A stretch of 64,000 nucleotides of DNA, from the NCBI GenBank assembly GCA_049324495.1, contig JBMOOP010000058.1, positions 65,275-129,274 of the forward strand, given 5' to 3'. The notes beneath the pieces are model-generated. The model was not told where the DNA came from. It worked only from the letters and a program-made list of their open reading frames with translations, and did not search any database. Positions 1-64,000 of this stretch are shown here, piece by piece; within the stretch, counting starts at the first letter, position 1; each line of letters opens with the position of its first letter. The DNA is from Pseudomonadota bacterium (GTDB lineage Bacteria > Pseudomonadota > Gammaproteobacteria > Pseudomonadales > JADFDG01). Position numbers and translations under genes: made by a program.

Positions 1-86
1 ATGTCGGGATTGTTGCGATAGTCATTGGCCGCCTGCGCGGCAGCGATGCCGGCGAGCAGCCACAGCGTGGCGAGCAACCGATACAT
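1..86 (-). CDS. 5' end of a secreted protein (partial, runs off window)
   Basis: ATG at 86 (minus strand) gives MYRLLATLWLLAGIAAAQAANDYRNNPD, a Sec-type signal peptide, 26 nt downstream of the rodA stop. Only 28 codons are visible, so no product can be assigned. Confidence 0.3.
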   Translation of the reverse strand, partial: MYRLLATLWLLAGIAAAQAANDYRNNPD

Positions 87-112
87 CAGCACAGTTCTGC
101 GTTTTCCGGTCA

Positions 113-1252
113 TCAGCGGCCGTGCCCCATCATTTTCCGGTGGGTGTGTATGGACATGATGATGCCGAACCCGGCCATCAGCGTCACGATCGAGGTGCCG
201 CCGTAACTGACCAGGGGCAGCGGCACGCCCACCACTGGCAGTACGCCGCTCACCATACCGATGTTCACGAACACATAGACGAAGAAGGTGACTGACAATG
301 AAGCCGACAGCAGGCGGCTGAACGTGTCCTGGGCCTGCAGGCTCATCCACAGACAACGGCCGATGATCGCCATGTAGGCGGCCATCAGCAGGATCATGCC
401 GAGTGTGCCGAACTCTTCACCCAGCACCGCGACAATAAAATCGGTCGAGCTTTCCGGCAGAAATTCCAGATGCGATTGGGTGCCGTTGAGCCAGCCCTTG
501 CCGGTGAACCCGCCGGAGCCGATCGCAGCGGTGGACTGAATCACGTTCCAGCCGGCGCCGAGTTTGTCGGCTTCCGGATTGAGGAAGGTCAGCACGCGTT
601 GCCGTTGGTAGTCATGCAGCACGTGTTCGAACAGCACCCAGGCGGTTGGTATGGAAGCGGCGATTGCGCCGATGATCAGACGCCAGCCGATACCCGCGAA
701 GAACACCACCAGCAGGCCCGCAGCAGCGACCAGCAGGGCAGTGCCAAGGTCAGGCTGCTCGGCGATCACCAGCACCGGCACCAGGATGATGACCAGCGCC
801 ATGGCCAGAAGCGTAAGTCGTGGCGGCAGCGGCCGCTCGTGAAAGAACCACGCCAGCATCAGCGGCAGCGCCAGTTTCATGATCTCCGATGGCTGGAAGC
901 GGCCGATGCCCGGTACATCGAGCCAACGCTGTGCGCCTTTGGAAATTTCGCCGAAAAACATCACCGCGAACAGCAACGCGATGCCGACAAGGTAAACCCA
1001 GGGCGCCCAGAAGCGCAGGGTGCGCGGGGCGATGTTGGCGAGCGCGAGCATCACGCCGAACGCGAGCAGCATGCGCAGTGCCTGACGCAGCACGGTGCCA
1101 AAGTTCTGGCCGCTGGCGCTGTAGAGTACGAACAGGCTGAGCAGGCAGAACAGGCCCAGCATGGTCAAAAGCGGCGGATCTATGTGGAAAATCCGCGCCC
1201 AGCGGGCCGAGCCACCGGAACCGCCGGGCATCTGCCGCAGGAAGTCGCTCAT
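113..1252 (-). CDS. rodA: Peptidoglycan glycosyltransferase RodA (SEDS family)
   Basis: 379-aa polytopic membrane ORF with FtsW/RodA/SpoVE-type sequence (GAQRWLDVPGIGRFQPSEIMKLALPLMLA...). It lies immediately downstream of PBP2, as in mrdAB operons. Confidence 0.95.
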   Translation of the reverse strand: MSDFLRQMPGGSGGSARWARIFHIDPPLLTMLGLFCLLSLFVLYSASGQNFGTVLRQALRMLLAFGVMLALANIAPRTLRFWAPWVYLVGIALLFAVMFFGEISKGAQRWLDVPGIGRFQPSEIMKLALPLMLAWFFHERPLPPRLTLLAMALVIILVPVLVIAEQPDLGTALLVAAAGLLVVFFAGIGWRLIIGAIAASIPTAWVLFEHVLHDYQRQRVLTFLNPEADKLGAGWNVIQSTAAIGSGGFTGKGWLNGTQSHLEFLPESSTDFIVAVLGEEFGTLGMILLMAAYMAIIGRCLWMSLQAQDTFSRLLSASLSVTFFVYVFVNIGMVSGVLPVVGVPLPLVSYGGTSIVTLMAGFGIIMSIHTHRKMMGHGR

Positions 1253-1289
1253 CGCAGGAGGCCGCTCATGGTGAGGTACTCATTGTGGG

Positions 1290-3185
1290 TCACTCATCGG
1301 CAGCGGCGGCAGGCGGGGCTTTGCTGTCAACCGGGGCCAGGGGCACAAAGTCGGGTTGTTTGAGCAGCCAGGCATCGGCCACTGCGCGGGCGATCGGGGC
1401 TGCGGCGGTGGATCCGTGCGCGCCATTCTCGACGAGTACCGCGATGGCAATGCGCGGGCTGTCGACCGGCGCGAAGGCGATGAACAGGGCATGGTCGCGA
1501 TGGCGTTCGGCGACTTCCGCCTCGTTGTACTTCGCACCCTGAGCAATGCCGCGCACCTGCGCCGTTCCGGTCTTACCGGCCATGGTGTATTGCAGGCCGC
1601 GGCCCATCATCGATGCCGTACCACCGGGCCGGACCACATCGGCCATCGCGTTGATCACGAGATCCCACCATTGCGGATTTTCGATCGCGATCGAGCGCCG
1701 GCGCGGTGGTGGCGGCAAACGGGAATCGTCGATTTTTTCCACGAACGTCGGCGTGACGCTGAAGCCGCGATTGGCAAGGATAGCGGTTGCCACCGCCAGC
1801 TGCAGCGGCGTCATCAGCATGTAGCCCTGACCGATCACGACACTGATGGTTTCGCCGCCATACCAGGGTTGCTTGAGCGCTTTTCGTTTCCATTCCGGCG
1901 AGGGCAGCACGCCGGGCAGCTCGTTGGGCACGTCGATGCCGGTGCGGCTGCCAAGCCCGAAGCCACCCAGAAAGCCCGCCATTTTATCGATGCCCATGCG
2001 GTGTCCGACCGTATAGAAGAATGTGTCGCAGGATTGCACCACGGCCTTGTGCACGTCGACCATGCCATGCCCGCCTTTTTTCCAGTCGCGGTACTGGTGT
2101 GAATCGCCCGGCAGGCGGAAGAAACCCGGGTCGGAAATCGTGAACGTTGGCGTAACGGTGCCGTAGTGCAGTGCGGCCAGCGCCACCATCGGCTTCACGG
2201 TTGAGCCCGGCGGGTACTGGCCCTGGATTGCGCGGTTGTAAAGCGGACGATCCGGGTGCTCGGCATAGTAACGATAATCGCTACCGGAAATGCCGGTGAC
2301 GAACAGGTTCGGGTCGAAGGCAGGTGTTGATGCAAACGCGAGAATGCCGCCGGTGAGCGGGTCGAGTGCAATCACGGCGCCACGGCGGCCGGCCATGCCG
2401 TCGTACGCTGCCTTCTGCGTGTCGAAATCAAGGTAGAGGCCGAGGTTGCTGCCCGGTTGCGGGTCGATGCGGTCGAGGACGCGCATGATGCGACCATAGG
2501 CGTTGGTTTCCACTTGCTGGTAGCCGACGCGGCCATGCAGCACCGATTCGTACTGACGTTCGACGCCGGTGCGGCCGACGTAGTTGGTGCCGTCGTAGTT
2601 CACCGGATCGAGGAGGTCGAGATCATCTTCGTTGATGCGGTTCACATAACCCAGGCCATGCGCCAGCGTCTCGGTCCAGGGGTAGTAGCGCACCAGTTCG
2701 GTTTCGATACGCACGCCGGGCAAGCGATGACGATTGACGGCAATGATGGCCAGTTCTTCGTCGGTGAGGCGGCCGTGCAGTGGCAGGCTTTCAAGCGGGC
2801 GCGTGCCGTGCGCAATGCGCTCGCGGAAGCGGTTTACTTCCTCAGGAGACAGTTTGAGCAGTGCCTGCAAGGTGTTGATCAATGCCGGCAGGTCGGTCGT
2901 CTGCTCCTTGACGATGTTCAGCGAGAAGCTGGGGCGGTTTTCTGCCAGCACCTTGCCGTTGCGGTCGAGAATCAGGCCGCGGTTGGGGGCGATGGGCGAT
3001 GTCTGGATGCGGTTCTCGTCGGAGATTGTCGAGTAGTGTTCGTAGCGCAGTACCTGCAGATAGAAAGCACGGGCAACGAGGCCGAACAGCAAGACACCCG
3101 CGATCACACTCATCACACCAACGCGCGAACCGTGCAGGCGTATTTCGCGCTGATTATCCTTGAGTTGGGTCGTGGGGCGGGCCAT
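1290..3185 (-). CDS. mrdA: Penicillin-binding protein 2 (elongasome transpeptidase)
   Basis: ORF 1290..3275, with the start moved to ATG 3185 (MARPTTQLKDNQREIRL) because the upstream codons overlap rlmH. It has an N-terminal TM anchor plus SxxK (STVK) and KTG (KTGTA) motifs. Confidence 0.93.
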   Translation of the reverse strand: MARPTTQLKDNQREIRLHGSRVGVMSVIAGVLLFGLVARAFYLQVLRYEHYSTISDENRIQTSPIAPNRGLILDRNGKVLAENRPSFSLNIVKEQTTDLPALINTLQALLKLSPEEVNRFRERIAHGTRPLESLPLHGRLTDEELAIIAVNRHRLPGVRIETELVRYYPWTETLAHGLGYVNRINEDDLDLLDPVNYDGTNYVGRTGVERQYESVLHGRVGYQQVETNAYGRIMRVLDRIDPQPGSNLGLYLDFDTQKAAYDGMAGRRGAVIALDPLTGGILAFASTPAFDPNLFVTGISGSDYRYYAEHPDRPLYNRAIQGQYPPGSTVKPMVALAALHYGTVTPTFTISDPGFFRLPGDSHQYRDWKKGGHGMVDVHKAVVQSCDTFFYTVGHRMGIDKMAGFLGGFGLGSRTGIDVPNELPGVLPSPEWKRKALKQPWYGGETISVVIGQGYMLMTPLQLAVATAILANRGFSVTPTFVEKIDDSRLPPPPRRRSIAIENPQWWDLVINAMADVVRPGGTASMMGRGLQYTMAGKTGTAQVRGIAQGAKYNEAEVAERHRDHALFIAFAPVDSPRIAIAVLVENGAHGSTAAAPIARAVADAWLLKQPDFVPLAPVDSKAPPAAAADE

Positions 3186-3213
3186 GCGTCGGCGCTGTCC
3201 AGGTGGGCGAAAA

Positions 3214-3681
3214 TCAGCGGTGGTAGGGGTGGCCGCGCAGCAGCGACCAGCAGCGATAGACTTGCTCGGCGACAACGATACGTACCAGCGGATGCGGCAG
3301 GGTCAGTGGCGACAGCGACCAGCGTTCCTGCGCGCGTGCCAGGGCGCAATCGGCGAGGCCGTCGGGGCCGCCGACCAGCAGGGCGATGTCCCGCCCTTCC
3401 GGCAGCGTGCGGCGCAATTCCCCGGCCAGACTTGCGGTGCTATGGGCCTTGCCGCATACGTCGAGGGCCACGACGCGATCGTCGCTGCGCAATACGGCCA
3501 GCATGCGTTCGCCCTCGGCTTCCTTCACCCGCGCCAGATCGCTGGTTTTCATGCGTTTGCCGGCGGAAATTTCCACCAGCTCGAGGCGAATATCATCCGC
3601 CAGGCGCTTTGCATACTCAGCGAATCCTTCGTTGACCCAGCCGGGCATGCGCTCGCCGACGGCGACGAGTCGCAGTTTCAT
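3214..3681 (-). CDS. rlmH: 23S rRNA (pseudouridine1915-N3)-methyltransferase RlmH
   Basis: 155-aa SPOUT-family ORF (MKLRLVAVGERMPGWVNEGFAEYAKRL...). It sits in the conserved rsfS-rlmH-mrdA position. Confidence 0.93.
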   Translation of the reverse strand: MKLRLVAVGERMPGWVNEGFAEYAKRLADDIRLELVEISAGKRMKTSDLARVKEAEGERMLAVLRSDDRVVALDVCGKAHSTASLAGELRRTLPEGRDIALLVGGPDGLADCALARAQERWSLSPLTLPHPLVRIVVAEQVYRCWSLLRGHPYHR

Positions 3682-3694
3682 GCGTGCAGAGCCT

Positions 3695-4069
3695 TCACGA
3701 TTCGTTACCGTGCCGTTCCCCGCCGAGGCGATCGGCAGCGGCCCGCGGGCCGACCGACCACAGGCGTTCGAGGTCGTAATACTGCCGTGTGGCCGGCGTC
3801 ATCACGTGGACGATAACGTCGCCGATATCGACCAGCACCCAGTCGGTCTGGGCATCGCCTTCGATGCCCAGCGGCCGCACGCCGGCTTCTTTGACGCGCT
3901 CGATGACGCGGTCGGCGATCGATTTCACATGGCGGGACGAAGTACCGCTGGCGATCACGATCCGATCAGCAATGCTGGTCATCCCGCCCACGTCCAGTGT
4001 CACGATGTTCTGCGCCTTGATGTCTTCAAGGGCGGCTTTCACCAGGGTGGCAAGTTGATCGGCATTCAT
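3695..4069 (-). CDS. rsfS: Ribosome silencing factor RsfS (iojap family)
   Basis: 124-aa ORF with typical RsfS sequence ([40 protein letters not shown]...[14 protein letters not shown]). Confidence 0.93.
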
Positions 4070-4105
4070 TCGGGTCGTGTCGCTCCGTATGCGGGATTCG
4101 GGTGG

Positions 4106-4789
4106 TTACTGCGGTCGGTAAAGGGCGTGGTGTTCGATGTAGGCACACACCGTGGCGGGGACGCCGTTGGGGTGCCGTCCTGCCGCGAAGGCCGCGCGAA
4201 TGGCCGTTGATGCCATGTTAGCAGCGGTCGTGGCCTCGATCAGTATGCGGCCGCCCGGGCTGCTGCGCAGCGCCTCGGGGTCGCCCGTAAGGTGTGCGGC
4301 CAACTCGCCGAGCTCGCGCGCGGTCGGCATGCCCTGGCCGGGGCGGGTGCAGGCGACGAGATGAGCCTGCGCGAGGATGTCCTGCCAGCGCCGCCAACGG
4401 GTGAACTGACGCAGCGAGTCCATGCCCAGCACCAGCACGATGGGCGTACCGGCCGGCAATTCGCTGCGCAGCTCCCCGATTGTATCGATGGTCCAGCTCG
4501 GGCCGTCGCGCGCTAACTCACGGGTGTCGATGGCGAAACCGCGTTCGTGGGCGATGGCGATCCGCAGCATGGCCAGCCGGTGCAGCCCGGAGGCCTGCGG
4601 GTCGTCGCGATGTACCGGATTGCCGGCGGGCAGGAAGTGAACGGTTGTACCAAGGAGCGCGCGGACCGCACGCGCAACGGCGAGATGGCCGTCGTGCACG
4701 GGATTGAAACTGCCGCCGAACACGACATGCGGCCCGCGTGCCGCCAAGCCATCCACGGCTGCTTGTTTTTCAGCAGCGATTTGTTTCAC
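4106..4789 (-). CDS. nadD: Nicotinate-nucleotide adenylyltransferase NadD
   Basis: C-terminal 228 codons of ORF 4106..5293, containing [12 protein letters not shown] (the (H/T)xGH nucleotidyltransferase motif). GTG 4789 overlaps the proA stop (GTGA). The upstream part of the ORF is antisense to proA and was discarded. Confidence 0.88.
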
Positions 4790-6054
4790 GAACGGACGTG
4801 CCCGTCGCCGAGCACAATGTATTTCTGGCAGGTGAGTCCTTCGAGGCCGACCGGTCCGCGCGCGTGGAACTTGTCGGTAGAGATGCCGATCTCGGCGCCG
4901 AGGCCATACTCGAAGCCATCGGCAAAACGCGTGGACGCATTCACCATCACCGAACTTGAGTCCACTTCGGTGAGGAATCGACGCGCCAGGGTGTAATCCT
5001 CGGTAACGATGCTGTCGGTGTGGTGCGAACCGTACTGGCCGATGTGCGTGATTGCCGCGTCGATGGAGTCGACGACCTTTATCGCAAGAATCGGCGCGAG
5101 GTATTCGGTCGTCCAGTCTTCTTCGGTGGCTGCTTGCACCTGCGCACCGAGAATGGCGCGGGTGCGTTCGCAACCGCGCAGCTCCACCTGCGCCTGGTCG
5201 TAGCGTATTTTCAGGCGTGGCAGGATCAGTGCGGCAACGTCGGCGTGCACCAGCAGCGTTTCCATCGCGTTGCAGACACCGTAACGGTGGCACTTGGCAT
5301 TGACGGCGATGCGTTCGGCTTTGTCGGGATCGGCGCGCGCATCAATGTAGACGTGGCAATTGCCATCGAGGTGCTTGATGACAGGCACTTTCGCTTCGGC
5401 GCTGACGCGTTCGATCAGGCTCTTGCCGCCGCGCGGGATGATCACGTCCACATACTCGGGCATCGCCACCAGCATGCCGACCGCTGCGCGGTCGGTGGTA
5501 TCGACGACCTGCACTACCTCTTTGGGCAGCCCGGCCTGCGCGAGGCCCGCGCGAATGCAGGCAGCGAGTGCGCGGTTGCTGTGAATCGATTCGGAGCCGC
5601 CGCGCAGGATTGTCGCGTTGCCGGATTTGAGGCACAGGCTCGCCGCCTCAATCGTCACGTTCGGGCGCGATTCGTAAATCATGCCGACGACGCCCAACGG
5701 CACGCGCATACGGCCCACCTGGATGCCGCTGGGCCGATAGCACAGCCCGGTGATCTCCCCGATCAGGTCGGGCAGGCCCGCCACCTGGGCGAGGCCTTCG
5801 AGCATGCCGTCGATGCGGGCGTCGGTCAGCCTGAGGCGATCGACCATGGCGTCGTCGAGCCCGGCGGCGCGACCGGCCGCCACGTCCTGCGCATTGGCGG
5901 CGAGGATCTCGGTGCGGGCCGCACGGATGGCGTCGGCAGTGGCAGCCAGCGCCGCGTTCTTTGCGGCCGTTGGTGCCCGGGCGGCCTCGCGGGCGGCGCG
6001 GCGGGCGGCAATGCCAAGGGCGGTCATGTAGGACCGGATGTCCTGGACTGTCAT
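4786..6054 (-). CDS. proA: Gamma-glutamyl phosphate reductase ProA
   Basis: 422-aa aldehyde-dehydrogenase-fold ORF with ProA-type sequence along its full length ([24 protein letters not shown]..., [15 protein letters not shown]). Confidence 0.95.
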
Positions 6055-6399
6055 GGGTGCGAAAACCGGGAATGGGCCGAGGCGGCGATTATAGCCCGCG
6101 ATACTCCGCCGACCGTGCGGGCAGCGGGTTACATCGCATCAACAAACCTCGCACCAATTTGCGACGAAGGCGGTTTTGCCAGCGATGTGCCACTTGAGTT
6201 CCGCCGGCAGTGCCCAGCGCGTGCGGCCAGCTGCTTGTATTTTAAGGAGTATTTTATTCGCTTGGTGGCGGCCATTGCGGGCTCGCCGCCAGGCTGCGGG
6301 CCGACCTGTTGTCCACCCATGGCGTCCACCCGGCGTGCGGCAATATTGGGCAGGCGAAACAATCGGCTAGGATGTCCCTCTCGGTGCCAGTCAAAGAAT

Positions 6400-7704
6400 A
6401 TGCATATGAGCATGATGTACCAGTGCTATGACCGTACGGCACTCAAGGCGGAACCCGGCCGGCATTATGTCGGTAAATGGCGGATTGATTACATCGCGTT
6501 CTCGTTGCCGGAAAATGCGCACAAGGTGCCGCTGGTGGTGCTGGGCGGTGCATTCCAGAACTTCAACTCGTACAAGTTCTGTGTTGAGCGTATCCAGGTC
6601 GATTTCCCCGTCATCCTGGTAGATATGCCTTCGCTGGGCAACAACGATCAGCTTGCCCCCGAACTGGGCATGGAAGACCTCGCTGATCTGCTGCATGAGT
6701 TTGTCGTACAGATGGGGTTGCCGAAGGTGTCGTTGATGGGGCTGTCGCTCGGTTCCGTCATCGCCAGCACCTTTGCCTACAAGCATCCGCGGCTTGCCGA
6801 AAAACTGATTGTTGCCGGCATCATCCCGAAGCCGCGCAAGGCGTGGCGGATGCTGCTGGAAGAGTCGGTGCGCGTACTCGACGAGCAGCGCATGCAGGAA
6901 TTCGGTCAGGCGGTGGTGTTGTATCTGGTCAACTACGGCAAGCTTGAGGAAACCGGCATCACCTCGACCGCGCGCCGCTTGTTCCAGCGGCAGATGGCCC
7001 ATTTTTCCGAAAACGAGCAGGCACGCTATCGCATCAATGCGGCGCGCCTGCTGGAAGTGGAAGGGATACTCGGCTACCCGAAATGCGAAACGCTGGTGAC
7101 CACCGGCGAATACGACAGTTTCACGTTGCCACACGAGAACGGTGCCTTTGCTGCCAAGTGCCCGAACGGTAGATTTGTTTTGATCGAGGGTGCGGACCAT
7201 CTGCCGCAACTGGAAAGGCGTGATGAGTCGTTGGAACTTTTTTCGGCGTTTCTGCGCGGCGCGCCGCTGGATCAGGTTGCCGGAGTGCGGGTGCTGTCGA
7301 AACACGATATCGGCGCGCTTGAGCGCCGGGCGCATCTGCGCCTGGTGCCATGCAATTCAATCGGACATGTCACCAGCGAGTCGAAAATCGGCGATGCCTT
7401 CCGTTTCGACCAACCGGTACGTATTGTCGACATCAGCTTTTTTGGCTGCTGTCTGGAATTGCAGGCACCGGTACATTCGCTTGCCGAACATACCCGGGAT
7501 CTGACGCTGTATCTGGAGTCGCCGATGTTCACCCGTGATCTGCTGGTGTTCGATTACAACGAGCAGGGGTTGATGCGCTGCATTTTCAAGCACGGCAACA
7601 TTGCGCTGGCCGAGGAATTTGCCGGGCTGCTGAAGAATCCGGCCTTCTTTATCCGCAAGCCGGTCAGCGAAGCCGATCGGCTTGCGGTGCGGCGCATCTA
7701 CTGA
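6400..7704 (+). CDS. Alpha/beta-hydrolase fused to a C-terminal PilZ (c-di-GMP-binding) domain
   Basis: ATG 6400 lies inside the 894-aa ORF 5020..7704, whose upstream part is antisense to proA. The hydrolase part has the nucleophile elbow GLSLG (aa 114-118) and GADHLP. The C-terminal part has RRAHLR (RxxxR, nt 7327-7341) and, 29 aa later, DISFFG (DxSxxG, nt 7429-7446). Confidence 0.8.
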   Translation: MHMSMMYQCYDRTALKAEPGRHYVGKWRIDYIAFSLPENAHKVPLVVLGGAFQNFNSYKFCVERIQVDFPVILVDMPSLGNNDQLAPELGMEDLADLLHEFVVQMGLPKVSLMGLSLGSVIASTFAYKHPRLAEKLIVAGIIPKPRKAWRMLLEESVRVLDEQRMQEFGQAVVLYLVNYGKLEETGITSTARRLFQRQMAHFSENEQARYRINAARLLEVEGILGYPKCETLVTTGEYDSFTLPHENGAFAAKCPNGRFVLIEGADHLPQLERRDESLELFSAFLRGAPLDQVAGVRVLSKHDIGALERRAHLRLVPCNSIGHVTSESKIGDAFRFDQPVRIVDISFFGCCLELQAPVHSLAEHTRDLTLYLESPMFTRDLLVFDYNEQGLMRCIFKHGNIALAEEFAGLLKNPAFFIRKPVSEADRLAVRRIY

Positions 7705-7786
7705 TTGATCGCGATCCGGGCTAGACTGCGCGCCCTCACAGTGTCGGGTGATCCGTCAGGAAGCAGGCTGCCATGAAGCACGCCCC

Positions 7787-9073
7787 ATGAAGCATTGCTA
7801 CGCCCATTCCGACCAGGCGATTGACCTGTATCGTGCCTGGCTGGCAGGCGATCCGCCCTGGCAACTCGACCGCTTTCTTGCCCAGGCCATGAAGGAAGAT
7901 CGGCGTCTGGGCCGCCGTGACCGGCAGGCCCTTTCCGAGGCGGTGTTTGCCGTCACCCGTTTTGCATCCCTCGCTCGCGCCGTGCTGACGCTGGCTGCGC
8001 GCGGTGCGCTGCCGGACGATTGCGCCGATTTGCCGGCGTTGCGTGAGTTGCCGCTCGATCGCACGCTGGCGATCGTCATTGCGCGCTACGGGCGCGAAGC
8101 GTGGCCGTTGCGCGGCATCGACAAATACTCGCTGGGCGAAAAACTTGGGTTGGCGTTTTCGGAAATTGCAGCGCGTGCCGAACACGAATTGCCGTATTTC
8201 CTCGCCTGGCATGGCATTGATCCGGCATGGGAGCCGGTGTTGCGTGCCCGCGCCATCGCCAGCGGCTGGGATGAGGCGGTATTGCGTGAGTTCGTGGCGC
8301 AGCAGGACACGCGGCCGCCCATGTGGCTACGCCTCAATCGACCGGAGAAGCGTGAGCAGGTGCTCAACGAGTTGTCGGTTGATTACGACGTCGATTACGA
8401 AGGCGATGCGCTGGCGGTGATCGGGCCGCGCGGCATATACGATCTCAAGTGCTGGCAGGAAGGCGATATCGAAATCCAGGATTTCGCCAGCCAGCAGGTA
8501 GGCCAGGCAATGGCGCCGAAACCGGGCGAAACCCTGTGGGATGCCTGTGCCGGCGGTGGCGGCAAGACGCTGCAGCTTGCGGCGCTGATGAAAGGCCGCG
8601 GCGCGGTACATGCATCTGACATTCGCGTGAAAATGCTTGATGAAGTGGCGCGCCGGGCGAAACGTGCCGGCTTCCACAACGTGCGCACGTTTGCCTGGCA
8701 AGGCGAGGTGCCGCCGGAGCTGCCGCGCGAAACACAAAAGCGCGGCGGCTACGATGCGGTACTCGTTGATGCGCCCTGTACGGCAAGCGGTACCTGGCGG
8801 CGCAACCCGGATGCGCGTTACCGCTACGCGAGTCTGGGCGATCGCTCGCTGTTGGCGCTGCAACTGCGCCTGTTATCGGTTGCTGCGCAGGTGGTGCGGC
8901 CGGGTGGCCGGCTGGTTTATGGCACGTGCAGCATCCGTGTCGAGGAGAACGAAGATGTTGTGGCGGGTTTTCTGGCTGCGCACCCGGGCTTCACGCGGGT
9001 GCGCCAGGGTATCCACGGCTGCCCGCAGCGTGATGCCGATGCGATGTTCGTGGCGTTGATGACGCGCAGCTGA
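7787..9073 (+). CDS. RsmB/NOL1/NOP2/Sun-family RNA m5C methyltransferase
   Basis: SAM-binding block DACAGGGGKT, catalytic blocks DAPCTASGTWRRNPD and YGTCS, and a NusB-like N-terminal region. The start could be GTG 7748 or ATG 7787. Confidence 0.85.
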   Translation: MKHCYAHSDQAIDLYRAWLAGDPPWQLDRFLAQAMKEDRRLGRRDRQALSEAVFAVTRFASLARAVLTLAARGALPDDCADLPALRELPLDRTLAIVIARYGREAWPLRGIDKYSLGEKLGLAFSEIAARAEHELPYFLAWHGIDPAWEPVLRARAIASGWDEAVLREFVAQQDTRPPMWLRLNRPEKREQVLNELSVDYDVDYEGDALAVIGPRGIYDLKCWQEGDIEIQDFASQQVGQAMAPKPGETLWDACAGGGGKTLQLAALMKGRGAVHASDIRVKMLDEVARRAKRAGFHNVRTFAWQGEVPPELPRETQKRGGYDAVLVDAPCTASGTWRRNPDARYRYASLGDRSLLALQLRLLSVAAQVVRPGGRLVYGTCSIRVEENEDVVAGFLAAHPGFTRVRQGIHGCPQRDADAMFVALMTRS

Positions 9074-9946
9074 TCAGCTGCGCGCTGCGAGTATCCGCAC
9101 AAACGAGTCGCCGCGTGTTTCCGGTATTGCCAGCTGGCCATAGTAATGGCGTGGATTGTGTGCGGTGGCCTGCCGGAAACCGAGTGCATGGAAGTGCGCC
9201 TCCATTTCTTCGTCGCTGCTGAAATGAAAACTGACGTTGCTGCGCGAGGCGGCACCCAGCGTATCGCCGAGTACTTTCAGCAGCAGCCGGAAAGGATGGC
9301 GATTGAGTAGAGGGTAGTTGTCCATCAGATAAATGCCGGCCGGGAATTTTTCCAGCGCACTGTGCAATCTTCCCCAAAAGCCGCTGATCGTTTCAAGGTT
9401 GAAATAATTCACCAGCCCTTCGGTTACCACCAGTAACGGTTTCGTCGTATCAAATTCGCGTGCGATCACATTTTCGAGGCTTTCCGGCCCTTCGACGAGA
9501 ATGTTGCATGTCACCACTTTGTGGCGTGTCGAGAGTGCATTCGCTTCGCGCAGCAGCTCTTTTTTCCGGCGCGCCATGTCGGGCAGGTCGGCTTCGACGT
9601 ATTTCAACTGCGGGAAGCGTTCCGTGAAGCGCCAGCCGCGTGGCGAAAGCCCGCAAGCGATCTCCAGTATCTGGGTGACGCCATCGTGGGTGATCGCCTC
9701 TTCAATGAGATGGTCGATGAGGAAATGGCGCTGTAGCAGGAAGTCCTTGATGTTGCCGCCGACGAGTTGTCGGCCGATGGCTTCGAACGGCCACAGCAGC
9801 GCGAAGTACAGCTCGCCCTGGCGGGTACGGAATGGCGGCGCTGACAGGCCGTTGTGGTACCAGATGTAACCGGTGTAATGCGCGGTGAAGCTGATGCTCG
9901 ACGTATCGGTCTTGTCTTTGCGCAAGAAATTGCGGAACAGGCCCAT
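9074..9946 (-). CDS. Class I SAM-dependent methyltransferase (leucine-carboxyl-MTase-like)
   Basis: ORF 9074..9973 with the start taken at ATG 9946 (MGLFRNFL). It has the motif-I-like block ILEIACGLSPRG followed by YVEADLPDM. Confidence 0.7.
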   Translation of the reverse strand: MGLFRNFLRKDKTDTSSISFTAHYTGYIWYHNGLSAPPFRTRQGELYFALLWPFEAIGRQLVGGNIKDFLLQRHFLIDHLIEEAITHDGVTQILEIACGLSPRGWRFTERFPQLKYVEADLPDMARRKKELLREANALSTRHKVVTCNILVEGPESLENVIAREFDTTKPLLVVTEGLVNYFNLETISGFWGRLHSALEKFPAGIYLMDNYPLLNRHPFRLLLKVLGDTLGAASRSNVSFHFSSDEEMEAHFHALGFRQATAHNPRHYYGQLAIPETRGDSFVRILAARS

Positions 9947-10078
9947 TGCGTGGCACTCCGTGGTTGCGGTCAAGCGTTGCGGTTGAACAATGACGCGTGG
10001 CTATATTGCGGTGCGCTGCGGCCACTGGCAATGTCACTTGTACGCCATACCGGTGTGAGGCAACGACAGGATCAGGCC

Positions 10079-10651
10079 ATGAATGAGCGCATCGAGTTTT
10101 TCTACGACGTCGGCAGCCCGTACAGCTACCTGGCGGCCATGCAGATGGACGGACTCGCCGTTGATACCGGCCTGCCGGTGGTCTGGCGCCCCATTTTGCT
10201 CGGTGGCGTGTTCAAGGGCAGTGGTAATCAGGCGCCAATTTCCGTGCCTTCGCGCGGGCCATACCTTGCCCGGGACCTGCTGCGTTGCAGTCAACAGTTG
10301 GGCATTGCGTTTCGCATGCCGTCGCGCTTTCCGCTCAATACGCTGCTGCCCATGCGCTTGCTGTGCGGCATGCCTGAAGCCGAGCTGCCGGATGCGTCGT
10401 TGCGCTTGTTCCGTGCCTACTGGTTCGATGACATGGATATCTCTTCACCGGAAGTGCTGGCCGGCCTGTTCGGTGCGGCCGCCGTGGCGCGGACCAGCGA
10501 TGAGGCGATGAAGAAAAAACTGAAGGACAGCAGTGAGGAGGTGGTGCGTCGCGGCGCGTTTGGTGCGCCAACGATGTTCATCGGCGCTGAAATGTTTTTC
10601 GGCGCGGATCGTATCGGGCAATTGCGTTGGTGGTTGGCGAACAGAAAGTGA
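10079..10651 (+). CDS. 2-hydroxychromene-2-carboxylate isomerase family protein (DsbA-like thioredoxin fold)
   Basis: ATG 10079 (MNERIEFFYDVGSPYSYLA...), ending GAFGAPTMFIGAEMFFGADRIGQL. Both termini are typical of this family. Confidence 0.82.
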   Translation: MNERIEFFYDVGSPYSYLAAMQMDGLAVDTGLPVVWRPILLGGVFKGSGNQAPISVPSRGPYLARDLLRCSQQLGIAFRMPSRFPLNTLLPMRLLCGMPEAELPDASLRLFRAYWFDDMDISSPEVLAGLFGAAAVARTSDEAMKKKLKDSSEEVVRRGAFGAPTMFIGAEMFFGADRIGQLRWWLANRK

Positions 10652-10670
10652 GTCTGGTTGCTGGCTGCGT

Positions 10671-11705
10671 TCAAACGATCTCCCTGCCGGTGCCCGGCAG
10701 GGCCTTCCTGCCGGCAATCCGCAGCAGCAGCGTGGTCATCGCGTCCCATGCCGAGCCGGGCGCTTGCCCCTTGTTGGTTTTTTCGATTTTTGCACAATCG
10801 GCGAGCAGGGCGCGCAGCGCAGGAACGCGCAGGCGTTTGAGTGCCGGTGCCAGTACCTGCTGGCGATTGCCCCAGACGCCGGCGGCTTGCAGTGCCGACT
10901 GTTCGCTGCGACCTGCAGCAATCTGTTCGGCGGCGAGCAGCAGCCAGCGCACGTCGCGTTGCACCAGCCAGAGCAGCGGCACGGTTGATTCACCTTCTTC
11001 GCGCAATCCGGCGAGCATGCGCAGCGCGCGCACTGCATCGCCGGCGAGCGCGGCATCGACGACACCCTGCATCTCATAGCGCGCATTGTCGGCGATGACG
11101 GCGGCGAGTGCGGCGGCGTCAAGCTTGCCCCTGCCGAACAACAGCGCAATGCGGTCGACTTCCTGTCGGGCGGCCAGCAGGTTGCCTTCGACGCGGTCGG
11201 CGAGTAATTCCAGCGCGGCCGGATCGGCCTCCACGCCCTGTGCGGCAAGCCGCTTGCGGAGCCAGGGTGACAGATGTGCGCGTTCGACGGGCCATACCTG
11301 CACGATGGCGCCGGCCTGGTCGATGGCGCCAACCCAGGGTGCCGAGAGTTGTTTCTTGTCCAGGGCGCCGGCCGTGATCAGCAGTGCGGTGTCGTCGCCG
11401 GCCCGTGTGCACCAATCGGTGATTGCCTGCTGGCCGTCGCTCGACGGTACGCGATCAAGACGCAGTTCAATTAGGCGGCGGTCGCCGAACAGCGACATGC
11501 TGCCGGCGGCCTGACGCAACCGGTTCCAGTCGAAACTGCCTTCGACATGGAACACTTCGCGCTCGCTGCAGCCGGCACGCTGCGCCGCTGCACGGATGCG
11601 GTCGGCAGCTTCGAGTGCGAGCAGCGGCTCTTCGCCGCAGACGAGCCATGCCGGCAGCAGTTTGCCGGTGAGTTGGGCGTCAAGTTGCTCAGGGCGCAGG
11701 CGCAT
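10671..11705 (-). CDS. holA: DNA polymerase III delta subunit HolA
   Basis: ATG 11705 (MRLRPEQLDAQLTGKLLPAWLVCGEEPLLALEAADRIR...) overlaps the lptE stop. The lptE-holA order is conserved. Confidence 0.9.
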   Translation of the reverse strand: MRLRPEQLDAQLTGKLLPAWLVCGEEPLLALEAADRIRAAAQRAGCSEREVFHVEGSFDWNRLRQAAGSMSLFGDRRLIELRLDRVPSSDGQQAITDWCTRAGDDTALLITAGALDKKQLSAPWVGAIDQAGAIVQVWPVERAHLSPWLRKRLAAQGVEADPAALELLADRVEGNLLAARQEVDRIALLFGRGKLDAAALAAVIADNARYEMQGVVDAALAGDAVRALRMLAGLREEGESTVPLLWLVQRDVRWLLLAAEQIAAGRSEQSALQAAGVWGNRQQVLAPALKRLRVPALRALLADCAKIEKTNKGQAPGSAWDAMTTLLLRIAGRKALPGTGREIV

Positions 11706-12258
11706 CGGTGGCGGCCGGCAGCACTGCCGCTCGATGATTGAGGCTGCGCCGGTATTGGCGAATGATTTGCCCGACAGCATCACGGCGCAGATCGCGGTAC
11801 AGCATCGCTTCTTCCTCGGCTGAGCCCATTGCCGCGTCTTCATGATAGCGATAGCTGCGGTCGATTTTGATGGTGGTGGCCGGCACCAGCGCGCTGCCGT
11901 CGGCCGCGCTGATGCGAAACTCGAGCGCGTAATCGATCTGGTATTCGGCGGCGCTGGCATTGGCGGCGATGCTGGCGATGCTGCGGCGCAGAGTTTCGTT
12001 CAGCAACTCCACGGTGGCGGGCGCGCCGTCGGTAACGACGAAGCCGTTGCCGGTAAAGGCCGTGACGGTGGTGCGCTGCAGGCCGTCATGGCCGTCAGAC
12101 TCCCAGGCGCTGTCCGAGGCTTTACTGATGTCGCGTACATTCACAACGCGCATCTCGTCGGCGATCTCGATTTTCCCGCGCAGATGGAAACCGCAACCGA
12201 CGAGCAGGAAGGCGGTGACCAGGGCGAGGGTTGATTCGAGGGTGAGAACGCGGCGCAT
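11689..12258 (-). CDS. lptE: LPS-assembly lipoprotein LptE
   Basis: 189-aa ORF with a lipobox (LLVGC, followed by GFHLRG), immediately downstream of leuS as in most proteobacteria. Confidence 0.9.
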   Translation of the reverse strand: MRRVLTLESTLALVTAFLLVGCGFHLRGKIEIADEMRVVNVRDISKASDSAWESDGHDGLQRTTVTAFTGNGFVVTDGAPATVELLNETLRRSIASIAANASAAEYQIDYALEFRISAADGSALVPATTIKIDRSYRYHEDAAMGSAEEEAMLYRDLRRDAVGQIIRQYRRSLNHRAAVLPAATDAPAP

Positions 12259-12260
12259 TG

Positions 12261-14984
<2,724 letters not shown>

Positions 14985-15091
14985 TCACGCAGGCTTCAGG
15001 AAGTTGCCAAGGATACCCGAGCGCCGGTATCGGCCGGTAGCGTGGATTGCTTATGATCGGCCGGCAGCCACAGGCTTGGGCGGGGGAATTC

Positions 15092-15493
15092 ATGACGCAC
15101 GACAGCAATACCGGGGAAGACGGGCAACTGCTCAACTGGCTGAAGGACGAGTTGTCGCTGGTGTCCGCCTATCTGGGCGATACCGCGAGGGCAGACCTGC
15201 AGCGTGTGCGGCAGGCAATGTCTGAAGTGCGGCGTGCGGTTGGCGATTGGCTGCTGCTTGATGGTGAAGCTTTGCGGCGCAAGCTGATCGATGTCGCCGG
15301 GCATGACGAAGCGCCGGGGTTGGTGGCGTTCATGGCGCGGATCGACCCGGAGCGGCCGTTCCTGATGGCCGGCGAGCGGGTGTTGGCGGCGCGGTTCCGC
15401 TGCCTGGTGTGCGGGGCAGAACACGAGACACGCGAGAGCGGTGCGTTGCTGCCCTGCACGCAGTGCGGGGGTGAGTTCTACCAGCAGGCCTGA
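15092..15493 (+). CDS. Zinc-ribbon protein, YbeL/DUF1451-like
   Basis: The C-terminus carries two CxxC pairs (CLVCGAEH...CTQCGGEF). It sits between leuS and lnt, where E. coli carries ybeL. ATG 15092 is preceded by GGGGGA. Confidence 0.65.
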   Translation: MTHDSNTGEDGQLLNWLKDELSLVSAYLGDTARADLQRVRQAMSEVRRAVGDWLLLDGEALRRKLIDVAGHDEAPGLVAFMARIDPERPFLMAGERVLAARFRCLVCGAEHETRESGALLPCTQCGGEFYQQA

Positions 15494-15497
15494 GGTT

Positions 15498-17024
15498 TTA
15501 TGGCAGACGGCGCCGCCGCCAGGCCCGCAGTACGACGAGCAACCCCGCACCGAGCACCGGCCACTGGCCGACAATCATGAACGGTGTCGCGCCATGCATG
15601 GCCGTGACCTCGCCGCGCAGGACGGTGCGGGTGAACTGCGGCGCCGCGCTCACCACCTTGCCTTGCGGCCCGATGATGCCGGTGATGCCAGTGTTGGTGC
15701 CGCGTACCAGATAGCGGCCGGTTTCCAGCGCGCGCATTCGCGCCATTTCGACGTGTTGATGCGGCATATGGCTGGCGCCGAACCAGGCGTCGTTGCTGAC
15801 CGTGAGCAGCACGTCGGCGTTGACAGCATGACGGCGCACGTAGTCGGCATAGACGATCTCGTAGCACAGGAACGTCGCCAGCCGGGCGTTACCGGCGCGC
15901 AGCGGCGGTTGCGCGTCGTCGCCCGGCGAAAAACCTTCGAGCGGCACCTGCGGCATGTTGAAAAATGGTGCGATGGCGCGGAAAAACGGTGCCAGCGGCA
16001 CAAACTCGCCGAACGGCACCAGATTCACCTTGTGGTATATGGCTGGCGCTGCGCCGAGCGACAGCACGGAATTGTGGAATACGTAGGCGCCATCGTTCCG
16101 CTCAACATGAGGCATGCCGGTGATGAGCGTGCTGTGCGTGGTCTGTGCGCGCAGTTGCAACTGATCGAGCAGCTCCCGCGCTTCGTGCACATACATCGGC
16201 ACAGCGGCTTCCGGCCAGACGATGAGGTCGCGGCCCCACTCGGTCTCGGTCAGGCTGGTGTAGATATCGATGGTCGGCTGCTGCATTTCCAGCAACCATT
16301 TCATGTCTTGCGGAATATTGCCCTGCACGAGGCTGAGGGCCAGTGGTTTGCCGAACGGCGTTGTCCAGCGCGCCTGCGTGAGAGCCCAGCCGCCGGCGCC
16401 AATGGCGAGCATTGCGCACAACGCGACGATGCGCGCGCGTTGCGTGCCACGCACGACATCGATGCCGAGCACCGCAAGGCCGACCGCCAGCGTACTCACC
16501 AGCAGCACGCCGCCCAGCGGTGCCCAGCCGGCGAGCGGTGTATCGATGAAGGCGTAGCCCTGATATAGCCACGGAAAGCCGGTAAACAGCCAACTGCGCA
16601 CCCATTCCGCCAATACCCACAGGGCGACGAACAGTGCCGGCCTGAGCACGCCGCGTGCGAGGTATGCGTAGAGTGCCGTCCACCAGGCGAAAAAAATCAG
16701 TGCCAGGAAAAGTGCGAACAGCAGGGTAAGAAAAACGGCAACGCCGATGGGTGTGTAGCCATAGACATGGATCGACACGTACACCCAGCTGACGCCGGCA
16801 AGCCAAAACCCGAAGCCGAACCAGGTGCCGCGCGCAAAAGCGGTTCTTGCATCAAGGTTGCGCAACAGCAGATAGAGCGCAAGCGGCGAGATGATGGCGA
16901 GCGGCCAGTAGCCAAAGGGCGCGAAAGCCAGGGTGTTGGCGGCACCGGCCAGCGCGGCCAGCAGACTCACCAGGCCGGGGGTGAGGCAGGCAATCAGGGT
17001 TTTCAGCCGGGCTGTACCGTTCAC
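15498..17024 (-). CDS. lnt: Apolipoprotein N-acyltransferase Lnt
   Basis: 508 aa, with an N-terminal polytopic membrane region and a C-terminal nitrilase-type domain (WPEAAVP..., LCYEIVY). Conserved corC-lnt linkage. Confidence 0.94.
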   Translation of the reverse strand: MNGTARLKTLIACLTPGLVSLLAALAGAANTLAFAPFGYWPLAIISPLALYLLLRNLDARTAFARGTWFGFGFWLAGVSWVYVSIHVYGYTPIGVAVFLTLLFALFLALIFFAWWTALYAYLARGVLRPALFVALWVLAEWVRSWLFTGFPWLYQGYAFIDTPLAGWAPLGGVLLVSTLAVGLAVLGIDVVRGTQRARIVALCAMLAIGAGGWALTQARWTTPFGKPLALSLVQGNIPQDMKWLLEMQQPTIDIYTSLTETEWGRDLIVWPEAAVPMYVHEARELLDQLQLRAQTTHSTLITGMPHVERNDGAYVFHNSVLSLGAAPAIYHKVNLVPFGEFVPLAPFFRAIAPFFNMPQVPLEGFSPGDDAQPPLRAGNARLATFLCYEIVYADYVRRHAVNADVLLTVSNDAWFGASHMPHQHVEMARMRALETGRYLVRGTNTGITGIIGPQGKVVSAAPQFTRTVLRGEVTAMHGATPFMIVGQWPVLGAGLLVVLRAWRRRRLP

Positions 17025-17863
17025 GCGCTGCGCGTCACTTGTAGCAGCCGCACGCTGCGGTTGTCGGCGTTGAGTACCTTGAAGGTGAGATCGCCCATGG
17101 TCACGGACTCGTCGCGCGCCGGCAGGTGGCCGAACCGGGCAATCACCACACCACCGATGGTATCGGAATCCTCATCAGGAAAAGCCGAACCAAAATAACC
17201 GTTGAATTCTTCGATTGGCACCTGGGCCTTCACCACCCATTGGTCCCTGCCAATCGGATCCTTGCCGAGTTCCTTGATGTTGTATTCGTCTTCGTCGACG
17301 TCGTGTTCATCCTCGATCTCGCCGACGATTTGCTCAAGCACGTCCTCGATGGTGACGAGTCCGGCAATGCCGCCGTATTCGTTGATCACCACGGCCATGT
17401 GGCTGCGCTTCTGGCGAAAGTCGCGCAGCAGCACGTCGAGGCGCCGGCTTTCCGGCACGAACATGGGCGGGCGCAGAAAATCCTTGATTGCAAAGTGCTC
17501 GAGGCGGTTTTCGAAGCAGGCAGCGAGCAGATCTTTGGCGAGCAGGATGCCGAGCACGGTGTCGTCCTCGTCGTCATCAATCACCGGGAAGCGCGAGTGC
17601 GCCGACTCAATGATCAGCGGCAGGAATTCTTTCGGGTTCTGGCCTGCTTTCACGAATACGATTTGTGCGCGAGGAATCATCGCCTCCCGCACCGGCATGT
17701 CGGCGATGGTGAGCGCACCCTCGATGATGCCGAGCGCCTCGGCGCCGAACAGGCCGCGTTTGTGGCAGGCGCGCACCAGATCGACGAGGTCGTCGCGGTC
17801 ACGGGGTTCGCCGGTGATGAAGTCGGCGAGGCGGTCGAGCCAGGATCTGGTTTCTTCACTCAT
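17021..17863 (-). CDS. corC: CorC/YbeX family Mg/Co efflux-associated protein (CBS pair + CorC_HlyC)
   Basis: ATG 17863 (MSEETRSWLDRLADFITGEPRDRDDL...). The upstream part of ORF 17021..18214 overlaps ybeY in another frame and was discarded. Confidence 0.9.
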   Translation of the reverse strand: MSEETRSWLDRLADFITGEPRDRDDLVDLVRACHKRGLFGAEALGIIEGALTIADMPVREAMIPRAQIVFVKAGQNPKEFLPLIIESAHSRFPVIDDDEDDTVLGILLAKDLLAACFENRLEHFAIKDFLRPPMFVPESRRLDVLLRDFRQKRSHMAVVINEYGGIAGLVTIEDVLEQIVGEIEDEHDVDEDEYNIKELGKDPIGRDQWVVKAQVPIEEFNGYFGSAFPDEDSDTIGGVVIARFGHLPARDESVTMGDLTFKVLNADNRSVRLLQVTRSA

Positions 17864-17915
17864 GGTCAGTTTCTCGTAGGCCCGCTCAGGGCAGGCTGTC
17901 CGGCTGCAGCCGGAC

Positions 17916-18419
17916 CTACGGTTCCTCCGTGCGATAGGGGTTGGGGTAACCGAGCGATGCCAGTACGGCAATTTCCACGCCTTCCATGACGGCGGCGTGG
18001 TGCCGGGTGTGATGGTCCAGGCCGAGCAGGTGCAGTACGCCGTGAACGGTGAGGTGCGCCCAGTGCGCGTCGGTCGTCTTGCCTTGAGCCTTTGCCTCGC
18101 GCGCCACGGTTTGCGCGCACAGCACGATGTCGCCGAGTACACGCACCGGCAGCACGACATCGTTGGGCATTGAGAACGGGAACGAGAGCACGTTGGTGGC
18201 GTAGTCCTTGCCACGGTATGTGCGGTTGAGCGTGCGCATTTCCGTCGGGCCGACCACGCGCAGCGTCAGCTCGGACGCCCCGCTGACCCGCTCGGCAAGC
18301 GCGGCGACGATCCATGTCACGAATGTTCGGCGCGACGGCACGTGCGCGGCGCGGCTGCGCAGCTGCAGGTCGAGCGCGGGTGCCGGGTGCTTACCGGCGG
18401 TTCGGGTGCGCATCGTCAT
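17916..18419 (-). CDS. ybeY: rRNA maturation endoribonuclease YbeY
   Basis: Zinc motif HLTVHGVLHLLGLDH. The start is taken at ATG 18419 (MTMRTRT), overlapping the end of ybeZ; ATG 18413 is an alternative. Confidence 0.9.
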   Translation of the reverse strand: MTMRTRTAGKHPAPALDLQLRSRAAHVPSRRTFVTWIVAALAERVSGASELTLRVVGPTEMRTLNRTYRGKDYATNVLSFPFSMPNDVVLPVRVLGDIVLCAQTVAREAKAQGKTTDAHWAHLTVHGVLHLLGLDHHTRHHAAVMEGVEIAVLASLGYPNPYRTEEP

Positions 18420-19395
18420 GGCGTTCGTAGGCTTCGACAATACGTTGTACGAGAACATGGCGGACCACATCGCGCGATTCGAAATGCGTGAAGGCAATGC
18501 CTTGCACACCGGCAAGCACCTGCGCGGCGTGGATGAGGCCGGAGTCGGTGCCTTTGGGCAGATCGATCTGGGTGACATCGCCGGTGATGACCGCCTTCGA
18601 GCCGAAGCCGATGCGCGTCAGCAACATTTTCATCTGCTCGCGGGTGGTGTTTTGCGATTCGTCGAGGATGATGAAACTGTTGTTGAGTGTGCGGCCGCGC
18701 ATGTAGGCCAGTGGTGCGACTTCGATTACCTGCCGGTCGAGCAGTTTCGCGACACGCTCGAAACCGAGCATCTCGTAGAGCGCGTCGTACAGCGGCCGCA
18801 GGTACGGGTTGATTTTTTCGGACAGGTCGCCAGGCAGGAAGCCGAGTTTCTCGCCGGCCTCCACCGCCGGGCGCACCAGTAAAATGCGGCGCACTTCGTC
18901 GCGCTCCAGCGAATCGACTGCGGCCGCTACCGCCAGATAGGTCTTGCCGGTGCCGGCCGGGCCGATCCCGAAACTGATGTCGTGACCGAGGATGCGCTCC
19001 ACATACCGCACCTGATTCTCGCCGCGCGGACGGATCCAGCCGCGCCGGGTACGCAGCACCACGCGATCCTCGCCCGCGATCGGTCGGCGTACGCTGGATT
19101 CCTGCAACCGCAGATGCACGTCGTCGGGGCCGAGCTCACCGTCGGCGGCCTGGTCGTACAGGCGCTCCAGCAGGTTCGAGGCGATGCGCACGGCGGCGGC
19201 CTCGCCGGACAGCGTGAATTCATTGCCACGGTTGTGGATATCGACGCCGAGGCGCTGTTCGATCTGGCGCAGGTGCTCGTCGAGTCGGCCACAAAGAACC
19301 GCCAGGCGGCGGGCGTCGTAGGGCTCGAGGGTGAGGCTGGCGGTCTGGGGGCTACTGTCCAAAAGGGTCGGGGTACCGCCGGGGCGGTCGTGCAT
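18391..19395 (-). CDS. ybeZ: PhoH-like ATPase YbeZ
   Basis: Walker A motif GPAGTGKTYLA, PhoH-family sequence throughout, and the conserved miaB-ybeZ-ybeY-corC-lnt order. Confidence 0.93.
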   Translation of the reverse strand: MHDRPGGTPTLLDSSPQTASLTLEPYDARRLAVLCGRLDEHLRQIEQRLGVDIHNRGNEFTLSGEAAAVRIASNLLERLYDQAADGELGPDDVHLRLQESSVRRPIAGEDRVVLRTRRGWIRPRGENQVRYVERILGHDISFGIGPAGTGKTYLAVAAAVDSLERDEVRRILLVRPAVEAGEKLGFLPGDLSEKINPYLRPLYDALYEMLGFERVAKLLDRQVIEVAPLAYMRGRTLNNSFIILDESQNTTREQMKMLLTRIGFGSKAVITGDVTQIDLPKGTDSGLIHAAQVLAGVQGIAFTHFESRDVVRHVLVQRIVEAYERHDDAHPNRR

Positions 19396-19484
19396 CGGAC
19401 GGTCATGGTAGCGGGCGGGGGGCAGAGGTGCCAGCTTGACGGGGCCGCCAGGATGGTGGCCGGACCCCGGCCCAGGCCGGGCGG

Positions 19485-20819
19485 TCAGACCAGCCGGGGT
19501 CCGGTGCCGCGCAGCGAGTTGGGCATCGCCTCGGTGATGAGCAACTCGACGAACTGGCCGATCAGCAGATCGTCGGTGCTGGCGAAATTCACCACCCGGT
19601 TGTTCTCGGTGCGGCCGCGCAACTGGCCGGGGTCTTTGCGCGAGATACCCTCGACCAGAATGATCTGCCGGGTGCCGACCATGCGCCGGCTGATCTGCTG
19701 CGCCTGCTGAATGATGCGTTCCTGGAGGATGGCGAGGCGCCGCTTTTTCGTGTCGGCATCGACGGGGTCGTCGAGATCGGCTGCCGGCGTTCCTGGGCGC
19801 GGGCTGTAGATGAAGCTGTAACTGATGTCGAAGCCGACTTCGGCGATCAGATTCATCGTGGCGATGAAATCGTCGTCGGTCTCGCCGGGAAAACCGACGA
19901 TGAAATCCGAACTCAGTGCGATGCCCGGCTTGGCGATTTTCAGTTTGCGGATGATGTCCAGGTAATCCGCCACGACATGATTGCGCTTCATTGCCGCGAG
20001 AATGCGATCGGAGCCGCTCTGCACCGGCAGGTGCAACTGGGCAACCAGTTTCGGCAAATCGCGGTGTGCTTCAATCAGCGCGTCGGTAAATTCGAGCGGA
20101 TGGCTGGTGGTGTAGCGGATGCGGCCGATGCCATCGAGCGCATGGACCTGATGCAGCAGGGCGGCGAAATCGGCGGTGTGGCCGCGCGCATCCGTCATGC
20201 GCCAGGCATTGACGTTCTGGCCGAGCAGCGTCACTTCCCGTACGCCCAGCGCAGCAAGATGGCGGATTTCCGCGAGAATATCGGCGAGCGGGCGGCTGAC
20301 TTCCGGCCCGCGCGTGTAGGGCACTACGCAGAAGCTGCAGAACTTGTTGCAGCCTTCCATGATGGATACGAAGGCGGTGGCACCCTGGACGCTCGGTTCC
20401 GGCAGGTTGTCGAATTTCTCGATCGCGGGGAACGACACGTCGAGTACCGGAATTTTTTTTGTCTTCGAGGTGGCGATCAGGGCGGGCAGCCGGTGCAGCG
20501 TCTGGGGTCCGAACACCACATCGACATAGGGCGCGCGCTTGCGGATCGCTTCGCCTTCCTGAGATGCGACGCAGCCGCCGACGCCGATCACCAGATCCGG
20601 CTTTTTCTGTTTGAGTGCCTGCCAGCGGCCGAGCGCGCTGAACATTTTTTCCTGCGCCTTTTCGCGCACCGAGCATGTGTTCATCAGCAACACGTCGGCT
20701 TCTGCCGGGTTGTCGGTCATCTCGAGGCCATCGGTGGCCTGGAGCAGATCCGCCATGCGGGCTGAGTCGTATTCGTTCATCTGGCACCCGTGGGTCTCGA
20801 TGAACAGCTTGAGGGCCAT
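19485..20819 (-). CDS. miaB: tRNA-2-methylthio-N6-dimethylallyladenosine synthase MiaB
   Basis: ATG 20819 ([19 protein letters not shown]). It has the radical-SAM cluster motif [15 protein letters not shown] and a C-terminal TRAM domain. Confidence 0.95.
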
Positions 20820-21015
20820 GATGTTTCCAGGGTTTTGCGTGAGCCAGGGCAGGTCAACGATATGGGGGGCGATTATATGGCCGGGCATGCGGCCAGCCCA
20901 CCGACAAATTCAGCAGAAACCAACAGGAAAAATTGCGCCGGCTGCCCTGGGCACGGCGTGACCGTCACCCCGGGGGAGGTTATCGTGGTGTTCTTGAATA
21001 CCCCGGGCGGATCCA

Positions 21016-22077
21016 ATGTCAGCACGCTCTTCGCAACAACAGCCCCCCCGCCGCCACACACTGCTTGTCGCGCTTCTGATTCTCGTGGCGGCGTTGGTGG
21101 CGTCGCTGAGTCTGTGGATGACGGCGCCGCCCGCAGCGGCGCCGGCTACCACTGCCGCACCACCGCCACCGGCCAATTCGCTGCCGGTGGTGGCCGGGCT
21201 CGGCGGCGATTTCAGCCTGTCTGCCGCCACCGGTGCCGACGTATCGCTCGCCGGGTTGCGCGGCAAGGTTGTGCTGCTTAATTTCGGTTTTACCCATTGC
21301 CCGGATGTGTGTCCGGCGGTGCTGAGCCGGTTGGGCAACGTGCTGCGCGCGCTGGAGGAACAGGGCGTGGACATGCGCCGCGTGCAGCCTTTGTTCGTGA
21401 CCTTCGATCCGGCGCGCGACACGCTTGAACACCTGCGCGAGTACCTGGCGTTTTTTCATCCGTCGATCATCGGCTTGCGCGGCGACGACGTGCAGACGCG
21501 CGAGATTGCGCGGCGCTACCGGGTGATATACCTCAAGCAGGACAGCGAAGCGGCCAGTGGCTATGTTTTCCAGCACAGCAATTTTGTTTATGTCCTCGAT
21601 ACCTATGGCCGTGTGCGCTTGTTGGTGGGCAGCAAGGATCCGGATGCGGCGTTGAGCGAGGCGGTGAAGCGTCTGCTGGCCGAGGCGCAGGCAGCGCCGG
21701 CCCCTGTTGCGGGCGGCTCAATCCGGATTGTCGATGCCTGGGTACGCGCGGTGCCGGCGGCCTCGGAAACCAGTGCCGGTTATCTGGTCATCCACAATGA
21801 TTCCGCCAGGGACGACGTTCTGATCGGGGCGCGTATCGCTGGTGTGAGCAGCACCGGGATCCATGAAACGGTGGCGGATGGACAGACCATGACGATGCGT
21901 CGCCGCAGCGAGGTCCAGGTGCCGGCGCATGGTCGCGTCACTCTGGCGCCAGGCGGCCTGCATTTGATGCTGAGCGGTCTGTCGCAGCCATTGCAGGCCG
22001 GCGAGCAATTGCGGGGGGTATTGAAATTTCGCGATGCCGGGGAGATTCCGGTATTGTTGGGTGCGCGCGGCTTCTGA
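21016..22077 (+). CDS. Membrane-anchored Sco1/SenC::PCuAC copper-chaperone fusion
   Basis: N-terminal TM helix, a Sco1 thioredoxin-like domain with CPDVC (starting nt 21298), then a C-terminal domain. The C-terminal domain matches the PCuAC motif H-x10-M-x21-H-x-M exactly (HETVADGQTMTM...GGLHLM). Confidence 0.85.
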   Translation: MSARSSQQQPPRRHTLLVALLILVAALVASLSLWMTAPPAAAPATTAAPPPPANSLPVVAGLGGDFSLSAATGADVSLAGLRGKVVLLNFGFTHCPDVCPAVLSRLGNVLRALEEQGVDMRRVQPLFVTFDPARDTLEHLREYLAFFHPSIIGLRGDDVQTREIARRYRVIYLKQDSEAASGYVFQHSNFVYVLDTYGRVRLLVGSKDPDAALSEAVKRLLAEAQAAPAPVAGGSIRIVDAWVRAVPAASETSAGYLVIHNDSARDDVLIGARIAGVSSTGIHETVADGQTMTMRRRSEVQVPAHGRVTLAPGGLHLMLSGLSQPLQAGEQLRGVLKFRDAGEIPVLLGARGF

Positions 22078-22173
22078 CCGGGGCGTGCGGGTAATGGGAA
22101 CGGTGGTGTGTGTTGAAGCGTAGGAAGTGTGTTTGCACGCAGGAATAGAAAAAATAACAAGTGAGGCATAACC

Positions 22174-23508
22174 ATGAGAAAACAACCATTGCGGTATCTG
22201 CTGCTGCTGTCGACGATTGCGCTGCCGGCAGTGACGTTTGCAGAAGTGTCGGAGGAGCAGGTGCAGGCGCTTGAGGCGCGCATCGCCCAACTGGAAACGG
22301 TAAACACTGATTCCGTAGCGTCGCAGGCCAGGGACACCGGAATCAAGATCAACGGTTTTATGTCGGCTGGGGCTACCTACCTTGACGACGATACAGTGGT
22401 CTACGATGCCGGGATGCTCAGTTCGAATGTCAACTGGATCGACTCATCACGCGTTGGTTTGCAGTTCGATATGCCGGTGAACGAGAAAACCAGCGCCCTG
22501 GTGCAGTTGCTTGCGCTGGGCGCCGATGATTTTTCTCCCTATTTGCCGCTCGCTTACATCAGTTACCGGCCAACGCCCCGGGATGAGTTTCGGGCAGGCC
22601 GCGTACGCGCGCCTTTTTTCATGCTCTCGGAATATCTGGACGTCGGATATGTGTACCCCTGGGCCAGGCCGCCCCTGGAGACGTACAGTGCGGTGTTGCC
22701 GATCAATATGGAAGGAATTTCCTGGAGTCACAAATTTATCACCGATGCCTGGGTGCACGATGTTCAGTTTGTTTTCGGGGAAACGAATGTGGATATACCA
22801 GGCCTCTCCGGACATCTTGACGATTTGAGCGGCGTCAATCTGATGAGTACCCACGGCGACTGGCTGCTGCGTGCCGGGTATCTACAGACCACATCGGCCA
22901 ACGCATCAACAGCATCAGGGCCTCTGCAGGCACTCCAGCCGTTCGGTGTGATCGACATGACTGGCGCGGATGCCTCCTTTGGCGGGTTGGGGGTGCAATA
23001 CGACAACGGCTCCCTGCTGGCCAGCGCCGAGTACACCGTGTTGCAGGTGGAAGGCTGGTTCCCGGACAACGACAGCAGCTCTCTCACACTGGGCTACCGT
23101 TTCGGCAAGTTAATGCCTTCGCTGACGTTTGCCGAGTCGCGGGTGACGGACAAGTCCGTGCGCGGACCAAATTCAATGTTTCCGTTACTCTGTGATCAAA
23201 GCACCGGCATGGGGTGCCTGGGTCCGAATCCCGCTTTGCCGGGTACTTACATCCCGTACCCTGCCGACCTCCTCAACAAGGTTTTGGATTCAGAGCAGCA
23301 ATCGGTCACCCTTGGCCTGCGTTATGACTACCTGCCCAATGCCAGCGTCAAATTTGATGTCTCGGCGGTGACCGATACGGGCGAGACGTGGGGCGCGCTC
23401 ACGCCGTTGGATACCAACGGTTTCGGGGGCAGCTTCGACGAGCAGTTGTTCGGTAAACCGGATACGCCAGTCATGGCCTATCGTCTTGTATTTGACGTAG
23501 TCTTTTGA
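22174..23508 (+). CDS. Putative outer-membrane porin with N-terminal coiled coil
   Basis: Signal peptide (LLLLSTIALPAVTFA/EV), then EEQVQALEARIAQLE. The body is rich in G/Y/alternating residues, and the protein ends in ...FDVVF (a terminal aromatic residue, typical of beta-barrel OMPs). Confidence 0.7.
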   Translation: MRKQPLRYLLLLSTIALPAVTFAEVSEEQVQALEARIAQLETVNTDSVASQARDTGIKINGFMSAGATYLDDDTVVYDAGMLSSNVNWIDSSRVGLQFDMPVNEKTSALVQLLALGADDFSPYLPLAYISYRPTPRDEFRAGRVRAPFFMLSEYLDVGYVYPWARPPLETYSAVLPINMEGISWSHKFITDAWVHDVQFVFGETNVDIPGLSGHLDDLSGVNLMSTHGDWLLRAGYLQTTSANASTASGPLQALQPFGVIDMTGADASFGGLGVQYDNGSLLASAEYTVLQVEGWFPDNDSSSLTLGYRFGKLMPSLTFAESRVTDKSVRGPNSMFPLLCDQSTGMGCLGPNPALPGTYIPYPADLLNKVLDSEQQSVTLGLRYDYLPNASVKFDVSAVTDTGETWGALTPLDTNGFGGSFDEQLFGKPDTPVMAYRLVFDVVF

Positions 23509-23522
23509 GTGGGGATGCCAGC

Positions 23523-23954
23523 ATGAAGCTTATCCAGGTCGCAAAAATCGTTGCGTTGTCCACGCTGTGCTTTTCCCCGCTGGCCGGCGCCGGCGTCGCG
23601 GTCATTGTTCATCCTTCGGTATCGACCAATACGCTGATGGCCGAGGCGGTGAAGCAGGTGTTCCTCGGTCGTGCATCTGCCTTGCCCGACGGCACAGCGG
23701 TAGCGCCGGTCGATCAGGCTGAGGGTTCGGCGGTACGCGCCCAGTTCGTTGAACGTGTGCTCGGCAAGAACGAGCAGCAACTGCGCAGTTATTGGGCGCG
23801 GATGATCTTCACCGGCAAGGGCCAGCCGCCGCGCGGCGTGACCAGTGCGGCCGAAATGCTGAAAACGGTGGCGTCGTCACCGGGTTTCATCGGCTATGTG
23901 GATACCAAGGATGTGGTTCCCGGCAAGGTGAAGGTGCTGTACTCGATCGAGTGA
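23523..23954 (+). CDS. Small periplasmic PstS-like (type-2 PBP-fold) protein
   Basis: Signal peptide, then VAVIVHPSVSTNTL...YWARMIFTGKGQPPRGV...GFIGYVD. This resembles the short phosphate-binding-protein-like family. It starts 15 nt after the porin stop. Confidence 0.7.
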   Translation: MKLIQVAKIVALSTLCFSPLAGAGVAVIVHPSVSTNTLMAEAVKQVFLGRASALPDGTAVAPVDQAEGSAVRAQFVERVLGKNEQQLRSYWARMIFTGKGQPPRGVTSAAEMLKTVASSPGFIGYVDTKDVVPGKVKVLYSIE

Positions 23955-23968
23955 TGGTGTGGGTACGT

Positions 23969-24004
23969 CAACAACGCCGGGTTTTGCCCGGCGTTGTTGT
24001 TTTG
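23969..24004 (+). terminator. Rho-independent terminator
   Basis: CAACAACGCCGGG-TTTTG-CCCGGCGTTGTTG forms a 13-bp perfect stem followed by TTTT, 15 nt after the stop at 23954. Confidence 0.85.
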
Positions 24005-24037
24005 GGCATATGTTCCTTAGGTGTTCAAGAGGAGTGC

Positions 24038-25057
24038 ATGGCTGCGACGGTGCGATTGGCTCTTGCGGCGTTCCTTTTGCTCGCCATCGGCGTGCCGAGT
24101 GGCGCGCGCGAGTCATGTCCTTTCGTGCGCGATCCGGCGTTCTGGGCGCGTACTGCGGTGCCGCCAGCGCCGGCCGGCGAACTCGCGGCTGGCACGCTCA
24201 ATGTTTTTCGGCTGTTCGATGCCGAGCAGGATCGCAACGAGACGCAGGTGCTGACGGCGCAACAATTTGCCGCTCGGATTGAGCGCATTGCCCGTTACAT
24301 CACTCGCGACATGGGCGCACCGATGCTGATTGGCCTGCAGGAAGTTGAGGATGACACGGCGGCCTTTGCGCTCACGCAGGCCTTGAAACGCGAAACGGGG
24401 CGCGACTGGCGTTTCGTGCTCGGTGATGTGTCCGGCGACAGCGAAATCCGCAATGCCCTGCTGGTCGACGCGCGGTTGCGCGTCACCAGAACCCGATCGC
24501 TGTTTCGGCGCGAGCCGCGCGAGGGTAAGCCGCTGCACGATCGTCTGCCGCTGGTGGTGGACATCGATGCCGGTGCAACCCTGCCGGCGATGGGCCGGTT
24601 CACGGCGGTCGTCGTGCACATGAAATCGCAACTCGGCATTGACCGACCGAAGGATAGCCGGCGGGTGATTGCCAAGCGAAAGTTTCAGGCGGAGGAGCTC
24701 GCCGATTGGACAGCGATGCAGGCAAGAACGGGTGCGCGCCTGGTAGTGCTCGGCGATTTCAATGCGCCGGCATTATCGGCTGCGGCCGATATTCGCGCAG
24801 AACCGCTGCGCATTCTGCTGGCGCAGGGCGGCCTCGTCGATGTTGCCGGGAATTTCCTCAAACCGTCGCAGCGCTGGACCTATCGCTACAAGTGTTCGCT
24901 GCAGGAACTCGACCACCTGCTGGTCAGTCCGGCGTTGTCGAAGGCTGTGCGCGGCTACGCGATTGTGCGCGGCGACACATGCATCCGTGCCAGGGAAAAG
25001 TGCAGTGTGACAGGCTCGGTGTCCGATCATGAGGGCGTGGTGCTGCGTTTGCGTTGA
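24038..25057 (+). CDS. Secreted endonuclease/exonuclease/phosphatase (EEP) family protein
   Basis: ATG 24038 (MAATVRLALAAFLLLAIGVPSGA, a signal peptide). EEP-type blocks LQEVED, VLGDFN and the C-terminal SDHEGVVL. Confidence 0.8.
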   Translation: MAATVRLALAAFLLLAIGVPSGARESCPFVRDPAFWARTAVPPAPAGELAAGTLNVFRLFDAEQDRNETQVLTAQQFAARIERIARYITRDMGAPMLIGLQEVEDDTAAFALTQALKRETGRDWRFVLGDVSGDSEIRNALLVDARLRVTRTRSLFRREPREGKPLHDRLPLVVDIDAGATLPAMGRFTAVVVHMKSQLGIDRPKDSRRVIAKRKFQAEELADWTAMQARTGARLVVLGDFNAPALSAAADIRAEPLRILLAQGGLVDVAGNFLKPSQRWTYRYKCSLQELDHLLVSPALSKAVRGYAIVRGDTCIRAREKCSVTGSVSDHEGVVLRLR

Positions 25058-25132
25058 CGGTTGAGGATTGGCCAGCCCAGACAGATTGACGCACCGAATT
25101 GTCGCCTTGCGCAGGCGCGCGGCGCGCGACTC

Positions 25133-25149
25133 TGCACCAAAATGGCCCT
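25133..25149 (+). promoter_or_regulatory. Possible NtrC-type enhancer half-match
   Basis: TGCACCAAAATGGCCCT compared with the NtrC consensus TGCACCA-N3-TGGTGCA: the left half and TGG match. It lies about 115 nt upstream of the sigma-54-like element. Confidence 0.3.
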
Positions 25150-25259
25150 GCGCGCTTTGCCCTGGCGCCTGGAAATTGGTCTGACCACCTTGCCGGATAA
25201 CTTCCTGCCCCTCTCTAGCTACCTTGATTGATAAGGGGTTTTTTGTCCCTGTCTGGTGC

Positions 25260-25275
25260 TGGCACGCATCCTGCT
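25260..25275 (+). promoter_or_regulatory. Sigma-54 (-24/-12) type promoter upstream of urtA
   Basis: TGGCAC-GCATC-CTGCT compared with the consensus TGGCAC-N5-TTGCW, about 125 nt upstream of the urtA ATG. urt/ure operons are commonly under Ntr control. Confidence 0.5.
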
Positions 25276-25401
25276 ACCTCTCCCTCCAGCAGGTCGTCGT
25301 TGCGACCGGCAACCGGCAGCGCCGTGCGCGGTTTGCCCTCTGGGGTGCCGCAGCCGACGTTGTATTCGTAGGCGGTTTCTTTACGGATAGAGGGGCTACA
25401 C

Positions 25402-26676
25402 ATGAAATATCGTTCTCTGCTCAAGGTGCTTGCGGCTGGTGTTTTGTCGGTCGGCGCGACGATGTCCTCATTCGCGCAGGCCGCCGACACCATCAAGGTC
25501 GGCATTCTGCATTCGCTGTCCGGCACGATGGCGATTTCCGAAACATCGCTGAAGGACATGGCGTTGTTCACCATCGACGAGATCAACGCCAAGGGCGGCT
25601 TGCTTGGCAAGAAACTGGAGCCGGTGGTGGTTGACCCGGCATCCAACTGGCCGTTGTTTGCTGAAAAAGGCCGGCAGCTGTTGACCCAGGACAAAGTGGC
25701 GGTGACCTTCGGTTGCTGGACGTCGGTGTCGCGTAAATCGGTGCTGCCGGTTTACGAAGAGCTTGACGGTTTGCTGTTCTATCCGGTGCAGTATGAGGGC
25801 GAAGAGTTGTCGCCAAACGTGTTTTATACCGGTGCGGCACCGAACCAACAGGCGATCCCGGCGGTTGAGTACCTGATGAGTGCTGACGGCGGTTCTGCCA
25901 AGCGCTTCGTCCTGCTGGGTACGGATTACGTTTATCCGCGCACCACCAACAAGATCCTGCGCGCGTTCCTGCACAGCAAGGGCATCAGCGATGCGGACAT
26001 CATGGAGGAGTACACGCCGTTCGGTCACAGCGATTACCAGACCATTATCGGCAACATCAAGAAGTTCGCATCTGCAGGCAAGAAAACCGCCGTGGTGTCC
26101 ACCATCAATGGCGATTCCAACGTGCCGTTCTACAAGGAGCTGGGCAACCAGGGCCTGAAGGCGATCGACGTGCCAGTGGTGGCATTCTCGGTGGGCGAGG
26201 AGGAGCTGAAAGGCATTGATACCAAACCGCTGCTCGGGCACCTTGCCGCCTGGAACTACTTCATGTCGGTGAAAAATGCGGTGAACAGCAAGTGGATTTC
26301 CAACTACACGGCTTGGGCAAAGAAAAAGGGTATTCCCGGTGCCGACAAGCTGGTGCTGACCAATGACCCCATGGAAGCCACCTATGTCGGCATCAACATG
26401 TGGGCGCAGGCGGTGAAGAAAGCCGGTTCGACCGATGTCGCCAAGGTGCGTAAAGCGATGTATGGCCAGGTTTTCGCCGCGCCGTCGGGCTTTACGCTGA
26501 AAATGGACGAGAAAAACCACCACCTGCACAAGCCGGTGATGATCGGCGAAGTGAAGGCTGATGGTCAGTTTGATATCGTCTGGGCAACCAAAGGCCCAAT
26601 CCGCGCCCAGCCGTGGAGCCCGTTCATTGCCGGCAACGACAAAAAAGTTGATGGTCCGGTAAAGGGTAAGTTCTGA
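25402..26676 (+). CDS. urtA: Urea ABC transporter substrate-binding protein UrtA
   Basis: 424 aa with a signal peptide and LIV-type PBP sequence typical of UrtA (IKVGILHSLSGTMAISE...). It is the first gene of a urtABCDE set. Confidence 0.95.
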   Translation: MKYRSLLKVLAAGVLSVGATMSSFAQAADTIKVGILHSLSGTMAISETSLKDMALFTIDEINAKGGLLGKKLEPVVVDPASNWPLFAEKGRQLLTQDKVAVTFGCWTSVSRKSVLPVYEELDGLLFYPVQYEGEELSPNVFYTGAAPNQQAIPAVEYLMSADGGSAKRFVLLGTDYVYPRTTNKILRAFLHSKGISDADIMEEYTPFGHSDYQTIIGNIKKFASAGKKTAVVSTINGDSNVPFYKELGNQGLKAIDVPVVAFSVGEEELKGIDTKPLLGHLAAWNYFMSVKNAVNSKWISNYTAWAKKKGIPGADKLVLTNDPMEATYVGINMWAQAVKKAGSTDVAKVRKAMYGQVFAAPSGFTLKMDEKNHHLHKPVMIGEVKADGQFDIVWATKGPIRAQPWSPFIAGNDKKVDGPVKGKF

Positions 26677-26779
26677 TCCGCCCGTGACGGGCCTGCGAAC
26701 CGGCCCTGTGCCGGCTCGCAGGTCTTTGGCAGTCGGAAGAATAATTCGCCGACGCGAATCCATCCGGGGTACATTACCG

Positions 26780-28396
26780 ATGCGATTTTTTCAACGAGGC
26801 ATACGACTCCTCGTGGTGCTTGCCTGCCTGTGTGCAGGCAATGTCGTGTTTGCGGGCGAAGCTGCTCCCGCTGCGCGCAGTCTTGAACAGCAACTGGTAG
26901 ACGGCGACGCCAGCGCGCGTGCCGCCTTGATTGTGCAGGCCGCTGCCGCCAGTGAGCCGCGCCTCACCGATATTATCGTCATGATGGAAGCTGGCCGGCT
27001 GTTGATCTCGGCAGATGGCAGAGCGCTGGTGCAGCAACCGGACGGCAGTGTGCGCGATCCGCAAACGCATGCTGTCGTGCCGGTTGATCCGGCGACACTG
27101 AATTCCGTTACGGTCAACAACCGGGTACGTGGTGCGATTGCAATTGCCCGTGCAGCGCAACAGTTGGCCGCTGACGATGCAGGGGTGCGCCTGCAGGCCG
27201 CGCGTGCGCTGCAGGGCAGCGAAACGCCGGCATTGCTGCCGCTGATCGACCGTCAGTTGGCGCAGGAAAGCAATGGCAGGATTGCAGCTGCGCTGTCGCT
27301 GGTGCAGGCCAGTTTGCGGTTGTCCAGCGCAGATGCAGAGCTGCGCAAGCTGGCGATTGATGCCTTTGCGCAAAGTGCCGACCCGAACGCGGTGTCGCGT
27401 TTGCGGCCGTTCACCGATGCGGTTGGCGAGAGTGATCCGGTAGTGCGCGCGGCGGCACAAGAAAGTATCGCGGCCATTGAGCGGCGCATGGCCGGCTATG
27501 ATCTGCTGGGTAATGTGTTCAGCGGTCTGAGCCTGGGTTCGGTATTGCTGTTGGCAGCGCTTGGTCTGGCCATTACCTACGGGCTGCTCGGCGTTATCAA
27601 TATGGCGCACGGCGAAATGCTGATGTTGGGCGCCTACACGACTTTTGTCGTGCAAAATCTGTTTCAGTCTTATTTGTCCGGCTTCTTTGGCTGGTATCTG
27701 CTGGCGGCGGTTCCGGCGGCGTTTCTGACCACGGCGATGATTGGCATGTTGCTGGAGCGTACGGTGATTCGTTATCTCTATGGTCGGCCGCTGGAAACAC
27801 TGCTGGCTACCTGGGGCATCAGTCTGCTGCTAATACAGGTTGTGCGGATGGTATTCGGTGCGCAGAACGTCACCGTGGAAAATCCCGGTTGGCTGTCCGG
27901 TGGCTGGGAGCTTTCGCCGGTGTTGACCCTGCCGTACAACCGCATCGTGATTATCCTGTTTGTGATTTTTGTGTTGGCGTTTACCTGGATATTGTTGCAA
28001 AAGACCCGGCTTGGTTTGTTTGTGCGTGCCGTGACACAAAATCGCCGCATGGCAGACAGCGTTGGCGTGCCGACCGGACGCGTGGACATGATGGCATTTG
28101 GTTTGGGTTCCGGTATCGCTGGTCTGGGTGGCGTGGCCTTGTCGCAGCTCGGCAACGTCGGTCCGGAACTCGGCCAAGCCTATATTGTTGATTCGTTCAT
28201 GGTGGTGGTGTTGGGTGGCGTCGGGCAGCTTGCCGGTACGGTGATCGGTGCAATGGGGCTCGGTATCGTCAACAAGATTCTGGAGCCGCAGGTGGGTGCC
28301 GTGCTCGGAAAAATTGCGATACTTGTGTTCATCATTTTGTTCATCCAGAAGCGTCCACAGGGCCTGTTCGCCCTGAAGGGCCGGCAGGTGGATTAG
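26780..28396 (+). CDS. urtB: Urea ABC transporter permease UrtB with ~240-aa N-terminal periplasmic extension
   Basis: ATG 26780 (MRFFQRGIRLLVVLACLCAG...). The C-terminal ~300 aa are a LivH-type permease (GVINMAHGEMLMLGAY...). Confidence 0.92.
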   Translation: MRFFQRGIRLLVVLACLCAGNVVFAGEAAPAARSLEQQLVDGDASARAALIVQAAAASEPRLTDIIVMMEAGRLLISADGRALVQQPDGSVRDPQTHAVVPVDPATLNSVTVNNRVRGAIAIARAAQQLAADDAGVRLQAARALQGSETPALLPLIDRQLAQESNGRIAAALSLVQASLRLSSADAELRKLAIDAFAQSADPNAVSRLRPFTDAVGESDPVVRAAAQESIAAIERRMAGYDLLGNVFSGLSLGSVLLLAALGLAITYGLLGVINMAHGEMLMLGAYTTFVVQNLFQSYLSGFFGWYLLAAVPAAFLTTAMIGMLLERTVIRYLYGRPLETLLATWGISLLLIQVVRMVFGAQNVTVENPGWLSGGWELSPVLTLPYNRIVIILFVIFVLAFTWILLQKTRLGLFVRAVTQNRRMADSVGVPTGRVDMMAFGLGSGIAGLGGVALSQLGNVGPELGQAYIVDSFMVVVLGGVGQLAGTVIGAMGLGIVNKILEPQVGAVLGKIAILVFIILFIQKRPQGLFALKGRQVD

Positions 28397-28405
28397 GCAG
28401 CAGGC

Positions 28406-29533
28406 ATGAACATGGCATTCGCACAAAAAATTTCCGCATTGTCGCCGATGTTGTTGTTGCCGCAGCGCGGCACAGCCTGGTTATTGCTAATCCCGCTGTT
28501 GGCATTGCTGGCTTTGCCGCTGGGGCATGTGTTGCCGACCGACAGCATGTTTCACGTGTCCGCGTACACGCTGACCCTGATCGGGAAAATTCTCTGCTAT
28601 GCGGTTGTGGCAATGGCCCTGAATCTGGTTTGGGGGTACGCCGGCCTGTTGTCGCTTGGACACGGGCTGTTTTTTGCGCTTGGCGGCTATGCCATGGGCA
28701 TGTACCTGATGCGACAGATTGGTCGCGAAGGCAACTATCAGTCGGAGCTGCCGGATTTTATGGTGTTTCTCGATTGGAAAGAGCTGCCCTGGTTCTGGCA
28801 GGGGACAGATCATTTTCTTTGGGCCATGTTTCTCGTGGTTGCCGTGCCTGGGCTGCTCGCATTTGTATTCGGCTGGTTTGCGTTCCGATCGCGCATCAAG
28901 GGAGTTTATTTTTCGATTATCACCCAAGCACTTACCTTCGCAGCCATGCTGTTTTTCTTTCGCAACGAAACCGGATTCGGCGGCAACAACGGCTTTACCG
29001 ATTTCAAGCGGATACTGGGTTTCGATATCACTGCGCCGGGGACGCGTGCAACGTTGTTTTTCTGCACACTGCTGCTGCTGGCTGCTGTTGTGGGCCTTTC
29101 CCGGTGGGTCGCGCGCTCGAAATTTGGTCGTGTGCTCGCGGCAGTGCGCGATACCGAATCACGGCTGATGTTCTGCGGCTACGATCCGGCTGGCTACAAG
29201 CTGACAATCTGGGTGATCTCGGCGGTGTTGTGCGGTTTGGCCGGCGCGCTGTATGTGCCGCAGGTGGGCATCATCAATCCCGGGGAAATGTCGCCGGCCA
29301 ACTCCATTGAGGCGGCCATTTGGGTGGCGGTGGGCGGCCGCGGCACCCTGTTCGGGCCGCTGCTGGGTGCCGGCATCATCAATGGCGCCAAGAGCTGGTT
29401 TACGGTTGCCTTCCCGGAATATTGGCTGTTTTTTCTTGGTGCGTTGTTTGTCGCCGTGACATTGTTCCTACCGCAGGGGGTAATGGGGGTGTTGGCAAAA
29501 ATGCGACACAAAAATAGCCGGGATGCGGTATGA
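28406..29533 (+). CDS. urtC: Urea ABC transporter permease UrtC
   Basis: 375-aa LivM-type permease in the conserved position. Confidence 0.94.
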   Translation: MNMAFAQKISALSPMLLLPQRGTAWLLLIPLLALLALPLGHVLPTDSMFHVSAYTLTLIGKILCYAVVAMALNLVWGYAGLLSLGHGLFFALGGYAMGMYLMRQIGREGNYQSELPDFMVFLDWKELPWFWQGTDHFLWAMFLVVAVPGLLAFVFGWFAFRSRIKGVYFSIITQALTFAAMLFFFRNETGFGGNNGFTDFKRILGFDITAPGTRATLFFCTLLLLAAVVGLSRWVARSKFGRVLAAVRDTESRLMFCGYDPAGYKLTIWVISAVLCGLAGALYVPQVGIINPGEMSPANSIEAAIWVAVGGRGTLFGPLLGAGIINGAKSWFTVAFPEYWLFFLGALFVAVTLFLPQGVMGVLAKMRHKNSRDAV

Positions 29534-30309
29534 GTACGCACATCCTGGCAGAAGGCGGCGTTGATCTTACGCACGGAAAGATTCTTTACCTGGAAGATGT
29601 CACTGTCTCTTTTGATGGCTTCCTGGCCCTGAACAAACTGACGCTGTACATTGATGTGGGCGAATTGCGCTGCATCATCGGCCCGAACGGTGCCGGCAAA
29701 ACAACGATGATGGACGTCATTACCGGCAAGACCCGGCCGGACAGTGGAACAGCATTTTTCGGCCAGAATATTGATCTGACAAGCCTCAACGAACCGCAAA
29801 TTGCACAGGCCGGCATTGGCCGCAAGTTCCAGAAGCCTTCGGTGTTCGAATCGATGACGGTGTTCGAGAACCTTGAGCTGGCACTCAAACATGACAAATC
29901 GGTGTGGGCAAGCATGCGTTACCGTATCAACGGCGAGCAGCGCGATCGTATTGAGGAGTTGTTCACCACCATCCGCCTTGCGGATGAACGCAACCGTCTG
30001 GCCGGGTTGCTTTCGCATGGTCAGAAGCAGTGGCTGGAAATCGGCATGTTGTTGGCGCAGGATCCCTTGCTGCTGCTGCTGGATGAGCCAGTGGCCGGCA
30101 TGAGCGATGCCGAAACGGAGAAAACGGCAGAGCTGTTGCTGTCACTGGCAGGCAAGCACTCGCTGATGGTGGTCGAGCACGACATGGCCTTTGTTGGCGC
30201 CATTGCCAAACAGGTGACGGTGCTTCACGAAGGATCGGTACTGGCAGAGGGTTCGCTGCCGGACGTGCAGGCCAGCGAGAGAGTGATCGAGGTGTATCTT
30301 GGGCGCTGA
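29530..30309 (+). CDS. urtD: Urea ABC transporter ATP-binding protein UrtD
   Basis: Walker A GPNGAGKTT, signature LSHGQKQWLEI, Walker B LLLLDEP. It overlaps the urtC stop by 4 nt. Confidence 0.95.
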   Translation: MSTHILAEGGVDLTHGKILYLEDVTVSFDGFLALNKLTLYIDVGELRCIIGPNGAGKTTMMDVITGKTRPDSGTAFFGQNIDLTSLNEPQIAQAGIGRKFQKPSVFESMTVFENLELALKHDKSVWASMRYRINGEQRDRIEELFTTIRLADERNRLAGLLSHGQKQWLEIGMLLAQDPLLLLLDEPVAGMSDAETEKTAELLLSLAGKHSLMVVEHDMAFVGAIAKQVTVLHEGSVLAEGSLPDVQASERVIEVYLGR

Positions 30310-31021
30310 CTTTGCAACGAAAGGTCTGATTGTCAGCAAGCTAAACCAGTATTACGGCGGCAGCCATATTTTGCGCGATGTTTCGTTGACGGCGGAAATC
30401 GGCAAGGTGACTTGCGTGCTGGGTCGCAATGGCGTCGGCAAGACTACGTTGCTGCGCTGCATCATGGGCGTTGTGCCGTCGAAAACCGGCAGCGTCGACT
30501 GGGAAGGCCGTGACATCACCCGCTTGACGCCGCATGAGCGAGTGGCGCGGGGCGTGGGGTATGTACCGCAGGGGCGGGAAATTTTTGGCCGGCTCACGGT
30601 GGAAGAAAATCTGCGTATGGGTCTGGCGCGCTTTCCCGGCGCTAAGGGGCGCAGCATTCCGTCGTTTGTCTACGACACCTTTCCGGTGCTCGCTGAGATG
30701 AAACATCGGCGCGGCGGTGATCTTTCCGGTGGCCAGCAACAGCAATTGGCCATCGCCCGCGCACTGGTGAGCGAGCCGAAGCTGCTGATTCTTGATGAAC
30801 CGACCGAAGGCATTCAGCCGTCGATCATCAAATTGATCGGCGAAGTAATCAATCGGTTGGCGGCGCGCGGCGACATGGCGATCCTTCTGGTTGAACAGTA
30901 TTACGATTTTGCTGCGGCGCTTGCCGACAGTTATGCGGTGATGGCGCGCGGCACAGTGATCAAGAGCGGGCTCGGCAGCCAGATGGCCGCCGACGGCGTA
31001 CGTGACCTGCTCGCCATCTGA
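30299..31021 (+). CDS. urtE: Urea ABC transporter ATP-binding protein UrtE
   Basis: Walker A GRNGVGKTT, signature LSGGQQQQLAI, Walker B LLILDEP. The TTG start at 30299 is uncertain by a few codons. Confidence 0.92.
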   Translation: MGADFATKGLIVSKLNQYYGGSHILRDVSLTAEIGKVTCVLGRNGVGKTTLLRCIMGVVPSKTGSVDWEGRDITRLTPHERVARGVGYVPQGREIFGRLTVEENLRMGLARFPGAKGRSIPSFVYDTFPVLAEMKHRRGGDLSGGQQQQLAIARALVSEPKLLILDEPTEGIQPSIIKLIGEVINRLAARGDMAILLVEQYYDFAAALADSYAVMARGTVIKSGLGSQMAADGVRDLLAI

Positions 31022-31871
31022 GTTGCGCGTTGGCGCTGCGGCAGATACCGTTGGTCGCTGGAGTGCCGAACTCGAACTGGCATATATGTGCCACGGTGGC
31101 GCAACGATACCCGCGCTGCGTCGACATCAGGGCCCGTTGCGGGTGCAAAAACATTTTTATCCGGAAGGCTCCCGGGTCTGCCAGCACATTATTGTGCATC
31201 CGCCAGGTGGCATTGCCGGCGGCGACAGCCTGCGTATTGCCGTGCATGTCGGCCCGCAGGCGCATGTGCTGTTGACTTCGCCGGGTGCCGCCAAATGGTA
31301 TCGCAGTGCCCGGGAAGCGACGCTGGATGTTGAATTGCAGGTGGCGCGCGGCGCGATCCTGGAATGGTTGCCGCTGGAAACCATTCTGTTTGCCGGCTCG
31401 CACAGTCGGATCCGCAACCGCATTGATCTGGCTGGCGATGCAAAATTGTTGTGCATCGACGTGTTGTGTTTCGGGCGCCCGGGATCGGGCGAATATTTTG
31501 GCGATGTGGCCGCCGGTTGCTGGCGGCAGCAGAGTGGGTTATGGCGCGACGGTCGCCCGCTGTGGACGGAAGCAGCACTGCTTGCAGCACAGGATCCGTT
31601 ACTGAACGCGGCAGCCGGAATGGGTGGTGCAACGGTGCTCGGTACCTTGCTCTGGGCCGGGCCGCCGGTGCCGGCTGATATCCACGCAGCCTGTGTGGCG
31701 CTGCCGCTGCATGGGCGCGGTGGGGTGACGCAGTTGCCGGATATCTGGAGCGCGCGCTGTCTGTGCACTTCGGTTGAAGATGCGCACCACTGGCTGCGTG
31801 GCTTGTGGGCGCTGTTGCGGCCGGCCATGCTCGGGCGTTCGGCGGTGCTGCCGCGCATCTGGGCGACCTGA
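31002..31871 (+). CDS. ureD: Urease accessory protein UreD
   Basis: UreD/UreH-type sequence ([13 protein letters not shown]...[12 protein letters not shown]...). The GTG 31002 start overlaps the end of urtE and is uncertain by about 8 codons. Confidence 0.88.
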
Positions 31872-31900
31872 ACGACGCGAGCAAAAACAAGGAGAAGAAG

Positions 31901-32203
31901 GTGGATCTGACGCCGCGGGAGAAAGACAAATTGCTGATCGTGGTGGCTGCGCAATTGGCCGAGAAACGGCGGGCACGTGGCTTGAAGCTGAATTATCCGG
32001 AAGCGGTTGCCTACATCACGGCGGAAATCATGGAAGGTGCCCGCGATGGTAAATCCGTTGCCGAATTGATGCACTACGGTACGACCCTGCTGACCCGCGC
32101 CGACGTGATGGAAGGGGTTCCGGAAATGATCCCGGACATTCAGGTGGAGGCCACGTTTGCGGATGGCAGCAAGCTGGTGACAGTTCATCAACCGATTGTG
32201 TGA
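31901..32203 (+). CDS. ureA: Urease subunit gamma UreA
   Basis: GTG 31901 preceded by AAGGAGAAGAAG. The product [39 protein letters not shown]... is 100 aa, the canonical UreA length. Confidence 0.95.
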
Positions 32204-32228
32204 GCGCAGGTTACCCAGGAGGATTCCG

Positions 32229-32534
32229 ATGATTCCCGGCGAAATGCAGATACTGGACGGTGATATCGAAATCAATGCCGGCCGCGAGACACGCACCCTG
32301 GCGGTCACCAACAGCGGTGACCGGCCGATCCAGGTCGGCTCGCACTATCATTTTTTCGAAACCAACGCCGCGCTGCAATTCGAGCGGGCGCAGGCGCGCG
32401 GTTTTCGGCTGAATATTCCCGCCGGCACGGCCGTGCGTTTTGAGCCAGGCCAGATGCGCACCGTGGAGGTGGTGGCGCTCGCCGGCGAGCGTACTGTGTA
32501 CGGGTTTCGCGGCCTGGTGATGGGCAAGTTGTGA
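32229..32534 (+). CDS. ureB: Urease subunit beta UreB
   Basis: ATG 32229 ([44 protein letters not shown]...), 101 aa. Confidence 0.95.
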
Positions 32535-32544
32535 GGGGCGAGCG

Positions 32545-34245
32545 ATGAAAATTTCCCGTCAGGCTTATGCCGACATGTTCGGCCCCAACACCGGAGACAA
32601 GGTGCGCCTGGCCGATACCAGTCTGTGGATTGAAGTGGAGCGCGACCACACGATCTACGGCGAAGAAGTGAAATTCGGCGGCGGCAAAGTCATTCGTGAC
32701 GGCATGGGCCAGTCGCAGCAGGTGGCGGCATACGTTGTGGACACCGTCATCACCAACGCGCTGATTGTGGATTGGTGGGGCATCGTCAAGGCCGACATCG
32801 GCATCAAGAACGGCCGTATCGCCGGCATCGGCAAGGCCGGCAATCCGGATATCCAGCCGGGTGTGAGTATCGTGATCGGCGCGGCGACGGAAGTGATTGC
32901 CGGTGAAGGCATGATCATCACTGCCGGCGGCATTGATGCGCACATTCATTTTATTTGCCCGCAGCAAATCGACGAAGCACTGTATTCCGGCATCACCACC
33001 ATGCTCGGTGGCGGCACCGGGCCGGCTACCGGCACCAACGCCACCACCTGCACGCCGGGGCCCTGGCACATCGCGCAAATGCTGCGTGCCGCCGAGGCAT
33101 TTGCGATGAATCTCGGTTTCACTGGCAAGGGCAATGCCAGTTTGCCTGCAGCACTGCGCGAGCAGGTGAGTGCCGGCGCCATCGGCCTGAAGTTGCACGA
33201 GGATTGGGGCACGACGCCAGCGGCGATCGACTGCTGCCTTGGTGTTGCCGACGAGATGGACGTGCAGGTGGCGATCCACACCGACACACTGAACGAATGC
33301 GGGTTTGTCGACGATACGATTGGGGCGTTCAGGGGCCGCACTATTCACACCTATCACACTGAGGGTGCCGGTGGCGGCCACGCTCCGGATATCATCAAGA
33401 TGTGCGGCGAAGCGAATGTGTTGCCAAGTTCCACCAACCCGACGCGGCCATTTACGGTAAATACAATCGACGAACATCTCGACATGCTGATGGTGTGCCA
33501 CCACCTTGATCCGTCAATTGCCGAGGATGTGGCATTTGCCGAGTCGAGAATTCGTCGCGAAACGATAGCGGCAGAAGATATTCTGCACGATCTGGGTGCT
33601 TTCTCCATGATCTCCTCGGACAGCCAGGCCATGGGGCGGGTTGGCGAAGTGATTCTGCGCTGCTGGCAGACGGCAGACAAAATGAAACAACAGCGCGGGC
33701 AACTGCCCGAAGATTCCGCCGGCAACGACAATTTTCGGGTGAAGCGATACATCGCCAAGTACACCATCAATCCAGCGCTGACTCACGGCATTGCTCACGA
33801 AGTCGGTTCGATTGAAGTGGACAAGCTGGCCGATCTGGTGTTGTGGAGACCGGCATTTTTTGGCGTGAAACCGAGCCTGATTGTAAAGGGCGGCTTGATC
33901 GCCGGCGCGTTGATGGGCGATCCGAATGCATCGATCCCGACGCCACAGCCGGTGCACTACCGGCCGATGTTCGGTGCCCATGGTGGCGCGCTGGCGGTAT
34001 CGGCAGTGACTTTTGTCTCGCAGGCCGCGCTTGCCAATGACATTGGCGGGCAACTGGGTTTGCGCAAGCGTCTGGTAGCTGTCAAGGGTTGCCGCAGCAT
34101 TGGCAAGAAGGACATGAAACTCAACGCTGCCACGCCGCGTATCACTGTCGATCCGCAAGACTACCGGGTACACGCCGATGGCAAGTTGCTGTGGTGTGAA
34201 CCGGCAAACGTCTTGCCGCTGGCGCAACGCTATTTCCTCTTTTGA
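32545..34245 (+). CDS. ureC: Urease subunit alpha UreC
   Basis: 566 aa. It contains [14 protein letters not shown], the carbamylated-Lys region [11 protein letters not shown], and MVCHHLD. Confidence 0.97.
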
Positions 34246-34273
34246 TAAAGAGCGTCAATTTTCGAGGTTGCCG

Positions 34274-34786
34274 ATGATCGTTCTGCGGGAACGCCTTGTG
34301 GATTTCAATGGTGCCGTACAGGACGCGGTGGTGCTGCCGTTCGAATTGCGCCAGCGCGCGCGCTTGCGCACCGTCTCCGCTGCGGGCCGTGATACCGGCA
34401 TTTTCCTTGAGCGCGGCACAACGCTGCGTGGCGGCGATCTGTTGCGCAGCGAATGCGGTATGGTGGTCGAGGTGGTTTCTGAAAGCGAGATGCTGATGGA
34501 AGTGCGTTGTGCGGAGCCTGCGCAGTTGGCACGCCTTGCCTATCATCTGGGTAATCGACACGTACACGTTCAGGTTGGTGCGGGTTTTCTGCGCACCCCT
34601 GAGGATTACGTGCTGCGGGACATGCTGCTGCAACTGGGCGCACAGGTGGCGTCCGTCACCGCGCCGTTCGATCCGGAATCCGGCGCCTATGGCGGCCATC
34701 ATCATGCGATGGCGGCGCCGATTGAGCCGGAGTTCCGTTACTTGCCGAAACTGCATTTATTCGGCACTGCCCGTGAGCGCAACTGA
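34274..34786 (+). CDS. ureE: Urease accessory protein UreE
   Basis: ATG 34274 (MIVLRERL...), with the GNRHVHVQ motif and a His cluster (GGHHHAM) near the C-terminus. Confidence 0.88.
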   Translation: MIVLRERLVDFNGAVQDAVVLPFELRQRARLRTVSAAGRDTGIFLERGTTLRGGDLLRSECGMVVEVVSESEMLMEVRCAEPAQLARLAYHLGNRHVHVQVGAGFLRTPEDYVLRDMLLQLGAQVASVTAPFDPESGAYGGHHHAMAAPIEPEFRYLPKLHLFGTARERN

Positions 34787-35462
34787 CACCCTGCGGCTGG
34801 CGCAGTTGCTGCGTTTCGGCAGCCCGGCGCTGCCGATCGGGCTGTACAGCTATTCGCAGGGCACCGAAGCGGCCATTGAGTGCGGCCTGGTACATGACGC
34901 GATGAGTGCGCAGAGCTGGCTACTGGGTATTTTGCATGGCCCCGTTGCCCGCTACGAACTGCCCCTGCTTGCCGATGCTGTCGGCCTGTTGGCGGCCGAC
35001 GACTTTCCGGCGCTGTCGGCAATCAACGAGCGATTTATTGCCAGCCGCGAAACGCGCGAGGCGCGTCTGGAGTGCGAACAACTGGGTTATTCGCTCGCGC
35101 AATTGTTGTTGATGTTGCCGGAAACCCCGCTGGCGGTGCGTGACTGGCTGGCGCACGAGAAGCCGCTGGGATCCCTGGCGGCGCATGCACTGCTGGCGCG
35201 GGTGGGTTCGCTGGACACAGTATCGGTATTGATGGCCTACGCCGGCAGCTGGCTGGAAAACCAGGTGTCTGTGTTGGTGAAAACGGTGCCGCTCGGCCAG
35301 AGCGCCGGGCAACAGATATTGTCCGCGCTGTTGCCGCCGTTGGCGCAGGTGGTGACGGCGGCAGTGGGCGCGCCGGAGGATGCGCGCAGCAGCTTTGCAC
35401 CAGGGTTGGCCGTGCTGTCGATGCAGCATGAACACCAATACTCCCGCCTGTTTCGTTCCTGA
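34773..35462 (+). CDS. ureF: Urease accessory protein UreF
   Basis: GTG 34773 overlaps the end of ureE. UreF-type N-terminus LRLAQLLRFGSPALPIGLYSYSQGTEAAIE. Confidence 0.88.
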   Translation: MSATDTLRLAQLLRFGSPALPIGLYSYSQGTEAAIECGLVHDAMSAQSWLLGILHGPVARYELPLLADAVGLLAADDFPALSAINERFIASRETREARLECEQLGYSLAQLLLMLPETPLAVRDWLAHEKPLGSLAAHALLARVGSLDTVSVLMAYAGSWLENQVSVLVKTVPLGQSAGQQILSALLPPLAQVVTAAVGAPEDARSSFAPGLAVLSMQHEHQYSRLFRS

Positions 35463-35486
35463 CCAATAGCCAATGGAGATTCCGCC

Positions 35487-36098
35487 ATGAGTGCTCGCCC
35501 TCTGCGTGTTGGTATCGGCGGCCCGGTGGGTTCCGGAAAAACAGCGCTGACCTTGCTGCTGTGCAAGGCAATGCGTGAAAAATGGAATGTCGCCGCCGTC
35601 ACCAACGACATCTACACCCAGGAAGACGCCCAGTTTCTGGTGCGCAACGACGCCTTGACGGCAGATCGCATCATTGGCGTCGAGACCGGCGGGTGCCCCC
35701 ATACGGCGATCCGCGAGGACGCTTCGATCAATCTGGAGGCAGTTGCCCGGTTGAATGAGCGCTTTCCGGGCCTGGATATTATTTTTGTCGAGTCCGGCGG
35801 CGACAATCTCGCCGCTACCTTCAGCCCGGAACTGTCAGACCTCACGCTGTATGTGATCGACGTGGCCGCTGGCGACAAGGTGCCGCGCAAGGGCGGCCCC
35901 GGGATTTGCAAGTCCGATCTGTTGATCATCAACAAGACCGATCTGGCGCCGTACGTCGGCGCATCGCTTGAAATCATGGATCGCGACGCAAAAAAAATGC
36001 GCGGCGCAAGACCGTTTCAGTTCGCCTGCCTGAAGGACAGCAAGGGCCTGCCGGAAATCGTATCGTTCATCGAGCGGCAGGGCATGCTCGGGCACTGA
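35487..36098 (+). CDS. ureG: Urease accessory GTPase UreG
   Basis: P-loop [11 protein letters not shown], plus the CPH ([13 protein letters not shown]) and ESGGDNL motifs. Confidence 0.97.
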
Positions 36099-36324
36099 GT
36101 CGGATCGTCATGCGCCCTGCGGCCGGCAATATCCTGTGGATAAAAGAAGGCCGGCATCGCTGCCGGCCAAGACCGAGGAGATTTTTTCGGTTGTTGCAAT
36201 CGCTTTACGCAGCACACGCCGGTGCAGATGTTCTGCGGAAAATGATCCGGAATTATTCGCTCCGTGCGAGATATTCCCGGGGGAGATCGGTGGCGCCGTG
36301 GCGTCACCGATCTGCTTCCAACGG

Positions 36325-37041
36325 TTACTTCACTTCGAGCGGCAGCGAGTAGGAAACGAGAAACAGTGCGTCGTCTTCTTCGCCATCGTCATCATCTACT
36401 ACTTTCGAAACGGTGAACGACAGGTTGGCACTGGCCTTGTAGGAAACGTCGAGATGGCTGTATTCGCCGACGCCCGAATCAAGATCCCAGGTGCCGTATT
36501 TGGCGCTGTACTTGTCATGGGCATATGACAAGGTGAAGTAATTGTTTTTGTTGTCGCCGCCGGAGCCGTATTCACCGGTACCGATGAATGCCTCCAGGGT
36601 TACGCCGGCAATCCCGCCGCTCAGGTAAAACTCGCGAGCATCGTAGCAGCGGGCGTCAGTAGGACCACAGCCAGCGGTGAGCGCATATTCACTTGAGTCC
36701 ACACCTTTGGCCTGCGGATAGTTATAGGTGAAGTAGGCGACGTTGTAGCTGAAACCACCCACCACGCCCCGTGCACCGCCATAGACATCGACTTCCTGGG
36801 TTGGGCCGGCGCTTGAGCCCCAGACGGCCGCGTAGCCGGTGAGTGCCTCGGAGCCGGCAGCGTATTCCAGGTTGCCGGAAACAGCCGGAACGCCGTTACC
36901 GACGTCCATGCCGCGCCACAGGTACATGTTGGCAATACCCGCACTGGCATTTACACCAGCAATGGCGGGGGTGGAAACGACCGCAGCGCCGGCAACGGCA
37001 GCAGCGACCAATGAGTAACGAACAGTGCGCAGCGATTTCAT
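36325..37041 (-). CDS. TorF/Gcw_chp-family putative outer-membrane beta-barrel protein
   Basis: Signal peptide (AVVSTPAIA/GV), an early YLWRGMDVGNGVPAVSG block, alternating beta-strand pattern, 238 aa. Confidence 0.7.
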   Translation of the reverse strand: MKSLRTVRYSLVAAAVAGAAVVSTPAIAGVNASAGIANMYLWRGMDVGNGVPAVSGNLEYAAGSEALTGYAAVWGSSAGPTQEVDVYGGARGVVGGFSYNVAYFTYNYPQAKGVDSSEYALTAGCGPTDARCYDAREFYLSGGIAGVTLEAFIGTGEYGSGGDNKNNYFTLSYAHDKYSAKYGTWDLDSGVGEYSHLDVSYKASANLSFTVSKVVDDDDGEEDDALFLVSYSLPLEVK

Positions 37042-37497
37042 TTTGGTGACTCCCGTCGGTTGTCTGAAAGTAGGGCCACCAGTCGGCGGCTCTGGCGTGG
37101 TATCAGCACAAGCCGTGCCAATTTATGGATGCCCATTAAAATCAATAAGGTAAGGAAAGGCCCGCGGGGGCGGCGCAGCATGCTGGCCCATTTCGGGGCG
37201 CTCTGGTGGGGCTGCCGGGCAATGGTTGCACCAAAGGCGGGCGTGGCGCTGCCCGTCCAGCGTGCTGCTTGCGTTGCGTGTGCAGGCGGGGCTAGAGTCG
37301 AGCGGTATTGCACTCACGGGTCGGCCGACCCTGGGAGGACGCCATCGTGTAACCCATCACGAGCGAGCGAGCAGCCGGCAGGCTGCGTTGCAGGATGCCC
37401 GTCGCTCTGTCGGCCACGTTTCACCCTCACGATGCATGGCCGCAGGCTTCAGGCGAACTCTTCGATCGAAGCAGTCCCGAAACCGTGTGGAGTGCGC

Positions 37498-38958
37498 ATG
37501 GAAGAATCAGCAGCTAACGTTAAATCGCTAACGCGCAGCAACAAAAACATCAACAGTGCCCCGAAAGCTCGCCCCGCCCGCAAGTCTTACGTTCTCGATA
37601 CCAACGTCCTGATACACGATCCGAACTCCATCCTTAATTTTGAGGAGCATCACGTCATCATTCCGATGACGGTGCTGGAGGAACTCGACAAGCTGAAATC
37701 CGGCAAGAGCAGCGTTGCGACCGAATGTCGGCAGGCGATCCGGCTGATTGACCAGATACTCGGCGGCGCGAGCGTTGATGAAATAGAACATGGCGTGCCG
37801 ATCCGGGCGCCTGGCCGCAAGGACACTCACGGTACGCTCACGGTGTTGCTTGATCGCCTCGAATCCGGCAGCGATGGTGTTCTCGCCAACACGCTCAACG
37901 ACAACCGCATCATCAATGCCCTGATCGCGCTGCAGCGTGCGCAACCTGAACAGCATTTCGTGCTGGTCACCAAGGACATCAACATGCGGCTGAAAGCGCG
38001 CAGTTGCGGTCTTGATGCGGAGGATTACCAGAACGATCAGCTTGTTTCCGATATTCGCCAGCTAAACAAAGGCTATGTCGAGATATCGGGTTCATTCTGG
38101 GATCGCATTGAAAAAGTGGAAACGCGCCAGACGACCGAGGGTGTTTTTCATGGTTTGAGTCGCGGGTTCCTTGCTGATGAAGTGCTTGGTAGCGATATTT
38201 TCCCGAACCAGTTCATCCTTGATGAGCAGGGTTTTGTCGGCCGGGTTGCGGAAGTGAACGGCCACTCGGTCGTGCTGAAGGATTTGCCGCGCGAACAGTT
38301 GATGCATGAGAGTGCCTGGGGCCTGAAGCCGATCAACATCCATCAGGCGATTGCGCTCAATTTGCTGCTCGATCCCGATGTGCACATCGTCAACCTGACC
38401 GGCGCTGCCGGTTCCGGCAAGACGATTCTCGCGCTTGCCGCGAGCATTGAAATGGTGATCGGCCAGAAGCGTTACAACAAGATCATTGCGACGCGCTCGA
38501 CGCCGCCGCTGGCGGAGGACCACGGGTTTCTTCCCGGCACCGAGGAAGAGAAGATGGATCCGTGGCTGGGTGCCATCACCGACAACATCGAAGCACTGCA
38601 CATCAACGATGAAAACCCGATTTCATCGATCCAGTATGTGAAGGAGCGCGCCAATATCCAGTTCAAGGCGCTCAATTACATTCGCGGGCGCAGCTTCCAG
38701 AAAGCGATTCTGCTGATCGACGAATGCCAGAACCTGACGCCACACCAGATGAAGGCGATCATTACGCGTGCCGGGGAGGGTTCGAAGGTAGTGTGTCTGG
38801 GGAACCTGGCGCAGATCGATACGCCGTATTTGTCGGCAACCAGTTCCGGCCTTGCCTACATGGCCGAGCGTTTCAAGGGGTTTGCCCATGGCGGCTCGGT
38901 GCATCTGCATGGCGTGCCGCGCAGTGTGCTGGCGGAGTTTGCGGAGTCGAACCTGTAG
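37498..38958 (+). CDS. PIN-domain + PhoH-like ATPase (YlaK-type)
   Basis: ATG 37498. PIN N-terminus YVLDTNVLIHDP...IPMTVLEELD, Walker A GAAGSGKTILA, and a PhoH C-terminal region. The upstream 146 codons of ORF 37060 have no support. Confidence 0.9.
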   Translation: MEESAANVKSLTRSNKNINSAPKARPARKSYVLDTNVLIHDPNSILNFEEHHVIIPMTVLEELDKLKSGKSSVATECRQAIRLIDQILGGASVDEIEHGVPIRAPGRKDTHGTLTVLLDRLESGSDGVLANTLNDNRIINALIALQRAQPEQHFVLVTKDINMRLKARSCGLDAEDYQNDQLVSDIRQLNKGYVEISGSFWDRIEKVETRQTTEGVFHGLSRGFLADEVLGSDIFPNQFILDEQGFVGRVAEVNGHSVVLKDLPREQLMHESAWGLKPINIHQAIALNLLLDPDVHIVNLTGAAGSGKTILALAASIEMVIGQKRYNKIIATRSTPPLAEDHGFLPGTEEEKMDPWLGAITDNIEALHINDENPISSIQYVKERANIQFKALNYIRGRSFQKAILLIDECQNLTPHQMKAIITRAGEGSKVVCLGNLAQIDTPYLSATSSGLAYMAERFKGFAHGGSVHLHGVPRSVLAEFAESNL

Positions 38959-39019
38959 GTGTTGGTAATTGCCAAATGGAAAAGGGACCAGGAAGGCTCC
39001 TTTCCCATTCATGCGCAGA

Positions 39020-39349
39020 TTATTTCGCGCACTTGATGCAAAGCGTTGCCTCAGGAATCGCAGCGAGGCGGCCGGTGCCGATATCGGCACCGCAGCGGCT
39101 GCAGACGCCGTATTCTCCGGCAGCCATCCGTAGCAGGGCGCGATTGATCTGTTGCAGCTCGATGCGCGAGGCGCGCAGGGTTTCGTCGATCACGTCGTCG
39201 CTCTCGCGCTGCGAAGCCTGCTCTTCGAAATCCTTTTCGACCGGCTCGTCGACGTGGCGCTGATCGCGCGTCAGGCGGGTAATGCGTTCCTCCAACTCGG
39301 CTTTCTTGGCGGTCAGCCGCGTTTTTTGCTCTGTGTACATCTGGAACAT
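39020..39349 (-). CDS. DksA/TraR-family C4 zinc-finger protein
   Basis: 109 aa with a coiled-coil N-terminus and CSRCGADI...CIKC (CxxC-x17-CxxC). Confidence 0.85.
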   Translation of the reverse strand: MFQMYTEQKTRLTAKKAELEERITRLTRDQRHVDEPVEKDFEEQASQRESDDVIDETLRASRIELQQINRALLRMAAGEYGVCSRCGADIGTGRLAAIPEATLCIKCAK

Positions 39350-39456
39350 CCGCTCTGTGATTGAAAAGGTATCGGCAGGGAAAAGCGTAGAACGCGGCTA
39401 CTTTTGCCGGCGGCAATGATCGACGCCGTATCGGCGCAGTTGATGTAGTGAAAAAC

Positions 39457-41052
39457 TCACCGTCGGCCACCACGGCCGGTCGCCGCGCCGCGCCGTGGAC
39501 CGCTCCGTCCGCCGCCGGGCCTGCCGCCAGGGCGGCTGCTGCCCCCACGACTTTCGGTGCTGCGTGATGGCGTCATGCTCTGTTCTTCGCTGCGATCGTC
39601 ATCGCGCCGCACGCGCGGCGGCGTGGCGGCCAGCAGCTCGTCCGGCGGGCGCTCGCACAACAGTTTGCGGCCAAGCAACTGTTCAATCGGCGGCAGTGCA
39701 AAGCCGTCGTCCTCACAGGCAAAGCTGATCGAAATGCCCGATGCGCCAGCCCGGCCGGTACGACCGATTCGATGCACGTAGTCTTCAGGATCTTCTGGCA
39801 GCGTGAAGTTGATAACGTGCGTCACTCCGTCGACATGGATGCCGCGGCCGGCAACATCGGTGGCAACCAGTGCGTCGAGCTCGCCGCTCTTGAAGCGCTC
39901 GAGTGTGCTGACGCGTTTCTGCTGCGGCACATCGCCGGACAGCAGTGCGGCGCGGATACCCATGTCGCGCAACAAGTCAGAGAGGCGACGGGTCTGGTCG
40001 CGGCGATTGGCGAAGATGATTACTCGCTTGGCGTCGGTGCTCTTGAGCAGGTTGTAGAGCACGCGGAATTTCTCTTCCGTCGAGCACATGTAGACCTTTT
40101 GCTCAACGGTATCAGTGGCAACGTTTTCCGGCTCGATCTCGACGATTTCCGGCTCGAAGGTCCAGCGCCGCGCGAGGTTCATGATGTCCTCGCTGAACGT
40201 TGCACTGAACAGCAGCGTCTGGCGATATTCAGATGACGGCGTCAGGCGCACGATGCGCTTTACATCCGGGATGAAGCCCATGTCGAGCATGCGGTCGGCT
40301 TCGTCGAGCACCAGCAGCTCTACCTGGTCGAGAAACAGATCGCGGCGCGAAACGAAATCGAGCATGCGGCCGGGCGTGGCAACCAGGATGTCGATCGCCT
40401 CGCGACGAATGCGCTCGCGCTGCTTCTCGAAATCCATGCCGCCAACCACGGCCATCACGTTCAGGTTGCAGTATTTGGTGAGGCCTTCGGCATCGGCGGT
40501 GATCTGCATCACCAGTTCACGGGTGGGCGCGATGATCAGGGCCCGTGGCTCGCCGGCGAACTGCGGGCCTTCGGGAGGGTTGGTGAGTAGATCGTTGATG
40601 ATGGTGACAAGGAACGCGGCGGTCTTGCCGGTGCCGGTTTGAGCGCGGCCGATGGCATCGTGGCCGGCGAGCGTGTGGCCAAGCACTTCAGCCTGGATCG
40701 GCGTGCAGTAATGGAATCCGCAGGCCTGAATGCTGCGCATCAGCGGCAGCGGCAGGTTGAAGTCGTGGAAGCGGGTTTTGCCGGCAACGGGCGCGACGAC
40801 AAAGTCGGCCAGCGTCCAGCTGGGCTGCTCATGTACTGCTCGCTCAGGATGCGGCCGGGGCGGATGGTGCGGGCGCGCCGCTGGCGCGGAGCCCCGGCCT
40901 GCGTCACGTGGCCCTTCCGCGCCGCGCGCCGCGTCAGCCTGGGTTGCAGCCGGTGATACACGCTTGTCGGCAGGCTCGGCGGCGGACGTTTTGGCAGGAC
41001 AGTCGGGCGCGGTGCGATCGCGGTTGAAGACGCGGCGTAACAGCCTGATCAC
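39457..41052 (-). CDS. rhlB: DEAD-box ATP-dependent RNA helicase (RhlB-like) with RG-rich tail
   Basis: Q-motif [24 protein letters not shown] and [10 protein letters not shown] motifs, and a C-terminal RGG-rich tail. The start is taken at GTG 41052 because the upstream ORF part overlaps the SDR gene; the start is uncertain. Confidence 0.88.
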
Positions 41053-41234
41053 GGGATCTCGGTATCTTGTGGGGGGCTTCGAAATTGACGGCCGATGAAA
41101 TTGACCGGGGATTGTAGCGGAGGGGTACTCCGGTTGCACGTTCTGTGACCGGGGTGGGTGATCGTCGACCCGATTATGACCAGCCAAATGACGTTGGCGA
41201 ACGGCCACCGGCCGCCCGCCGTCGTTCGCAGCGA

Positions 41235-42089
41235 TCAGTTGTTGTTGAGGAGGGCGCGCGAGCGCTGGCGCTTGCCGCCGGCAATGAGGATGCGCTGGTA
41301 GCTTTCCGGCATGAAGCGTTGCACCAGGTCGATCAGCACGGCGTCGTTGCCGATCAGTTGGCGACGACGGTTCTTCAGGATGGCGTTGACGATGTCCTGG
41401 GCGGCTTCTGCCGGCGTGGTGCGCGCCAGCTTTTCGAAATCCGCCGCCACGCTGGCCTGGTCTTTCATGCCCCACTCACTGCCTGTCTTGAAGCGTGCGG
41501 TTTTGGCGATGTTGGTGCGGATGCCGCCCGGATGCACGCTGGTAACGCCGACGCCACAACCCTCGATTTCCATTTCCTCGCGCAGCGCCTCGGTGAAACC
41601 GCGCACCGCGAATTTCGCTGCGTTGTAGGCTGATTGCGTCGGGCAGGAGATGATGCCGAACACACTGGAGATATTTACAACATGGCCATCGCCGCTGTTT
41701 TTGAGGTGCGGCAGGAAGGCCTTGGTGCCGTACACCACGCCCCAGAAGTTGATGTTCATTAACCACTCGAAATCTTCATAGCTCATCTCATCGACAGTGG
41801 CGCCCAGGCCAACACCGGCATTGTTGATGATGATATTGGCCTTGCCGTGCGCCTTTACTGTTTCATCGGCCCAGGCATATACGGCTGCGCGGTCGGCAAC
41901 ATCGAGCTTTTTGGTCGTCACCGTTACGCCGAGCGATTTGCAGTCGCGCGCAGTTTCGGCGAGGCCGGTTTCGTTCAGGTCTGAAATGGCGACATGGCAG
42001 CCCTGGCGTGCCAGCAGAATCGATGTGGCGCGACCGATACCCGAGCCGGCGCCAGTGATGGCAGCAACCTTGTCCTTGAGCGTCTTCAT
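41235..42089 (-). CDS. Short-chain dehydrogenase/reductase (SDR)
   Basis: ATG 42089 ([22 protein letters not shown]), NNAG, and the catalytic YNAAK motif. Confidence 0.9.
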
Positions 42090-42233
42090 GCGTGTCTCCG
42101 TTGATGTCGTGCTTGTTGGGGTGTCCGGGAAGGTATTGTCCGGGCGGCAGCGTCGGGGCAAATAGCGTCCGGGCGGGTAGTGTCGGGGAAAGCAGGCCCC
42201 GGGAACAGGGGGGAGCAGAAGCGGAAGGAGCGT

Positions 42234-43007
42234 TCAGGCGGATCGGCTGTTGAAGAACTGACGGGCGGTACGGCCGCTGCGGCCCCCCTTGGTCTGGGCA
42301 AAGCGCAGCGCTTCGGCGTGGAGGCCGGCCTGGTCGCCGGAGGCGGCGAACAGGTGGTCGACGATGGCCAGATACTGGTCCTGGGGGATCGGATAGAAAG
42401 GCAGCCACAGGCCGAAGCGGTCGGCGAGCGAGATTTTCTCCTCGACTTCATCGCTGTAGTGCAAAGCAGGAGAATGCAGCTCGGTGCCCGCCACATGCGC
42501 CTGCTCGTTGTCGCTGCGGTATTCCGGTACCAGATGGCGGCGGTTTGAGGTGGCATATACGCGCACGTTTTCCGCCGGCATTTCGATTGAGCCTTCGAGC
42601 ACGCTTTTCAGCGCCCGATAGCCGTAGTCGCCCGGGTTGAACGAGAGGTCGTCGCAGAACACGATGAACCGGTACGGCAGGCCACGCAGATGATCCTCGA
42701 CGATGTCCGGCAGCAGCCCCAGATCGTCCCGGTCGATCTGGATGGCGCGAATTCCGTGACTGATGCCGGCATTGATCACGGCCTTGACCAGCGAACTCTT
42801 GCCGGTGCCGCGGGCGCCCCAGAGCAGCGCGTTGTTGGCCGGCTGGCCGCGCGCAAAGCGTACGGTATTGAGCAGTAGCGCGTCGCGCTGGTTGTCGATT
42901 CCGAGCAGATCCGCAAGCTGAACCGGGTCAAGTTCCATGACCGGGCGCAGTTTGTGCTGGTGCGTACGCCAGATGGCGCCGGGGACCAATTTCCAGTCAA
43001 TGCTCAT
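42234..43007 (-). CDS. DUF815-type AAA ATPase
   Basis: ATG 43007 (MSIDWKL...), Walker A GARGTGKSSLVKA, Walker B FIVFCDDLSF. Confidence 0.82.
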   Translation of the reverse strand: MSIDWKLVPGAIWRTHQHKLRPVMELDPVQLADLLGIDNQRDALLLNTVRFARGQPANNALLWGARGTGKSSLVKAVINAGISHGIRAIQIDRDDLGLLPDIVEDHLRGLPYRFIVFCDDLSFNPGDYGYRALKSVLEGSIEMPAENVRVYATSNRRHLVPEYRSDNEQAHVAGTELHSPALHYSDEVEEKISLADRFGLWLPFYPIPQDQYLAIVDHLFAASGDQAGLHAEALRFAQTKGGRSGRTARQFFNSRSA

Positions 43008-43084
43008 GATGAGTCGGTGCAGCGGCGACGAAAGCGGTGATGATGACCGAAAATGAGGGTTTTGTGGCAGAGCGTATGTTTGCT

Positions 43085-44917
43085 TCAGTGAACCTGGGCA
43101 GGCATTCCTGCTGACGGCCAAATGGTCTCGAATGCTTTGGGCTGGTCGATATGATAGCCCTGTGCGTAGTCGACACCGAGAACCTGCAGGATTGTCAGGA
43201 TTTCCGCACCTTCGACAAACTCCGCAATGGTGCGCAGGCGATAGGCGCGAGAGACTTCGACCAGCGCGCGGACCAGCACCTGGCTGTCCGGGTCGTTGTG
43301 CAGGTTGCGAATGAACGAACCGTCGATTTTCACATAATCGACGGGCAGCTTTTTCAGGTAATACAGCGACGAGAAGCCGACGCCGAAATCGTCGAGCGCA
43401 AACTGGCAGCCGAGAGATTTTATCTGCTGCATGAGTTGGTCGGTGGCGTCGATATCGGCGATGGCTGCAGTTTCGGTGATCTCGAAAATCAGAGCGGTTG
43501 GGTCGACACCGTTTTCGCTAATGGTGTTCTGGATATGGCGAACCAGGTTCGGGTTGTGGAATGACATCCCCGAGAGATTGATCGAGAGCTTTGCCTTGAC
43601 CTGGCTGCGCTGCAGCTCGGCAAGGCTGGTAATCACGCTGGTGATAACCCGCTCATCAACCTGATGGATCAGGCCGCTGCGTTCGGCGCTCGAAATGAAG
43701 CGCATGGGTGAGAGCATTTTGCCGCCGTCGTCCTTCACCCGCAACAACGCTTCGTAGTGGGTGATTTCGTTGTGGCGCACGTCGAGGATCGGCTGGAAAT
43801 GGACATTGAGCCGGCCACCGGCCAGTGCATGCCTGACCTTTTCGTCCCAGTACACGCGCTCGTGAACACGGGTACGGGTGTGCTCTTCGGGGCTGAACAT
43901 ATGCCAGACCTTACGGCCCTTTTCCTTCGCCTGGTACAAGGCGATATCGGCATTGGCAAGCAATTCGTCGGAGTTGGCCCCGTGTGCCGGAAACAGCGCG
44001 ACCCCGAGTGATGCCGATATCCGGTGTGAAGCGCCGTTACCGCTTTCAACCTCAAGGCCATCCAGTGCAGCGCAGAAACGCGCGGCGATGCGTTCAGCGC
44101 TATCAGCACTGGTCATTTGCACGATGATCGCGAATTCATCGCCGCCGAGACGCGCAACGATATCCGAGGTGCGTGCCTGGATGCGCAGGACCTCGGAAAC
44201 ACGTTGCAGCAGACGGTCACCCACATGGTGGCCGCTGGTTTCGTTGATGTCCTTGAACTGGTCGATGTCGATCATCATCACCGCACAGCTCTGGGTGTAA
44301 CGCTCGCAGGTGGCAATGGTCTGGTCGAGTTCCTCGAGGAAGCGGCGGCGGTTGTACAGGCCGGTGAGCGGGTCGTGTGAGCTGAGCCAGCCGAGGTGAT
44401 CCTCGGCAATTTTCTGATCGCTGATGTCGAGGCCGACAGTGAGCACGCGGCGTTCGCCGCTTGCGGGGCAATCGTAGACGTTGTGATACCACTGCATGGC
44501 GATCTGGCCACCATCCTTGCGGATCAGTTCCGTCTGATGGCTGTAGTGGTGACCTGAGCCCGGCAGTTCTTCGAGACGGAAGCGCAGGTCCGGCAGCAAC
44601 GCGGCATCAGGCAGCAGGTTGGTGAAGTGCTGGCCGACAACTTCGGCTTCGGTATAACCGGTCAGCCAGCAGCCGTGGTGATTCAGGCTGAGGATGCACC
44701 CCTGCGCGTCCTGGGTGAGGATCATCGCGTGCGGAATCGAGAGCAGGGCGAGGTTCAGTGACTGCATGTCGGCGAGGCGAAGGTCGCGATCACGCAACTG
44801 CGTACCCAGGATTTCGACGCTGTGCGCCAACTGCGTCACGCGCTCGCGCAGTGCCGCAGCGTCGTTACTGCCCCTGCTGACAAGGTTACCGAATACATTC
44901 CGAGCCTTGCGCCACAT
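43085..44917 (-). CDS. PAS-GGDEF-EAL c-di-GMP turnover protein
   Basis: 610 aa with an N-terminal coiled coil and PAS domains. The GGDEF (RLGGDEFAI) and EAL (HYEALLRV; DDFGVGFSSL) motifs are intact. Confidence 0.92.
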   Translation of the reverse strand: MWRKARNVFGNLVSRGSNDAAALRERVTQLAHSVEILGTQLRDRDLRLADMQSLNLALLSIPHAMILTQDAQGCILSLNHHGCWLTGYTEAEVVGQHFTNLLPDAALLPDLRFRLEELPGSGHHYSHQTELIRKDGGQIAMQWYHNVYDCPASGERRVLTVGLDISDQKIAEDHLGWLSSHDPLTGLYNRRRFLEELDQTIATCERYTQSCAVMMIDIDQFKDINETSGHHVGDRLLQRVSEVLRIQARTSDIVARLGGDEFAIIVQMTSADSAERIAARFCAALDGLEVESGNGASHRISASLGVALFPAHGANSDELLANADIALYQAKEKGRKVWHMFSPEEHTRTRVHERVYWDEKVRHALAGGRLNVHFQPILDVRHNEITHYEALLRVKDDGGKMLSPMRFISSAERSGLIHQVDERVITSVITSLAELQRSQVKAKLSINLSGMSFHNPNLVRHIQNTISENGVDPTALIFEITETAAIADIDATDQLMQQIKSLGCQFALDDFGVGFSSLYYLKKLPVDYVKIDGSFIRNLHNDPDSQVLVRALVEVSRAYRLRTIAEFVEGAEILTILQVLGVDYAQGYHIDQPKAFETIWPSAGMPAQVH

Positions 44918-45091
44918 GAAAATGCTCCCGTGCCCCAGGTTCCCCGGGATACATGGCGCTGATCCGGTTCCTTGCGCCGTTGGTCGTGTCTTCAGGGGAA
45001 ATTCGCATATAAGGGGGGAAAAGGCTACTGCTAATTAATTAGCAAGCGTGTAGCCGGGCAGGCGCTCGCCACCCTCCCCGGGTGAACCGCC

Positions 45092-45712
45092 TCAATCTGC
45101 CGGCCGTACGGCCTCTGCCTGCGGTCCCTTGGCGCCCTGGCCGACACGGAAGCTGACGCGCTGTCCGTCCTTGAGGGCGCGGTGCCCGTCACCTTCGATC
45201 GAGCGGTAATGGACGAAGAGTTCTTCGCCGTTCTCGCGAACGATGAAGCCGAACCCCTTTTTGGCATCGAACCACTTGACCCGACCGGTCTCGCCGCCGC
45301 GCGGCAGGCGTCGCAGGCGCGGCACCGGCAGTAGCATCAGCGCGAGAATCACCGGAGGCAGCAGTACGAACGGCGCATCGGTGATCCAGCGATGCGACGG
45401 CACCTGCGCCGAGCTGATCTCCAGTATCTTTATCGCGGCAATCAGCCCGAAGAACAGTATCAGTACCGGATGTACGCGCGTACGGATCTGCGGGTTGGTC
45501 AGGCACCAGAAAAACGCGAGACCCACGCAGATATAGGTGACGCCGAACCTGCGCATGAGGTTGTCGAAGGCACTGCCATTGCCGTAATCCTCCATCTGCA
45601 TGCGCAGCACACTGTTCCAGGAGGGCGGATCGAGCAGCATCCACAGGCCGTTGCCGATGCAGGCAATGCCGAACAGCAAATAGATCGTACGTGTAATGTG
45701 TTCGCGGTTCAT
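45092..45712 (-). CDS. Membrane-anchored cold-shock-domain protein (4 TM + C-terminal CSD)
   Basis: The N-terminal ~140 aa have four hydrophobic helices. The C-terminal ~65 aa are a CSD with RNP1 KGFGFI and RNP2 LFVHY. Confidence 0.8.
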   Translation of the reverse strand: MNREHITRTIYLLFGIACIGNGLWMLLDPPSWNSVLRMQMEDYGNGSAFDNLMRRFGVTYICVGLAFFWCLTNPQIRTRVHPVLILFFGLIAAIKILEISSAQVPSHRWITDAPFVLLPPVILALMLLPVPRLRRLPRGGETGRVKWFDAKKGFGFIVRENGEELFVHYRSIEGDGHRALKDGQRVSFRVGQGAKGPQAEAVRPAD

Positions 45713-45773
45713 GAGGATTCCGGAAGTGGGCAGGGCATAGGTGTATTGCGCGCACGCGACAGCCGGATTGCGG

Positions 45774-46163
45774 TCAACGGTTCTCGCGATCGAAGCACAG
45801 CAGCGACATGGTGATTACGTCCTTGATGTCACTCTTGGGGTGGCGGGGGTCCTTGGGGCCGAGTTGATCGGTAACGTCCTCAATGGTGGATTCGGTGGGT
45901 TCTGCGGCATCCACCACGAACTCGAATACACGGCGCTGTTGGGATACCACCGTGCCGTTGAACAGGTTGGCATCGAGCTCGGCAAAGCAGGGGAACAGCG
46001 ATCGGTTGATATCGATACCGTGGCGGCGCAGTACGTCGAGGACTACCGGACTCGGAATGTCGCCCCGGCGCAGGCGATCCGTGCATTCCTGCACGCGATC
46101 ATACACCTGCTTCTCTGCCAGCTTGGCGAAGTCCATCCGCTGCCCTCCTTTCCGTAACTCCAC
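45774..46163 (-). CDS. Hypothetical protein
   Basis: 129-aa ORF (or 120 aa from ATG 46136), 61 nt upstream of and co-oriented with the TM-CSD gene. I recognise no motif; the call rests on ORF length and position only. Confidence 0.4.
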   Translation of the reverse strand: MELRKGGQRMDFAKLAEKQVYDRVQECTDRLRRGDIPSPVVLDVLRRHGIDINRSLFPCFAELDANLFNGTVVSQQRRVFEFVVDAAEPTESTIEDVTDQLGPKDPRHPKSDIKDVITMSLLCFDRENR

Positions 46164-46313
46164 GCCTGCGTAGCGCGACTGCGCCAGAAGTCAGACGATT
46201 CTAGGGGGGCTGCGTGAATCAGGCCAGTACGCGGGTGGCCGCTCGGGTGGCCCGGGCGTCCGCTGGAGCAATCCCTTACACTTGTGCGGTTGGTGAATCA
46301 CTTCGGGGGAGCC

Positions 46314-46943
46314 ATGCGCCTGACCCGTACCCAGCAAAAGGAACACACCCGCCTGCGGCTGGTTGACGCAGCGCTGGCCATGATCGGCGCCGGACAGACA
46401 CTCGACGGGCTCAGCCTGCGCGAGGTGGCGAAACAGGCCGGCATCGCGCCCACCTCGTTTTACAGTCACTTTGCCGACATCAACGCGCTTGGCATTGTGT
46501 TGATCAACGAAGCGTGCCTCGCATTGCGCCAACTGATGCGTCAGGGCCGTCGGGAAATGATTGTCGAGGACAGCAACTTCGCGATCCGCCAGTCGGTGTT
46601 GCGGTTCATCAACTACCTCGACCTGAACGCCGGGCTGCTGCGTCTGATCGTGCGCGAGCGCTTTGGCGGCAACGAGGACTTCCGGCGCACCATTGCGCGC
46701 GAATTGCGATTCATTGCCGATGAGCTTGCCGAGGACATCGAGCAGGTCGTGGTGGAGCAAAAGCGGGTAGTGATTGATAGCCGGCTGGTGGCCGAGACCG
46801 CGACCCTGGTGCTGTTCGATTTCGGTGCCGGGGCCCTTGACATGACCCGCACCGACCGTGAAATCGCCGCCGGGCGGTTGGTGCGTAAACTGACCCTGGT
46901 ATTCCTTGGCGGGCGTGCATTGGCGGGCAACACGACGCTCTAG
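46314..46943 (+). CDS. fabR: TetR-family repressor, FabR-like
   Basis: ATG 46314 after GGGGGA. The N-terminus QQKEHTRLRLVDAALAMI...LSLREVAKQAGIAPTSFYSHFADINALG...LRQLMRQGR closely parallels my recollection of E. coli FabR. Confidence 0.8.
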   Translation: MRLTRTQQKEHTRLRLVDAALAMIGAGQTLDGLSLREVAKQAGIAPTSFYSHFADINALGIVLINEACLALRQLMRQGRREMIVEDSNFAIRQSVLRFINYLDLNAGLLRLIVRERFGGNEDFRRTIARELRFIADELAEDIEQVVVEQKRVVIDSRLVAETATLVLFDFGAGALDMTRTDREIAAGRLVRKLTLVFLGGRALAGNTTL

Positions 46944-46951
46944 AAGGCGCA

Positions 46952-47004
46952 CTGTACAAGCACAAAAAAAGCGGCCGATGGCCGCTTTTTTTGTGCTTGT
47001 ACAG
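46952..47004. terminator. Bidirectional rho-independent terminator
   Basis: A 53-nt near-perfect palindrome CTGTACAAGCACAAAAAAAGCGGCC-GAT-GGCCGCTTTTTTTGTGCTTGTACAG between the convergent genes fabR and cspA. A-runs and T-runs flank the GC stem on both strands. Confidence 0.9.
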
Positions 47005-47010
47005 TCGATG

Positions 47011-47223
47011 TTAGTCGACCATCACAACATCTTCTGCCTGCGGGCCTTTCTCGCCCTGGGTCACGGCAAATTCGACTTTCTGGCCATCGGCAAGTGTGCG
47101 AAAGCCATTACCGCGGATGGCGCGGAAATGTACAAACACGTCGCTGCCATCGCCACGGCTGATGAAGCCATAACCCTTGCTTTCGTTGAACCACTTGACG
47201 GTCCCGTTTTCACGATCGGACAT
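47011..47223 (-). CDS. Cold-shock protein, CspA family
   Basis: 70 aa: [36 protein letters not shown]... with the RNP1 and RNP2 motifs. Confidence 0.95.
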
Positions 47224-47403
47224 AACACCTTATTTCCTAAAAAATTGGCCAGCGCGGGTAAGGAGGAACGGTTGGGTTGTCTCGATGCTGCGGCGGGCCG
47301 GGGATGGAACTGCTCCGGCATGATTGCCGGGGCGCAGGAGTATACGGGCTTCAGGGGCATGGCGGCCAGTCCGTTCGGTTGCCTGGTCTCCGATGACCGG
47401 GGG

Positions 47404-49353
47404 TCAGGCGAGACCGGGCAGCGGCGGGACGGGGCAGTCGAGTGCCTCGCCGACTGCCCGCAGCAGCTCAAGTTCGGCCACTTGCAGCTTGCCGTCGTGG
47501 TTGATGCAGTCGAGGCAGGCGTCCAGCAAGGGCTTCTTGAGCAGCGGCGAGAGATCCGCCAGTTCGGTCAATGCCTCGTGCAGTTGTATGGCCGTCAGCG
47601 CCTTCATCGGCAACAGCAGGGGTATGTCGACCGCAAAGCCCCGCATCACCCGCGCATGCAGGTCGGTGCATTCGGTGTCCTGACACCCGGACGCATGGCA
47701 CAGCATGGAAATGACGACGTTGACCGGTCCGACCACGCTGCCGTAAGAGCGGTGGCGCACCGGGCGCGCCGCTCCGGCACCCGGCGACAGGTGTTTGCGC
47801 ATCAGCGACAGCATCAGGTACTCGCGCAGCGTGATGCGCTGGTCGATGCGAACGAGTTGTTCGAGCACGGTGAGGAAGACCCTCTTCCGGCCGTCGGACA
47901 TCGGCCGCAGCGCCGGCAATGCCAGATCGTGGCAGGGCAGGTGCAGGCGGGTACCGAGCCGGCGCAGTTCCGGCATCGCGACCTTGAGGCGGTTGGCGAG
48001 ACTGTCGCTGTCGCCGGCTGCAACCACGCGGATTGCGTCGGCCTCGTGTCGGGCATCGGAACCGGCGAGCGCGATGCCGTAGGTGACGAGTCGCGCGCCG
48101 GCGGCGGTGCGCAGCAGGTCGCGAATGGATGCGGGGATGCTGTCGTGCAGACGGGTGCCGTAGGCGAGCTGGGTCGGTGTGAGCTGGCCGATGCTGGCGG
48201 CGACGGCGCCGGCCGCCGTTACAGGGGCAGGCGTCGAGCCCGCGAGGCCGGACATCGCCGGCGAGAATTGCGCGGATGACATTGATGGGGTGTCGACGGC
48301 CGGGGCTACTTTGCCCCGCGCCATCCGTGCGCGCGCGCGATCCCGCGCCATCATCGACGGATCGATGGCCGCGATGCGCTCGTCAAGCGGCGGGTGTGTC
48401 GCCAGCAGCGCAGAAAAATGCATTTTCACCGGCAGCGAAAAGCACATGTGGCTCATGTCCTCGGCGTGCGCGTTCTCCAGCAGCGAGCCGTCGGCCGCAT
48501 TGCGGATCTTCAGCAGCGCCTCGGCGAGGCCCTGCGGGTTGCGCGTGAACTGGACGCTGGAGGCATCAGCAAGCAATTCGCGCTGGCGTGAAATAGCAGC
48601 CTTGATCAGGCGCCCGAAGAACAGGCCGAGATAGCCGATCACCATCAGTGCCAGCGCAATCAGCACCAGGGCGATCATCAGCCCGACCCCCTTGTTGTCG
48701 CGCCTGCGGTTGCGGCCCAGACCGGTGCTGCGCAGCAGGAATTCGCCGAACCGGCCGAGCAGCAAAATGCCGGAGAGGATCGCATAGAGCTGCACGTTCA
48801 TCCGCATGTCGCCGTTGAGGATATGGCTGTACTCGTGGCCGATCACACCCTGCATCTGGTCACGATTGAAAGCGTCGAGGGCGCTTTTCGTGACGACCAG
48901 CACGGCCTCCGTGGGCTCGAACCCGGCGACAAATGCATTGATGCCCGGCTCGTTGTCCATCACATAGGTGGTGGGTGCCGGCGTGCCCGAAGCCAGAGCC
49001 ATTTCCTCGACGATGTTGAGCAACATACGCTCTTGCGCATCGGTGGTATCCGGATCGACGCGGCGTGCCCGCACGGCATCGGCGATGGCGTGGCCGCCAT
49101 CGCGCAACTGCAGATAACATGTCAGCGAGCCGACGCCGATGATGGCGAGGGTGCCAAACGAGATCCAAAGCCATGCCGGCTTCGCCAGCCAGTTGTCGAG
49201 AGCGAGCCCGGGCAGCACTGGCCAGTTGAATACCAGGAATACAGCAGCATTCACCGCGACGACAGTAAGGAGCACCGCGAGGGAAAAATAAAAAAGCAGC
49301 AGACCTGTGCGCTGGCGCGCCCGTTCCTGATGAGCAAAGAAATCCATCGCCAT
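47404..49353 (-). CDS. M48-family zinc metallopeptidase with large C-terminal TerB-like region
   Basis: N-terminal TM helices, HExxH (GHEYSHILNGD), further TM helices, then a ~300-aa cytoplasmic extension ending DGKLQVAELELLRAVGEALD. Confidence 0.86.
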   Translation of the reverse strand: MAMDFFAHQERARQRTGLLLFYFSLAVLLTVVAVNAAVFLVFNWPVLPGLALDNWLAKPAWLWISFGTLAIIGVGSLTCYLQLRDGGHAIADAVRARRVDPDTTDAQERMLLNIVEEMALASGTPAPTTYVMDNEPGINAFVAGFEPTEAVLVVTKSALDAFNRDQMQGVIGHEYSHILNGDMRMNVQLYAILSGILLLGRFGEFLLRSTGLGRNRRRDNKGVGLMIALVLIALALMVIGYLGLFFGRLIKAAISRQRELLADASSVQFTRNPQGLAEALLKIRNAADGSLLENAHAEDMSHMCFSLPVKMHFSALLATHPPLDERIAAIDPSMMARDRARARMARGKVAPAVDTPSMSSAQFSPAMSGLAGSTPAPVTAAGAVAASIGQLTPTQLAYGTRLHDSIPASIRDLLRTAAGARLVTYGIALAGSDARHEADAIRVVAAGDSDSLANRLKVAMPELRRLGTRLHLPCHDLALPALRPMSDGRKRVFLTVLEQLVRIDQRITLREYLMLSLMRKHLSPGAGAARPVRHRSYGSVVGPVNVVISMLCHASGCQDTECTDLHARVMRGFAVDIPLLLPMKALTAIQLHEALTELADLSPLLKKPLLDACLDCINHDGKLQVAELELLRAVGEALDCPVPPLPGLA

Positions 49354-49384
49354 GGCAGCGGGATATGCGCTCAGGCAGTGCTGT

Positions 49385-49969
49385 TTACCGGAACGAAACC
49401 TTCACCGCCTGACGGGCTTCTGGTTGATCCACTTCATACAATTCGGCGGCCTTGAAATTGAACATGCCGGCAACAAAATTGCTGGGGAACTGTTCGCGGT
49501 AGGTGTTGTGGTTCATTGCCGCATCGTTGTACGCCTGGCGCGCAAAGCCGACCTTGTTCTCGGTGGATGTGAGTTCTTCCATCAGTGCTGCCATCGTCTG
49601 GTTGGCCTTGAGATCCGGGTAGTTCTCCGACAGCGCGAAAAAATTGGCAAGTGCACCGTTCAGCGCACCTTCGGCGCGGGCCAGTTGCTGCACGCCTTCG
49701 CCGGGGCTCGCGGCGACTGTTTTCTGCGCGGTGACGGCCTGGTTGCGGGCCTGGATGACACGTTCGAGGGAGTCCTTCTCGTGCGCCATGTAGGTTTTGG
49801 CGGTTTCGACCAGGTTGGGGATCAGATCGTGCCGGCGCTGCAACTGCACGTCAATCTGTGCCCAGGCGTTCTTGAGCCGGTTCTTCAGGACGACCAGCTT
49901 GTTATAGATGCTGATGCCGATGATGAAGGGCAGGGCGATGATGGCGAAGAACGCGAATACATACAGCAT
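49385..49969 (-). CDS. lemA: LemA-family membrane protein
   Basis: 194 aa with an N-terminal TM helix and LemA-type sequence (YNKLVVLKNRLKNAWAQIDVQLQRRHDLIPNLV...). Confidence 0.92.
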   Translation of the reverse strand: MLYVFAFFAIIALPFIIGISIYNKLVVLKNRLKNAWAQIDVQLQRRHDLIPNLVETAKTYMAHEKDSLERVIQARNQAVTAQKTVAASPGEGVQQLARAEGALNGALANFFALSENYPDLKANQTMAALMEELTSTENKVGFARQAYNDAAMNHNTYREQFPSNFVAGMFNFKAAELYEVDQPEARQAVKVSFR

Positions 49970-50144
49970 GTTGGCAGGCCTCCGGGATGGCGGTCGCCAG
50001 AATCTAGCTCAAGGTGCCGGCCGGCGATAGCGCAGGCCGCCGGAGTGCCAGTGCATGGCCCCTGTGGTACCCTTTGCGGCCTTTTTCGAGGGGATTTCGC
50101 GATGGCGGATTCCCTCTGTTGCGATTGCCTGGAGTCACTCTGCC

Positions 50145-50489
50145 ATGCGCGAACCCGAATTCCTCTACCGCGTGACCTTTCTCAGCCAGGGTCAGGTTTA
50201 TGAGGTTTATGTCAAAAACATCTACCAGAGCGACATCTACGGTTTTGTCGAGATCGAGCATTTCGTGTTTGGTGGCAAGTCGGCCGTGGTGGTTGATCCA
50301 GGCGAAGAGAAGCTGAAAAACGAGTTTCAGGACGTGGTCTGCAGTTTTGTGCCGATGCACAGCATTATCCGTATCGATCAGGTCGAGAAAGGCGGCGTCG
50401 CCAAGATCAGCGAGCCCCGAGGCGGCAATGTGTCGCCGTTTCCGGTGTCGTTTCTGCCGCCGTCGGATCGCAACCGGCCGCCGAAGTAA
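50145..50489 (+). CDS. DUF1820-like small protein
   Basis: ATG 50145 (MREPEFLYRVTFLSQGQVYEVYVKNIYQSDIYGFVEIEHFVF...). The family assignment is from memory and is moderately certain. Confidence 0.65.
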   Translation: MREPEFLYRVTFLSQGQVYEVYVKNIYQSDIYGFVEIEHFVFGGKSAVVVDPGEEKLKNEFQDVVCSFVPMHSIIRIDQVEKGGVAKISEPRGGNVSPFPVSFLPPSDRNRPPK

Positions 50490-50506
50490 GCGTTCGATTC
50501 AGGATA

Positions 50507-50535
50507 CAAAAAGCCCGGCGATGCCGGGCTTTTTG
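50507..50535. terminator. Rho-independent terminator (bidirectional form)
   Basis: AAAAAGCCCGGC-GAT-GCCGGGCTTTTT, 18 nt after the stop at 50489. It is also downstream, on the minus strand, of the antiporter gene plus repeat copy 1. Confidence 0.85.
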
Positions 50536-50549
50536 TTGAGGCAAGGCGA

Positions 50550-50632
50550 CCAGGCTCTCTCTGCCGGAATTCCATCTTGTTGATTTTTTTAAGGGATTTC
50601 ATCACGAGAAATGCTGGTTACCCCCGCAATTC
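50550..50632 (+). repeat. Copy 1 of an ~83-nt intergenic repeat
   Basis: The 26-nt core CTGCCGGAATTCCATCTTGTTGATTT (50561-50586) matches 63331-63356 at 25 of 26 positions. The blocks CCAGGC, AAGGGATT and GTTACCCCCG are shared in the same order and orientation. Confidence 0.8.
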
Positions 50633-51830
50633 AGCGCTGCGAACCTTGATCGCCAGTGTCGGACGTTTCCTGTTTCGGTACCTCCGGCGTCTCGAACTCC
50701 AGCAGCGGCAGGCGGAGCACAAGCCCGGGGACCAGGGTATTGGTCAGCGTGAAGATCATCAGGGCACCGAACAATTCAGGGGCCAGCGCGAACTCGGTCC
50801 TGAGAATTTCGGCGATGACGATGGTAAATACCAGGGTCGGTACCACGGCAATTCCGATGCGAGCACCGACGGCCAGCGGTTCCTTCAGGGCCAGGCGGCG
50901 GTGCAACGCCACGCGGAATATCTGGAGCGGGACGACTACCAGAAGCAGGGCAGCCGCAATGGCAAATGCGGTGGGCGAAAAGTTGTCGGCTTCGAGGTGT
51001 AACCCGGCCTGCAGGAAGTAGAAGGGGATGAAGAAGGTGGCAAACAGTTCCACACCGATGATCAGTCGCTCCGAACTAAGTTCCGGCAGCTCTTTGCGCA
51101 AGCGCACGGCCGTGAGGCCGACGACGAAGGCGCCGACGAGGTAATAGACCCCGAGCTCCCGTGTAATGAACGCACAGAGCAGTGCAACGATGATCAGGAA
51201 AGAGAATTCGGTCTTTGGTGCAAACGGGGCAATAAAGCGGGAAAACAGATGGAACAGCGGCGGCAGTAACGTCACCATGGCGATCAGCGCGACAGCCGAT
51301 ACGCCCATCGCTTGCGGGTCTGTGCTCTGTACGGTGAGGAACAGGATTGCCAGTGCTACGAGCTCGGTAGCGATCGCCTTCGATTTCACCCAGAAGCGTT
51401 CCTCGGTGGACAGTCCGAAGCTGGGCAGTGAGTCCAGGATGAACCCGGTCGAGGGGGTGAGAAGCGCCAGCGCGAAGAGCAGGGCAGTGCGTTTATCCAA
51501 TCCGAACACCAGATGGACGACTACGGCACCCAGCAGCAGCAACAGCAATTGGACAGCGATGTGTTGCGCCAAGACCCTGCGGCCCCGACGGAGATCCGCA
51601 AAGTCCACTTCGAGGCCCGCAAAAAGAAACATCGTCACGATGCCCAGTGTGGCCAGCATGCGAATGGTCGAGTCGTCATGAAACAGGTGGAGCGTGATGC
51701 CGAGCGCCGCACCTATGCCAACGCAGGTCACGGCACTGGGCAGCCGGAAGCGCTGCAAGGCTCTTGGAAGAATGAACAGGCCGAACACCAGGATTATGTA
51801 CTGGAGTTCGGGTGAGGCGGTCAGGTCCAT
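50631..51830 (-). CDS. Cation:proton antiporter (CPA family, Na_H_Exchanger-type)
   Basis: 399-aa polytopic membrane ORF with CPA-type sequence (LGIVTMFLFAGLEVDF...) and no C-terminal KTN domain. Confidence 0.85.
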   Translation of the reverse strand: MDLTASPELQYIILVFGLFILPRALQRFRLPSAVTCVGIGAALGITLHLFHDDSTIRMLATLGIVTMFLFAGLEVDFADLRRGRRVLAQHIAVQLLLLLLGAVVVHLVFGLDKRTALLFALALLTPSTGFILDSLPSFGLSTEERFWVKSKAIATELVALAILFLTVQSTDPQAMGVSAVALIAMVTLLPPLFHLFSRFIAPFAPKTEFSFLIIVALLCAFITRELGVYYLVGAFVVGLTAVRLRKELPELSSERLIIGVELFATFFIPFYFLQAGLHLEADNFSPTAFAIAAALLLVVVPLQIFRVALHRRLALKEPLAVGARIGIAVVPTLVFTIVIAEILRTEFALAPELFGALMIFTLTNTLVPGLVLRLPLLEFETPEVPKQETSDTGDQGSQR

Positions 51831-52273
51831 TTCAGAATATCCACGGTGTTGGCGGAAGCGTTCCTTGGGTTACAGCGCGCCTGCATAGGCCGAATAGATG
51901 ATGAGCAGGGCAAGAAGCAGGATCGCAGCGCAATATTCGCAATATTGCAGCAACCGCCTGATATCGGTGCGGCCCATGCCGAGCAGCGGAGTGCGTGCGC
52001 CGGGAGAAAATTCGCCAATGACGGATTCCGCAGCATCGGGTCCGGCGCCGGTCTGCCGACGTATCACCCAGATCACGTCGATGTCGTGCGCTTTCAGTGG
52101 TTCTGCGCAGACAGCCTGACCGGCCCTGCCGAATCCAAAGAGACCAGCCCTGATGGGCCCGTTGCTGGCTTTTATCGTTCGTCCGCATGGCGGTTCTCCT
52201 GGGAGCTGTTGACGGACGACCGATCATGACCACTTGGCCGGGAATGGTAAACCCTTGGATCGTCGGTTGTCGG

Positions 52274-52504
52274 TTATACGCGACGGTTGCTGAAGCGAGC
52301 ACTGGTTGTCAACAGGAACAGGAATGCGGTCTTGACCCTGCCGATGTGAACGGCGGCAATAAATACGTTGTCGCTGATTGCGGAAAGAGCGCCGTTGGCG
52401 ATGTACATAAGCGGCAAACGCACCTGATCGTCCTGTTGCAGGACATGGGTAATGACCGGCTGAAACAAATGCTGGTTGTGAATGACGTCAACCATGACGA
52501 AAAA
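52274..52504 (-). pseudogene. nhaB 3'-end fragment (duplicated remnant)
   Basis: FFVMVDVIHNQHLFQPVITHVLQQDDQVRLPLMYIANGALSAISDNVFIAAVHIGRVKTAFLFLLTTS aligns with the C-terminal region of the intact NhaB (nt ~53670-53977). It carries an internal deletion (AAF...AAFLFLL) and lacks the whole N-terminal ~360 aa. Confidence 0.75.
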
Positions 52505-52649
52505 CTGAACCGGATAACACGGACCAGTACCGCGATGAGTGCCGCGGTGATGGTGATTCGAATGAGCTCCCGCTCTCGGCCTCGACCACGATTTCTGCGG
52601 CATGTTTATCGAGCGCTCGTTCGGTTGTTGCCGGAAGCAACGGGTCTGA

Positions 52650-53445
52650 CTGAGCGCCGCAACATGGTGTTCTCGGGCACCTACATCACGGCCGGCAGGG
52701 CGCGTGCCGTCGTGACGGCCACGGGCAGACACACCGAGGTCGGCGGAATTGCGCGCATGACCGAAGCGGCAGAGGAATTGAAGACACAGCTGGAGTTGCG
52801 TATCGCGCAATTTGGTCGGTATCTGGTGGTGAGCGCGCCGGGGCTGTTCGCGACGATCCTGGTACTGGGTCATTTGCGCAGCCTGCCAGTTGCCGACGTG
52901 GTCATGGTCGCGATGACCCAGGTGATCTCGATGGCGCCTGAGGGCCTGCCGGCGGCCATGACCATTGCGCTGGCGGTGGGCATGCGCCGCATGGCCGGGC
53001 GCGGCGCAATCATACGGCGACTGTCGGCGGTGGAAACGTTGGGATCCACAACGGTGATCTGCAGCGACAAGACCGGTACGTTGACGCGCAATGAAATGAC
53101 CGTCTGTACCTTGTGGCTGTCCGGCAACCGGCAAATCGACATATCCGGCGTGGGTTACGCACCGGTCGGAATGCTGACCGAAGCGGGCACGAGCGTGGAT
53201 TCGACCGACGCGACTGTTGTTGCACTGCTGAATGCCGCAGCACTGTGCAATGGCGCTGAACTTGTATCGCCGGGTGATGATACTGCCCAGTGGGCTGTGC
53301 GGGGCGACCCGACGGAAGCGGCGTTGCTGGTTGCGGCGAGCAAGGTCGGCATTGATATCCGGCTGCGGCCAAAATCATCATCACGGATGACAATTTCGCC
53401 ACCATTGTCGCCGCCGTCGAGCAAGGTCGCGTGGTCTATGGCAAT
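52650..53445 (+). pseudogene. P-type ATPase fragment (internal piece, disrupted)
   Basis: It contains RNMVFSGTYITAGRARAVVTATG, PEGLPAAMT, the phosphorylation site ICSDKTGTLT (DKTGT at 53066-53080) and GDPTEAALL. It then jumps frame at ~53365 to KIIITDDNFATIVAAVEQGRVVYGN. The N-terminal TM/actuator part, most of the P domain and the C-terminal TM helices are absent. Confidence 0.8.
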
Positions 53446-53560
53446 TCGCCAGGAGCGATCGCCTGTGGCGGATCCGATCACGCAGCTCGGCGAGTTGAAG
53501 CAGGCCGTCTGCCGGCTTGGAATCCGTGCTGTCGTTCCGGGGCCTGTACTTGGCACACTG

Positions 53561-55051
53561 TCACAGCAGGTAGGTAACCGCCAGCAAGCCGGTCGCCGTC
53601 ATGGTCAAGGCATAAGGCAGTGCCATCCAGAGCATTTTTCCGTATCCCAGTCGAATCAGTGGGGCGAGGCTGGACGTCAGCAGAAACAGGAACGCGGCCT
53701 GGCCGTTCGGCGTCGCGACGCTCGGAATATTCGTGCCGACGTTGATGGCAACAGCCAGCACGTCGAACTGCTCCTGCGTGAGATTTCCGGCGTCGAATGC
53801 GGCCTTGACTTCGCCGATATATATGGTCGCAACAAATACATTGTCGCTGATCGCGGAGAGCGCGCCGCTGGCAAGGTACATCAACGGCACACGCGTCTGG
53901 TCATCCTGCTGCAGTACGTATGCAATCCCCGGTTGGAAAAGATGCTGGTTGTGTATGACGCCAACCACCACGAAGAATGTTGCTAGCAGGGCAGTGAACG
54001 GCAGTGCTTCTTCAAATGCGTGGCCAAGACGCTTCTCTTCTGTGATGCCACACAACGCAGTGGCCAGCACGATGACCCCAAGGCCGATCAGACCGACCTC
54101 CGCCAGGTGCAGGGCAAGGCCGATGAGCAGGAACACAGCCGTGATTGCCTGCAGCCAGAGATGCAGAATTGCCGTGCGTGTGCGGCAGTTGGCCTCGTCG
54201 GAAAAATGACGTTCGATGATATTGCGGACGGCGGGCGGCATGTCGGTGCCGTAACCGAACCAGCGCATCTTGTCGACGGTAACGCAGGTCAGCAGCCCGA
54301 CCGCGAGTACCGGCATGGACACCGGCATGGAGTGCAGGAAAAACTCGATGAAACTCCAGCCGGCGAGATTGCCGATCAGCAGGTTCTGCGGTTCACCCAC
54401 CAGCGTGGCGACACCGCCCAGCGCAGTGCCGATGGCAGAGTGCATCAGCAGCCCGCGCAGGAAAGCCCGAAATTTGTCCAGATCATGTCGGTCCAGATCC
54501 GGCGTGCCGTCGGCATCGAGATCGACACGTGCGGATGCTGCCTGCTGATATACGGCATAGATCCCGGCGGCCACCGTGATGATCACCGCCACAACCGTCA
54601 ACGCATCAAGAAATGCCGACAGCACCGCTGCCGAGGCGCAAAACAGCAGCGACAGCGTAGTGCGCGACCTGACCTTCATCAGAATGCTGCTGAACAGATA
54701 CAGCAACAGGTCGCGCAGGAAATAGATGCCGGCAACCATGAATACCAGCAGCAGGATCACTGACAGGTTGGCACTGATTTCGCGGTAGACGGTTTCGCTG
54801 TCCACCAGCCCGAGCAGCAAGGCCTGCATCGCCAGCAAGCCGCCGGGCTGCAGTGGATAGCATTTCAGCGCAACTGCCAGGGTGAGGATGAATTCAGACA
54901 GCAGCAACCAGCCGGCCACGAAGGGGCCGGCGCTGAACAGAACGAGGGGGTTAATCAAGAGGAAACAGAGAACTGTTGCCTTGTACCAGTTGGGCGAATG
55001 CCCGAGAAACGAGCGGAAAAATACCGATGACCAGAGACGGACGTTGTTCAA
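53561..55051 (-). CDS. nhaB: Na+/H+ antiporter NhaB
   Basis: The 496 aa are collinear with my recollection of E. coli NhaB (FLGHSPNWYKATVLCFLLINPL..., GEPQNLLIG, ATPNGQAAFLFLLTSSLAPLIRLGYGKMLWMALPY). Confidence 0.9.
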   Translation of the reverse strand: MNNVRLWSSVFFRSFLGHSPNWYKATVLCFLLINPLVLFSAGPFVAGWLLLSEFILTLAVALKCYPLQPGGLLAMQALLLGLVDSETVYREISANLSVILLLVFMVAGIYFLRDLLLYLFSSILMKVRSRTTLSLLFCASAAVLSAFLDALTVVAVIITVAAGIYAVYQQAASARVDLDADGTPDLDRHDLDKFRAFLRGLLMHSAIGTALGGVATLVGEPQNLLIGNLAGWSFIEFFLHSMPVSMPVLAVGLLTCVTVDKMRWFGYGTDMPPAVRNIIERHFSDEANCRTRTAILHLWLQAITAVFLLIGLALHLAEVGLIGLGVIVLATALCGITEEKRLGHAFEEALPFTALLATFFVVVGVIHNQHLFQPGIAYVLQQDDQTRVPLMYLASGALSAISDNVFVATIYIGEVKAAFDAGNLTQEQFDVLAVAINVGTNIPSVATPNGQAAFLFLLTSSLAPLIRLGYGKMLWMALPYALTMTATGLLAVTYLL

Positions 55052-55139
55052 GCGGAGGTCCTTGCTTTGTGGCAGGGCCGGGAGTCTGCGCCGCTACCTG
55101 TGTACCTTACCGGCACGCGATTAACAGGGGCAATACGCA

Positions 55140-56039
55140 TCACTGCTGCCGGGGACGCAATGCCTGAAAATCCTGGCGCTCGGCCACGAACGGTGGGCGT
55201 GGAGGTTGGCCGCAATAGGGGGCTTTCGGCAGGTTTTCCGTGCTGTTGTAGACGAAAAACAGGTTGCTGCGCGGCCACGGGCTGATGTTGTTGCCGGAGC
55301 CGTGCAGTGTGTTGCTGTCGAAAACAATCACGGTGCCAGCATGGCCGATTGCGGTGCTGATGCCATCGCCGGCCAGCGACGCGATAAGTGTTTCGTCCGG
55401 GATTCCGACGTGCTGTTCGCGCAATGAGCTGCGAAAGTGGTTCGCCGGCGTGGGCTCGGGGCATGACAGAAACCAGCGATGCGAGCCAGGTACAAGCAGC
55501 AACGGGCCGTTGGCCGGCGTGTTGTCGGTCAGCAGTATCGACATACTGAGGGTGCGCATGGCCGGGATGCCATCCTCTGCATGCCAGGTTTCGAAGTCCG
55601 AGTGCCAGTTGAAGCCGCCGCCGCGAAACGCCGGCTTGTAGTTGATACGTGACTGATGAACATAGACTGCGCTGTCCAGCAGGAACTCGGCGATGTCCAA
55701 CAGGCGGTCGTCGCGCAGCAGGCCGTCGATCACCTTGCTGTGTTGTTGTGGTTGGAACAGTGAACGCAGGTCGTTGCTGTTGCTCTCACGTATTGCTGAA
55801 TCCAGTCCGAGAAGCTTGCGGTCAGCCTGCAGGCGGGCCGCTTCTGCTTGCAGAATCTCGACATCGTGGCCCGAGAGCAGCTCGGGTAGCAGAAGGAATC
55901 CCCGGTCGCGCCACTGGCGGCACTGCAGGGGCGTCAACGGGGCGTTGGCGTGCCAGTCGTGCCAGAGGACCGGCTCTTCGCGGCGCAGCACTGCAGGCTT
56001 GCCGCCATGGCGGGTTGGATAGCGATCGTCAGCGTTCAT
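55140..56039 (-). CDS. ectD: Ectoine hydroxylase EctD
   Basis: 299 aa carrying the EctD signature FNWHSDFETWHAEDGIP (consensus FxWHSDFETWHxEDG[ML]P), a non-heme Fe/2OG dioxygenase. Confidence 0.93.
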   Translation of the reverse strand: MNADDRYPTRHGGKPAVLRREEPVLWHDWHANAPLTPLQCRQWRDRGFLLLPELLSGHDVEILQAEAARLQADRKLLGLDSAIRESNSNDLRSLFQPQQHSKVIDGLLRDDRLLDIAEFLLDSAVYVHQSRINYKPAFRGGGFNWHSDFETWHAEDGIPAMRTLSMSILLTDNTPANGPLLLVPGSHRWFLSCPEPTPANHFRSSLREQHVGIPDETLIASLAGDGISTAIGHAGTVIVFDSNTLHGSGNNISPWPRSNLFFVYNSTENLPKAPYCGQPPRPPFVAERQDFQALRPRQQ

Positions 56040-56054
56040 GTGGAAATCCCGACA

Positions 56055-56672
56055 TCATGCGGAAAAATCCCTTGCGATTATCTCGGCGCCACGCAGAATC
56101 ATCTCGATGGCATAGGTGCCGGTGAACAGCGCAACAATTCGCCCGGTCACTTCGATATAGCCCTGCACCAGTGATTCGTCACGCTTGCGGGCGCTATCCA
56201 GCAGGCGCTTGAACAGAACGATGGCGACGTAGGAGGCGATGAGCGCCGTCGCGACGGCGGCGAGCGCGAGTGGCCACGGTTGCTGGGCCCCGGCAAACAC
56301 GGCGGCACTCACTGTCCCAGGCCCGATCATGAACGGCATCGCAACAGCGCCGGCGAGGTGTGCCGGTGCGCCGCGCGTCTCCAGCAGGGCCAGCGTTCCA
56401 GAAAAGACCGAGCGCACGCCGATCAGCAGGAAGACGATGCCGCCGAAAATCAGGAACGAGGCGAAGCGAACGTTGAAAACTTGCGTAAACAAACGGTCGC
56501 CAAGGACGGCGAAACTGCCGAACACGCCGAACGACACCAGGTGTGCGCGCTGCATCACCAGCGAAAATGTTTGACGATTCAGGTCCCGGATCAGCGCCAT
56601 CAGGTAGATGCTCATCAGGAACGGGTTCAGCAGCAGGAACAGCAGCCATGCCGACTTGACGAACGTCTCCAT
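56055..56672 (-). CDS. MarC/UPF0056-family integral membrane protein
   Basis: 205 aa with six hydrophobic segments and a MarC-type N-terminus (FLLLNPFLMSIYLMAL). It is packed 3 nt after ectC and 15 nt before ectD. Confidence 0.82.
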   Translation of the reverse strand: METFVKSAWLLFLLLNPFLMSIYLMALIRDLNRQTFSLVMQRAHLVSFGVFGSFAVLGDRLFTQVFNVRFASFLIFGGIVFLLIGVRSVFSGTLALLETRGAPAHLAGAVAMPFMIGPGTVSAAVFAGAQQPWPLALAAVATALIASYVAIVLFKRLLDSARKRDESLVQGYIEVTGRIVALFTGTYAIEMILRGAEIIARDFSA

Positions 56673-56675
56673 GCG

Positions 56676-57071
56676 TCAGGACGCCGCTGTGCCGGCGGCC
56701 GGATAGGCGCCTTCCTCGTCGTGCACTTCCTGTCCGGTCAGCGCTGGTGCAAAAACGCAGGCCAGTTCCAGTCCGCTGGTCGCGCGCAGCAGGTGGCGGT
56801 CGTGGTGGTTGAGCAGATACATCGTGCCGGGCGTGATCGGGAACACCTTGCCGTCCGGCAATGTCTCGACTTCGCCCTCACCGCGAATGCAGTACACCGC
56901 CTCGATGTGGTGTTTGTACCAGATCAACGTTTCGGTGCCGGCATGAATGACCGTGATATGGAACGAGAAGCCGGCGCGATCGTCTGCAAGTACCAGCCGG
57001 ACACTTTCCCAGTTTTCGGCAGTGACCCGCCGTTCTGTGCGCCGGGTCTCCGCAAGGGTACGAACGATCAT
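56676..57071 (-). CDS. ectC: L-ectoine synthase EctC
   Basis: 131-aa cupin: [67 protein letters not shown]... Confidence 0.95.
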
Positions 57072-58366
57072 GGACGGAACATCCCTGCCGCGATGCGCAC
57101 CGCGTGCGGACTGCTGCGTTCTCGCTGCGCCATGACGTTGCGCATGAGGATGGCCATGCCACGCTCAAGGTCGTCGTTGGTGATGGTCAACGGGCACAGA
57201 ATCTTCAGCACCTGATCGCGCGCGCCGCTGGTTTCCACGATCAGACCCTGGTCGAAACAGGCGCGGGTGACCGGCATCGTGAACTCCGCGCCGGTGGTAT
57301 GCAGGCCGCGCATCAGGCCGCGGCCTGTTGCGGTAAAGCCGGCACAGCGGTCGGCAAGCTCCTGCAGGCAGTCGCCGACATATTCGCCCTTGCGCCGCAC
57401 TTCAGCGTTGAGCTGGTCGTTCTTCCAGAAGGTCTCGATGGCGCGGGCAGCCGTGACAAACGCAAGGTTGTGCCCGCGGAAGGTGCCGTTGTGCTCACCG
57501 GGCTCCCAGACGTCGAGGCGGGGATCGATCAATACCACGGCCATGGGCAACCCGTACCCGGACAGCGATTTCGACAGAGTGATGATGTCCGGGCGAATGC
57601 CGGCTTCCTCGAAGCTGAAGAAATTTCCGGTGCGTCCGCACCCCGCCTGGATGTCGTCGACGATGAGCAGGACGCTGTGCTTGCGGCATACCCGCTGCAG
57701 ACTGCGCAGCCAGCTTGCCTGCGCTACATTGATGCCACCTTCGCCCTGCACGGTTTCGACGATTACCGCTGCCGGCAGATCAACGCCGCTGGAGGCGTCG
57801 CTCAGCGTCTTGTCCAGATACACAGTTGAATCAATACCTTCTCCAAGGTAGCCGTCGTACGGCATGCGCGTTACGCCGGTAGGATCGACGCCGCCGCCGC
57901 CGCGATGATGCCGGTTGCCGGTGCATGACAGTGCGCCGAGCGTGACTCCGTGAAAGGCATTGGTGAACGCGACGATGTTGCGTCGGCCGGTGGCCTTGCG
58001 CGCGACCTTGAGCGCGGCTTCCACGGCGTTGGTGCCGGTGGGGCCGGTGAACTGCATCACGTACTTGTATCCGCGCGGCATCAGGATGTGTCGCTCGAAC
58101 ACTTCGAGAAAGTGCTGCTTGGCGGCGGTGTGCATGTCGAGGCTGTGCACGACATGGTTCTGGTCGATGTACTCAAGCAGCGCTTCCTTCAAGGCCGGGT
58201 GGTTGTGGCCGTAGTTGAGCGAGCCCGCTCCGGCGAGGAAGTCGATGTAGCTGCGGCCCCTGTTGTCGTGCAGGTGGCTGCCCTGCGCGGTGGTGAATAC
58301 CACCGGAAAAGACCGGCAATAACTGCGCACCGCCGATTCGAGGCGGTCAAAGGTGGTGGTTTGCAT
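57068..58366 (-). CDS. ectB: Diaminobutyrate--2-oxoglutarate transaminase EctB
   Basis: 432-aa class-III aminotransferase with an EctB-type N-terminus ([29 protein letters not shown]...) and the PLP-Lys region [10 protein letters not shown]. It overlaps ectC by 4 nt. Confidence 0.95.
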
Positions 58367-58409
58367 GAAGTTTCTCCCTTGGATAGCAGAGTGGCCTGGC
58401 TGGGCCGGT

Positions 58410-59471
58410 TCAGGCGCCTGGTCTGGCCTCCTGTTCCGGTGCCGGGTTCTGGTTGGTGGTACCGTCCGCGGAAGTGAACGGACCGACTTGCAGCAGCCAT
58501 TCGGAGTCGTGGCTGCCTTTGAGGTGGCGCTGGCGATCGAACAATAACTGGCGGCTGAGTGCCGCCTGGCGTGATCGGGCCAGCGCCGCGAACAGCGCGG
58601 CGGATGCCGTGTTGTCCAGGGTCACGGTGGTTTCGAGCTGGCACACATGCGCGCAGGCGTCGCGCGCGAGCAGGTTGTCGAGCATGCGTTGTGCAAGCCC
58701 GCGTCCCCGCTGGCTGGGGTGCACGGCAACCTGCCAGATAAACAGGGTGTTGTTGCGATTCGGCAACAGGTACCCGGATATGAAGCCCACGACCTGGTTG
58801 CCGCTCGTGGCGACCACGCAGGTGTCACGGAAGTGGGTGCACTGCAGCAGGTTTGCGTACAGCGAGTTCTGGTCCAGCGGCGGGCAGATGCGGATCAGCG
58901 CATGGACATGTGTTCCGTCATCAACCGTTGGCGCACGCAACTGGACATCATTGTCGGCGGCGCTTGTGGTGTTGATCGGAACCGGCGAGCGGCGCGGGAA
59001 TTGTTCAGGAATATTGCCGAGGGTGAGCATCGGCGCCGCATCAATGTCGCCGGCCCCCATCATCGTGGCTACATGCTGCAGGGAATCCACGATCCGGTCG
59101 CGTTGAGCCGGGGTCAGTTGCTCGAACCGGGCCTGGAAGTCTGCCTGCAGAGGCGTCGGCGAACCTTCCAGTAATCGGCTTCCTGCTTCCGTGAGCGCCA
59201 CGTTGACCACGCGTTTGTCCTGGCTGCCACGGCTGCGGACGACGAGCTCACGCTCTTCCAGGCGGTCAAGGATGGTGGTGACGGTGGCCTGCGAAAGGCT
59301 GACCTGACTGGTCAGGAACCCCAAGGTGGCGCCCGGGTGCGCCGCGATAGCACGCATCAGTACGCTTTGGGGAATGGTCAGCCCGGCGGTGCGGCTGAGG
59401 CGCTTCGAGTTCTGGTCGGTGGCCCGGATGATCCGTCGCAGGGCCACCAGCACTTGGTCCTGGTGGGGCAT
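58410..59471 (-). CDS. ectA: In-frame fusion of a MarR-family (EctR-like) regulator and diaminobutyrate acetyltransferase EctA
   Basis: aa 1-136 form a MarR wHTH domain ([18 protein letters not shown]...[17 protein letters not shown]). aa ~176-335 match EctA ([30 protein letters not shown]...[17 protein letters not shown]...). There is no stop codon or frame change between the two parts. Confidence 0.85.
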
Positions 59472-59954
59472 GGGGGAAGACCTTATGTTTCGAGGTCGAC
59501 ATAATCCCCAACTAATAGTTCGATGTCAAAGTATATGCCTGCTCAGAGCGGCCGGCTGTGGGCCGCGAGCAAGGGAGACGCATTTATGGGGGGCTTTGCC
59601 TGCCATGTTCAAGGATCCCCAGAAGGCAGCACGAGACCTTCTGTCCACCGATGCCTGCGGCCTCACGCCGCGCCCACCGTCGTCGATGCAGATCGCGCCC
59701 GCAAATTGCCGGCAGAAATACTGGTCTTGTACCGGATCAAAGGGCAGCTTCGTACAGCAGCGGAACTCGCCGGCGGTACACATGGCATTGCGACGATCAC
59801 GACATCCTCCTGGCCAACCGTAGCGAGTTGGAGCAATCCGGCAGTCGTGCACTGGCGGTGAAACTGCTGCCCAGGCTCGTCGACCAGCCAATGGCCAGCT
59901 ACAGTGGTGCGCGGATGGCGGTCGAGGCCGGGGAGGACGATCTACGTGGGCGAG

Positions 59955-60563
59955 ATGCAGCAAGCGGGCGCGGCAGGCAATGACCTGTTGCGAGACAACG
60001 CGTTTCTCGGAGCGCTGCGCGCGCAGATGGTGCGTTTTGCGACGCTCCAGTTGAATGACCGCAACCTCGCCGAGGACGCCGTGCAGGACGCACTCGCTGC
60101 CGCGCTGCGCAATGCGGGTTCGTTTGCAGGACGCTCCGCGTTGAAAACCTGGGTATTCGCCATCCTCAAGAACAAGATCATCGATGTCATCCGCCAGCGC
60201 AGCCGCATCGTCTACACGGGCAGCCTGATCGGGGAGGACGAGGACGGGGATTCCACGCCGGCTCTTTTTGATCAGCGCGGGCACTGGAAGCCCGAGGAGA
60301 AGCCGGCGGACTGGGGTGTGCCCGATCTCGCGCTGCACGACGAGCAATTCTGGCGCGTGTTCGAGACCTGCCTCGATGGCCTGCCGGCGCGTCAGGGGCG
60401 CGTGTTCATGATGCGTGAGTTCGTGGGGCTGGAGGCTGATGAGATCTGCACGGCGGCCGGGATATCGACGAGCAATCTGCACGTACTGCTGCATCGTGCG
60501 CGCCTGCGCTTGCGTGAGTGCCTGGAAAACAAGTGGTTCGACGGGGGGTGTGAAACATGCTGA
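59955..60563 (+). CDS. ECF-type sigma-70 family sigma factor
   Basis: ATG 59955. Region 2 (DAVQDALAAALRNAGSFAGRSALKTWVFAILKNKIID) and region 4 (LPARQGRVFMMREFVGLEADEICTAAGISTSNLHVLLHRARLRLR) are both present. Confidence 0.88.
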   Translation: MQQAGAAGNDLLRDNAFLGALRAQMVRFATLQLNDRNLAEDAVQDALAAALRNAGSFAGRSALKTWVFAILKNKIIDVIRQRSRIVYTGSLIGEDEDGDSTPALFDQRGHWKPEEKPADWGVPDLALHDEQFWRVFETCLDGLPARQGRVFMMREFVGLEADEICTAAGISTSNLHVLLHRARLRLRECLENKWFDGGCETC

Positions 60564-60760
60564 GCTGCGAAGAGGCAACCCGCTTCATGTCGGATGCCAT
60601 GGAGAGGCCGCTTACCGTCAGGGATCGCCTGTCGCTCAATGTGCACCTGGTGATGTGCAAGGGCTGCCGGACTTTCAGTCACCAGGTGCAGGGTTTGCGC
60701 CAGATAGCGCGCGAATACGCGCAGGGTCGCGGCGATCCGAAGGACGACGGGTCAGCCTGA
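60557..60760 (+). CDS. Small zf-HC2 (ZAS) anti-sigma factor, no TM segment
   Basis: 67 aa, overlapping the sigma gene stop by 7 nt. It has the HxxxCxxC motif (HLVMCKGC). Confidence 0.75.
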   Translation: MLSCEEATRFMSDAMERPLTVRDRLSLNVHLVMCKGCRTFSHQVQGLRQIAREYAQGRGDPKDDGSA

Positions 60761-61366
60761 GCGTCCTGCCGCCCGCGCCAGCCACCAGTCCGCGCTCACG
60801 TAGCGCCCGCCACCGATAAAAAACAGCGCCAGCAGCATCACGAAGTAGGTCGCGGCGAACTCGATGCCGTTGTTCAGCACGACAAAATTGCCGCTGCTGG
60901 TCAGCCAGTCGTAGTTGCCGTGCTCCTGCAGAATCTCTTTCGCGCGGTCGAGTTTCTCCACCGCTTCGAGCACGCGCTCGTTCGCAAACGGTGCGCCCGG
61001 ATCGGCGATGGCCTGCCAGCCGTTCTCCAGGTGCACGGCCGTCGCTGCGACCAACATCGTCACCATCAGCGGAATCGCGATCCAGCGCGTGGCCAGCCCG
61101 AGCGCCAGCAGCACGGCACCGACGAGCTCGGTGGACGTGGCGAGGAACGCCATCAGCCAGGGAAACGGCAGGCCGAGGCCCCAGTCCGGGTTGCCGAACC
61201 AGGCCACGGTACTTTCGAAGTCGGCGAGCTTGTGGGTGCCGGCCATCCAGAGCACCGGCACGAGGAACAGGCGCAGCGCCAGCGGCGCCAGGCCGTCGAG
61301 ATGGCGCAGCGGGCGCATGACGGCGTCGTGGATGCGGAAATACAAAGTGGTGGCGCGCTGGAACAT
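60752..61366 (-). CDS. DoxX-family inner-membrane protein (long form)
   Basis: ATG 61366 after GGAGA. It has DoxX-type helices (LRLFLVPVLWMAGTHK..., STELVGAVLLALGLATRW) plus a soluble insert ...GNYDWLTSSGNFVVLNNGIEF. It is divergent from the EGKCG peptide gene. Confidence 0.85.
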   Translation of the reverse strand: MFQRATTLYFRIHDAVMRPLRHLDGLAPLALRLFLVPVLWMAGTHKLADFESTVAWFGNPDWGLGLPFPWLMAFLATSTELVGAVLLALGLATRWIAIPLMVTMLVAATAVHLENGWQAIADPGAPFANERVLEAVEKLDRAKEILQEHGNYDWLTSSGNFVVLNNGIEFAATYFVMLLALFFIGGGRYVSADWWLARAAGRSG

Positions 61367-61528
61367 GGGTTGTCTCCGGTAGGTGTTCCGACTTGGACGG
61401 ACCAGCAGCGTATGGCTTACAGTCGTGCCTGCGAAAGTTCTCGTGGGTCTGTGTGTAAGAAATCGCAGTCAGCCCCGTCCAATCCCCGGAACCGCCACGG
61501 TGGCGGTCGTTACCCAAGGAGATTTCCC

Positions 61529-61897
61529 ATGCGTCCGATTTCCCGTCTCTCGTCCCTCGCCGGTGCGTCCGTCGTAGCTGCCCTGGCCCTGCCGATGGCG
61601 GCCCACGCCGCGAGCAACCCGTTCCATGCCGTCGACATCGCCGGCTACCAGGTCGCCGAAGCGGATGCTGCCAAGCCGGAAGGCAAGTGCGGTGAAGGCA
61701 AGTGCGGCGCGAAGAAGAAGGCTGAGCAGGAAGCCAAGACAGCCGAAGGCAAGTGCGGCGAAGGCAAGTGCGGTGGCGACAAGGCCGCCGAAGGCAAAGC
61801 CGCCGAAGGCAAGTGCGGCGCGAAGAAGAAGGCTGAGCAGGAAGCCAAGGCAGCCGAAGGTAAGTGCGGCGAAGGCAAGTGCGGCGGCAAGAAGTGA
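61529..61897 (+). CDS. Secreted EGKCG-repeat peptide; putative MNIO-type copper-binding RiPP precursor (HvfA/bufferin-like)
   Basis: ATG 61529 after AAGGA. The signal peptide ends AHA/AS, then NPFHAVDIAGYQVAEA, then seven EGKCG motifs in a Lys/Glu/Ala-rich 72-aa tail. Total length is 122 aa. Confidence 0.85.
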   Translation: MRPISRLSSLAGASVVAALALPMAAHAASNPFHAVDIAGYQVAEADAAKPEGKCGEGKCGAKKKAEQEAKTAEGKCGEGKCGGDKAAEGKAAEGKCGAKKKAEQEAKAAEGKCGEGKCGGKK

Positions 61898-61924
61898 TCG
61901 GCAACGGTTGAGGAGGGGTTCACC

Positions 61925-62057
61925 ATGTCGGGGGTTTCGGGTGCCGGGCTTGGCCAGCGCCGCGATGGACGATCTGGCGACCCTTCCGTCGCCGCTCGTC
62001 GCGCCCGATTTCCTCGATGTGGCGCCGGAGAACGGGATCGGCAGCTGCAGTTCGTAA
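61925..62057 (+). pseudogene. Frameshifted 5' stub of a DUF692/MNIO-type maturase gene
   Basis: A strong RBS (GAGGAGGGG) and ATG 61925 lie 28 nt after the peptide stop. MSGVSGAGLGQRR is read in one frame, then AMDDLATLPSPLVAPDFLDVAPENGIG in the +1 frame, ending at TAA 62055-62057. This resembles the DUF692 N-terminus (GLGLR...EvapENw). No further homologous sequence follows before csoR. Confidence 0.5.
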
Positions 62058-62130
62058 ATGCCGAGCTGGCAGAGGCCGATTGCGCGCTGCTGAGGGCAAC
62101 GCCGGCCGCCGTCAGGGAATCCTTGGCGGC

Positions 62131-62412
62131 TCACAGGTACTTGGTGATCTCCTTGAGCTCTTCGAGCGAATCCCGCTTGCCTTTGCGGGCGGCCTCGATG
62201 GTGTGCTCCAGGCAATGATCGATATGGTCCTGGATCAGCGTCCGCTTGGCCTGGCAGACCGCCTTTTCGACGGCGTGCAGCTGCTGCGCGATCTCCGTAC
62301 AGGAACGCGCTGCCTCGATCATGGTGACGATGCTGTCGATGTGCCCGCGTGCGCGCTTCAGTCGCTTCGCGATGTCGGTATGACTTTCATGCAGGTGTGG
62401 GTGGTCAGTCAT
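62131..62412 (-). CDS. CsoR/RcnR/FrmR-family metal-sensing repressor (CsoR-type C-H-C fingerprint)
   Basis: 93 aa. C38, H63 and C67 are spaced 25 and 4 residues apart, like the Cu(I) ligands C36/H61/C65 of CsoR. The N-terminus is His-rich (HPHLHESH). Confidence 0.85.
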   Translation of the reverse strand: MTDHPHLHESHTDIAKRLKRARGHIDSIVTMIEAARSCTEIAQQLHAVEKAVCQAKRTLIQDHIDHCLEHTIEAARKGKRDSLEELKEITKYL

Positions 62413-62435
62413 GATCCATCCTCAAGGCGTGTTGA

Positions 62436-62891
62436 TCAGGCGGGTGGTGCAAACCACAGCACGGCACCGGCCAGGAACAGGTAACGGCCACCCTTGGCCA
62501 GCGTGACGACGAGCAGGAAGCGCCACAAAGGTTCGCGCATGACGCCGGCGATCACCGTCAGCGCATCACCGCCCAGCGGCAGCCAGCTCAGCAGCAAGGA
62601 CCAGTGGCCCCAGCGCGCGTAGGTGGCCTGGCCGCGTGCCAGTTGCGCCGGCGAGGCGGGGAACCAGCGCCGCTCCTTGTAGCGCTCGACGTAGCGTCCG
62701 AGCCACCAGTTCACCACCGCACCCAGCACGTTACCGGCGGTGGCCACCAGCAGCAGGGTGGCAAGCGGTTGTTGTCCGGCGAGCAACAGGCCGGTGAGCA
62801 CGGCTTCCGACTGCAGTGGCAACAGCGTGGCTGCACCGAAGGCAATGGCGAACAACCCTGCGTAAGCCGACAGATCCCACATCAAATGCAC
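62436..62891 (-). CDS. YqaA/DedA-superfamily membrane protein
   Basis: 151 aa with YqaA-type sequence (AFGAATLLPLQSEAVLTGLL...GNVLGAVVNWWLGRY...). It lies 23 nt upstream of the csoR-like gene and is co-oriented with it. Confidence 0.82.
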   Translation of the reverse strand: MHLMWDLSAYAGLFAIAFGAATLLPLQSEAVLTGLLLAGQQPLATLLLVATAGNVLGAVVNWWLGRYVERYKERRWFPASPAQLARGQATYARWGHWSLLLSWLPLGGDALTVIAGVMREPLWRFLLVVTLAKGGRYLFLAGAVLWFAPPA

Positions 62892-63241
62892 CGGAGGCTT
62901 GCTCCCCGCGGAGCGGGGCCGTTATGTTGCTGATTTTATCCTCCCGGGGGGGATATGGTCAAAGCGCCTCCGGCCACTTAATTCGGTTCATGCACCCACC
63001 AGAACTTCCCTTTGCGATTCATATCAGCTCCTCCACATTAGCGCTGTCTCACTATCCCCCCCCTTTCAGAAACGCGCTCCAAGTTGCTTCTTGGGCAGCT
63101 TGCCGGCCAGATTGCGCGGCAATTCGCCAAACTCTACATGCCGCGGCAATTTAAAACAGAAATCCCGGTTACACAGAATTCTGCACACCCTCCCTTCGGA
63201 ACGCAGCGGAATGGGCCGGAATGAACTGGAACGCCAGAAAC

Positions 63242-63264
63242 AAAAAACGCGGCCGAAGCCGCGT
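63242..63264 (-). terminator. Rho-independent terminator (minus strand)
   Basis: The minus strand reads ACGCGGC-TTCG-GCCGCGT followed by TTTTTTG. It lies downstream of parE and repeat copy 2. Confidence 0.75.
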
Positions 63265-63317
63265 ATTTGCTGGAGATTCCGAACCAAAATGGACTGATTC
63301 GGAAGACGTACTGGTGG

Positions 63318-63400
63318 CCAGGCCCCCTCCCTGCCGGAATTCCATCCTGTTGATTTATAAGGGATTCCGCCGCAAAAAATGGGGTGTTACCCCCGGATTC
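63318..63400 (+). repeat. Copy 2 of the ~83-nt intergenic repeat
   Basis: See copy 1. The core is CTGCCGGAATTCCATCCTGTTGATTT at 63331-63356. Confidence 0.8.
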
Positions 63401-63499
63401 GTCCCGGATTTTTCTCGCTGCAAACAGGATCCTCGGTGTGAGTGCGAAAGCCCCTGTTTCGCTCACAACTTGTTGCAACTCCAGTTGCGGATTCGAACG

Positions 63500-63829
63500 T
63501 CAGCCGTCGCCGGATTCGTTCATCCACGCCGGTATGTCGCGCTCGCCATGCAGGACGCGCCAGACGTCAACGTGATCCGCGTTCTCGACGTAGAAAACCA
63601 GGTACGGAAATTTCGCGAGCGGCCAACTGCGCAGGCCCGGCAGGTTCACCTCGTGCGCATACCGGCTGGAGCCACTCGCGGGATGGCGACCGATGTGACC
63701 ATAGGCTTTTTCCAGCGCCGCGATGAAATCAAGGGCGGCCTGTTCGGCTCCCTCGTTCAGGTACCACGCGATGGCATCGTCCACATCCCGGTTGGCTTGC
63801 TCCCGGGGAACGACGGGCTTGCGGGTCAC
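63500..63829 (-). CDS. parE: ParE/RelE-family type II toxin
   Basis: 109 aa (VDDAIAWYLNEGAEQAALDFIAALEKAYGHIGRHPASGS...FPYLVFYVENADHVDVWRVLHGERD). The GTG start overlaps the antitoxin stop (GTGA). Confidence 0.88.
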   Translation of the reverse strand: MTRKPVVPREQANRDVDDAIAWYLNEGAEQAALDFIAALEKAYGHIGRHPASGSSRYAHEVNLPGLRSWPLAKFPYLVFYVENADHVDVWRVLHGERDIPAWMNESGDG

Positions 63830-64000
63830 CGACGCTTTGTCGCCGTCGGGCGGAGCCGGTCAAGCAGCCCCTGGAAGTAGTCCGCGTCAGCGGGCGCGGC
63901 AGGTGCGGATGCAGCCCCTGCCAGCAGCAGGTTGCGCAGCTTCAGGCGGTCCTGGTCCTTGCGGATCAGCTCGCGCACGTACTCGCTGCTGGTGCCGTAT
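63826..64000 (-). CDS. parD: ParD-type RHH antitoxin (3' part; 5' end outside window)
   Basis: The minus-strand translation ...YGTSSEYVRELIRKDQDRLKLRNLLLAGAASAPAAPADADYFQGLLDRLRPTATKRR* has the typical ParD C-terminal region. Confidence 0.8.
   Translation of the reverse strand, partial: YGTSSEYVRELIRKDQDRLKLRNLLLAGAASAPAAPADADYFQGLLDRLRPTATKRR

Follow-up and report, generated by a model that had tools for sequence, protein, structure and literature searches.

Can the first gene of an ectoine operon encode both the repressor of that operon and one of its enzymes in a single polypeptide, and do the two halves then work alone or together? Ectoine synthesis is one of the commonest ways in which bacteria withstand salt stress, and ectoine is also an industrial product. 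The only dedicated regulator of its synthesis is EctR/CosR, a repressor without an established signal (PMC5924519, PMC13342039, 10.1101/845297). In the 64-kb window, the whole stretch of DNA analysed here, a MarR domain of the EctR type and the acetyltransferase EctA share one gene (Table 1). Comparison with related loci leads us to favor, as the probable explanation, a bifunctional, self-repressing EctR-EctA protein with largely independent domains, which would have arisen by loss of a stop codon in a co-directional ancestor.

Reading frame and domains of the fused protein

The fused ORF begins with ATG, and the open reading frame listing gave no stop or frame change within it. MarR and EctA had been proposed in a sequence-only reading to share one uninterrupted 353-aa frame; the ORF listing, Pfam, and NCBIfam all agree with this. 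Pfam placed MarR (PF01047) at aa 31-89 (E=1e-14, 54.5 bits, cut-off 24.6) and GNAT at aa 210-295. NCBIfam TIGR02406, the EctA equivalog, matched aa 178-333 over positions 1-157 of its 157-position model, scoring 202.3 bits against a cut-off of 120.6. AlphaFold2 predicted two folded domains, with helices at aa 3-137 and strands and helices at aa 176-329, and low confidence for aa 142-172 between them. The MarR part was given helix/wing topology at aa 3-137 with pLDDT of 72-93 (10-residue blocks), and MarR structures in the PDB were matched by the N-terminal domain.

The C-terminal domain is, by sequence and modeled fold, a bona fide EctA. PDB 3d3s matched it with E=3e-46 (phmmer), and Foldseek aligned it to the EctA structures 3d3s and 6sll with TM (target) of 0.86-0.90 and rmsd of 2.2-2.8 Å. 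Over the aligned model, it shares 52% identity with Bordetella parapertussis EctA, and it keeps 26 of 27 family-conserved columns, defined as at least 90% conserved among 183 stand-alone EctAs; only aa 317 departs, with F->L. That the family residues and the fold are conserved suggests that this part would be an active EctA acetylating L-2,4-diaminobutyrate. Like the EctA family (TIGR02406; PDB 3D3S, 6SK1, 6SLL), it passes the equivalog cut-off, adopts the same predicted fold, and is encoded with ectB and ectC directly downstream on the same strand. Unlike stand-alone EctA (~170-200 aa), it lacks its own start codon and ribosome-binding site and carries a 177-residue N-terminal extension that is a predicted transcription factor.

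The N-terminal domain is a predicted orthologue of the ect-cluster MarR regulator. Its identity is 50-57% to ect-linked and stand-alone MarRs, 55-58% to MarRs co-directional with ectA, and 50-53% to MarRs divergent beside ectA (46 loci), with which it also has a tail motif in common. In a neighbor-joining (NJ) tree, the fused EctR domain falls within ect-linked MarR sequences. It resembles EctR1 of Methylotuvimicrobium (Methylomicrobium) alcaliphilum 20Z, EctR of Methylophaga, and CosR of Vibrio in its MarR winged helix and tight ect linkage. This kinship rests on gammaproteobacterial ect-linked MarR orthologues (50-57% identity, common tail); the 120 matches listed for the EctR domain did not include EctR1.

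A linker of ~40 aa had been described between the domains. This segment does join them, but aa 142-158 form a conserved EctR tail and only ~20 aa (158-177) are variable. Across 24 aligned fused proteins, tail columns A145, P147, L149, T150, L151, G152, and E156 are invariant or nearly so, and the 'IDA[AS]PVLD' tail also occurs in stand-alone divergent EctRs. The tail is predicted by AlphaFold2 to be disordered. With this family tail included, the N-terminal part would constitute a complete EctR/CosR-type MarR repressor. Pairwise dN/dS among the fused genes was 0.04-0.25 for the MarR domain and 0.17-0.27 for the EctA domain, ratios that indicate that purifying selection acts on both. The tail gave 0.04-0.12 in six of seven pairs, the seventh being a near-identical pair without non-synonymous change, and the spacer gave 0.3-1.3, which is about neutral.

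A MarC family gene within an ect operon was confined to loci of the fused clade and one other locus (L033). EctA had been called the first pathway enzyme. Its gene does come first in the operon, but the enzyme catalyzes the second step of the pathway, and EctB makes its substrate (PMC6915088). The side chain of lysine is chemically akin to that substrate, diaminobutyrate.

Table 1. Features of the fused gene, its operon, and its upstream region (positions in the window)
Feature	Position	Strand	Evidence or remark
ectR::ectA fused gene	58410..59471	-	353 aa, ~39 kDa (predicted); operon gene 1; one ORF, MarR + GNAT/EctA
EctR-type MarR winged-helix domain, aa 1-141	59049..59471	-	Pfam MarR, AlphaFold2, identity to MarRs, dN/dS
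Conserved EctR-family C-terminal tail, aa 142-158	58998..59048	-	Conserved columns, dN/dS, motif in stand-alone EctRs
Variable spacer, aa 159-177	58941..58997	-	Length drift in frame, dN/dS
EctA (L-2,4-diaminobutyrate N-gamma-acetyltransferase) domain, aa 178-333	58473..58940	-	TIGR02406, PDB 3d3s, Foldseek
Low-complexity C-terminal tail (aa 334-353) and stop codon	58410..58472	-	pLDDT <50; dN/dS >1 in most pairs; variable in alignment
ectB (diaminobutyrate-2-oxoglutarate transaminase)	57068..58366	-	TIGR02407, 638 bits vs cut-off 552
ectC (ectoine synthase)	56676..57071	-	PF06339 E=6e-58; NF009806 193 bits
MarC/NAAT-family membrane protein, within operon	56055..56672	-	PF01914 E=1e-13
ectD (ectoine hydroxylase-like)	55140..56039	-	TIGR02408 314.6 bits, slightly under cut-off 336.5; PhyH domain
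Predicted sigma-70-type promoter TTGACA-17-GATTAT	59501..59529	-	10/12 consensus matches
O1, candidate operator-like pseudo-palindrome TACTTTGA-CA-TCGAACTA over -35 box	59516..59533	-	Matrix, conservation
O2, candidate operator-like pseudo-palindrome TATGTCGA-CC-TCGAAACA over predicted -10/+1	59486..59503	-	Matrix, conservation

Distribution and origin of the fusion

Twenty-four aligned protein clusters, with identities of 38-97%, contain the fusion, and the architecture is present in clusters P0001-P0022, P0024, P0121, and P0122. Comparison of orthologous ect loci, which the sequence-only reading had proposed, found it conserved in 12 independently assembled loci, where it heads an ectB-ectC-marC-ectD operon at identities down to 52%. 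All fused sequences derive from metagenomes or MAGs, and the fusion occurs in a group of uncultured, salt-adapting proteobacteria. The architecture is rare, with ~4-5 fused clusters (50% identity) among 1,291 strong matches in 1.84 billion representatives. This general rarity is the one point that speaks for an assembly or sequencing artefact, or for a recent pseudogene-like accident in one genome, a reading to which we assign a negligible probability. The same frame-continuous fusion recurs in independent assemblies from NCBI, JGI, ENA, and Logan (52-97% identity) and both of its halves are under purifying selection; these comparative data refute an artefact or pseudogene. The fusion is a natural, evolutionarily stable protein in which a repressor is welded to a pathway enzyme.

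Public records name the fused proteins only 'diaminobutyrate acetyltransferase' (MFZ5698377.1, JGI names), which leaves an annotation gap. No described EctR-EctA fusion was found in the searchable literature, in which 'fused' referred to unrelated cases such as GMT/DMT methyltransferases (PMC7824335).

Among 106 ectA loci, a MarR gene was divergent in 46, co-directional but separate in 23, and fused in 13, and 24 had no nearby MarR. These counts bear out the earlier statement that ectR is normally a separate gene, usually divergent. Co-directional ectR-TGA-N4-6-ATG-ectA junctions exist, in which stop and start are just 4-6 nt apart. This arrangement is the likely precursor of the fusion, as judged from the junction structure and the promoter box common to both. 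The stop codon and start site would have been lost in an ancestor whose ectR immediately preceded a co-oriented ectA, a gene order that persists in Alcanivorax-like operons with their 4-6 nt gap. Divergent, co-directional, and fused loci would then be surviving stages of a likely path to the fusion. A direct sister relationship of the co-directional and fused clades was not shown by the NJ trees. The main fused clade (20 taxa) was monophyletic for the EctR domain with an NJ bootstrap of 100/100, and its monophyly was weak for the EctA domain (31/100). At least three or four separate lineages carry an EctR-EctA fusion, namely the main clade, P0122/L114, P0121, and P0024, which have unrelated linkers and different operon types; the P0122/L114 fusion is accompanied by an Ehu-like transporter.

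Promoter and candidate operators

TTGACA-17-GATTAT was the only match to a sigma-70-type promoter within 58300-59950, and alignment with relatives showed no variation in TTTGAC or in the TAT of the -10 box. No known RNA element was found in the leader with Rfam. Two operator-like pseudo-palindromes, O1 and O2, overlap the promoter. Scored with a matrix trained solely on 9 distant fused loci, O2 was the best match in the 64-kb window (24.8 bits, other strand 18.2) and O1 the second best (23.4 bits, other strand 19.2). O1 is conserved in 12 fused loci, and the O1-O2 core spacing is 30-31 bp in 12 of 12. A third match at 9406..9387 was set aside as a chance hit and not counted as a further regulon site, because it lies inside a SAM-methyltransferase ORF.

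The inverted repeat TTATGT-N10-ACATAA had been picked as a candidate operator. It is present in the right place, at 59504..59483 (- strand), where it forms the outer part of the O2 palindrome, but its outer arms are not the conserved core. That core is the inner T-Y-G-N4-C-G/T-A-A palindrome. The arms are already missing in a relative with 97% protein identity. L001/L018 and L109 do not keep them, the inner core being conserved instead, and we rejected the arms as the conserved operator.

The published EctR1 operator is A/T-rich and pseudo-palindromic, has two 8-bp half-sites separated by 2 bp, and overlaps a -10 box (PMC5924519). By sequence, the candidate sites O1 and O2 fit the 8-bp half-site, 2-bp gap geometry and the promoter position of EctR1-type operators, and O2 resembles the EctR1 operator as a candidate 8-2-8 pseudo-palindrome, A/T-rich, that covers the -10 box of an ect promoter. 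Canonical ectR/ectA intergenic regions carry TA[TC]AAT-G-[TC]TTAG-N4-CTAA, which has the same layout of -10 hexamer, G, and palindrome as O2; in these loci, the layout of a -10 box followed by a palindrome is 6-fold enriched in the intergenic region. The promoters of co-directional ectR-ectA operons carry TTACTTTGACATCTAAATAT, which is nearly identical to the window's O1. Unlike EctR1/CosR, most fused loci have the half-site core TCG/CGA in place of the canonical TAG/CTA, and there are two candidate sites 30 bp apart, one at -35 and one at -10/+1.

From this layout, a dimer of the EctR domain would bind O1 and O2 in its own promoter and, when bound, would repress the ectRA-ectB-ectC-marC-ectD operon. 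Whereas EctR1/CosR are encoded by a separate gene that usually has its own divergent promoter, the fused EctR makes up the N-terminal half of the polypeptide that also contains EctA, and its coding sequence would be transcribed from the ect promoter itself. One promoter, two candidate operators, and one protein would thus form a compact self-regulating module.

The conservation of the boxes could instead reflect a role as promoter or leader elements or binding by another factor. A reading of this kind holds that the MarR domain is no longer a DNA-binding repressor and serves EctA as a dimerization or regulatory appendage, the boxes belonging to another regulator. The boxes do overlap in part with ordinary -35 and -10 elements. 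However, they are palindromic and score on both strands, and their layout matches that of canonical ectR-linked promoters. The winged-helix region is also the most conserved part of the fused protein, with L59, S60, T63, I67, D69, R70, L71, R79, R81, D85, and R87 invariant and dN/dS down to 0.04. We consider loss of DNA binding very unlikely.

Independent or communicating halves

Another question is whether the ORF yields one protein or two. EctA and/or EctR could be freed by internal initiation or by proteolysis within the spacer, which is predicted to be disordered and may be accessible to proteases. Internal Met codons at nt 59063 (M137), 59060 (M138), and 59030 (M148) had been noted as lacking a Shine-Dalgarno sequence; their positions were correct, and no Shine-Dalgarno-like sequence precedes the internal starts in the window, where anti-SD duplexes reached -1.7 kcal/mol or weaker. 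We scanned 12 fused loci for in-frame ATG, GTG, and TTG codons in a stretch reaching from 45 codons ahead of the EctA start to 8 codons past it, and calculated anti-SD duplex energies. In the window and in L001, L109, and L030, the EctA domain opens with a TTG codon (L178), which would suit internal initiation. However, across the 12 loci there was no positionally conserved internal start codon or Shine-Dalgarno site, and the best energy (-7.1, L110) lay within the last MarR helix. The fused gene's own Shine-Dalgarno is weak (AAGG). If EctA had a start of its own, the spacer could accumulate frameshifts or stops, yet none was seen in 24 fused clusters. The spacer varies from 8 to 22 aa between PEQ and LRxP, with 10 different lengths across the fused proteins, and it is in frame every time. 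On the scan of the 12 loci, a separate internal start for EctA was rejected, and release of two proteins from the ORF appears very unlikely.

The favored reading, a single self-repressing protein, has the short, unstructured, freely evolving spacer join two domains that probably work largely alone. EctA would be translatable solely within the fusion, and the arrangement would therefore be locked in. A single polypeptide would make autoregulation obligatory and fix repressor and enzyme at 1:1. The repressor would then be as abundant as the enzyme, so the EctR signal would have to switch off DNA binding for expression under salt stress; the fusion imposes the constraint that the repressor domain stay switchable at enzyme-level abundance. 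This is also a point against the favored reading. A repressor at the level of a biosynthetic enzyme is awkward unless DNA binding is strongly signal-dependent, and it might suggest crosstalk between the domains.

The fusion also raises the hypothesis of EctA-EctR communication, in which EctA is the sensor of EctR. Ligand binding, turnover, or oligomerization driven by EctA would change DNA binding, and pathway demand would set transcription, by analogy with PutA, BirA, NadR, and RbkR. Diaminobutyrate, acetyl-CoA, CoA, and N-gamma-acetyl-diaminobutyrate are the proposed ligands. The sequence-only reading had likewise suggested autoregulation coupled to substrate or product, or titration of the repressor as the enzyme oligomerizes, consequences that are speculative. 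Several observations make this attractive. No fewer than three or four separate lineages carry the EctR-EctA fusion, and their linkers are unrelated, although recurrence is expected by chance too where the genes are 4-6 nt apart. The signal of EctR/CosR is not established (PMC5924519), and modeling of CosR gave no ligand pocket (10.1101/845297). A 1:1 stoichiometry would suit a built-in switch, and in RbkR the co-substrate of the kinase, CTP, improves DNA binding (PMC5397151). The conserved tail at aa 142-158 sits between the domains under strong purifying selection; however, its motif is also present in stand-alone EctRs and is therefore not a fusion-specific interface. The AlphaFold2 model of the fused protein contains no confident inter-domain packing (pTM 0.48), and a spacer that is unstructured, neutral, and variable in length is typical of passive tethering. 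On balance, EctA as the sensor of its own EctR domain seems unlikely. If the domains prove independent, this is a tidy but ordinary gene fusion.

The same idea can be extended to separately encoded proteins, since the natural EctR-EctA fusion recurs. Occupancy of EctA by diaminobutyrate or acetyl-CoA, or acetylation of an EctR lysine, might be the input that releases separate EctR/CosR from ect promoters too. We regard this as a doubtful, speculative extension; if true, it would answer what EctR/CosR senses.

Like the trigger enzymes PutA, BirA, NadR, and archaeal RbkR (PMC5397151), the fused protein unites in one polypeptide a DNA-binding domain and an enzyme of the pathway that it is predicted to control, and it is predicted to regulate itself. 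In the trigger enzymes, DNA binding is demonstrably controlled by substrate or product, whereas the flexible, neutral spacer of EctR-EctA argues for loose tethering. Unlike them, EctR-EctA has a full MarR dimerization-plus-wHTH module whose free-living orthologue represses on its own. The fusion is a modest variation on enzyme-repressor fusions already known.

Generic MarR-GNAT proteins with the same domain order are entered in NCBI as 'bifunctional helix-turn-helix transcriptional regulator/GNAT family N-acetyltransferase'. To our knowledge, they are mostly uncharacterized and their GNAT domains are not EctA. The fused protein differs from them in that both of its halves are predicted orthologues of well-defined, separately encoded partners of one pathway, and in that unfused co-directional ectR-ectA operons, the likely ancestral form, are still extant.

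One reading frame for EctR and EctA

The sequence-only reading had proposed that an EctR-like MarR domain runs without interruption into EctA (L-2,4-diaminobutyrate N-gamma-acetyltransferase), and the reading frame upheld this. In a single ORF of 353 codons with an ATG start, Pfam assigns aa 31-89 to MarR (E=1e-14) and aa 210-295 to GNAT, and TIGR02406, the NCBIfam EctA equivalog, matched over its full length at aa 178-333 (score 202 bits, cut-off 120.6). Neither domain occurs a second time in the window. AlphaFold2, given an alignment of 24 homologues, predicted two domains that fold well (means of 72-93 over 10-residue blocks), with low confidence for aa 142-172 between them and a disordered tail at aa 334-353. 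The C-terminal domain superposed on two solved structures of EctA, 3D3S and 6SLL, at TM values of 0.86-0.90. In 183 stand-alone EctAs, 27 alignment columns reach a conservation of at least 90%, and this domain retains 26 of them. By every testable feature, the C-terminal half is a member of the already known EctA family. The fused gene is followed on the same strand by ectB, ectC, a MarC-family membrane gene and ectD. EctA had been called the first pathway enzyme; it is the product of the first gene but catalyzes the second reaction, which PMC6915088 places after that of EctB.

The N-terminal half was compared by tblastn (residues 1-145) with loci collected by EctA similarity. Among the relatives whose ectA stands alone, the nearest (Oleiphilaceae, Cellvibrio, Oceanobacter, Spongiibacteraceae and many metagenomic contigs) carry a MarR gene of 50-53% identity directly upstream on the opposite strand. 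This divergent order is the canonical arrangement, as described for M. alcaliphilum (PMC5924519; 10.1101/845297). These stand-alone MarR proteins end in the motif MMDAQHIDASPVLD, which is shared by residues 137-150 of the fusion, and the closest free-standing relatives among the matches listed are Alcanivorax and Marinobacter MarR proteins (55-57% identity). Fold, linkage and orthology point to an EctR with predicted repressor function. The C terminus of EctRs extends past the MarR fold as a conserved tail, M-M-x-A-x-x-I-D-A-[AS]-P-[IV]-L, which is under strong purifying selection yet predicted to be disordered. Because this tail is common to stand-alone EctRs, much of the ~40-aa linker described earlier is EctR tail, and only ~20 residues form a true spacer.

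The MarR-plus-GNAT architecture was recovered by protein search in clusters P0001-P0022 and P0024, proteins 331-372 aa long at 38-97% identity, drawn from assemblies at NCBI, JGI, ENA and Logan. Every fused sequence comes from an uncultured organism, under record titles such as 'Gammaproteobacteria bacterium', 'Pseudomonadota bacterium' and one partial 'Polyangiaceae', and public records label the proteins only 'diaminobutyrate acetyltransferase'. On DNA, the frame was unbroken in 13 loci and in 12 extracted genes; ectB and ectC follow in every sufficiently long contig, usually with marC and ectD. The fusion is real and is kept in relatives' ect loci, and an artefactual ORF is poorly supported.

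Selection was estimated by the Nei-Gojobori method in seven pairs. The dN/dS ratio was 0.04-0.25 for the MarR domain, for which an inert role is poorly supported, and 0.17-0.27 for EctA (0.5 in the near-identical pair). The EctR tail gave 0.04-0.12 in six pairs, and the seventh, near-identical pair had no non-synonymous change. The spacer, at 0.3-1.3, is therefore free to drift in sequence; it occurs in ten lengths of 8-22 residues and is never interrupted or frameshifted. Production of EctA as a separate protein is likewise poorly supported: no in-frame start codon near the EctA N-terminus has a conserved position, and every candidate start in the window lacks an upstream Shine-Dalgarno-like sequence. 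The internal Met codons, for which this lack had been noted, are located as first described.

Features of the window discussed in the text
Feature	Position	Strand	Remarks
Fused ectR-ectA gene	58410..59471	-	353 codons
EctR-family tail	58998-59048	-	aa 142-158; also in stand-alone EctRs of relatives' loci L003-L014
Sigma-70-like promoter	59529..59501		TTGACA-17-GATTAT
Candidate operator O1	59533..59516		TACTTTGA-CA-TCGAACTA; over -35; 8-2-8 pseudo-palindrome, 6/8 symmetric positions
Candidate operator O2	59503..59486		TATGTCGA-CC-TCGAAACA; over -10 and expected +1; 8-2-8 pseudo-palindrome, 6/8 symmetric positions
Promoter region	59472-59562		compared with L018 5628-5721
Palindrome TATTTCAACCTTGAAACGAT	9387-9406		16.3 bits
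SAM-dependent methyltransferase ORF	9074-9973	-
MarC/NAAT-family gene	56055-56672	-	between ectC and ectD
EctD-like hydroxylase	55140-56039	-	314.6 bits; TIGR02408 equivalog cut-off 336.5
NhaB Na+/H+ antiporter gene	53561-55051	-	88 nt past ectD
ECF sigma/anti-sigma pair	59904-60760	+
HvfX/DoxX gene	60752-61366	-
HvfA-type precursor	61529-61897	+	KCGExKCG repeats; NF050137
Putative Hvf deletion junction	about 62042-62080
ParD/ParE-like pair	63500-63978	-	~4 kb from ect operon
5_ureB_sRNA Rfam match	32691-32977	-	123.7 bits; gathering score 40

Promoter and candidate operators

The region 58300-59950 contains a single sigma-70-like promoter. In the upstream alignment of 12 fused loci, TTTGAC is invariant, the -10 element ends in TAT, and a pair of boxes sharing the core C-[GT]-A-A is always spaced 30-31 bp apart; in the window these boxes are the candidate operators O1 and O2. 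A weight matrix trained only on nine more distant fused loci ranked O2 first (24.8 bits) and O1 second (23.4 bits) over both strands of the 64-kb window, with their reverse strands third and fourth, as expected of palindromes. The next match was a near-perfect palindrome that probably arose by chance, since it lies inside the methyltransferase ORF.

Where ectR and ectA are divergent in the canonical way, the promoter nearer ectA has the sequence TA[TC]AAT-G-[TC]TTAG-N4-CTAA[AT]. Palindromes of this kind show a six-fold enrichment in the intergenic DNA between ectR and ectA (1.97 vs 0.32 per kb). These promoters and O2 have in common the order of -10 hexamer, G and palindrome. The operator of EctR1 is A/T-rich, with two 8-bp half-sites separated by 2 bp and overlapping the -10 element, and the candidate O2 agrees in geometry and position with this published description (PMC5924519). 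The inverted repeat TTATGT-N10-ACATAA, correctly located in the sequence-only reading and proposed there as a candidate operator, is the outer part of O2 with a one-base offset. Its arms are lost even in a relative of 97% protein identity, but the inner TCG…CGA core is kept.

We infer that the fused protein would bind O1 and O2. With reasonable support, a dimeric EctR repressor would sit on both sites and shut down its own operon, and the C-terminal half would be an active EctA. Obligatory autoregulation and a repressor:enzyme output of 1:1 follow from the anatomy, so that high expression under salt stress would need signal-driven loss of DNA binding rather than dilution of the repressor.

The promoter region is far more diverged from that of L018, the ect locus of the closest relative, than is the flanking DNA; identity over the operon block as a whole is 96%, and 1 of 145 residues differs in the EctR domain. 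The boxes of the window resemble those of the more distant relatives L002 and L029, and together these features suggest recombination or fast turnover at the operator.

Locus arrangements and recurrence of the fusion

Among 106 ectA loci, a sample biased by the manner of collection, ectR and ectA were divergent in 46, co-directional but separate in 23 and fused in 13, and 24 had no MarR gene nearby. An EctR-type MarR was present in 19 of the 23 co-directional loci, which cluster with Alloalcanivorax dieselolei P0268; here the ectR stop TGA is followed by the ectA start 4-6 nt on (e.g., L091 4538-4548). The promoters of these operons contain TTACTTTGACATCTAAATAT, near-identical to O1, the box that covers the -35 element in the window. 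This Alcanivorax-like arrangement looks like a pre-fusion state, in which a small indel at the junction would join both genes. Marine loci of this type were L055, L065, L076, L078-L080, L084, L085, L088, L090, L091, L098-L103 and L105, and in this group a TTGACATCTAAAT promoter box is followed by a long leader of ~150 nt. The four remaining co-directional loci (L031-L033 and L073) encode a different MarR of 142 aa without the IDAxP tail, ~110-140 nt before ectA, with a strong AAGGAGAAAGCATG ribosome-binding site in the gap; it probably represents a distinct regulator family.

In trees built by neighbour-joining only, the main clade of fused proteins (20 taxa, with identities as low as 52%) was monophyletic, with bootstrap values of 100/100 on the EctR domain and only 31/100 on the EctA domain. 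Three fused proteins fall outside it: P0122 (384 aa, with ectBCD and an Ehu-like ABC transporter downstream), P0121 (363 aa) and P0024. Their longer, unrelated linkers suggest, but do not prove, that fusion took place independently several times. When 1.84 billion cluster representatives were searched exhaustively with an HMM, 1,291 matches had E<1e-30, and the fused architecture made up only ~4-5 clusters among them at 50% identity. The fusion is uncommon, yet it recurs. With no start of its own for ectA, any stop in the spacer would abolish EctA, and the persistence of the fusion alone is therefore no proof that coupling is advantageous.

MarR-GNAT is a known domain order, and enzyme-repressor fusions are already known as a kind. 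No account of an EctR-EctA fusion was found in full-text searches, in the ect phylogenomic surveys PMC5924519 (2018) and PMC13342039 (2026), in the work on CosR (10.1101/845297) or in PMC7824335, a survey of phototrophs that uses 'fused' for GMT/DMT. Trigger enzymes such as PutA, BirA, NadR and RbkR (PMC5397151) offer precedents for a coupled protein, in which the EctA domain would provide the signal to EctR. The recurrence of the fusion and the still-unsolved nature of the EctR/CosR signal leave room for such coupling, but two independent domains are favoured by the spacer, which is unstructured, varies in length and evolves neutrally, and by the lack of contacts between the domains in the prediction. 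The main value of the fusion is as a ready-made experimental handle on what EctR/CosR senses.

Neighbouring genes

By tblastn of the collected loci, the MarC gene was confined to 13 distinct fused-clade operons and L033; the 46 divergent and the 19 Alcanivorax-type co-directional loci all lack it. The ect surveys searched make no mention of it; its product may transport ectoine or a pathway intermediate. The EctD-like hydroxylase scored slightly below its equivalog cut-off. The NhaB gene, also adjacent in L018-L021 and L110, is separated from ectD by a gap with no terminator-like site and may be co-transcribed with the ect genes.

On the other side of the fused gene lie the ECF sigma/anti-sigma pair, the HvfX/DoxX gene and a RiPP metallophore precursor of the HvfA type. 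L018 has the maturase genes HvfB (MbnB-like) and HvfC (792-2416), which the window lacks; this looks like a deletion of ~1.5 kb in the window. The ParD/ParE-like toxin-antitoxin pair has a counterpart of 77% identity in L018 (4658-5220), where it sits immediately between the gene for the sigma factor and the fused gene, a local rearrangement. Farther away, the 5_ureB_sRNA match implies a urease gene cluster in the window.

Follow-up and report, generated by a model that had tools for sequence, protein, structure and literature searches.

The open reading frame at 61529..61897 of the window (the whole stretch of DNA analysed, 64 kb in length) is hvfA, which encodes the precursor in a copper-peptide operon of the hvf/oxazolin type; the maturase genes of this operon have decayed. 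Copper-binding RiPPs of the EGKCG/HvfA class were described only recently and occur widely, and the Haemophilus peptide of this class is a virulence factor. In the window, hvfB is wrecked and hvfC is gone, and the locus alone therefore cannot modify the peptide; nor can anything else in the 64 kb. hvfA is thus very probably orphaned in cis. The features on which this account is built are as follows.

21016-22077: Sco1::PCuAC fusion, a copper-related gene elsewhere in the window
59955..60563, plus strand: ECF sigma factor, 202 aa (PRK12544, 302.8 bits; TIGR02943; Sigma70_r2 and r4_2)
60557..60760, plus strand: anti-sigma factor of the zf-HC2 type, 67 aa (NF052368, 70.9 bits; PF13490)
60752..61366, minus strand: hvfX, encoding a DoxX membrane protein of 204 aa (NF050144, 246.7 bits against a cut-off of 80; PF07681)
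61393..61421, minus strand: putative mirror-image ECF-type promoter of doxX, TGTAAG-N16-CGTCCAA
61454..61483, plus strand: putative ECF-type promoter of hvfA, with TGTAAG (61454-61459), a 16-nt spacer and CGTCCAAT (61476-61483)
61491..61507, plus strand: stem-loop with a 7-bp stem, ACCGCCA-CGG-TGGCGGT, where the hvfA mRNA is predicted to begin
61529..61897, plus strand: hvfA, a 122-aa HvfA-family (Buf_EGKCG/oxazolin-type) precursor, assigned by translation, motif positions, NF050137 and leader conservation
61694..61887, plus strand: in-frame internal duplication in hvfA, with 83-nt copies at 61694-61776 and 61805-61887 and a period of 111 nt
61925..61963, plus strand: hvfB (MNIO) remnant 1, codons 1-13, MSGVSGAGLGQRR, with L11Q in GLGLRR, from tblastn and DNA alignments to the related loci L083 and L103
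61964..62042, plus strand: hvfB remnant 2, codons ~15-41 in the +1 frame, MDDLATLPSPLVAPDFLDVAPENGIG, with W39G in PENW
62043..62092, plus strand: hvfB remnant 3, codons 156-172, LQFVNAELAEADCALL, directly abutting remnant 2
62131..62412, minus strand: CsoR-family metal-sensing repressor (PF02583, 75.2 bits), convergent with the hvf operon

The hvfA reading frame opens with an ATG at 61529, 6 nt beyond a consensus-like ribosome-binding site (AAGGAGA, 61516-61522), and its stop codon ends at 61897. The encoded peptide is laid out as a signal peptide (aa 1-27), a conserved N-region (aa 28-47) and a core (aa 48-122) that is rich in Lys, Glu, Ala and Gly and carries seven EGKCG motifs, at aa 51, 56, 73, 78, 93, 110 and 115. 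Its only cysteines (Cys 54, 59, 76, 81, 96, 113 and 118) all lie inside these motifs. By a heuristic reading of hydropathy and inspection, aa 1-27 form a predicted Sec signal peptide, in which Arg2 and Arg6 lie in a basic n-region, aa 9-25 make up a hydrophobic core (Kyte-Doolittle value near 2) and cleavage would fall between AHA and AS (aa 25-29). The leader that follows, NPFHAVDIAGYQVAEA, is kept in seven related lineages in the alignment. The two copies of the internal duplication are offset by 111 nt and identical at 80 of 83 positions, and TRF reports additional 15-nt and 66-nt periodicity in the gene. This in-frame duplication has given the core more perfect motifs; it is missing in L103, the closest intact relative, whose HvfA core differs and has 6 Cys. 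An earlier, sequence-only reading of the same DNA had described a 122-aa ORF with seven EGKCG motifs holding the sole cysteines, a good ribosome-binding site, a signal peptide ending in AHA/AS, a conserved-looking leader and an ~83-nt duplication with a 111-nt period, all of which hold.

The same reading had placed the ORF in the EGKCG/HvfA-type precursor family, whose members are substrates of MNIO/DUF692 and DUF2063 proteins, and had proposed an HMM check against the NCBIfam models of RiPP precursors. That check supports the family assignment: the HvfA-family domain model NF050137 (KCGExKCG_twice) matches in three stretches at 55.6 bits (cut-off 19.5, E = 3e-15), while the strict equivalog model NF050188 scores 76.1 bits, below its cut-off of 95. 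No Pfam model matches the peptide. Judged by its sequence, it is a genuine new member of the HvfA/Buf_EGKCG/captophorin-precursor family and not an HvfA equivalog. No other ORF of the 64-kb window, in any frame, contains two or more KCG motifs. In precursors of this family the cysteines are modified by an MNIO (DUF692) enzyme together with a DUF2063 partner (PMC11252979; PMC12452194). In working systems, HvfB and HvfC act on every EGKCG cysteine and convert it to a heterocycle that binds copper. This was originally taken for an oxazolone/thioamide (PMC11252979), which was also the product named in the sequence-only reading, and is now reassigned as 5-thiooxazole (PMC13097082; preprint 10.64898/2026.07.17.739211). 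A mass shift of -4 Da for each Cys, absorbance near 305 nm and Cu binding serve as the marks of such a product (PMC11252979; PMC13097082).

A DUF692-like stub downstream of hvfA had been mentioned only in passing. The stub is present; what it represents is the wreck of hvfB, broken by a frameshift and two large deletions, with hvfC gone. The deletions were defined against L103, a metagenome contig of 3950 nt found by a metagenome scan with the peptide. L103 has the order sigma, anti-sigma and doxX (minus strand), then hvfA, hvfB and hvfC, then csoR (minus strand), with the same flanks as the window; it is 88% identical to the window over 59893-62042 and 94.5% over 62080-62297. Its HvfB has 285 aa (PF05114, 331.6 bits) and its HvfC carries PF09836 and PF22106. 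Relative to L103, the window has lost 5 nt after 61963, resulting in a frameshift at hvfB codon 14; 340 nt between what are now positions 62042 and 62043; and approximately 1137 nt at 62092/62093, which took the rest of hvfB, the whole of hvfC and the operon terminator hairpin. In the alignment, L103 2557-2606 corresponds to window 62043-62092 and L103 3731-3948 to window 62080-62297, and the third deletion is flanked by 13-nt imperfect direct repeats (TTGCGnnCTGCTG), of which the window copy at 62080-62092 reads TTGCGCGCTGCTG. These three deletions are known from a single assembly, a MAG. What is left of hvfB amounts to 58 of 285 codons, namely 1-41 (frameshifted) and 156-172. Remnant 2 is 75% identical to the HvfB of L083, and the tblastn match chained with remnant 1 has E = 2e-11; the stub ORFs match no model in Pfam or NCBIfam.

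The window was searched for an MNIO and its partner by tblastn and with six-frame HMMs made from 17 HvfB and 15 HvfC sequences of related loci. The HvfB proteins match it solely in the three short collinear pieces right after hvfA. HvfC, the DUF2063 partner, left no trace in either search of the 64 kb, and neither search turned up a further MNIO or DUF2063 gene in any of the six frames. Of the components of a functional MNIO-PME1 cluster, the locus has neither an intact MNIO (PF05114) nor a partner with PF09836 and PF22106. The earlier view of the locus as a working candidate is thus abandoned, with hvfB destroyed, hvfC absent and no substitute in 64 kb. A possible fourth hvfB fragment at 59700-59813, resembling HvfB residues ~195-228 (tblastn E 0.008-0.06; HMM E 0.59), had raised the idea of a circularly permuted operon. 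This was ruled out because the segment comes from an unrelated ORF of 159 aa, frameshifted in the window and whole in L083, where it precedes the sigma gene (E = 2e-11 against the window remnant). L083 was also considered as a model of the ancestor, which would have meant that six additional genes were lost and that 62098-62127 is what remains of a DUF6064 C-terminus; this model was superseded by L103, in which hvfC is directly convergent with csoR and the same spacer is present. Besides the hvfB stub, the region holds a second frameshifted ORF remnant, at 59602-59884, where one relative carries a different insert.

The mechanically called sigma-factor ORF opens at GTG 59904, and the ATG at 59955 is the likely start, giving 202 aa (202-205 aa in relatives). 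The anti-sigma gene overlaps it, and its product has C4 and H30-x3-C34-x2-C37 by inspection and alignment, and no membrane segment by inspection. The domain content (Sigma70_r2 and r4_2, with zf-HC2) is that of a sigma/ZAS-type anti-sigma pair. hvfX is divergent from hvfA, with 162 nt between them. The CsoR-family protein has Cys38, His63 and Cys67 by inspection, which fits the Cys-His-Cys ligand set for Cu(I); it falls below the cut-offs of the NCBIfam models for RicR (42.7 bits), FrmR and RcnR, and is assigned at family level. Its gene is found at the corresponding place in L103 and L083. A VTT/DedA membrane protein gene also lies downstream of the hvf remnants, in convergent orientation. 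The divergent DoxX gene, here seen to be of the HvfX type, the nearby CsoR-type repressor and the Sco1::PCuAC fusion at 21 kb had all been correctly recognised in the sequence-only reading. Rfam and tRNA scans of 59-64 kb gave no matches.

The motif TGTAAG-N16-CGTCCAA has exactly two matches in the window, one facing each of hvfA and doxX, where chance would give 0.18. Across nine aligned lineages, including the Acinetobacter locus L013, the two elements hardly vary, with GTAA and CGTC-AA invariant. This conservation suggests that the adjacent ECF sigma factor recognises the mirror-image motifs as promoters. A simple scan for sigma-70 promoters and terminators found nothing relevant at hvfA. 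In the hairpin downstream of the putative hvfA promoter, the stem is conserved and the loop varies, with one compensatory pair (A:T as the outermost pair in the window, G:C in L102). Its folding energy is no better than that of shuffled sequence (z = -0.10), so that a function is suggested by conservation only.

Related lineages, defined here by a DoxX 80-96% identical to that of the window, fall into four states.

L103, L083-85 and L102: intact hvfABC
L086-92, L099 and L100: about 70 hvfB codons left (roughly 96-167), followed by TetR/RND genes
L081 and L082, L094-97 and L133: hvfA present, hvfBC without trace
L134: sigma, anti-sigma and doxX present, hvfA absent

In L081, L094-97 and L133, the deletion edges lie 88-136 nt past the hvfA stop. 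In L081, hvfA leads straight into egtD-egtB; in L102, hvfABC and one more gene are followed by the same egtDB. All orphan loci with hvfA retain hvfA, its promoter and ribosome-binding site, and doxX intact, as well as the sigma and anti-sigma genes where the contig extends that far. The hvfB remnants of the window and of L086 overlap by just a few codons, so neither derives from the other and hvfBC has been lost several times. The independence of these losses rests on the non-overlapping remnants and not on a tree; a neighbour-joining bootstrap of doxX gave implausibly low support even among near-identical sequences and was not relied on. The contigs of the closest relatives, L027 and L098, end inside doxX and ~30 nt upstream of doxX, respectively, short of the hvf region. 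What is new here is a base-level account of the origin of one stand-alone precursor, together with recurrent loss of hvfBC in sister lineages that have kept the precursor-DoxX-sigma unit.

A plausible course of events at the locus begins with metal or thiol stress, upon which the cytoplasmic zinc-finger anti-sigma factor would free the sigma factor, and the freed sigma factor would transcribe hvfA and hvfX. HvfA would then be exported via Sec and cut after AHA. Conversion of its cysteines to copper-binding 5-thiooxazoles could not be achieved from the locus, and because of this any maturation would need an MNIO-partner pair acting in trans from elsewhere in the genome. Precursor genes unlinked to an MNIO have already been reported, and modification in trans, or none, has been discussed for them (PMC12452194). 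Stand-alone EGKCG precursors are common, and since just 67 of 2583 complete genomes with EGKCG precursors are without any MNIO (PMC12452194), most stand-alone precursors share their genome with one. Tentatively, continued maturation of HvfA in trans is taken as the most likely state. The redundancy that it implies would explain the repeated loss of the cis genes in the clade, and a leader that stays conserved in orphans and hvfBC losses that are tolerated time and again both fit this picture. No second MNIO-partner pair was seen within the 64-kb window, which is part of a 134-kb MAG contig. MNIOs of the HvfB class are substrate-selective (PMC13097082), and the window peptide might not be a substrate of a second MNIO.

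The age of the decay bears on a different possibility, which is somewhat unlikely: that the operon has only just been inactivated, hvfA being intact simply because it is short and little time has passed, and that its peptide is unmodified and on the way to being lost. On the window branch, the stub has accumulated 5 clear non-synonymous changes against 1 synonymous change, including L11Q and W39G in conserved motifs, and two further amino-acid differences cannot be polarised. Since non-synonymous changes prevail and conserved motifs are hit, the stub is decaying under relaxed constraint. It is 91.5-92% identical to L103, as similar as the live neighbours (91.5-95%; neighbour dS 0.21-0.29), and so the inactivation happened recently compared with the split from L103. 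As a consequence, the intact hvfA of the window reveals little about how selection acted once the maturase genes had gone. The region also has the look of a decay hot spot, given the frameshifted remnant at 59602-59884 with a different insert in a relative, and L134 shows the sigma, anti-sigma and doxX genes persisting without hvfA. With the terminator lost, transcripts would run antisense into csoR. However, five lineages have dropped hvfBC by different deletions, and hvfA, its promoter and its ribosome-binding site are untouched in all of them. Recent inactivation also sits poorly with the strong constraint on hvfA between orphan lineages and with a window core that has gained an in-frame duplication. 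Between the two clean orphans L081 and L094, hvfA has a dN/dS of 0.11 at a dS of 0.78, and the 30 EGKCG codons differ by 8 synonymous and 0 non-synonymous changes. This purifying selection may largely predate the losses. Recombination within the locus is suggested by a comparison with L083, from which the window differs far less in the hvfA leader (dS 0.15) than in the flanking doxX (dS 0.54).

The repeated retention of the same four genes after independent losses of hvfBC could also be explained if sigma factor, anti-sigma factor, DoxX and HvfA made up a self-sufficient unit in which the thiooxazole is dispensable and the thiolates of the seven cysteines bind Cu(I) or other thiophilic metals. 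The DoxX protein possibly keeps the HvfA thiols reduced or handles the peptide; its role is stated as open in the literature (PMC11252979, PMC13097082). The pairing and conservation of the hvfA and doxX promoters agree with such a unit, and published work leaves room for unmodified stand-alone precursors (PMC12452194). This explanation is nevertheless unlikely. The N-region, thought to serve recognition by the partner protein, is strongly constrained in orphans (leader dN/dS 0.09), and a peptide that chelates metal simply through its thiolates has no obvious use for such a region; experiments offer no precedent for an EGKCG peptide that functions unmodified; and very few complete genomes combine EGKCG precursors with a lack of MNIOs (PMC12452194). 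Its fullest form, in which the modification has become dispensable throughout the clade and a self-contained stress unit buffers copper or thiol stress with an unmodified Cys-repeat peptide handled by DoxX, is more doubtful still. Were it true, the repeated deletion of hvfBC would be a natural experiment in which a RiPP reverts to a plain secreted metallopeptide.

That the wreck is a mis-assembly or a chimeric MAG consensus, with an intact operon in the real organism, is highly improbable. In favour of an artefact, the source is a MAG, no second assembly was found over the stub, with L027 and L098 stopping in or just short of doxX, and the contig index holds no record of the exact HvfA and DoxX sequences. 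Against it, three separate lesions occur together with point changes at conserved residues. A 13-nt direct repeat marks one junction, which is what a real deletion would leave, and nine independent assemblies from a sister lineage share a different hvfB remnant, which shows such decay to be real in the clade.

The locus offers no new chemistry. It does carry a caution for genome mining, in that a precursor, a DoxX gene and a "DUF692-like" ORF do not add up to a working cluster; the maturase here is provably destroyed. Together with its relatives, it also provides a comparison set of otherwise syntenic loci in which hvfBC is intact, half deleted or gone without trace and the precursor, DoxX and their ECF promoters have been kept. 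Such a set can be used to test maturation in trans against unmodified function of stand-alone precursors, as well as the role of DoxX.

Among known systems, the hvfX-hvfA-hvfB-hvfC operon of nontypeable Haemophilus influenzae (PMC11252979; preprint 10.64898/2026.07.17.739211) resembles the window locus in several respects. Both precursors have a Sec signal, a short N-region and a C-terminal (A)EGKCGEGKCG run, both match the NCBIfam HvfA-family domain, and in both loci the DoxX (HvfX) gene adjoins the precursor gene. H. influenzae HvfA has two N-terminal disulfide cysteines, whereas the window peptide has none and scores below the HvfA equivalog cut-off. The H. influenzae operon is described with four genes, of which the window has hvfB only as a 58-codon wreck and lacks hvfC; the window in turn adds an ECF sigma/anti-sigma pair and a CsoR-family neighbour, none of which is among those four. 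Fontiphorin (FonA/FonBC) of Fontimonas thermophila (PMC13097082) is likewise an EGKCG-repeat peptide from Pseudomonadota and has seven modification sites, the same count as in the window. Its MNIO and PME1 are intact and its 5-thiooxazole product has been demonstrated, whereas the window system is known from genes alone and its enzymes are deleted. The 'captophorin' MNIO-PME1 clusters of the same study co-occur with DoxX and transcriptional regulators, and copper sequestration has been proposed for them (PMC13097082). In published work on bufferins and Buf_EGKCG/oxazolin genes, which also covers stand-alone precursors, the core set consists of precursor, MNIO, DUF2063 and DoxX (PMC12452194; PMC11626156). 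Buf1 bufferin clusters have been reported with a sigma factor and an NrsF-type anti-sigma factor, whereas the anti-sigma factor of the window is a short zf-HC2 protein. Unlike the stand-alone precursors of that work, the orphan state of the window hvfA can be traced to specific deletions by comparison with an intact near relative.

The window flank upstream of the ECF sigma gene contains the following features:

55140-56039, minus strand, putative ectD-like hydroxylase gene
56676-57071, minus strand, putative ectC
57068-58366, minus strand, putative ectB
58410-59471, minus strand, MarR::GNAT-acetyltransferase fusion of 353 aa (Pfam)
59602-59884, plus strand, frameshifted remnant of a 159-aa ORF, with pieces in three frames

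In L083, a related locus with intact hvfABC, the 159-aa ORF is unbroken and precedes the sigma gene. L027, a close relative, has a 1.2-kb parDE-like insert in the equivalent slot. Given the remnant in the window and the insert in L027, sequence comparison makes this flank of the hvf locus a hot spot in which sequence decays and is replaced. The MarR::GNAT fusion heads a run of three genes that look like ectoine genes; these were named from sequence appearance, the HMM test having been applied to the fusion only. Toxin-antitoxin genes and a repeated non-coding element are also found:

63500-63829, minus strand, ParE toxin (PF05016, 47.3 bits)
63826 to beyond 64000, minus strand, probable ParD antitoxin and partner of ParE, continuing past the window end
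63312-63482, non-coding repeat, core GGAATTCCATCTTGTTGATTTATAAGGGATTCC
50555-50626, non-coding repeat, same core
L083 about 4400-4620, non-coding repeat, same core
L083 about 13450-13660, non-coding repeat, same core

A 75%-identical copy of the window ParE/ParD module is located in L027 between the sigma and ectoine genes. The non-coding repeat (approximately 70-170 nt; two copies each in the window and L083) adjoins parDE modules, and Rfam and tRNA scans of 59-64 kb of the window gave no match to it.

A CsoR-family gene with C38/H63/C67 neighbours the hvf locus:

62131-62412, minus strand, CsoR-family gene in the window
L086 (hvfA kept, hvfB reduced to a remnant) 5464-5742, L083 3416-3697 and L103 (closest relative with intact hvfABC) 3785-3946, counterparts
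62093-62412, region that read-through could reach after terminator loss, including the CsoR-family gene

Its linkage to the sigma/doxX/hvfA unit is kept in several lineages, on varying sides, and its product may act on the locus as a second regulator that responds to copper. In L103, an intrinsic terminator (hairpin plus TTTTT; 3705-3733) lies 3′ of hvfC. The segment missing from the window includes this terminator, so transcription that starts at the hvfA promoter could continue there, antisense, into the convergent CsoR-family gene. A 97-aa junk ORF is open at 61925-62218.

Compared with L083 and L103, the window hvfA leader (61529-61678) is much nearer to L083 (dS 0.146) than are the adjacent doxX (0.544) or sigma (0.561). 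The hvfA tree conflicts with that of doxX, which suggests that hvfA segments moved between lineages by recombination.

Away from the locus, the Sco1::PCuAC gene noted at 21 kb in the sequence-only reading was confirmed by Pfam:

21016-22077, plus strand, single 353-aa ORF joining SCO1/SenC (PF02630, 135.9 bits) and PCuAC copper chaperone (PF04314, 109.9 bits)

Among loci L001-L080 (e.g., L001 10678-11871; L002 10607-11809), hvfA/B/C are absent from the 10 kb around about half of the DoxX genes that are 58-76% identical to the window HvfX. Of 30 loci of this kind that were inspected, approximately 10 have a conserved gene for roughly 400 aa as the next one instead. Judged by these gene neighbourhoods, MNIO clusters are not the only setting of the HvfX-like DoxX subfamily.

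Follow-up and report, generated by a model that had tools for sequence, protein, structure and literature searches.

An intact hvfA precursor gene beside the remnant of its maturase gene in a decayed hvf/oxazolin locus

In the window, by which we mean the whole 64-kb stretch of DNA that was analysed, we studied a locus in which the gene of an HvfA-type precursor peptide lies between the gene of a DoxX/HvfX-family membrane protein and a convergent csoR-like gene (Table 1). Genes of an ECF-type sigma factor and a zf-HC2 anti-sigma factor precede this group and a DedA/VTT-domain gene follows it. The place of the maturase gene hvfB, directly behind the precursor gene, is taken by two fragments.

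Table 1. Positions of the genes, remnants, junctions and aligned segments at the locus (window coordinates).
Feature	Position	Strand	Description
ECF-type sigma factor gene	59946-60563	+	intact; Pfam Sigma70_r2/r4_2; NCBIfam PRK12544, 302.8 bits
zf-HC2 anti-sigma factor gene	60557-60760	+	intact, 67 codons; Pfam zf-HC2; NCBIfam antisigmaE, 70.9 bits
DoxX/HvfX-family membrane protein gene	60752-61366	-	intact, 204 codons; Pfam DoxX; NCBIfam HvfX
Conserved hvfA upstream region	61454-61521	+	blocks kept in window, L083, L089, L091 and L001
Upstream block TGTAAGAAA	61454-61462		
Upstream block CCGTCCAAT	61475-61483		
Upstream palindrome ACCGCCACGGTGGCGGT	61491-61507		
hvfA RBS AAGGAG	61516-61521		
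hvfA precursor gene	61529-61897	+	intact, 122 codons; NCBIfam KCGExKCG_twice
Former hvfB RBS GAGGAGGGG	61910-61918	+	identical in intact relatives L001 and L089-L096
hvfB remnant A	61925-62042	+	codons 1-41 of MNIO maturase gene; aligned to L001 and to L089 8001-8123
Deletion junction 1	62042-62043		clean junction; 340 bp of hvfB absent (L089 8124-8463)
hvfB remnant B	62043-62092	+	internal scrap LQFVNAELAEADCALL, ~codons 155-171; out of frame with remnant A
Deletion junction 2	62080-62092		13-nt microhomology TTGCGCGCTGCTG; 1,137 bp absent
Spacer between hvfC stop and csoR stop of intact relatives	62093-62130		aligned to L089 9651-9688
csoR-like metal-sensing repressor gene	62131-62412	-	intact, convergent, 93 codons; Pfam Trns_repr_metal
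DedA/VTT-domain membrane protein gene	62436-62882	-	148 codons as called in relatives; Pfam VTT_dom
Segment aligned to L089 6029-8123	59893-62042		ends at hvfB nt 123
Segment aligned to L089 8464-8513	62043-62092		hvfB nt 464-513, 92% identical
Segment aligned to L089 9638-10544	62080-62988		begins 13 nt past hvfC stop

The HvfA protein, which NCBIfam assigns to the HvfA family of MNIO-modified RiPP metallophores, carries a Sec-type signal peptide (AHA/AS; by inspection). Its seven Cys lie in EGKCG motifs, and it contains the conserved segment NPFHAVDIAGYQVA. It reaches 55.6 bits with NF050137 (KCGExKCG_twice; cutoff 19.5), as expected for the precursor of an hvf/oxazolin cluster, and 76.1 bits with the equivalog model, which is under the cutoff of that model (95). 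The DoxX/HvfX component of such clusters is present as well (NF050144, 246.7 bits; cutoff 80), with its gene divergent from hvfA. An adjacent functional MNIO gene is missing, only the remnant being left, and so is a DUF2063/HvfC partner: a 1,137-bp deletion spans all of hvfC. The csoR-like protein has a CsoR/RcnR domain (PF02583, 75.2 bits; cutoff 22.8) that places it in this family. The arrangement of its Cys38, His63 and Cys67 (spacing 25/4; by inspection) presumably resembles the Cu(I) ligands of CsoR, and copper specificity is putative. An earlier note, made from the letters of this DNA, had taken the precursor and DoxX genes to be intact and csoR to end at 62131. Alignment with intact orthologous loci bears out the former, and the csoR end lies at that position in the sequence.

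The blocks upstream of hvfA are also found in the paralogous clusters L007 and L097, which are described below. Judged by their sequence, they could be an ECF-type promoter (GTAAG-N16-CGTC) combined with an operator or hairpin; prediction of sigma-70 promoters and terminators returned none at the locus. Scans with Rfam and for tRNAs found nothing relevant at the locus, and neither an apparent AMP-binding tail at ~63066-63150 nor scraps at 59523-59980 had a Pfam match. The flanks contain further strain-specific breakpoints, at 59556-59893 and past 62994.

The relatives of the locus fall into those with an intact hvfB and those with the stub. L001, a gammaproteobacterial MAG that was found by scanning species-representative genomes with the DoxX protein, has the same gene order with intact hvfA, hvfB (285 aa) and hvfC (256 aa). 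A protein search with the L001 HvfB returned P0001 (93% identical to the query) and led to the contigs L089-L096, in which the convergent csoR lies 63 nt past hvfC. L099, a further contig with an intact allele, came from the JGI/ENA metagenome collection through a CsoR-based scan. At the syntenic place, intact hvfA-hvfB-hvfC is present in L001, L089-L096 and L099. We used L089 as the reference, as it is a close relative (~95-96% identical in the flanks; left ~96%, right 95-96%) with an intact locus, whose HvfB (422 bits) and HvfC (286 bits) both exceed the NCBIfam equivalog cutoffs.

The genes that the window retains resemble their L089 orthologs closely. The sigma factor (205 codons, as set by the L089 alignment; the mechanical ORF starts at GTG 59904) has 92% amino-acid identity and a dN/dS of 0.13, DoxX 93% and 0.19, and DedA 99% and 0.07. 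The anti-sigma factor is equal in length to its ortholog with a dN/dS of 0.45, and the values for hvfA and csoR are 0.13 and 0.14. Residues 1-43 of HvfA are even identical between the window and L001; the HvfA leader, used as a query, retrieved no more than two proteins.

Downstream of hvfA, the precursor stop (TGA, 61895-61897), the RBS and the ATG at 61925 lie where the earlier note had placed them. From this ATG, frame 1 reads MSGVSGAGLGQRR, and the +1 frame reads AMDDLATLPSPLVAPDFLDVAPENGIGSCSS up to a stop at 62055-62057, as had been described. The frameshifting indel that had been supposed near 61968 does exist, with its site between 61963 and 61964 and no homopolymer there. At this site, the window lacks 5 bp (ACATT in all relatives), and this deletion is private to the window. 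The expected Trp of the ENW motif is indeed Gly, by a T-to-G change at 62034 (TGG to GGG, 62034-62036; Trp39). Apart from the 5-bp gap and this replacement, remnant A is collinear, nucleotide by nucleotide, with nt 1-123 of the intact hvfB of L001 and L089.

This collinearity is matched at the protein level, and the similarity greatly exceeds what chance would give. The L001 HvfB, which starts with MSGISGAGLGLRRTLMDDLAAVPSPLVAPDFLEVAPENWIG, aligned with the window by tblastn over its residues 1-41 (E=2e-11). The raw frames of the window had no match to an HvfB/MNIO profile of Pfam or NCBIfam. After repair of the frame, the 45-aa peptide matched positions 1-35 of the NCBIfam HvfB model (E=9.8e-5), and with the Pfam model PF05114 (MbnB_TglH_ChrH) it gave E=0.21 and 11.3 bits (cutoff 25). 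With NF003818 it has 22 bits against a cutoff of 360, so that a full-length HvfB domain is not found; the scores are far under the cutoffs because the peptide comes from a fragment of 41 codons. An HvfB N-terminus is thus detectable in the stub, so that the lack of profile similarity which the earlier note had named as a refutation is not observed, and the alignment with intact orthologous loci supports the earlier proposal that the stub is a frameshifted remnant of a DUF692/MNIO maturase gene. Its place directly 3' of hvfA and its nucleotide collinearity with L001 and L089-L096 point to descent from hvfB, and we regard it as confirmed, by sequence comparison, that 61925-62042 represents the first 41 codons of a maturase gene of the HvfB type (MNIO). 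An uninterrupted frame with the metal-binding core is not present: codons 42-154 and 172-285 are gone, in addition to the 5-bp frameshift. The deleted part includes a segment conserved in the relatives, HGLSLS (residues ~62-67 of the L089 HvfB), which is a putative metal ligand in the MNIO family.

The earlier note had asked for an alignment with close relatives to map the deletion endpoints, and L089 provides exact junctions (Table 1). The first deletion, of 340 bp, is no multiple of three and shifts the frame, and this shift accounts for the stop at 62055-62057. It is followed by remnant B, for which tblastn shows 80% identity over residues 157-171. The homology of remnant B with hvfB is short (50 nt) and is suggested by its 92% nucleotide identity and its collinear position. 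In L089, the ends of the second deletion are imperfect 13-nt direct repeats, TTGCGATCTGCTG (8501-8513) and TTGCGTGCTGCTG (9638-9650). Both deletions jointly removed the missing hvfB codons and the entire hvfC. Two earlier statements are thereby refined. The supposed absence of any further hvfB sequence beyond the stub does not hold for the scrap at 62043-62092, whereas the hvfC/DUF2063 partner is indeed absent; and the deleted region does abut the convergent csoR, with two junctions instead of one.

Mapping based on L001 indicated a loss of ~5 kb and placed a fragment of a membrane-protein gene at 62082-62130; the closer L089 supersedes this assignment. Since csoR directly follows hvfC in the L089 group, the loss comprises 340 and 1,137 bp and not 5 kb. 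The extra 5 kb is a difference between L001 on the one side and L089 and the window on the other that is older than the deletion event. The two pieces of hvfB that are left follow one another in the right order, from which we infer that DNA was deleted here and not inserted in the relatives. Alleles in which one deletion is present without the other were not found; the CsoR-based metagenome scan returned one close locus, the intact L099.

We next consider whether the stub is real. Identical copies of the window CsoR protein are encoded on 14 short metagenome contigs, and CsoR is the only one of the proteins looked up that is recorded: exact look-ups of the window DoxX, HvfA and anti-sigma proteins gave 0 records. 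Eight of these contigs were retrieved (L081-L088). They come from eight samples (JGI 3300003313 and seven Logan runs), were independently assembled and are 97-98% identical to the window across the junction region. Both junctions and the Trp-to-Gly replacement are present in all eight. A search for the exact junction pattern in metagenome_contigs gave 0 matches; this collection evidently does not contain the JGI contig L081. The 5-bp deletion of the window is found in none of the eight contigs, and L081 has a 1-bp deletion of its own, in the GGGGG run after the ATG. In 7/8 contigs, the 45-codon ORF is open and called as a gene.

These contigs decide against an artefact, in which the true genome would have a full hvfB-hvfC and the stub would come from a collapsed or chimeric assembly. 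Such an error might be suspected from the further strain-specific breakpoints in the flanks (59556-59893 and past 62994) and from the restriction of the 5-bp deletion to the window. Against it, two exact junctions are shared by eight contigs from independent assemblies of eight samples, the junctions lie outside repeats that would collapse, lineage-specific substitutions agree among the contigs, and the 5-bp gap is in no homopolymer. Given the same junctions and the same Trp-to-Gly replacement on eight independent contigs, we consider it scarcely credible that the stub is an assembly or sequencing artefact. The private 5-bp deletion by itself could be an error of one assembly; the reading of the stub as a pseudogene does not depend on it, since the 340-bp deletion already breaks the frame.

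The distribution of the deletion follows the relationship of the sequences. Over csoR-DedA, identity is 98.6-100% within the set of nine stub-bearing sequences and 97.9-99.6% within the intact-allele set (with L001 at 87%), whereas the identity between the two sets is 94.8-96.5%. Every sequence found of one lineage (nine sequences) is in the deleted state, and among the sequences found, full-length hvfB is restricted to the sister lineage. Because the junctions are common to the stub lineage and the csoR-DedA identities have this structure, we conclude that the deletion arose once, after the split from the sister lineage and before the diversification of the stub lineage. Members of both lineages were recovered from runs whose accession series are identical or adjacent.

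Comparison of the nine stub-lineage sequences shows segregating sites in 12 of the 211 columns of the stub, which also contains two independent indels. For comparison, csoR has 0 in 282 columns, DedA 12 in 447, and the hvfA 3' end with the spacer 1 in 57. The difference between the stub and csoR plus DedA is significant (Fisher p=0.0025), and the stub is the segment of the locus with the most polymorphism, as expected of a pseudogene. Between the window and L082, five substitutions affect the stub, of which four are located in remnant A. Read in the hvfB frame, each of these four is non-synonymous, and the conserved PDFLEVAPENW segment is among the parts affected. In comparison with L089, the dN/dS of the stub is ~0.5 and that of the retained genes 0.07-0.45, which is only suggestive given the few sites of the stub. 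We are highly confident that the stub is a non-functional hvfB pseudogene remnant.

The same data bear on a possible co-option of the ~45-codon frame, which might now encode a new small protein or serve as a regulatory ORF, for instance one that is translated from the strong RBS that has been kept. The RBS and the ATG are perfectly conserved, and the 45-codon ORF is open in 7/9 sequences, in favour of such a function. The nine sequences, however, include two independent frameshifts, the density of segregating sites is the highest in the locus with replacements at most of the variable codons, and the frame is open for 97 codons in the window and reaches antisense into csoR, so that the product is not conserved. 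Co-option thus seems very improbable to us, and we return to the stub as a pseudogene remnant.

From these observations, we propose the following course of events. The ancestral order would have been sigma, anti-sigma, DoxX (reverse), hvfA, hvfB, hvfC and csoR (reverse), as it is kept in the sister-lineage genomes. HvfB (MNIO, DUF692) and HvfC (DUF2063) of such a cluster would normally modify cysteines of the adjoining HvfA/oxazolin-type precursor. Two deletions then removed 340 bp within hvfB and 1,137 bp between the imperfect 13-nt direct repeats, the larger one probably by slippage or illegitimate recombination at the microhomology. Since then, the remnant has been drifting neutrally, with the lineage-wide Trp39Gly, the private 5-bp frameshift of the window and the 1-bp frameshift of L081 as its marks, together with the non-synonymous changes at conserved motif positions. 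The locus would no longer be able to modify HvfA in cis.

What, then, becomes of the orphaned HvfA peptide? HvfB and HvfC are both needed for the modification (PMC11252979; preprint 10.64898/2026.07.17.739211), the product groups of which have been re-assigned as 5-thiooxazoles (preprint 10.64898/2026.07.17.739211). Stand-alone precursor genes have been reported in a survey of MNIO clusters, for which either modification in trans or none was proposed (PMC12452194). In the stub lineage, a second hvfA gene is available from L083; it is intact with 108 codons and 6 Cys, and it differs from that of the window by in-frame repeat changes.

One reading is that the locus is in decay, with hvfA useless and to be lost and with DoxX and the sigma/anti-sigma pair persisting for reasons of their own. 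The neighbourhood gives this reading some weight. In the window strain, 323 bp of debris stand in the place of HupE and two further genes nearby, a ParDE pair nearby is missing, and the scrap of a frameshifted gene is found at 59653-59835. The retention of DoxX is no evidence for a function of hvfA, since HvfX-type DoxX genes are solitary in 26/72 assessable loci. Furthermore, an intact hvfA of 369 nt in two lineages is unsurprising under decay (P ~0.4, our own estimate, which uses the indel rate of the stub, i.e. 2 events per 9 lineages per 173 nt). Against decay, the lineage shows almost no variation in hvfA, its upstream blocks and its RBS, all of which are intact, and the single segregating site in the 57 nt of the hvfA 3' end and spacer contrasts with the 12/211 in the stub. 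We see decay as a serious possibility that nevertheless stops short of being probable.

Alternatively, a paralogous HvfB/HvfC pair whose genes lie at another locus of the genome might still mature HvfA in trans. In the MAG that bears L001, another hvf cluster, likewise complete, is present (L007); its precursor has an NPF...IAGYQ(L/V)A segment and an EGKCGEGKCG core in common with the HvfA of the window. A cluster of the L007 type (L097) also comes from a run that belongs to the accession series of several stub contigs. In the literature, only 67 of 2,583 complete genomes with Buf_EGKCG precursors are without any MNIO gene, and maturation in trans has been proposed for unlinked precursors by the survey authors (PMC12452194); HvfB acts even on small fragments of HvfA (PMC11252979). 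In addition, hvfA is intact in both of the full-length stub-lineage sequences (2/2) with in-frame repeat changes only, yet two intact copies are too few to show selection. It also speaks against this reading that tblastn with the HvfB and HvfC of L001 found no other MNIO or HvfC gene in the 64-kb window, and that the protein clusters of L007-type HvfB list no NCBI member besides the L007 MAG. Look-ups of the relatives of this HvfB yielded no tie to the stub lineage. Because they are absent from the members of these protein clusters, the sequenced MAGs of the sister lineage may lack the second cluster. Maturation in trans is in our view a tentative explanation, possible and not yet to be called likely.

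A third reading has HvfA working unmodified, as a periplasmic thiol-based Cu(I) binder. Unmodified HvfA binds ~2-3 Cu(I) and modified HvfA ~6-7 (PMC11252979); some binding would thus remain, and the HvfA of the window has seven Cys, but the copper capacity is lower without the modification. Moreover, as-isolated unmodified HvfA is ~8 Da light, a difference that is reversed by DTT and fits four disulfides (PMC11252979). In view of these disulfides, a Sec-exported Cys-rich peptide would likely be oxidised in the periplasm. We consider a function of the unmodified peptide unlikely. On the more general question, it is conceivable, and we would say so only with reserve, that hvfA has been kept under selection after the loss of the maturase, either because the peptide is matured in trans by a paralogous pair or because the unmodified thiol peptide is useful.

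The locus shows directly one route to an unlinked precursor, namely the deletion of hvfB-hvfC from a complete cluster with scars that are still readable. Surveys of MNIO-modified peptides list many precursor genes with no maturase gene beside them, and leave open how these arise and whether they are modified. The stub lineage and its intact sister lineage form a pair with which maturation in trans or function without modification can be tested. If hvfA is indeed kept under selection, the two lineages would be a natural knock-out pair, from which the contribution of MNIO modification to a copper-binding peptide could be learned. For annotation, 61925-62130 should be labelled as an hvfB pseudogene remnant, and the 97-codon ORF at 61925-62218 should not be called as a gene.

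Lastly, we compared the locus to known systems. The hvf (oxazolin) operon of nontypeable Haemophilus influenzae comprises HvfX (DoxX), HvfA, HvfB (MNIO) and HvfC (DUF2063) (PMC11252979). As in that operon, the precursor of the window combines a Sec signal peptide with (A)EGKCGEGKCG repeats, and a DoxX/HvfX gene adjoins; the intact locus of the sister genomes also has HvfB and HvfC above the NCBIfam equivalog cutoffs. In contrast to H. influenzae, the window keeps only 41 codons and a ~16-codon scrap of hvfB and no hvfC, its DoxX gene is divergent from hvfA and not in the same operon, and the neighbours of the locus include an ECF sigma/anti-sigma pair and a csoR-like gene.

The core of bufferin and Buf_EGKCG/oxazolin clusters consists of the precursor, the MNIO, the DUF2063 protein and DoxX (PMC12452194; PMC11626156). 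Sigma/anti-sigma genes have been reported for Buf1 clusters in the survey (PMC12452194), whereas the locus of the window is of the EGKCG type. As at some of the surveyed Buf_EGKCG loci, the precursor of the window is unlinked to an MNIO gene (PMC12452194); unlike the surveyed stand-alone precursors, it visibly became so by deletion, as the scars and the intact sister allele show. A short imperfect direct repeat, followed by small indels and an excess of substitutions, is also what generic microhomology-mediated pseudogene formation looks like. From the latter, the locus does not differ in kind, and only the affected gene is of interest. The locus thus belongs to the hvf/oxazolin (Buf_EGKCG) cluster type in a decayed state and is otherwise a case of ordinary gene decay. 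Unlinked precursors are already in the literature; this locus contributes a clear case of how one arises, for which the intact sister allele serves as a comparison.

The blocks TGTAAGAAA, CCGTCCAAT and ACCGCCACGGTGGCGGT upstream of the RiPP precursor gene hvfA (Table) are kept in the window, in the stub-bearing contig L083, in L089 and L091 from the sister lineage with an intact hvfA-hvfB-hvfC locus, and in L001, a contig of a more distant gammaproteobacterial MAG. The paralogous hvf clusters L007 and L097 also carry them. ACCGCCACGGTGGCGGT is a perfect 17-nt palindrome that lies immediately 5' of the hvfA RBS. The blocks could be an ECF-type promoter together with an operator or a 5'UTR hairpin. 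Within hvfA, AKKKAEQEAK[T/A]AEGKCGEGKCGG is present twice as an internal duplication (window 61690-61880; also in L083, L089, L001 and the sister-lineage contig L090). The length of the encoded protein differs among close strains (101, 108, 120, 122 and 134 aa), with every change in frame, and the repeats are the break point of most short-read contigs.

Table. Features of the window
Feature	Position	Strand	Details
5_ureB_sRNA match	32691-32977	-	Rfam, 123.7 bits (gathering score 40)
Repeated intergenic element, partial second copy	50557-50626		80% identity
MarR domain and GNAT acetyltransferase domain in one ORF	58410-59471	-	353 codons
Conserved blocks 5' of hvfA	61454-61507		TGTAAGAAA, CCGTCCAAT, palindrome ACCGCCACGGTGGCGGT
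Window-specific stretch	62989-63311		323 bp, lower G+C
Repeated intergenic element	63312-63482		~170 bp

When comparing the interval between hvfC and the convergent repressor gene csoR, we observed about 5 kb of additional genes in L001 (1728-5778) compared to L089 (9626-9688). Judged from the translated sequences, with no family search, they are genes of methyltransferase-like, DsrE-like, hydrolase-like and ArsR-rhodanese type and one for a membrane protein. Scraps of the 3' end of the L001 membrane-protein gene have matches in the 63-nt hvfC-csoR spacer that L089 and the window have, which suggests an earlier loss in the ancestor common to the two sister lineages.

The flanking regions also differ between genomes. 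In L089 and L032, a ParE/ParD pair is placed between the MarR-GNAT gene of the ectoine region and the ECF-type sigma factor gene, where the window has 337 bp (59556-59893). These 337 bp contain a frameshifted scrap (59653-59835) of a gene whose 159 codons are intact in L001 (10245-10724). The MarR-GNAT gene is called at equal size in L089 and L090 (353-354 codons). Because its L089 ortholog adjoins aminotransferase and ectoine-synthase genes, this ORF could be an EctR/EctA frame that is either fused or over-extended. Towards the right end, the window-specific stretch replaces three genes of L089 (10545-12068), one HupE/UreJ-like and two small, which are also present in L001 and even in stub-bearing contigs (L082). 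Its minus strand at ~63066-63150 resembles an AMP-binding enzyme's C-terminal tail (KLPRHVEFGELPRNLAGKLPKKQLGARF*); a Pfam search of this tail gave no match. The intergenic element occurs twice in L001 (2417-2586, 11474-11638) and once in L089 (12069-12233), and its copy at the window's right end adjoins paired ParE/ParD genes (from 63500 to past 63999). The Rfam scan of the window detected only the 5_ureB_sRNA match, and the 64 kb yielded no tRNA genes.

HvfX, the DoxX-family protein, is not always linked to hvf clusters. Of 72 assessable species-representative loci (from L001-L080) that encode DoxX proteins 60-76% identical to the HvfX of the window, 26 have neither hvfB nor hvfC in the flanks. 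The NCBIfam name 'Cu-binding RiPP maturation protein' thus overstates the linkage of such DoxX proteins to hvf clusters.
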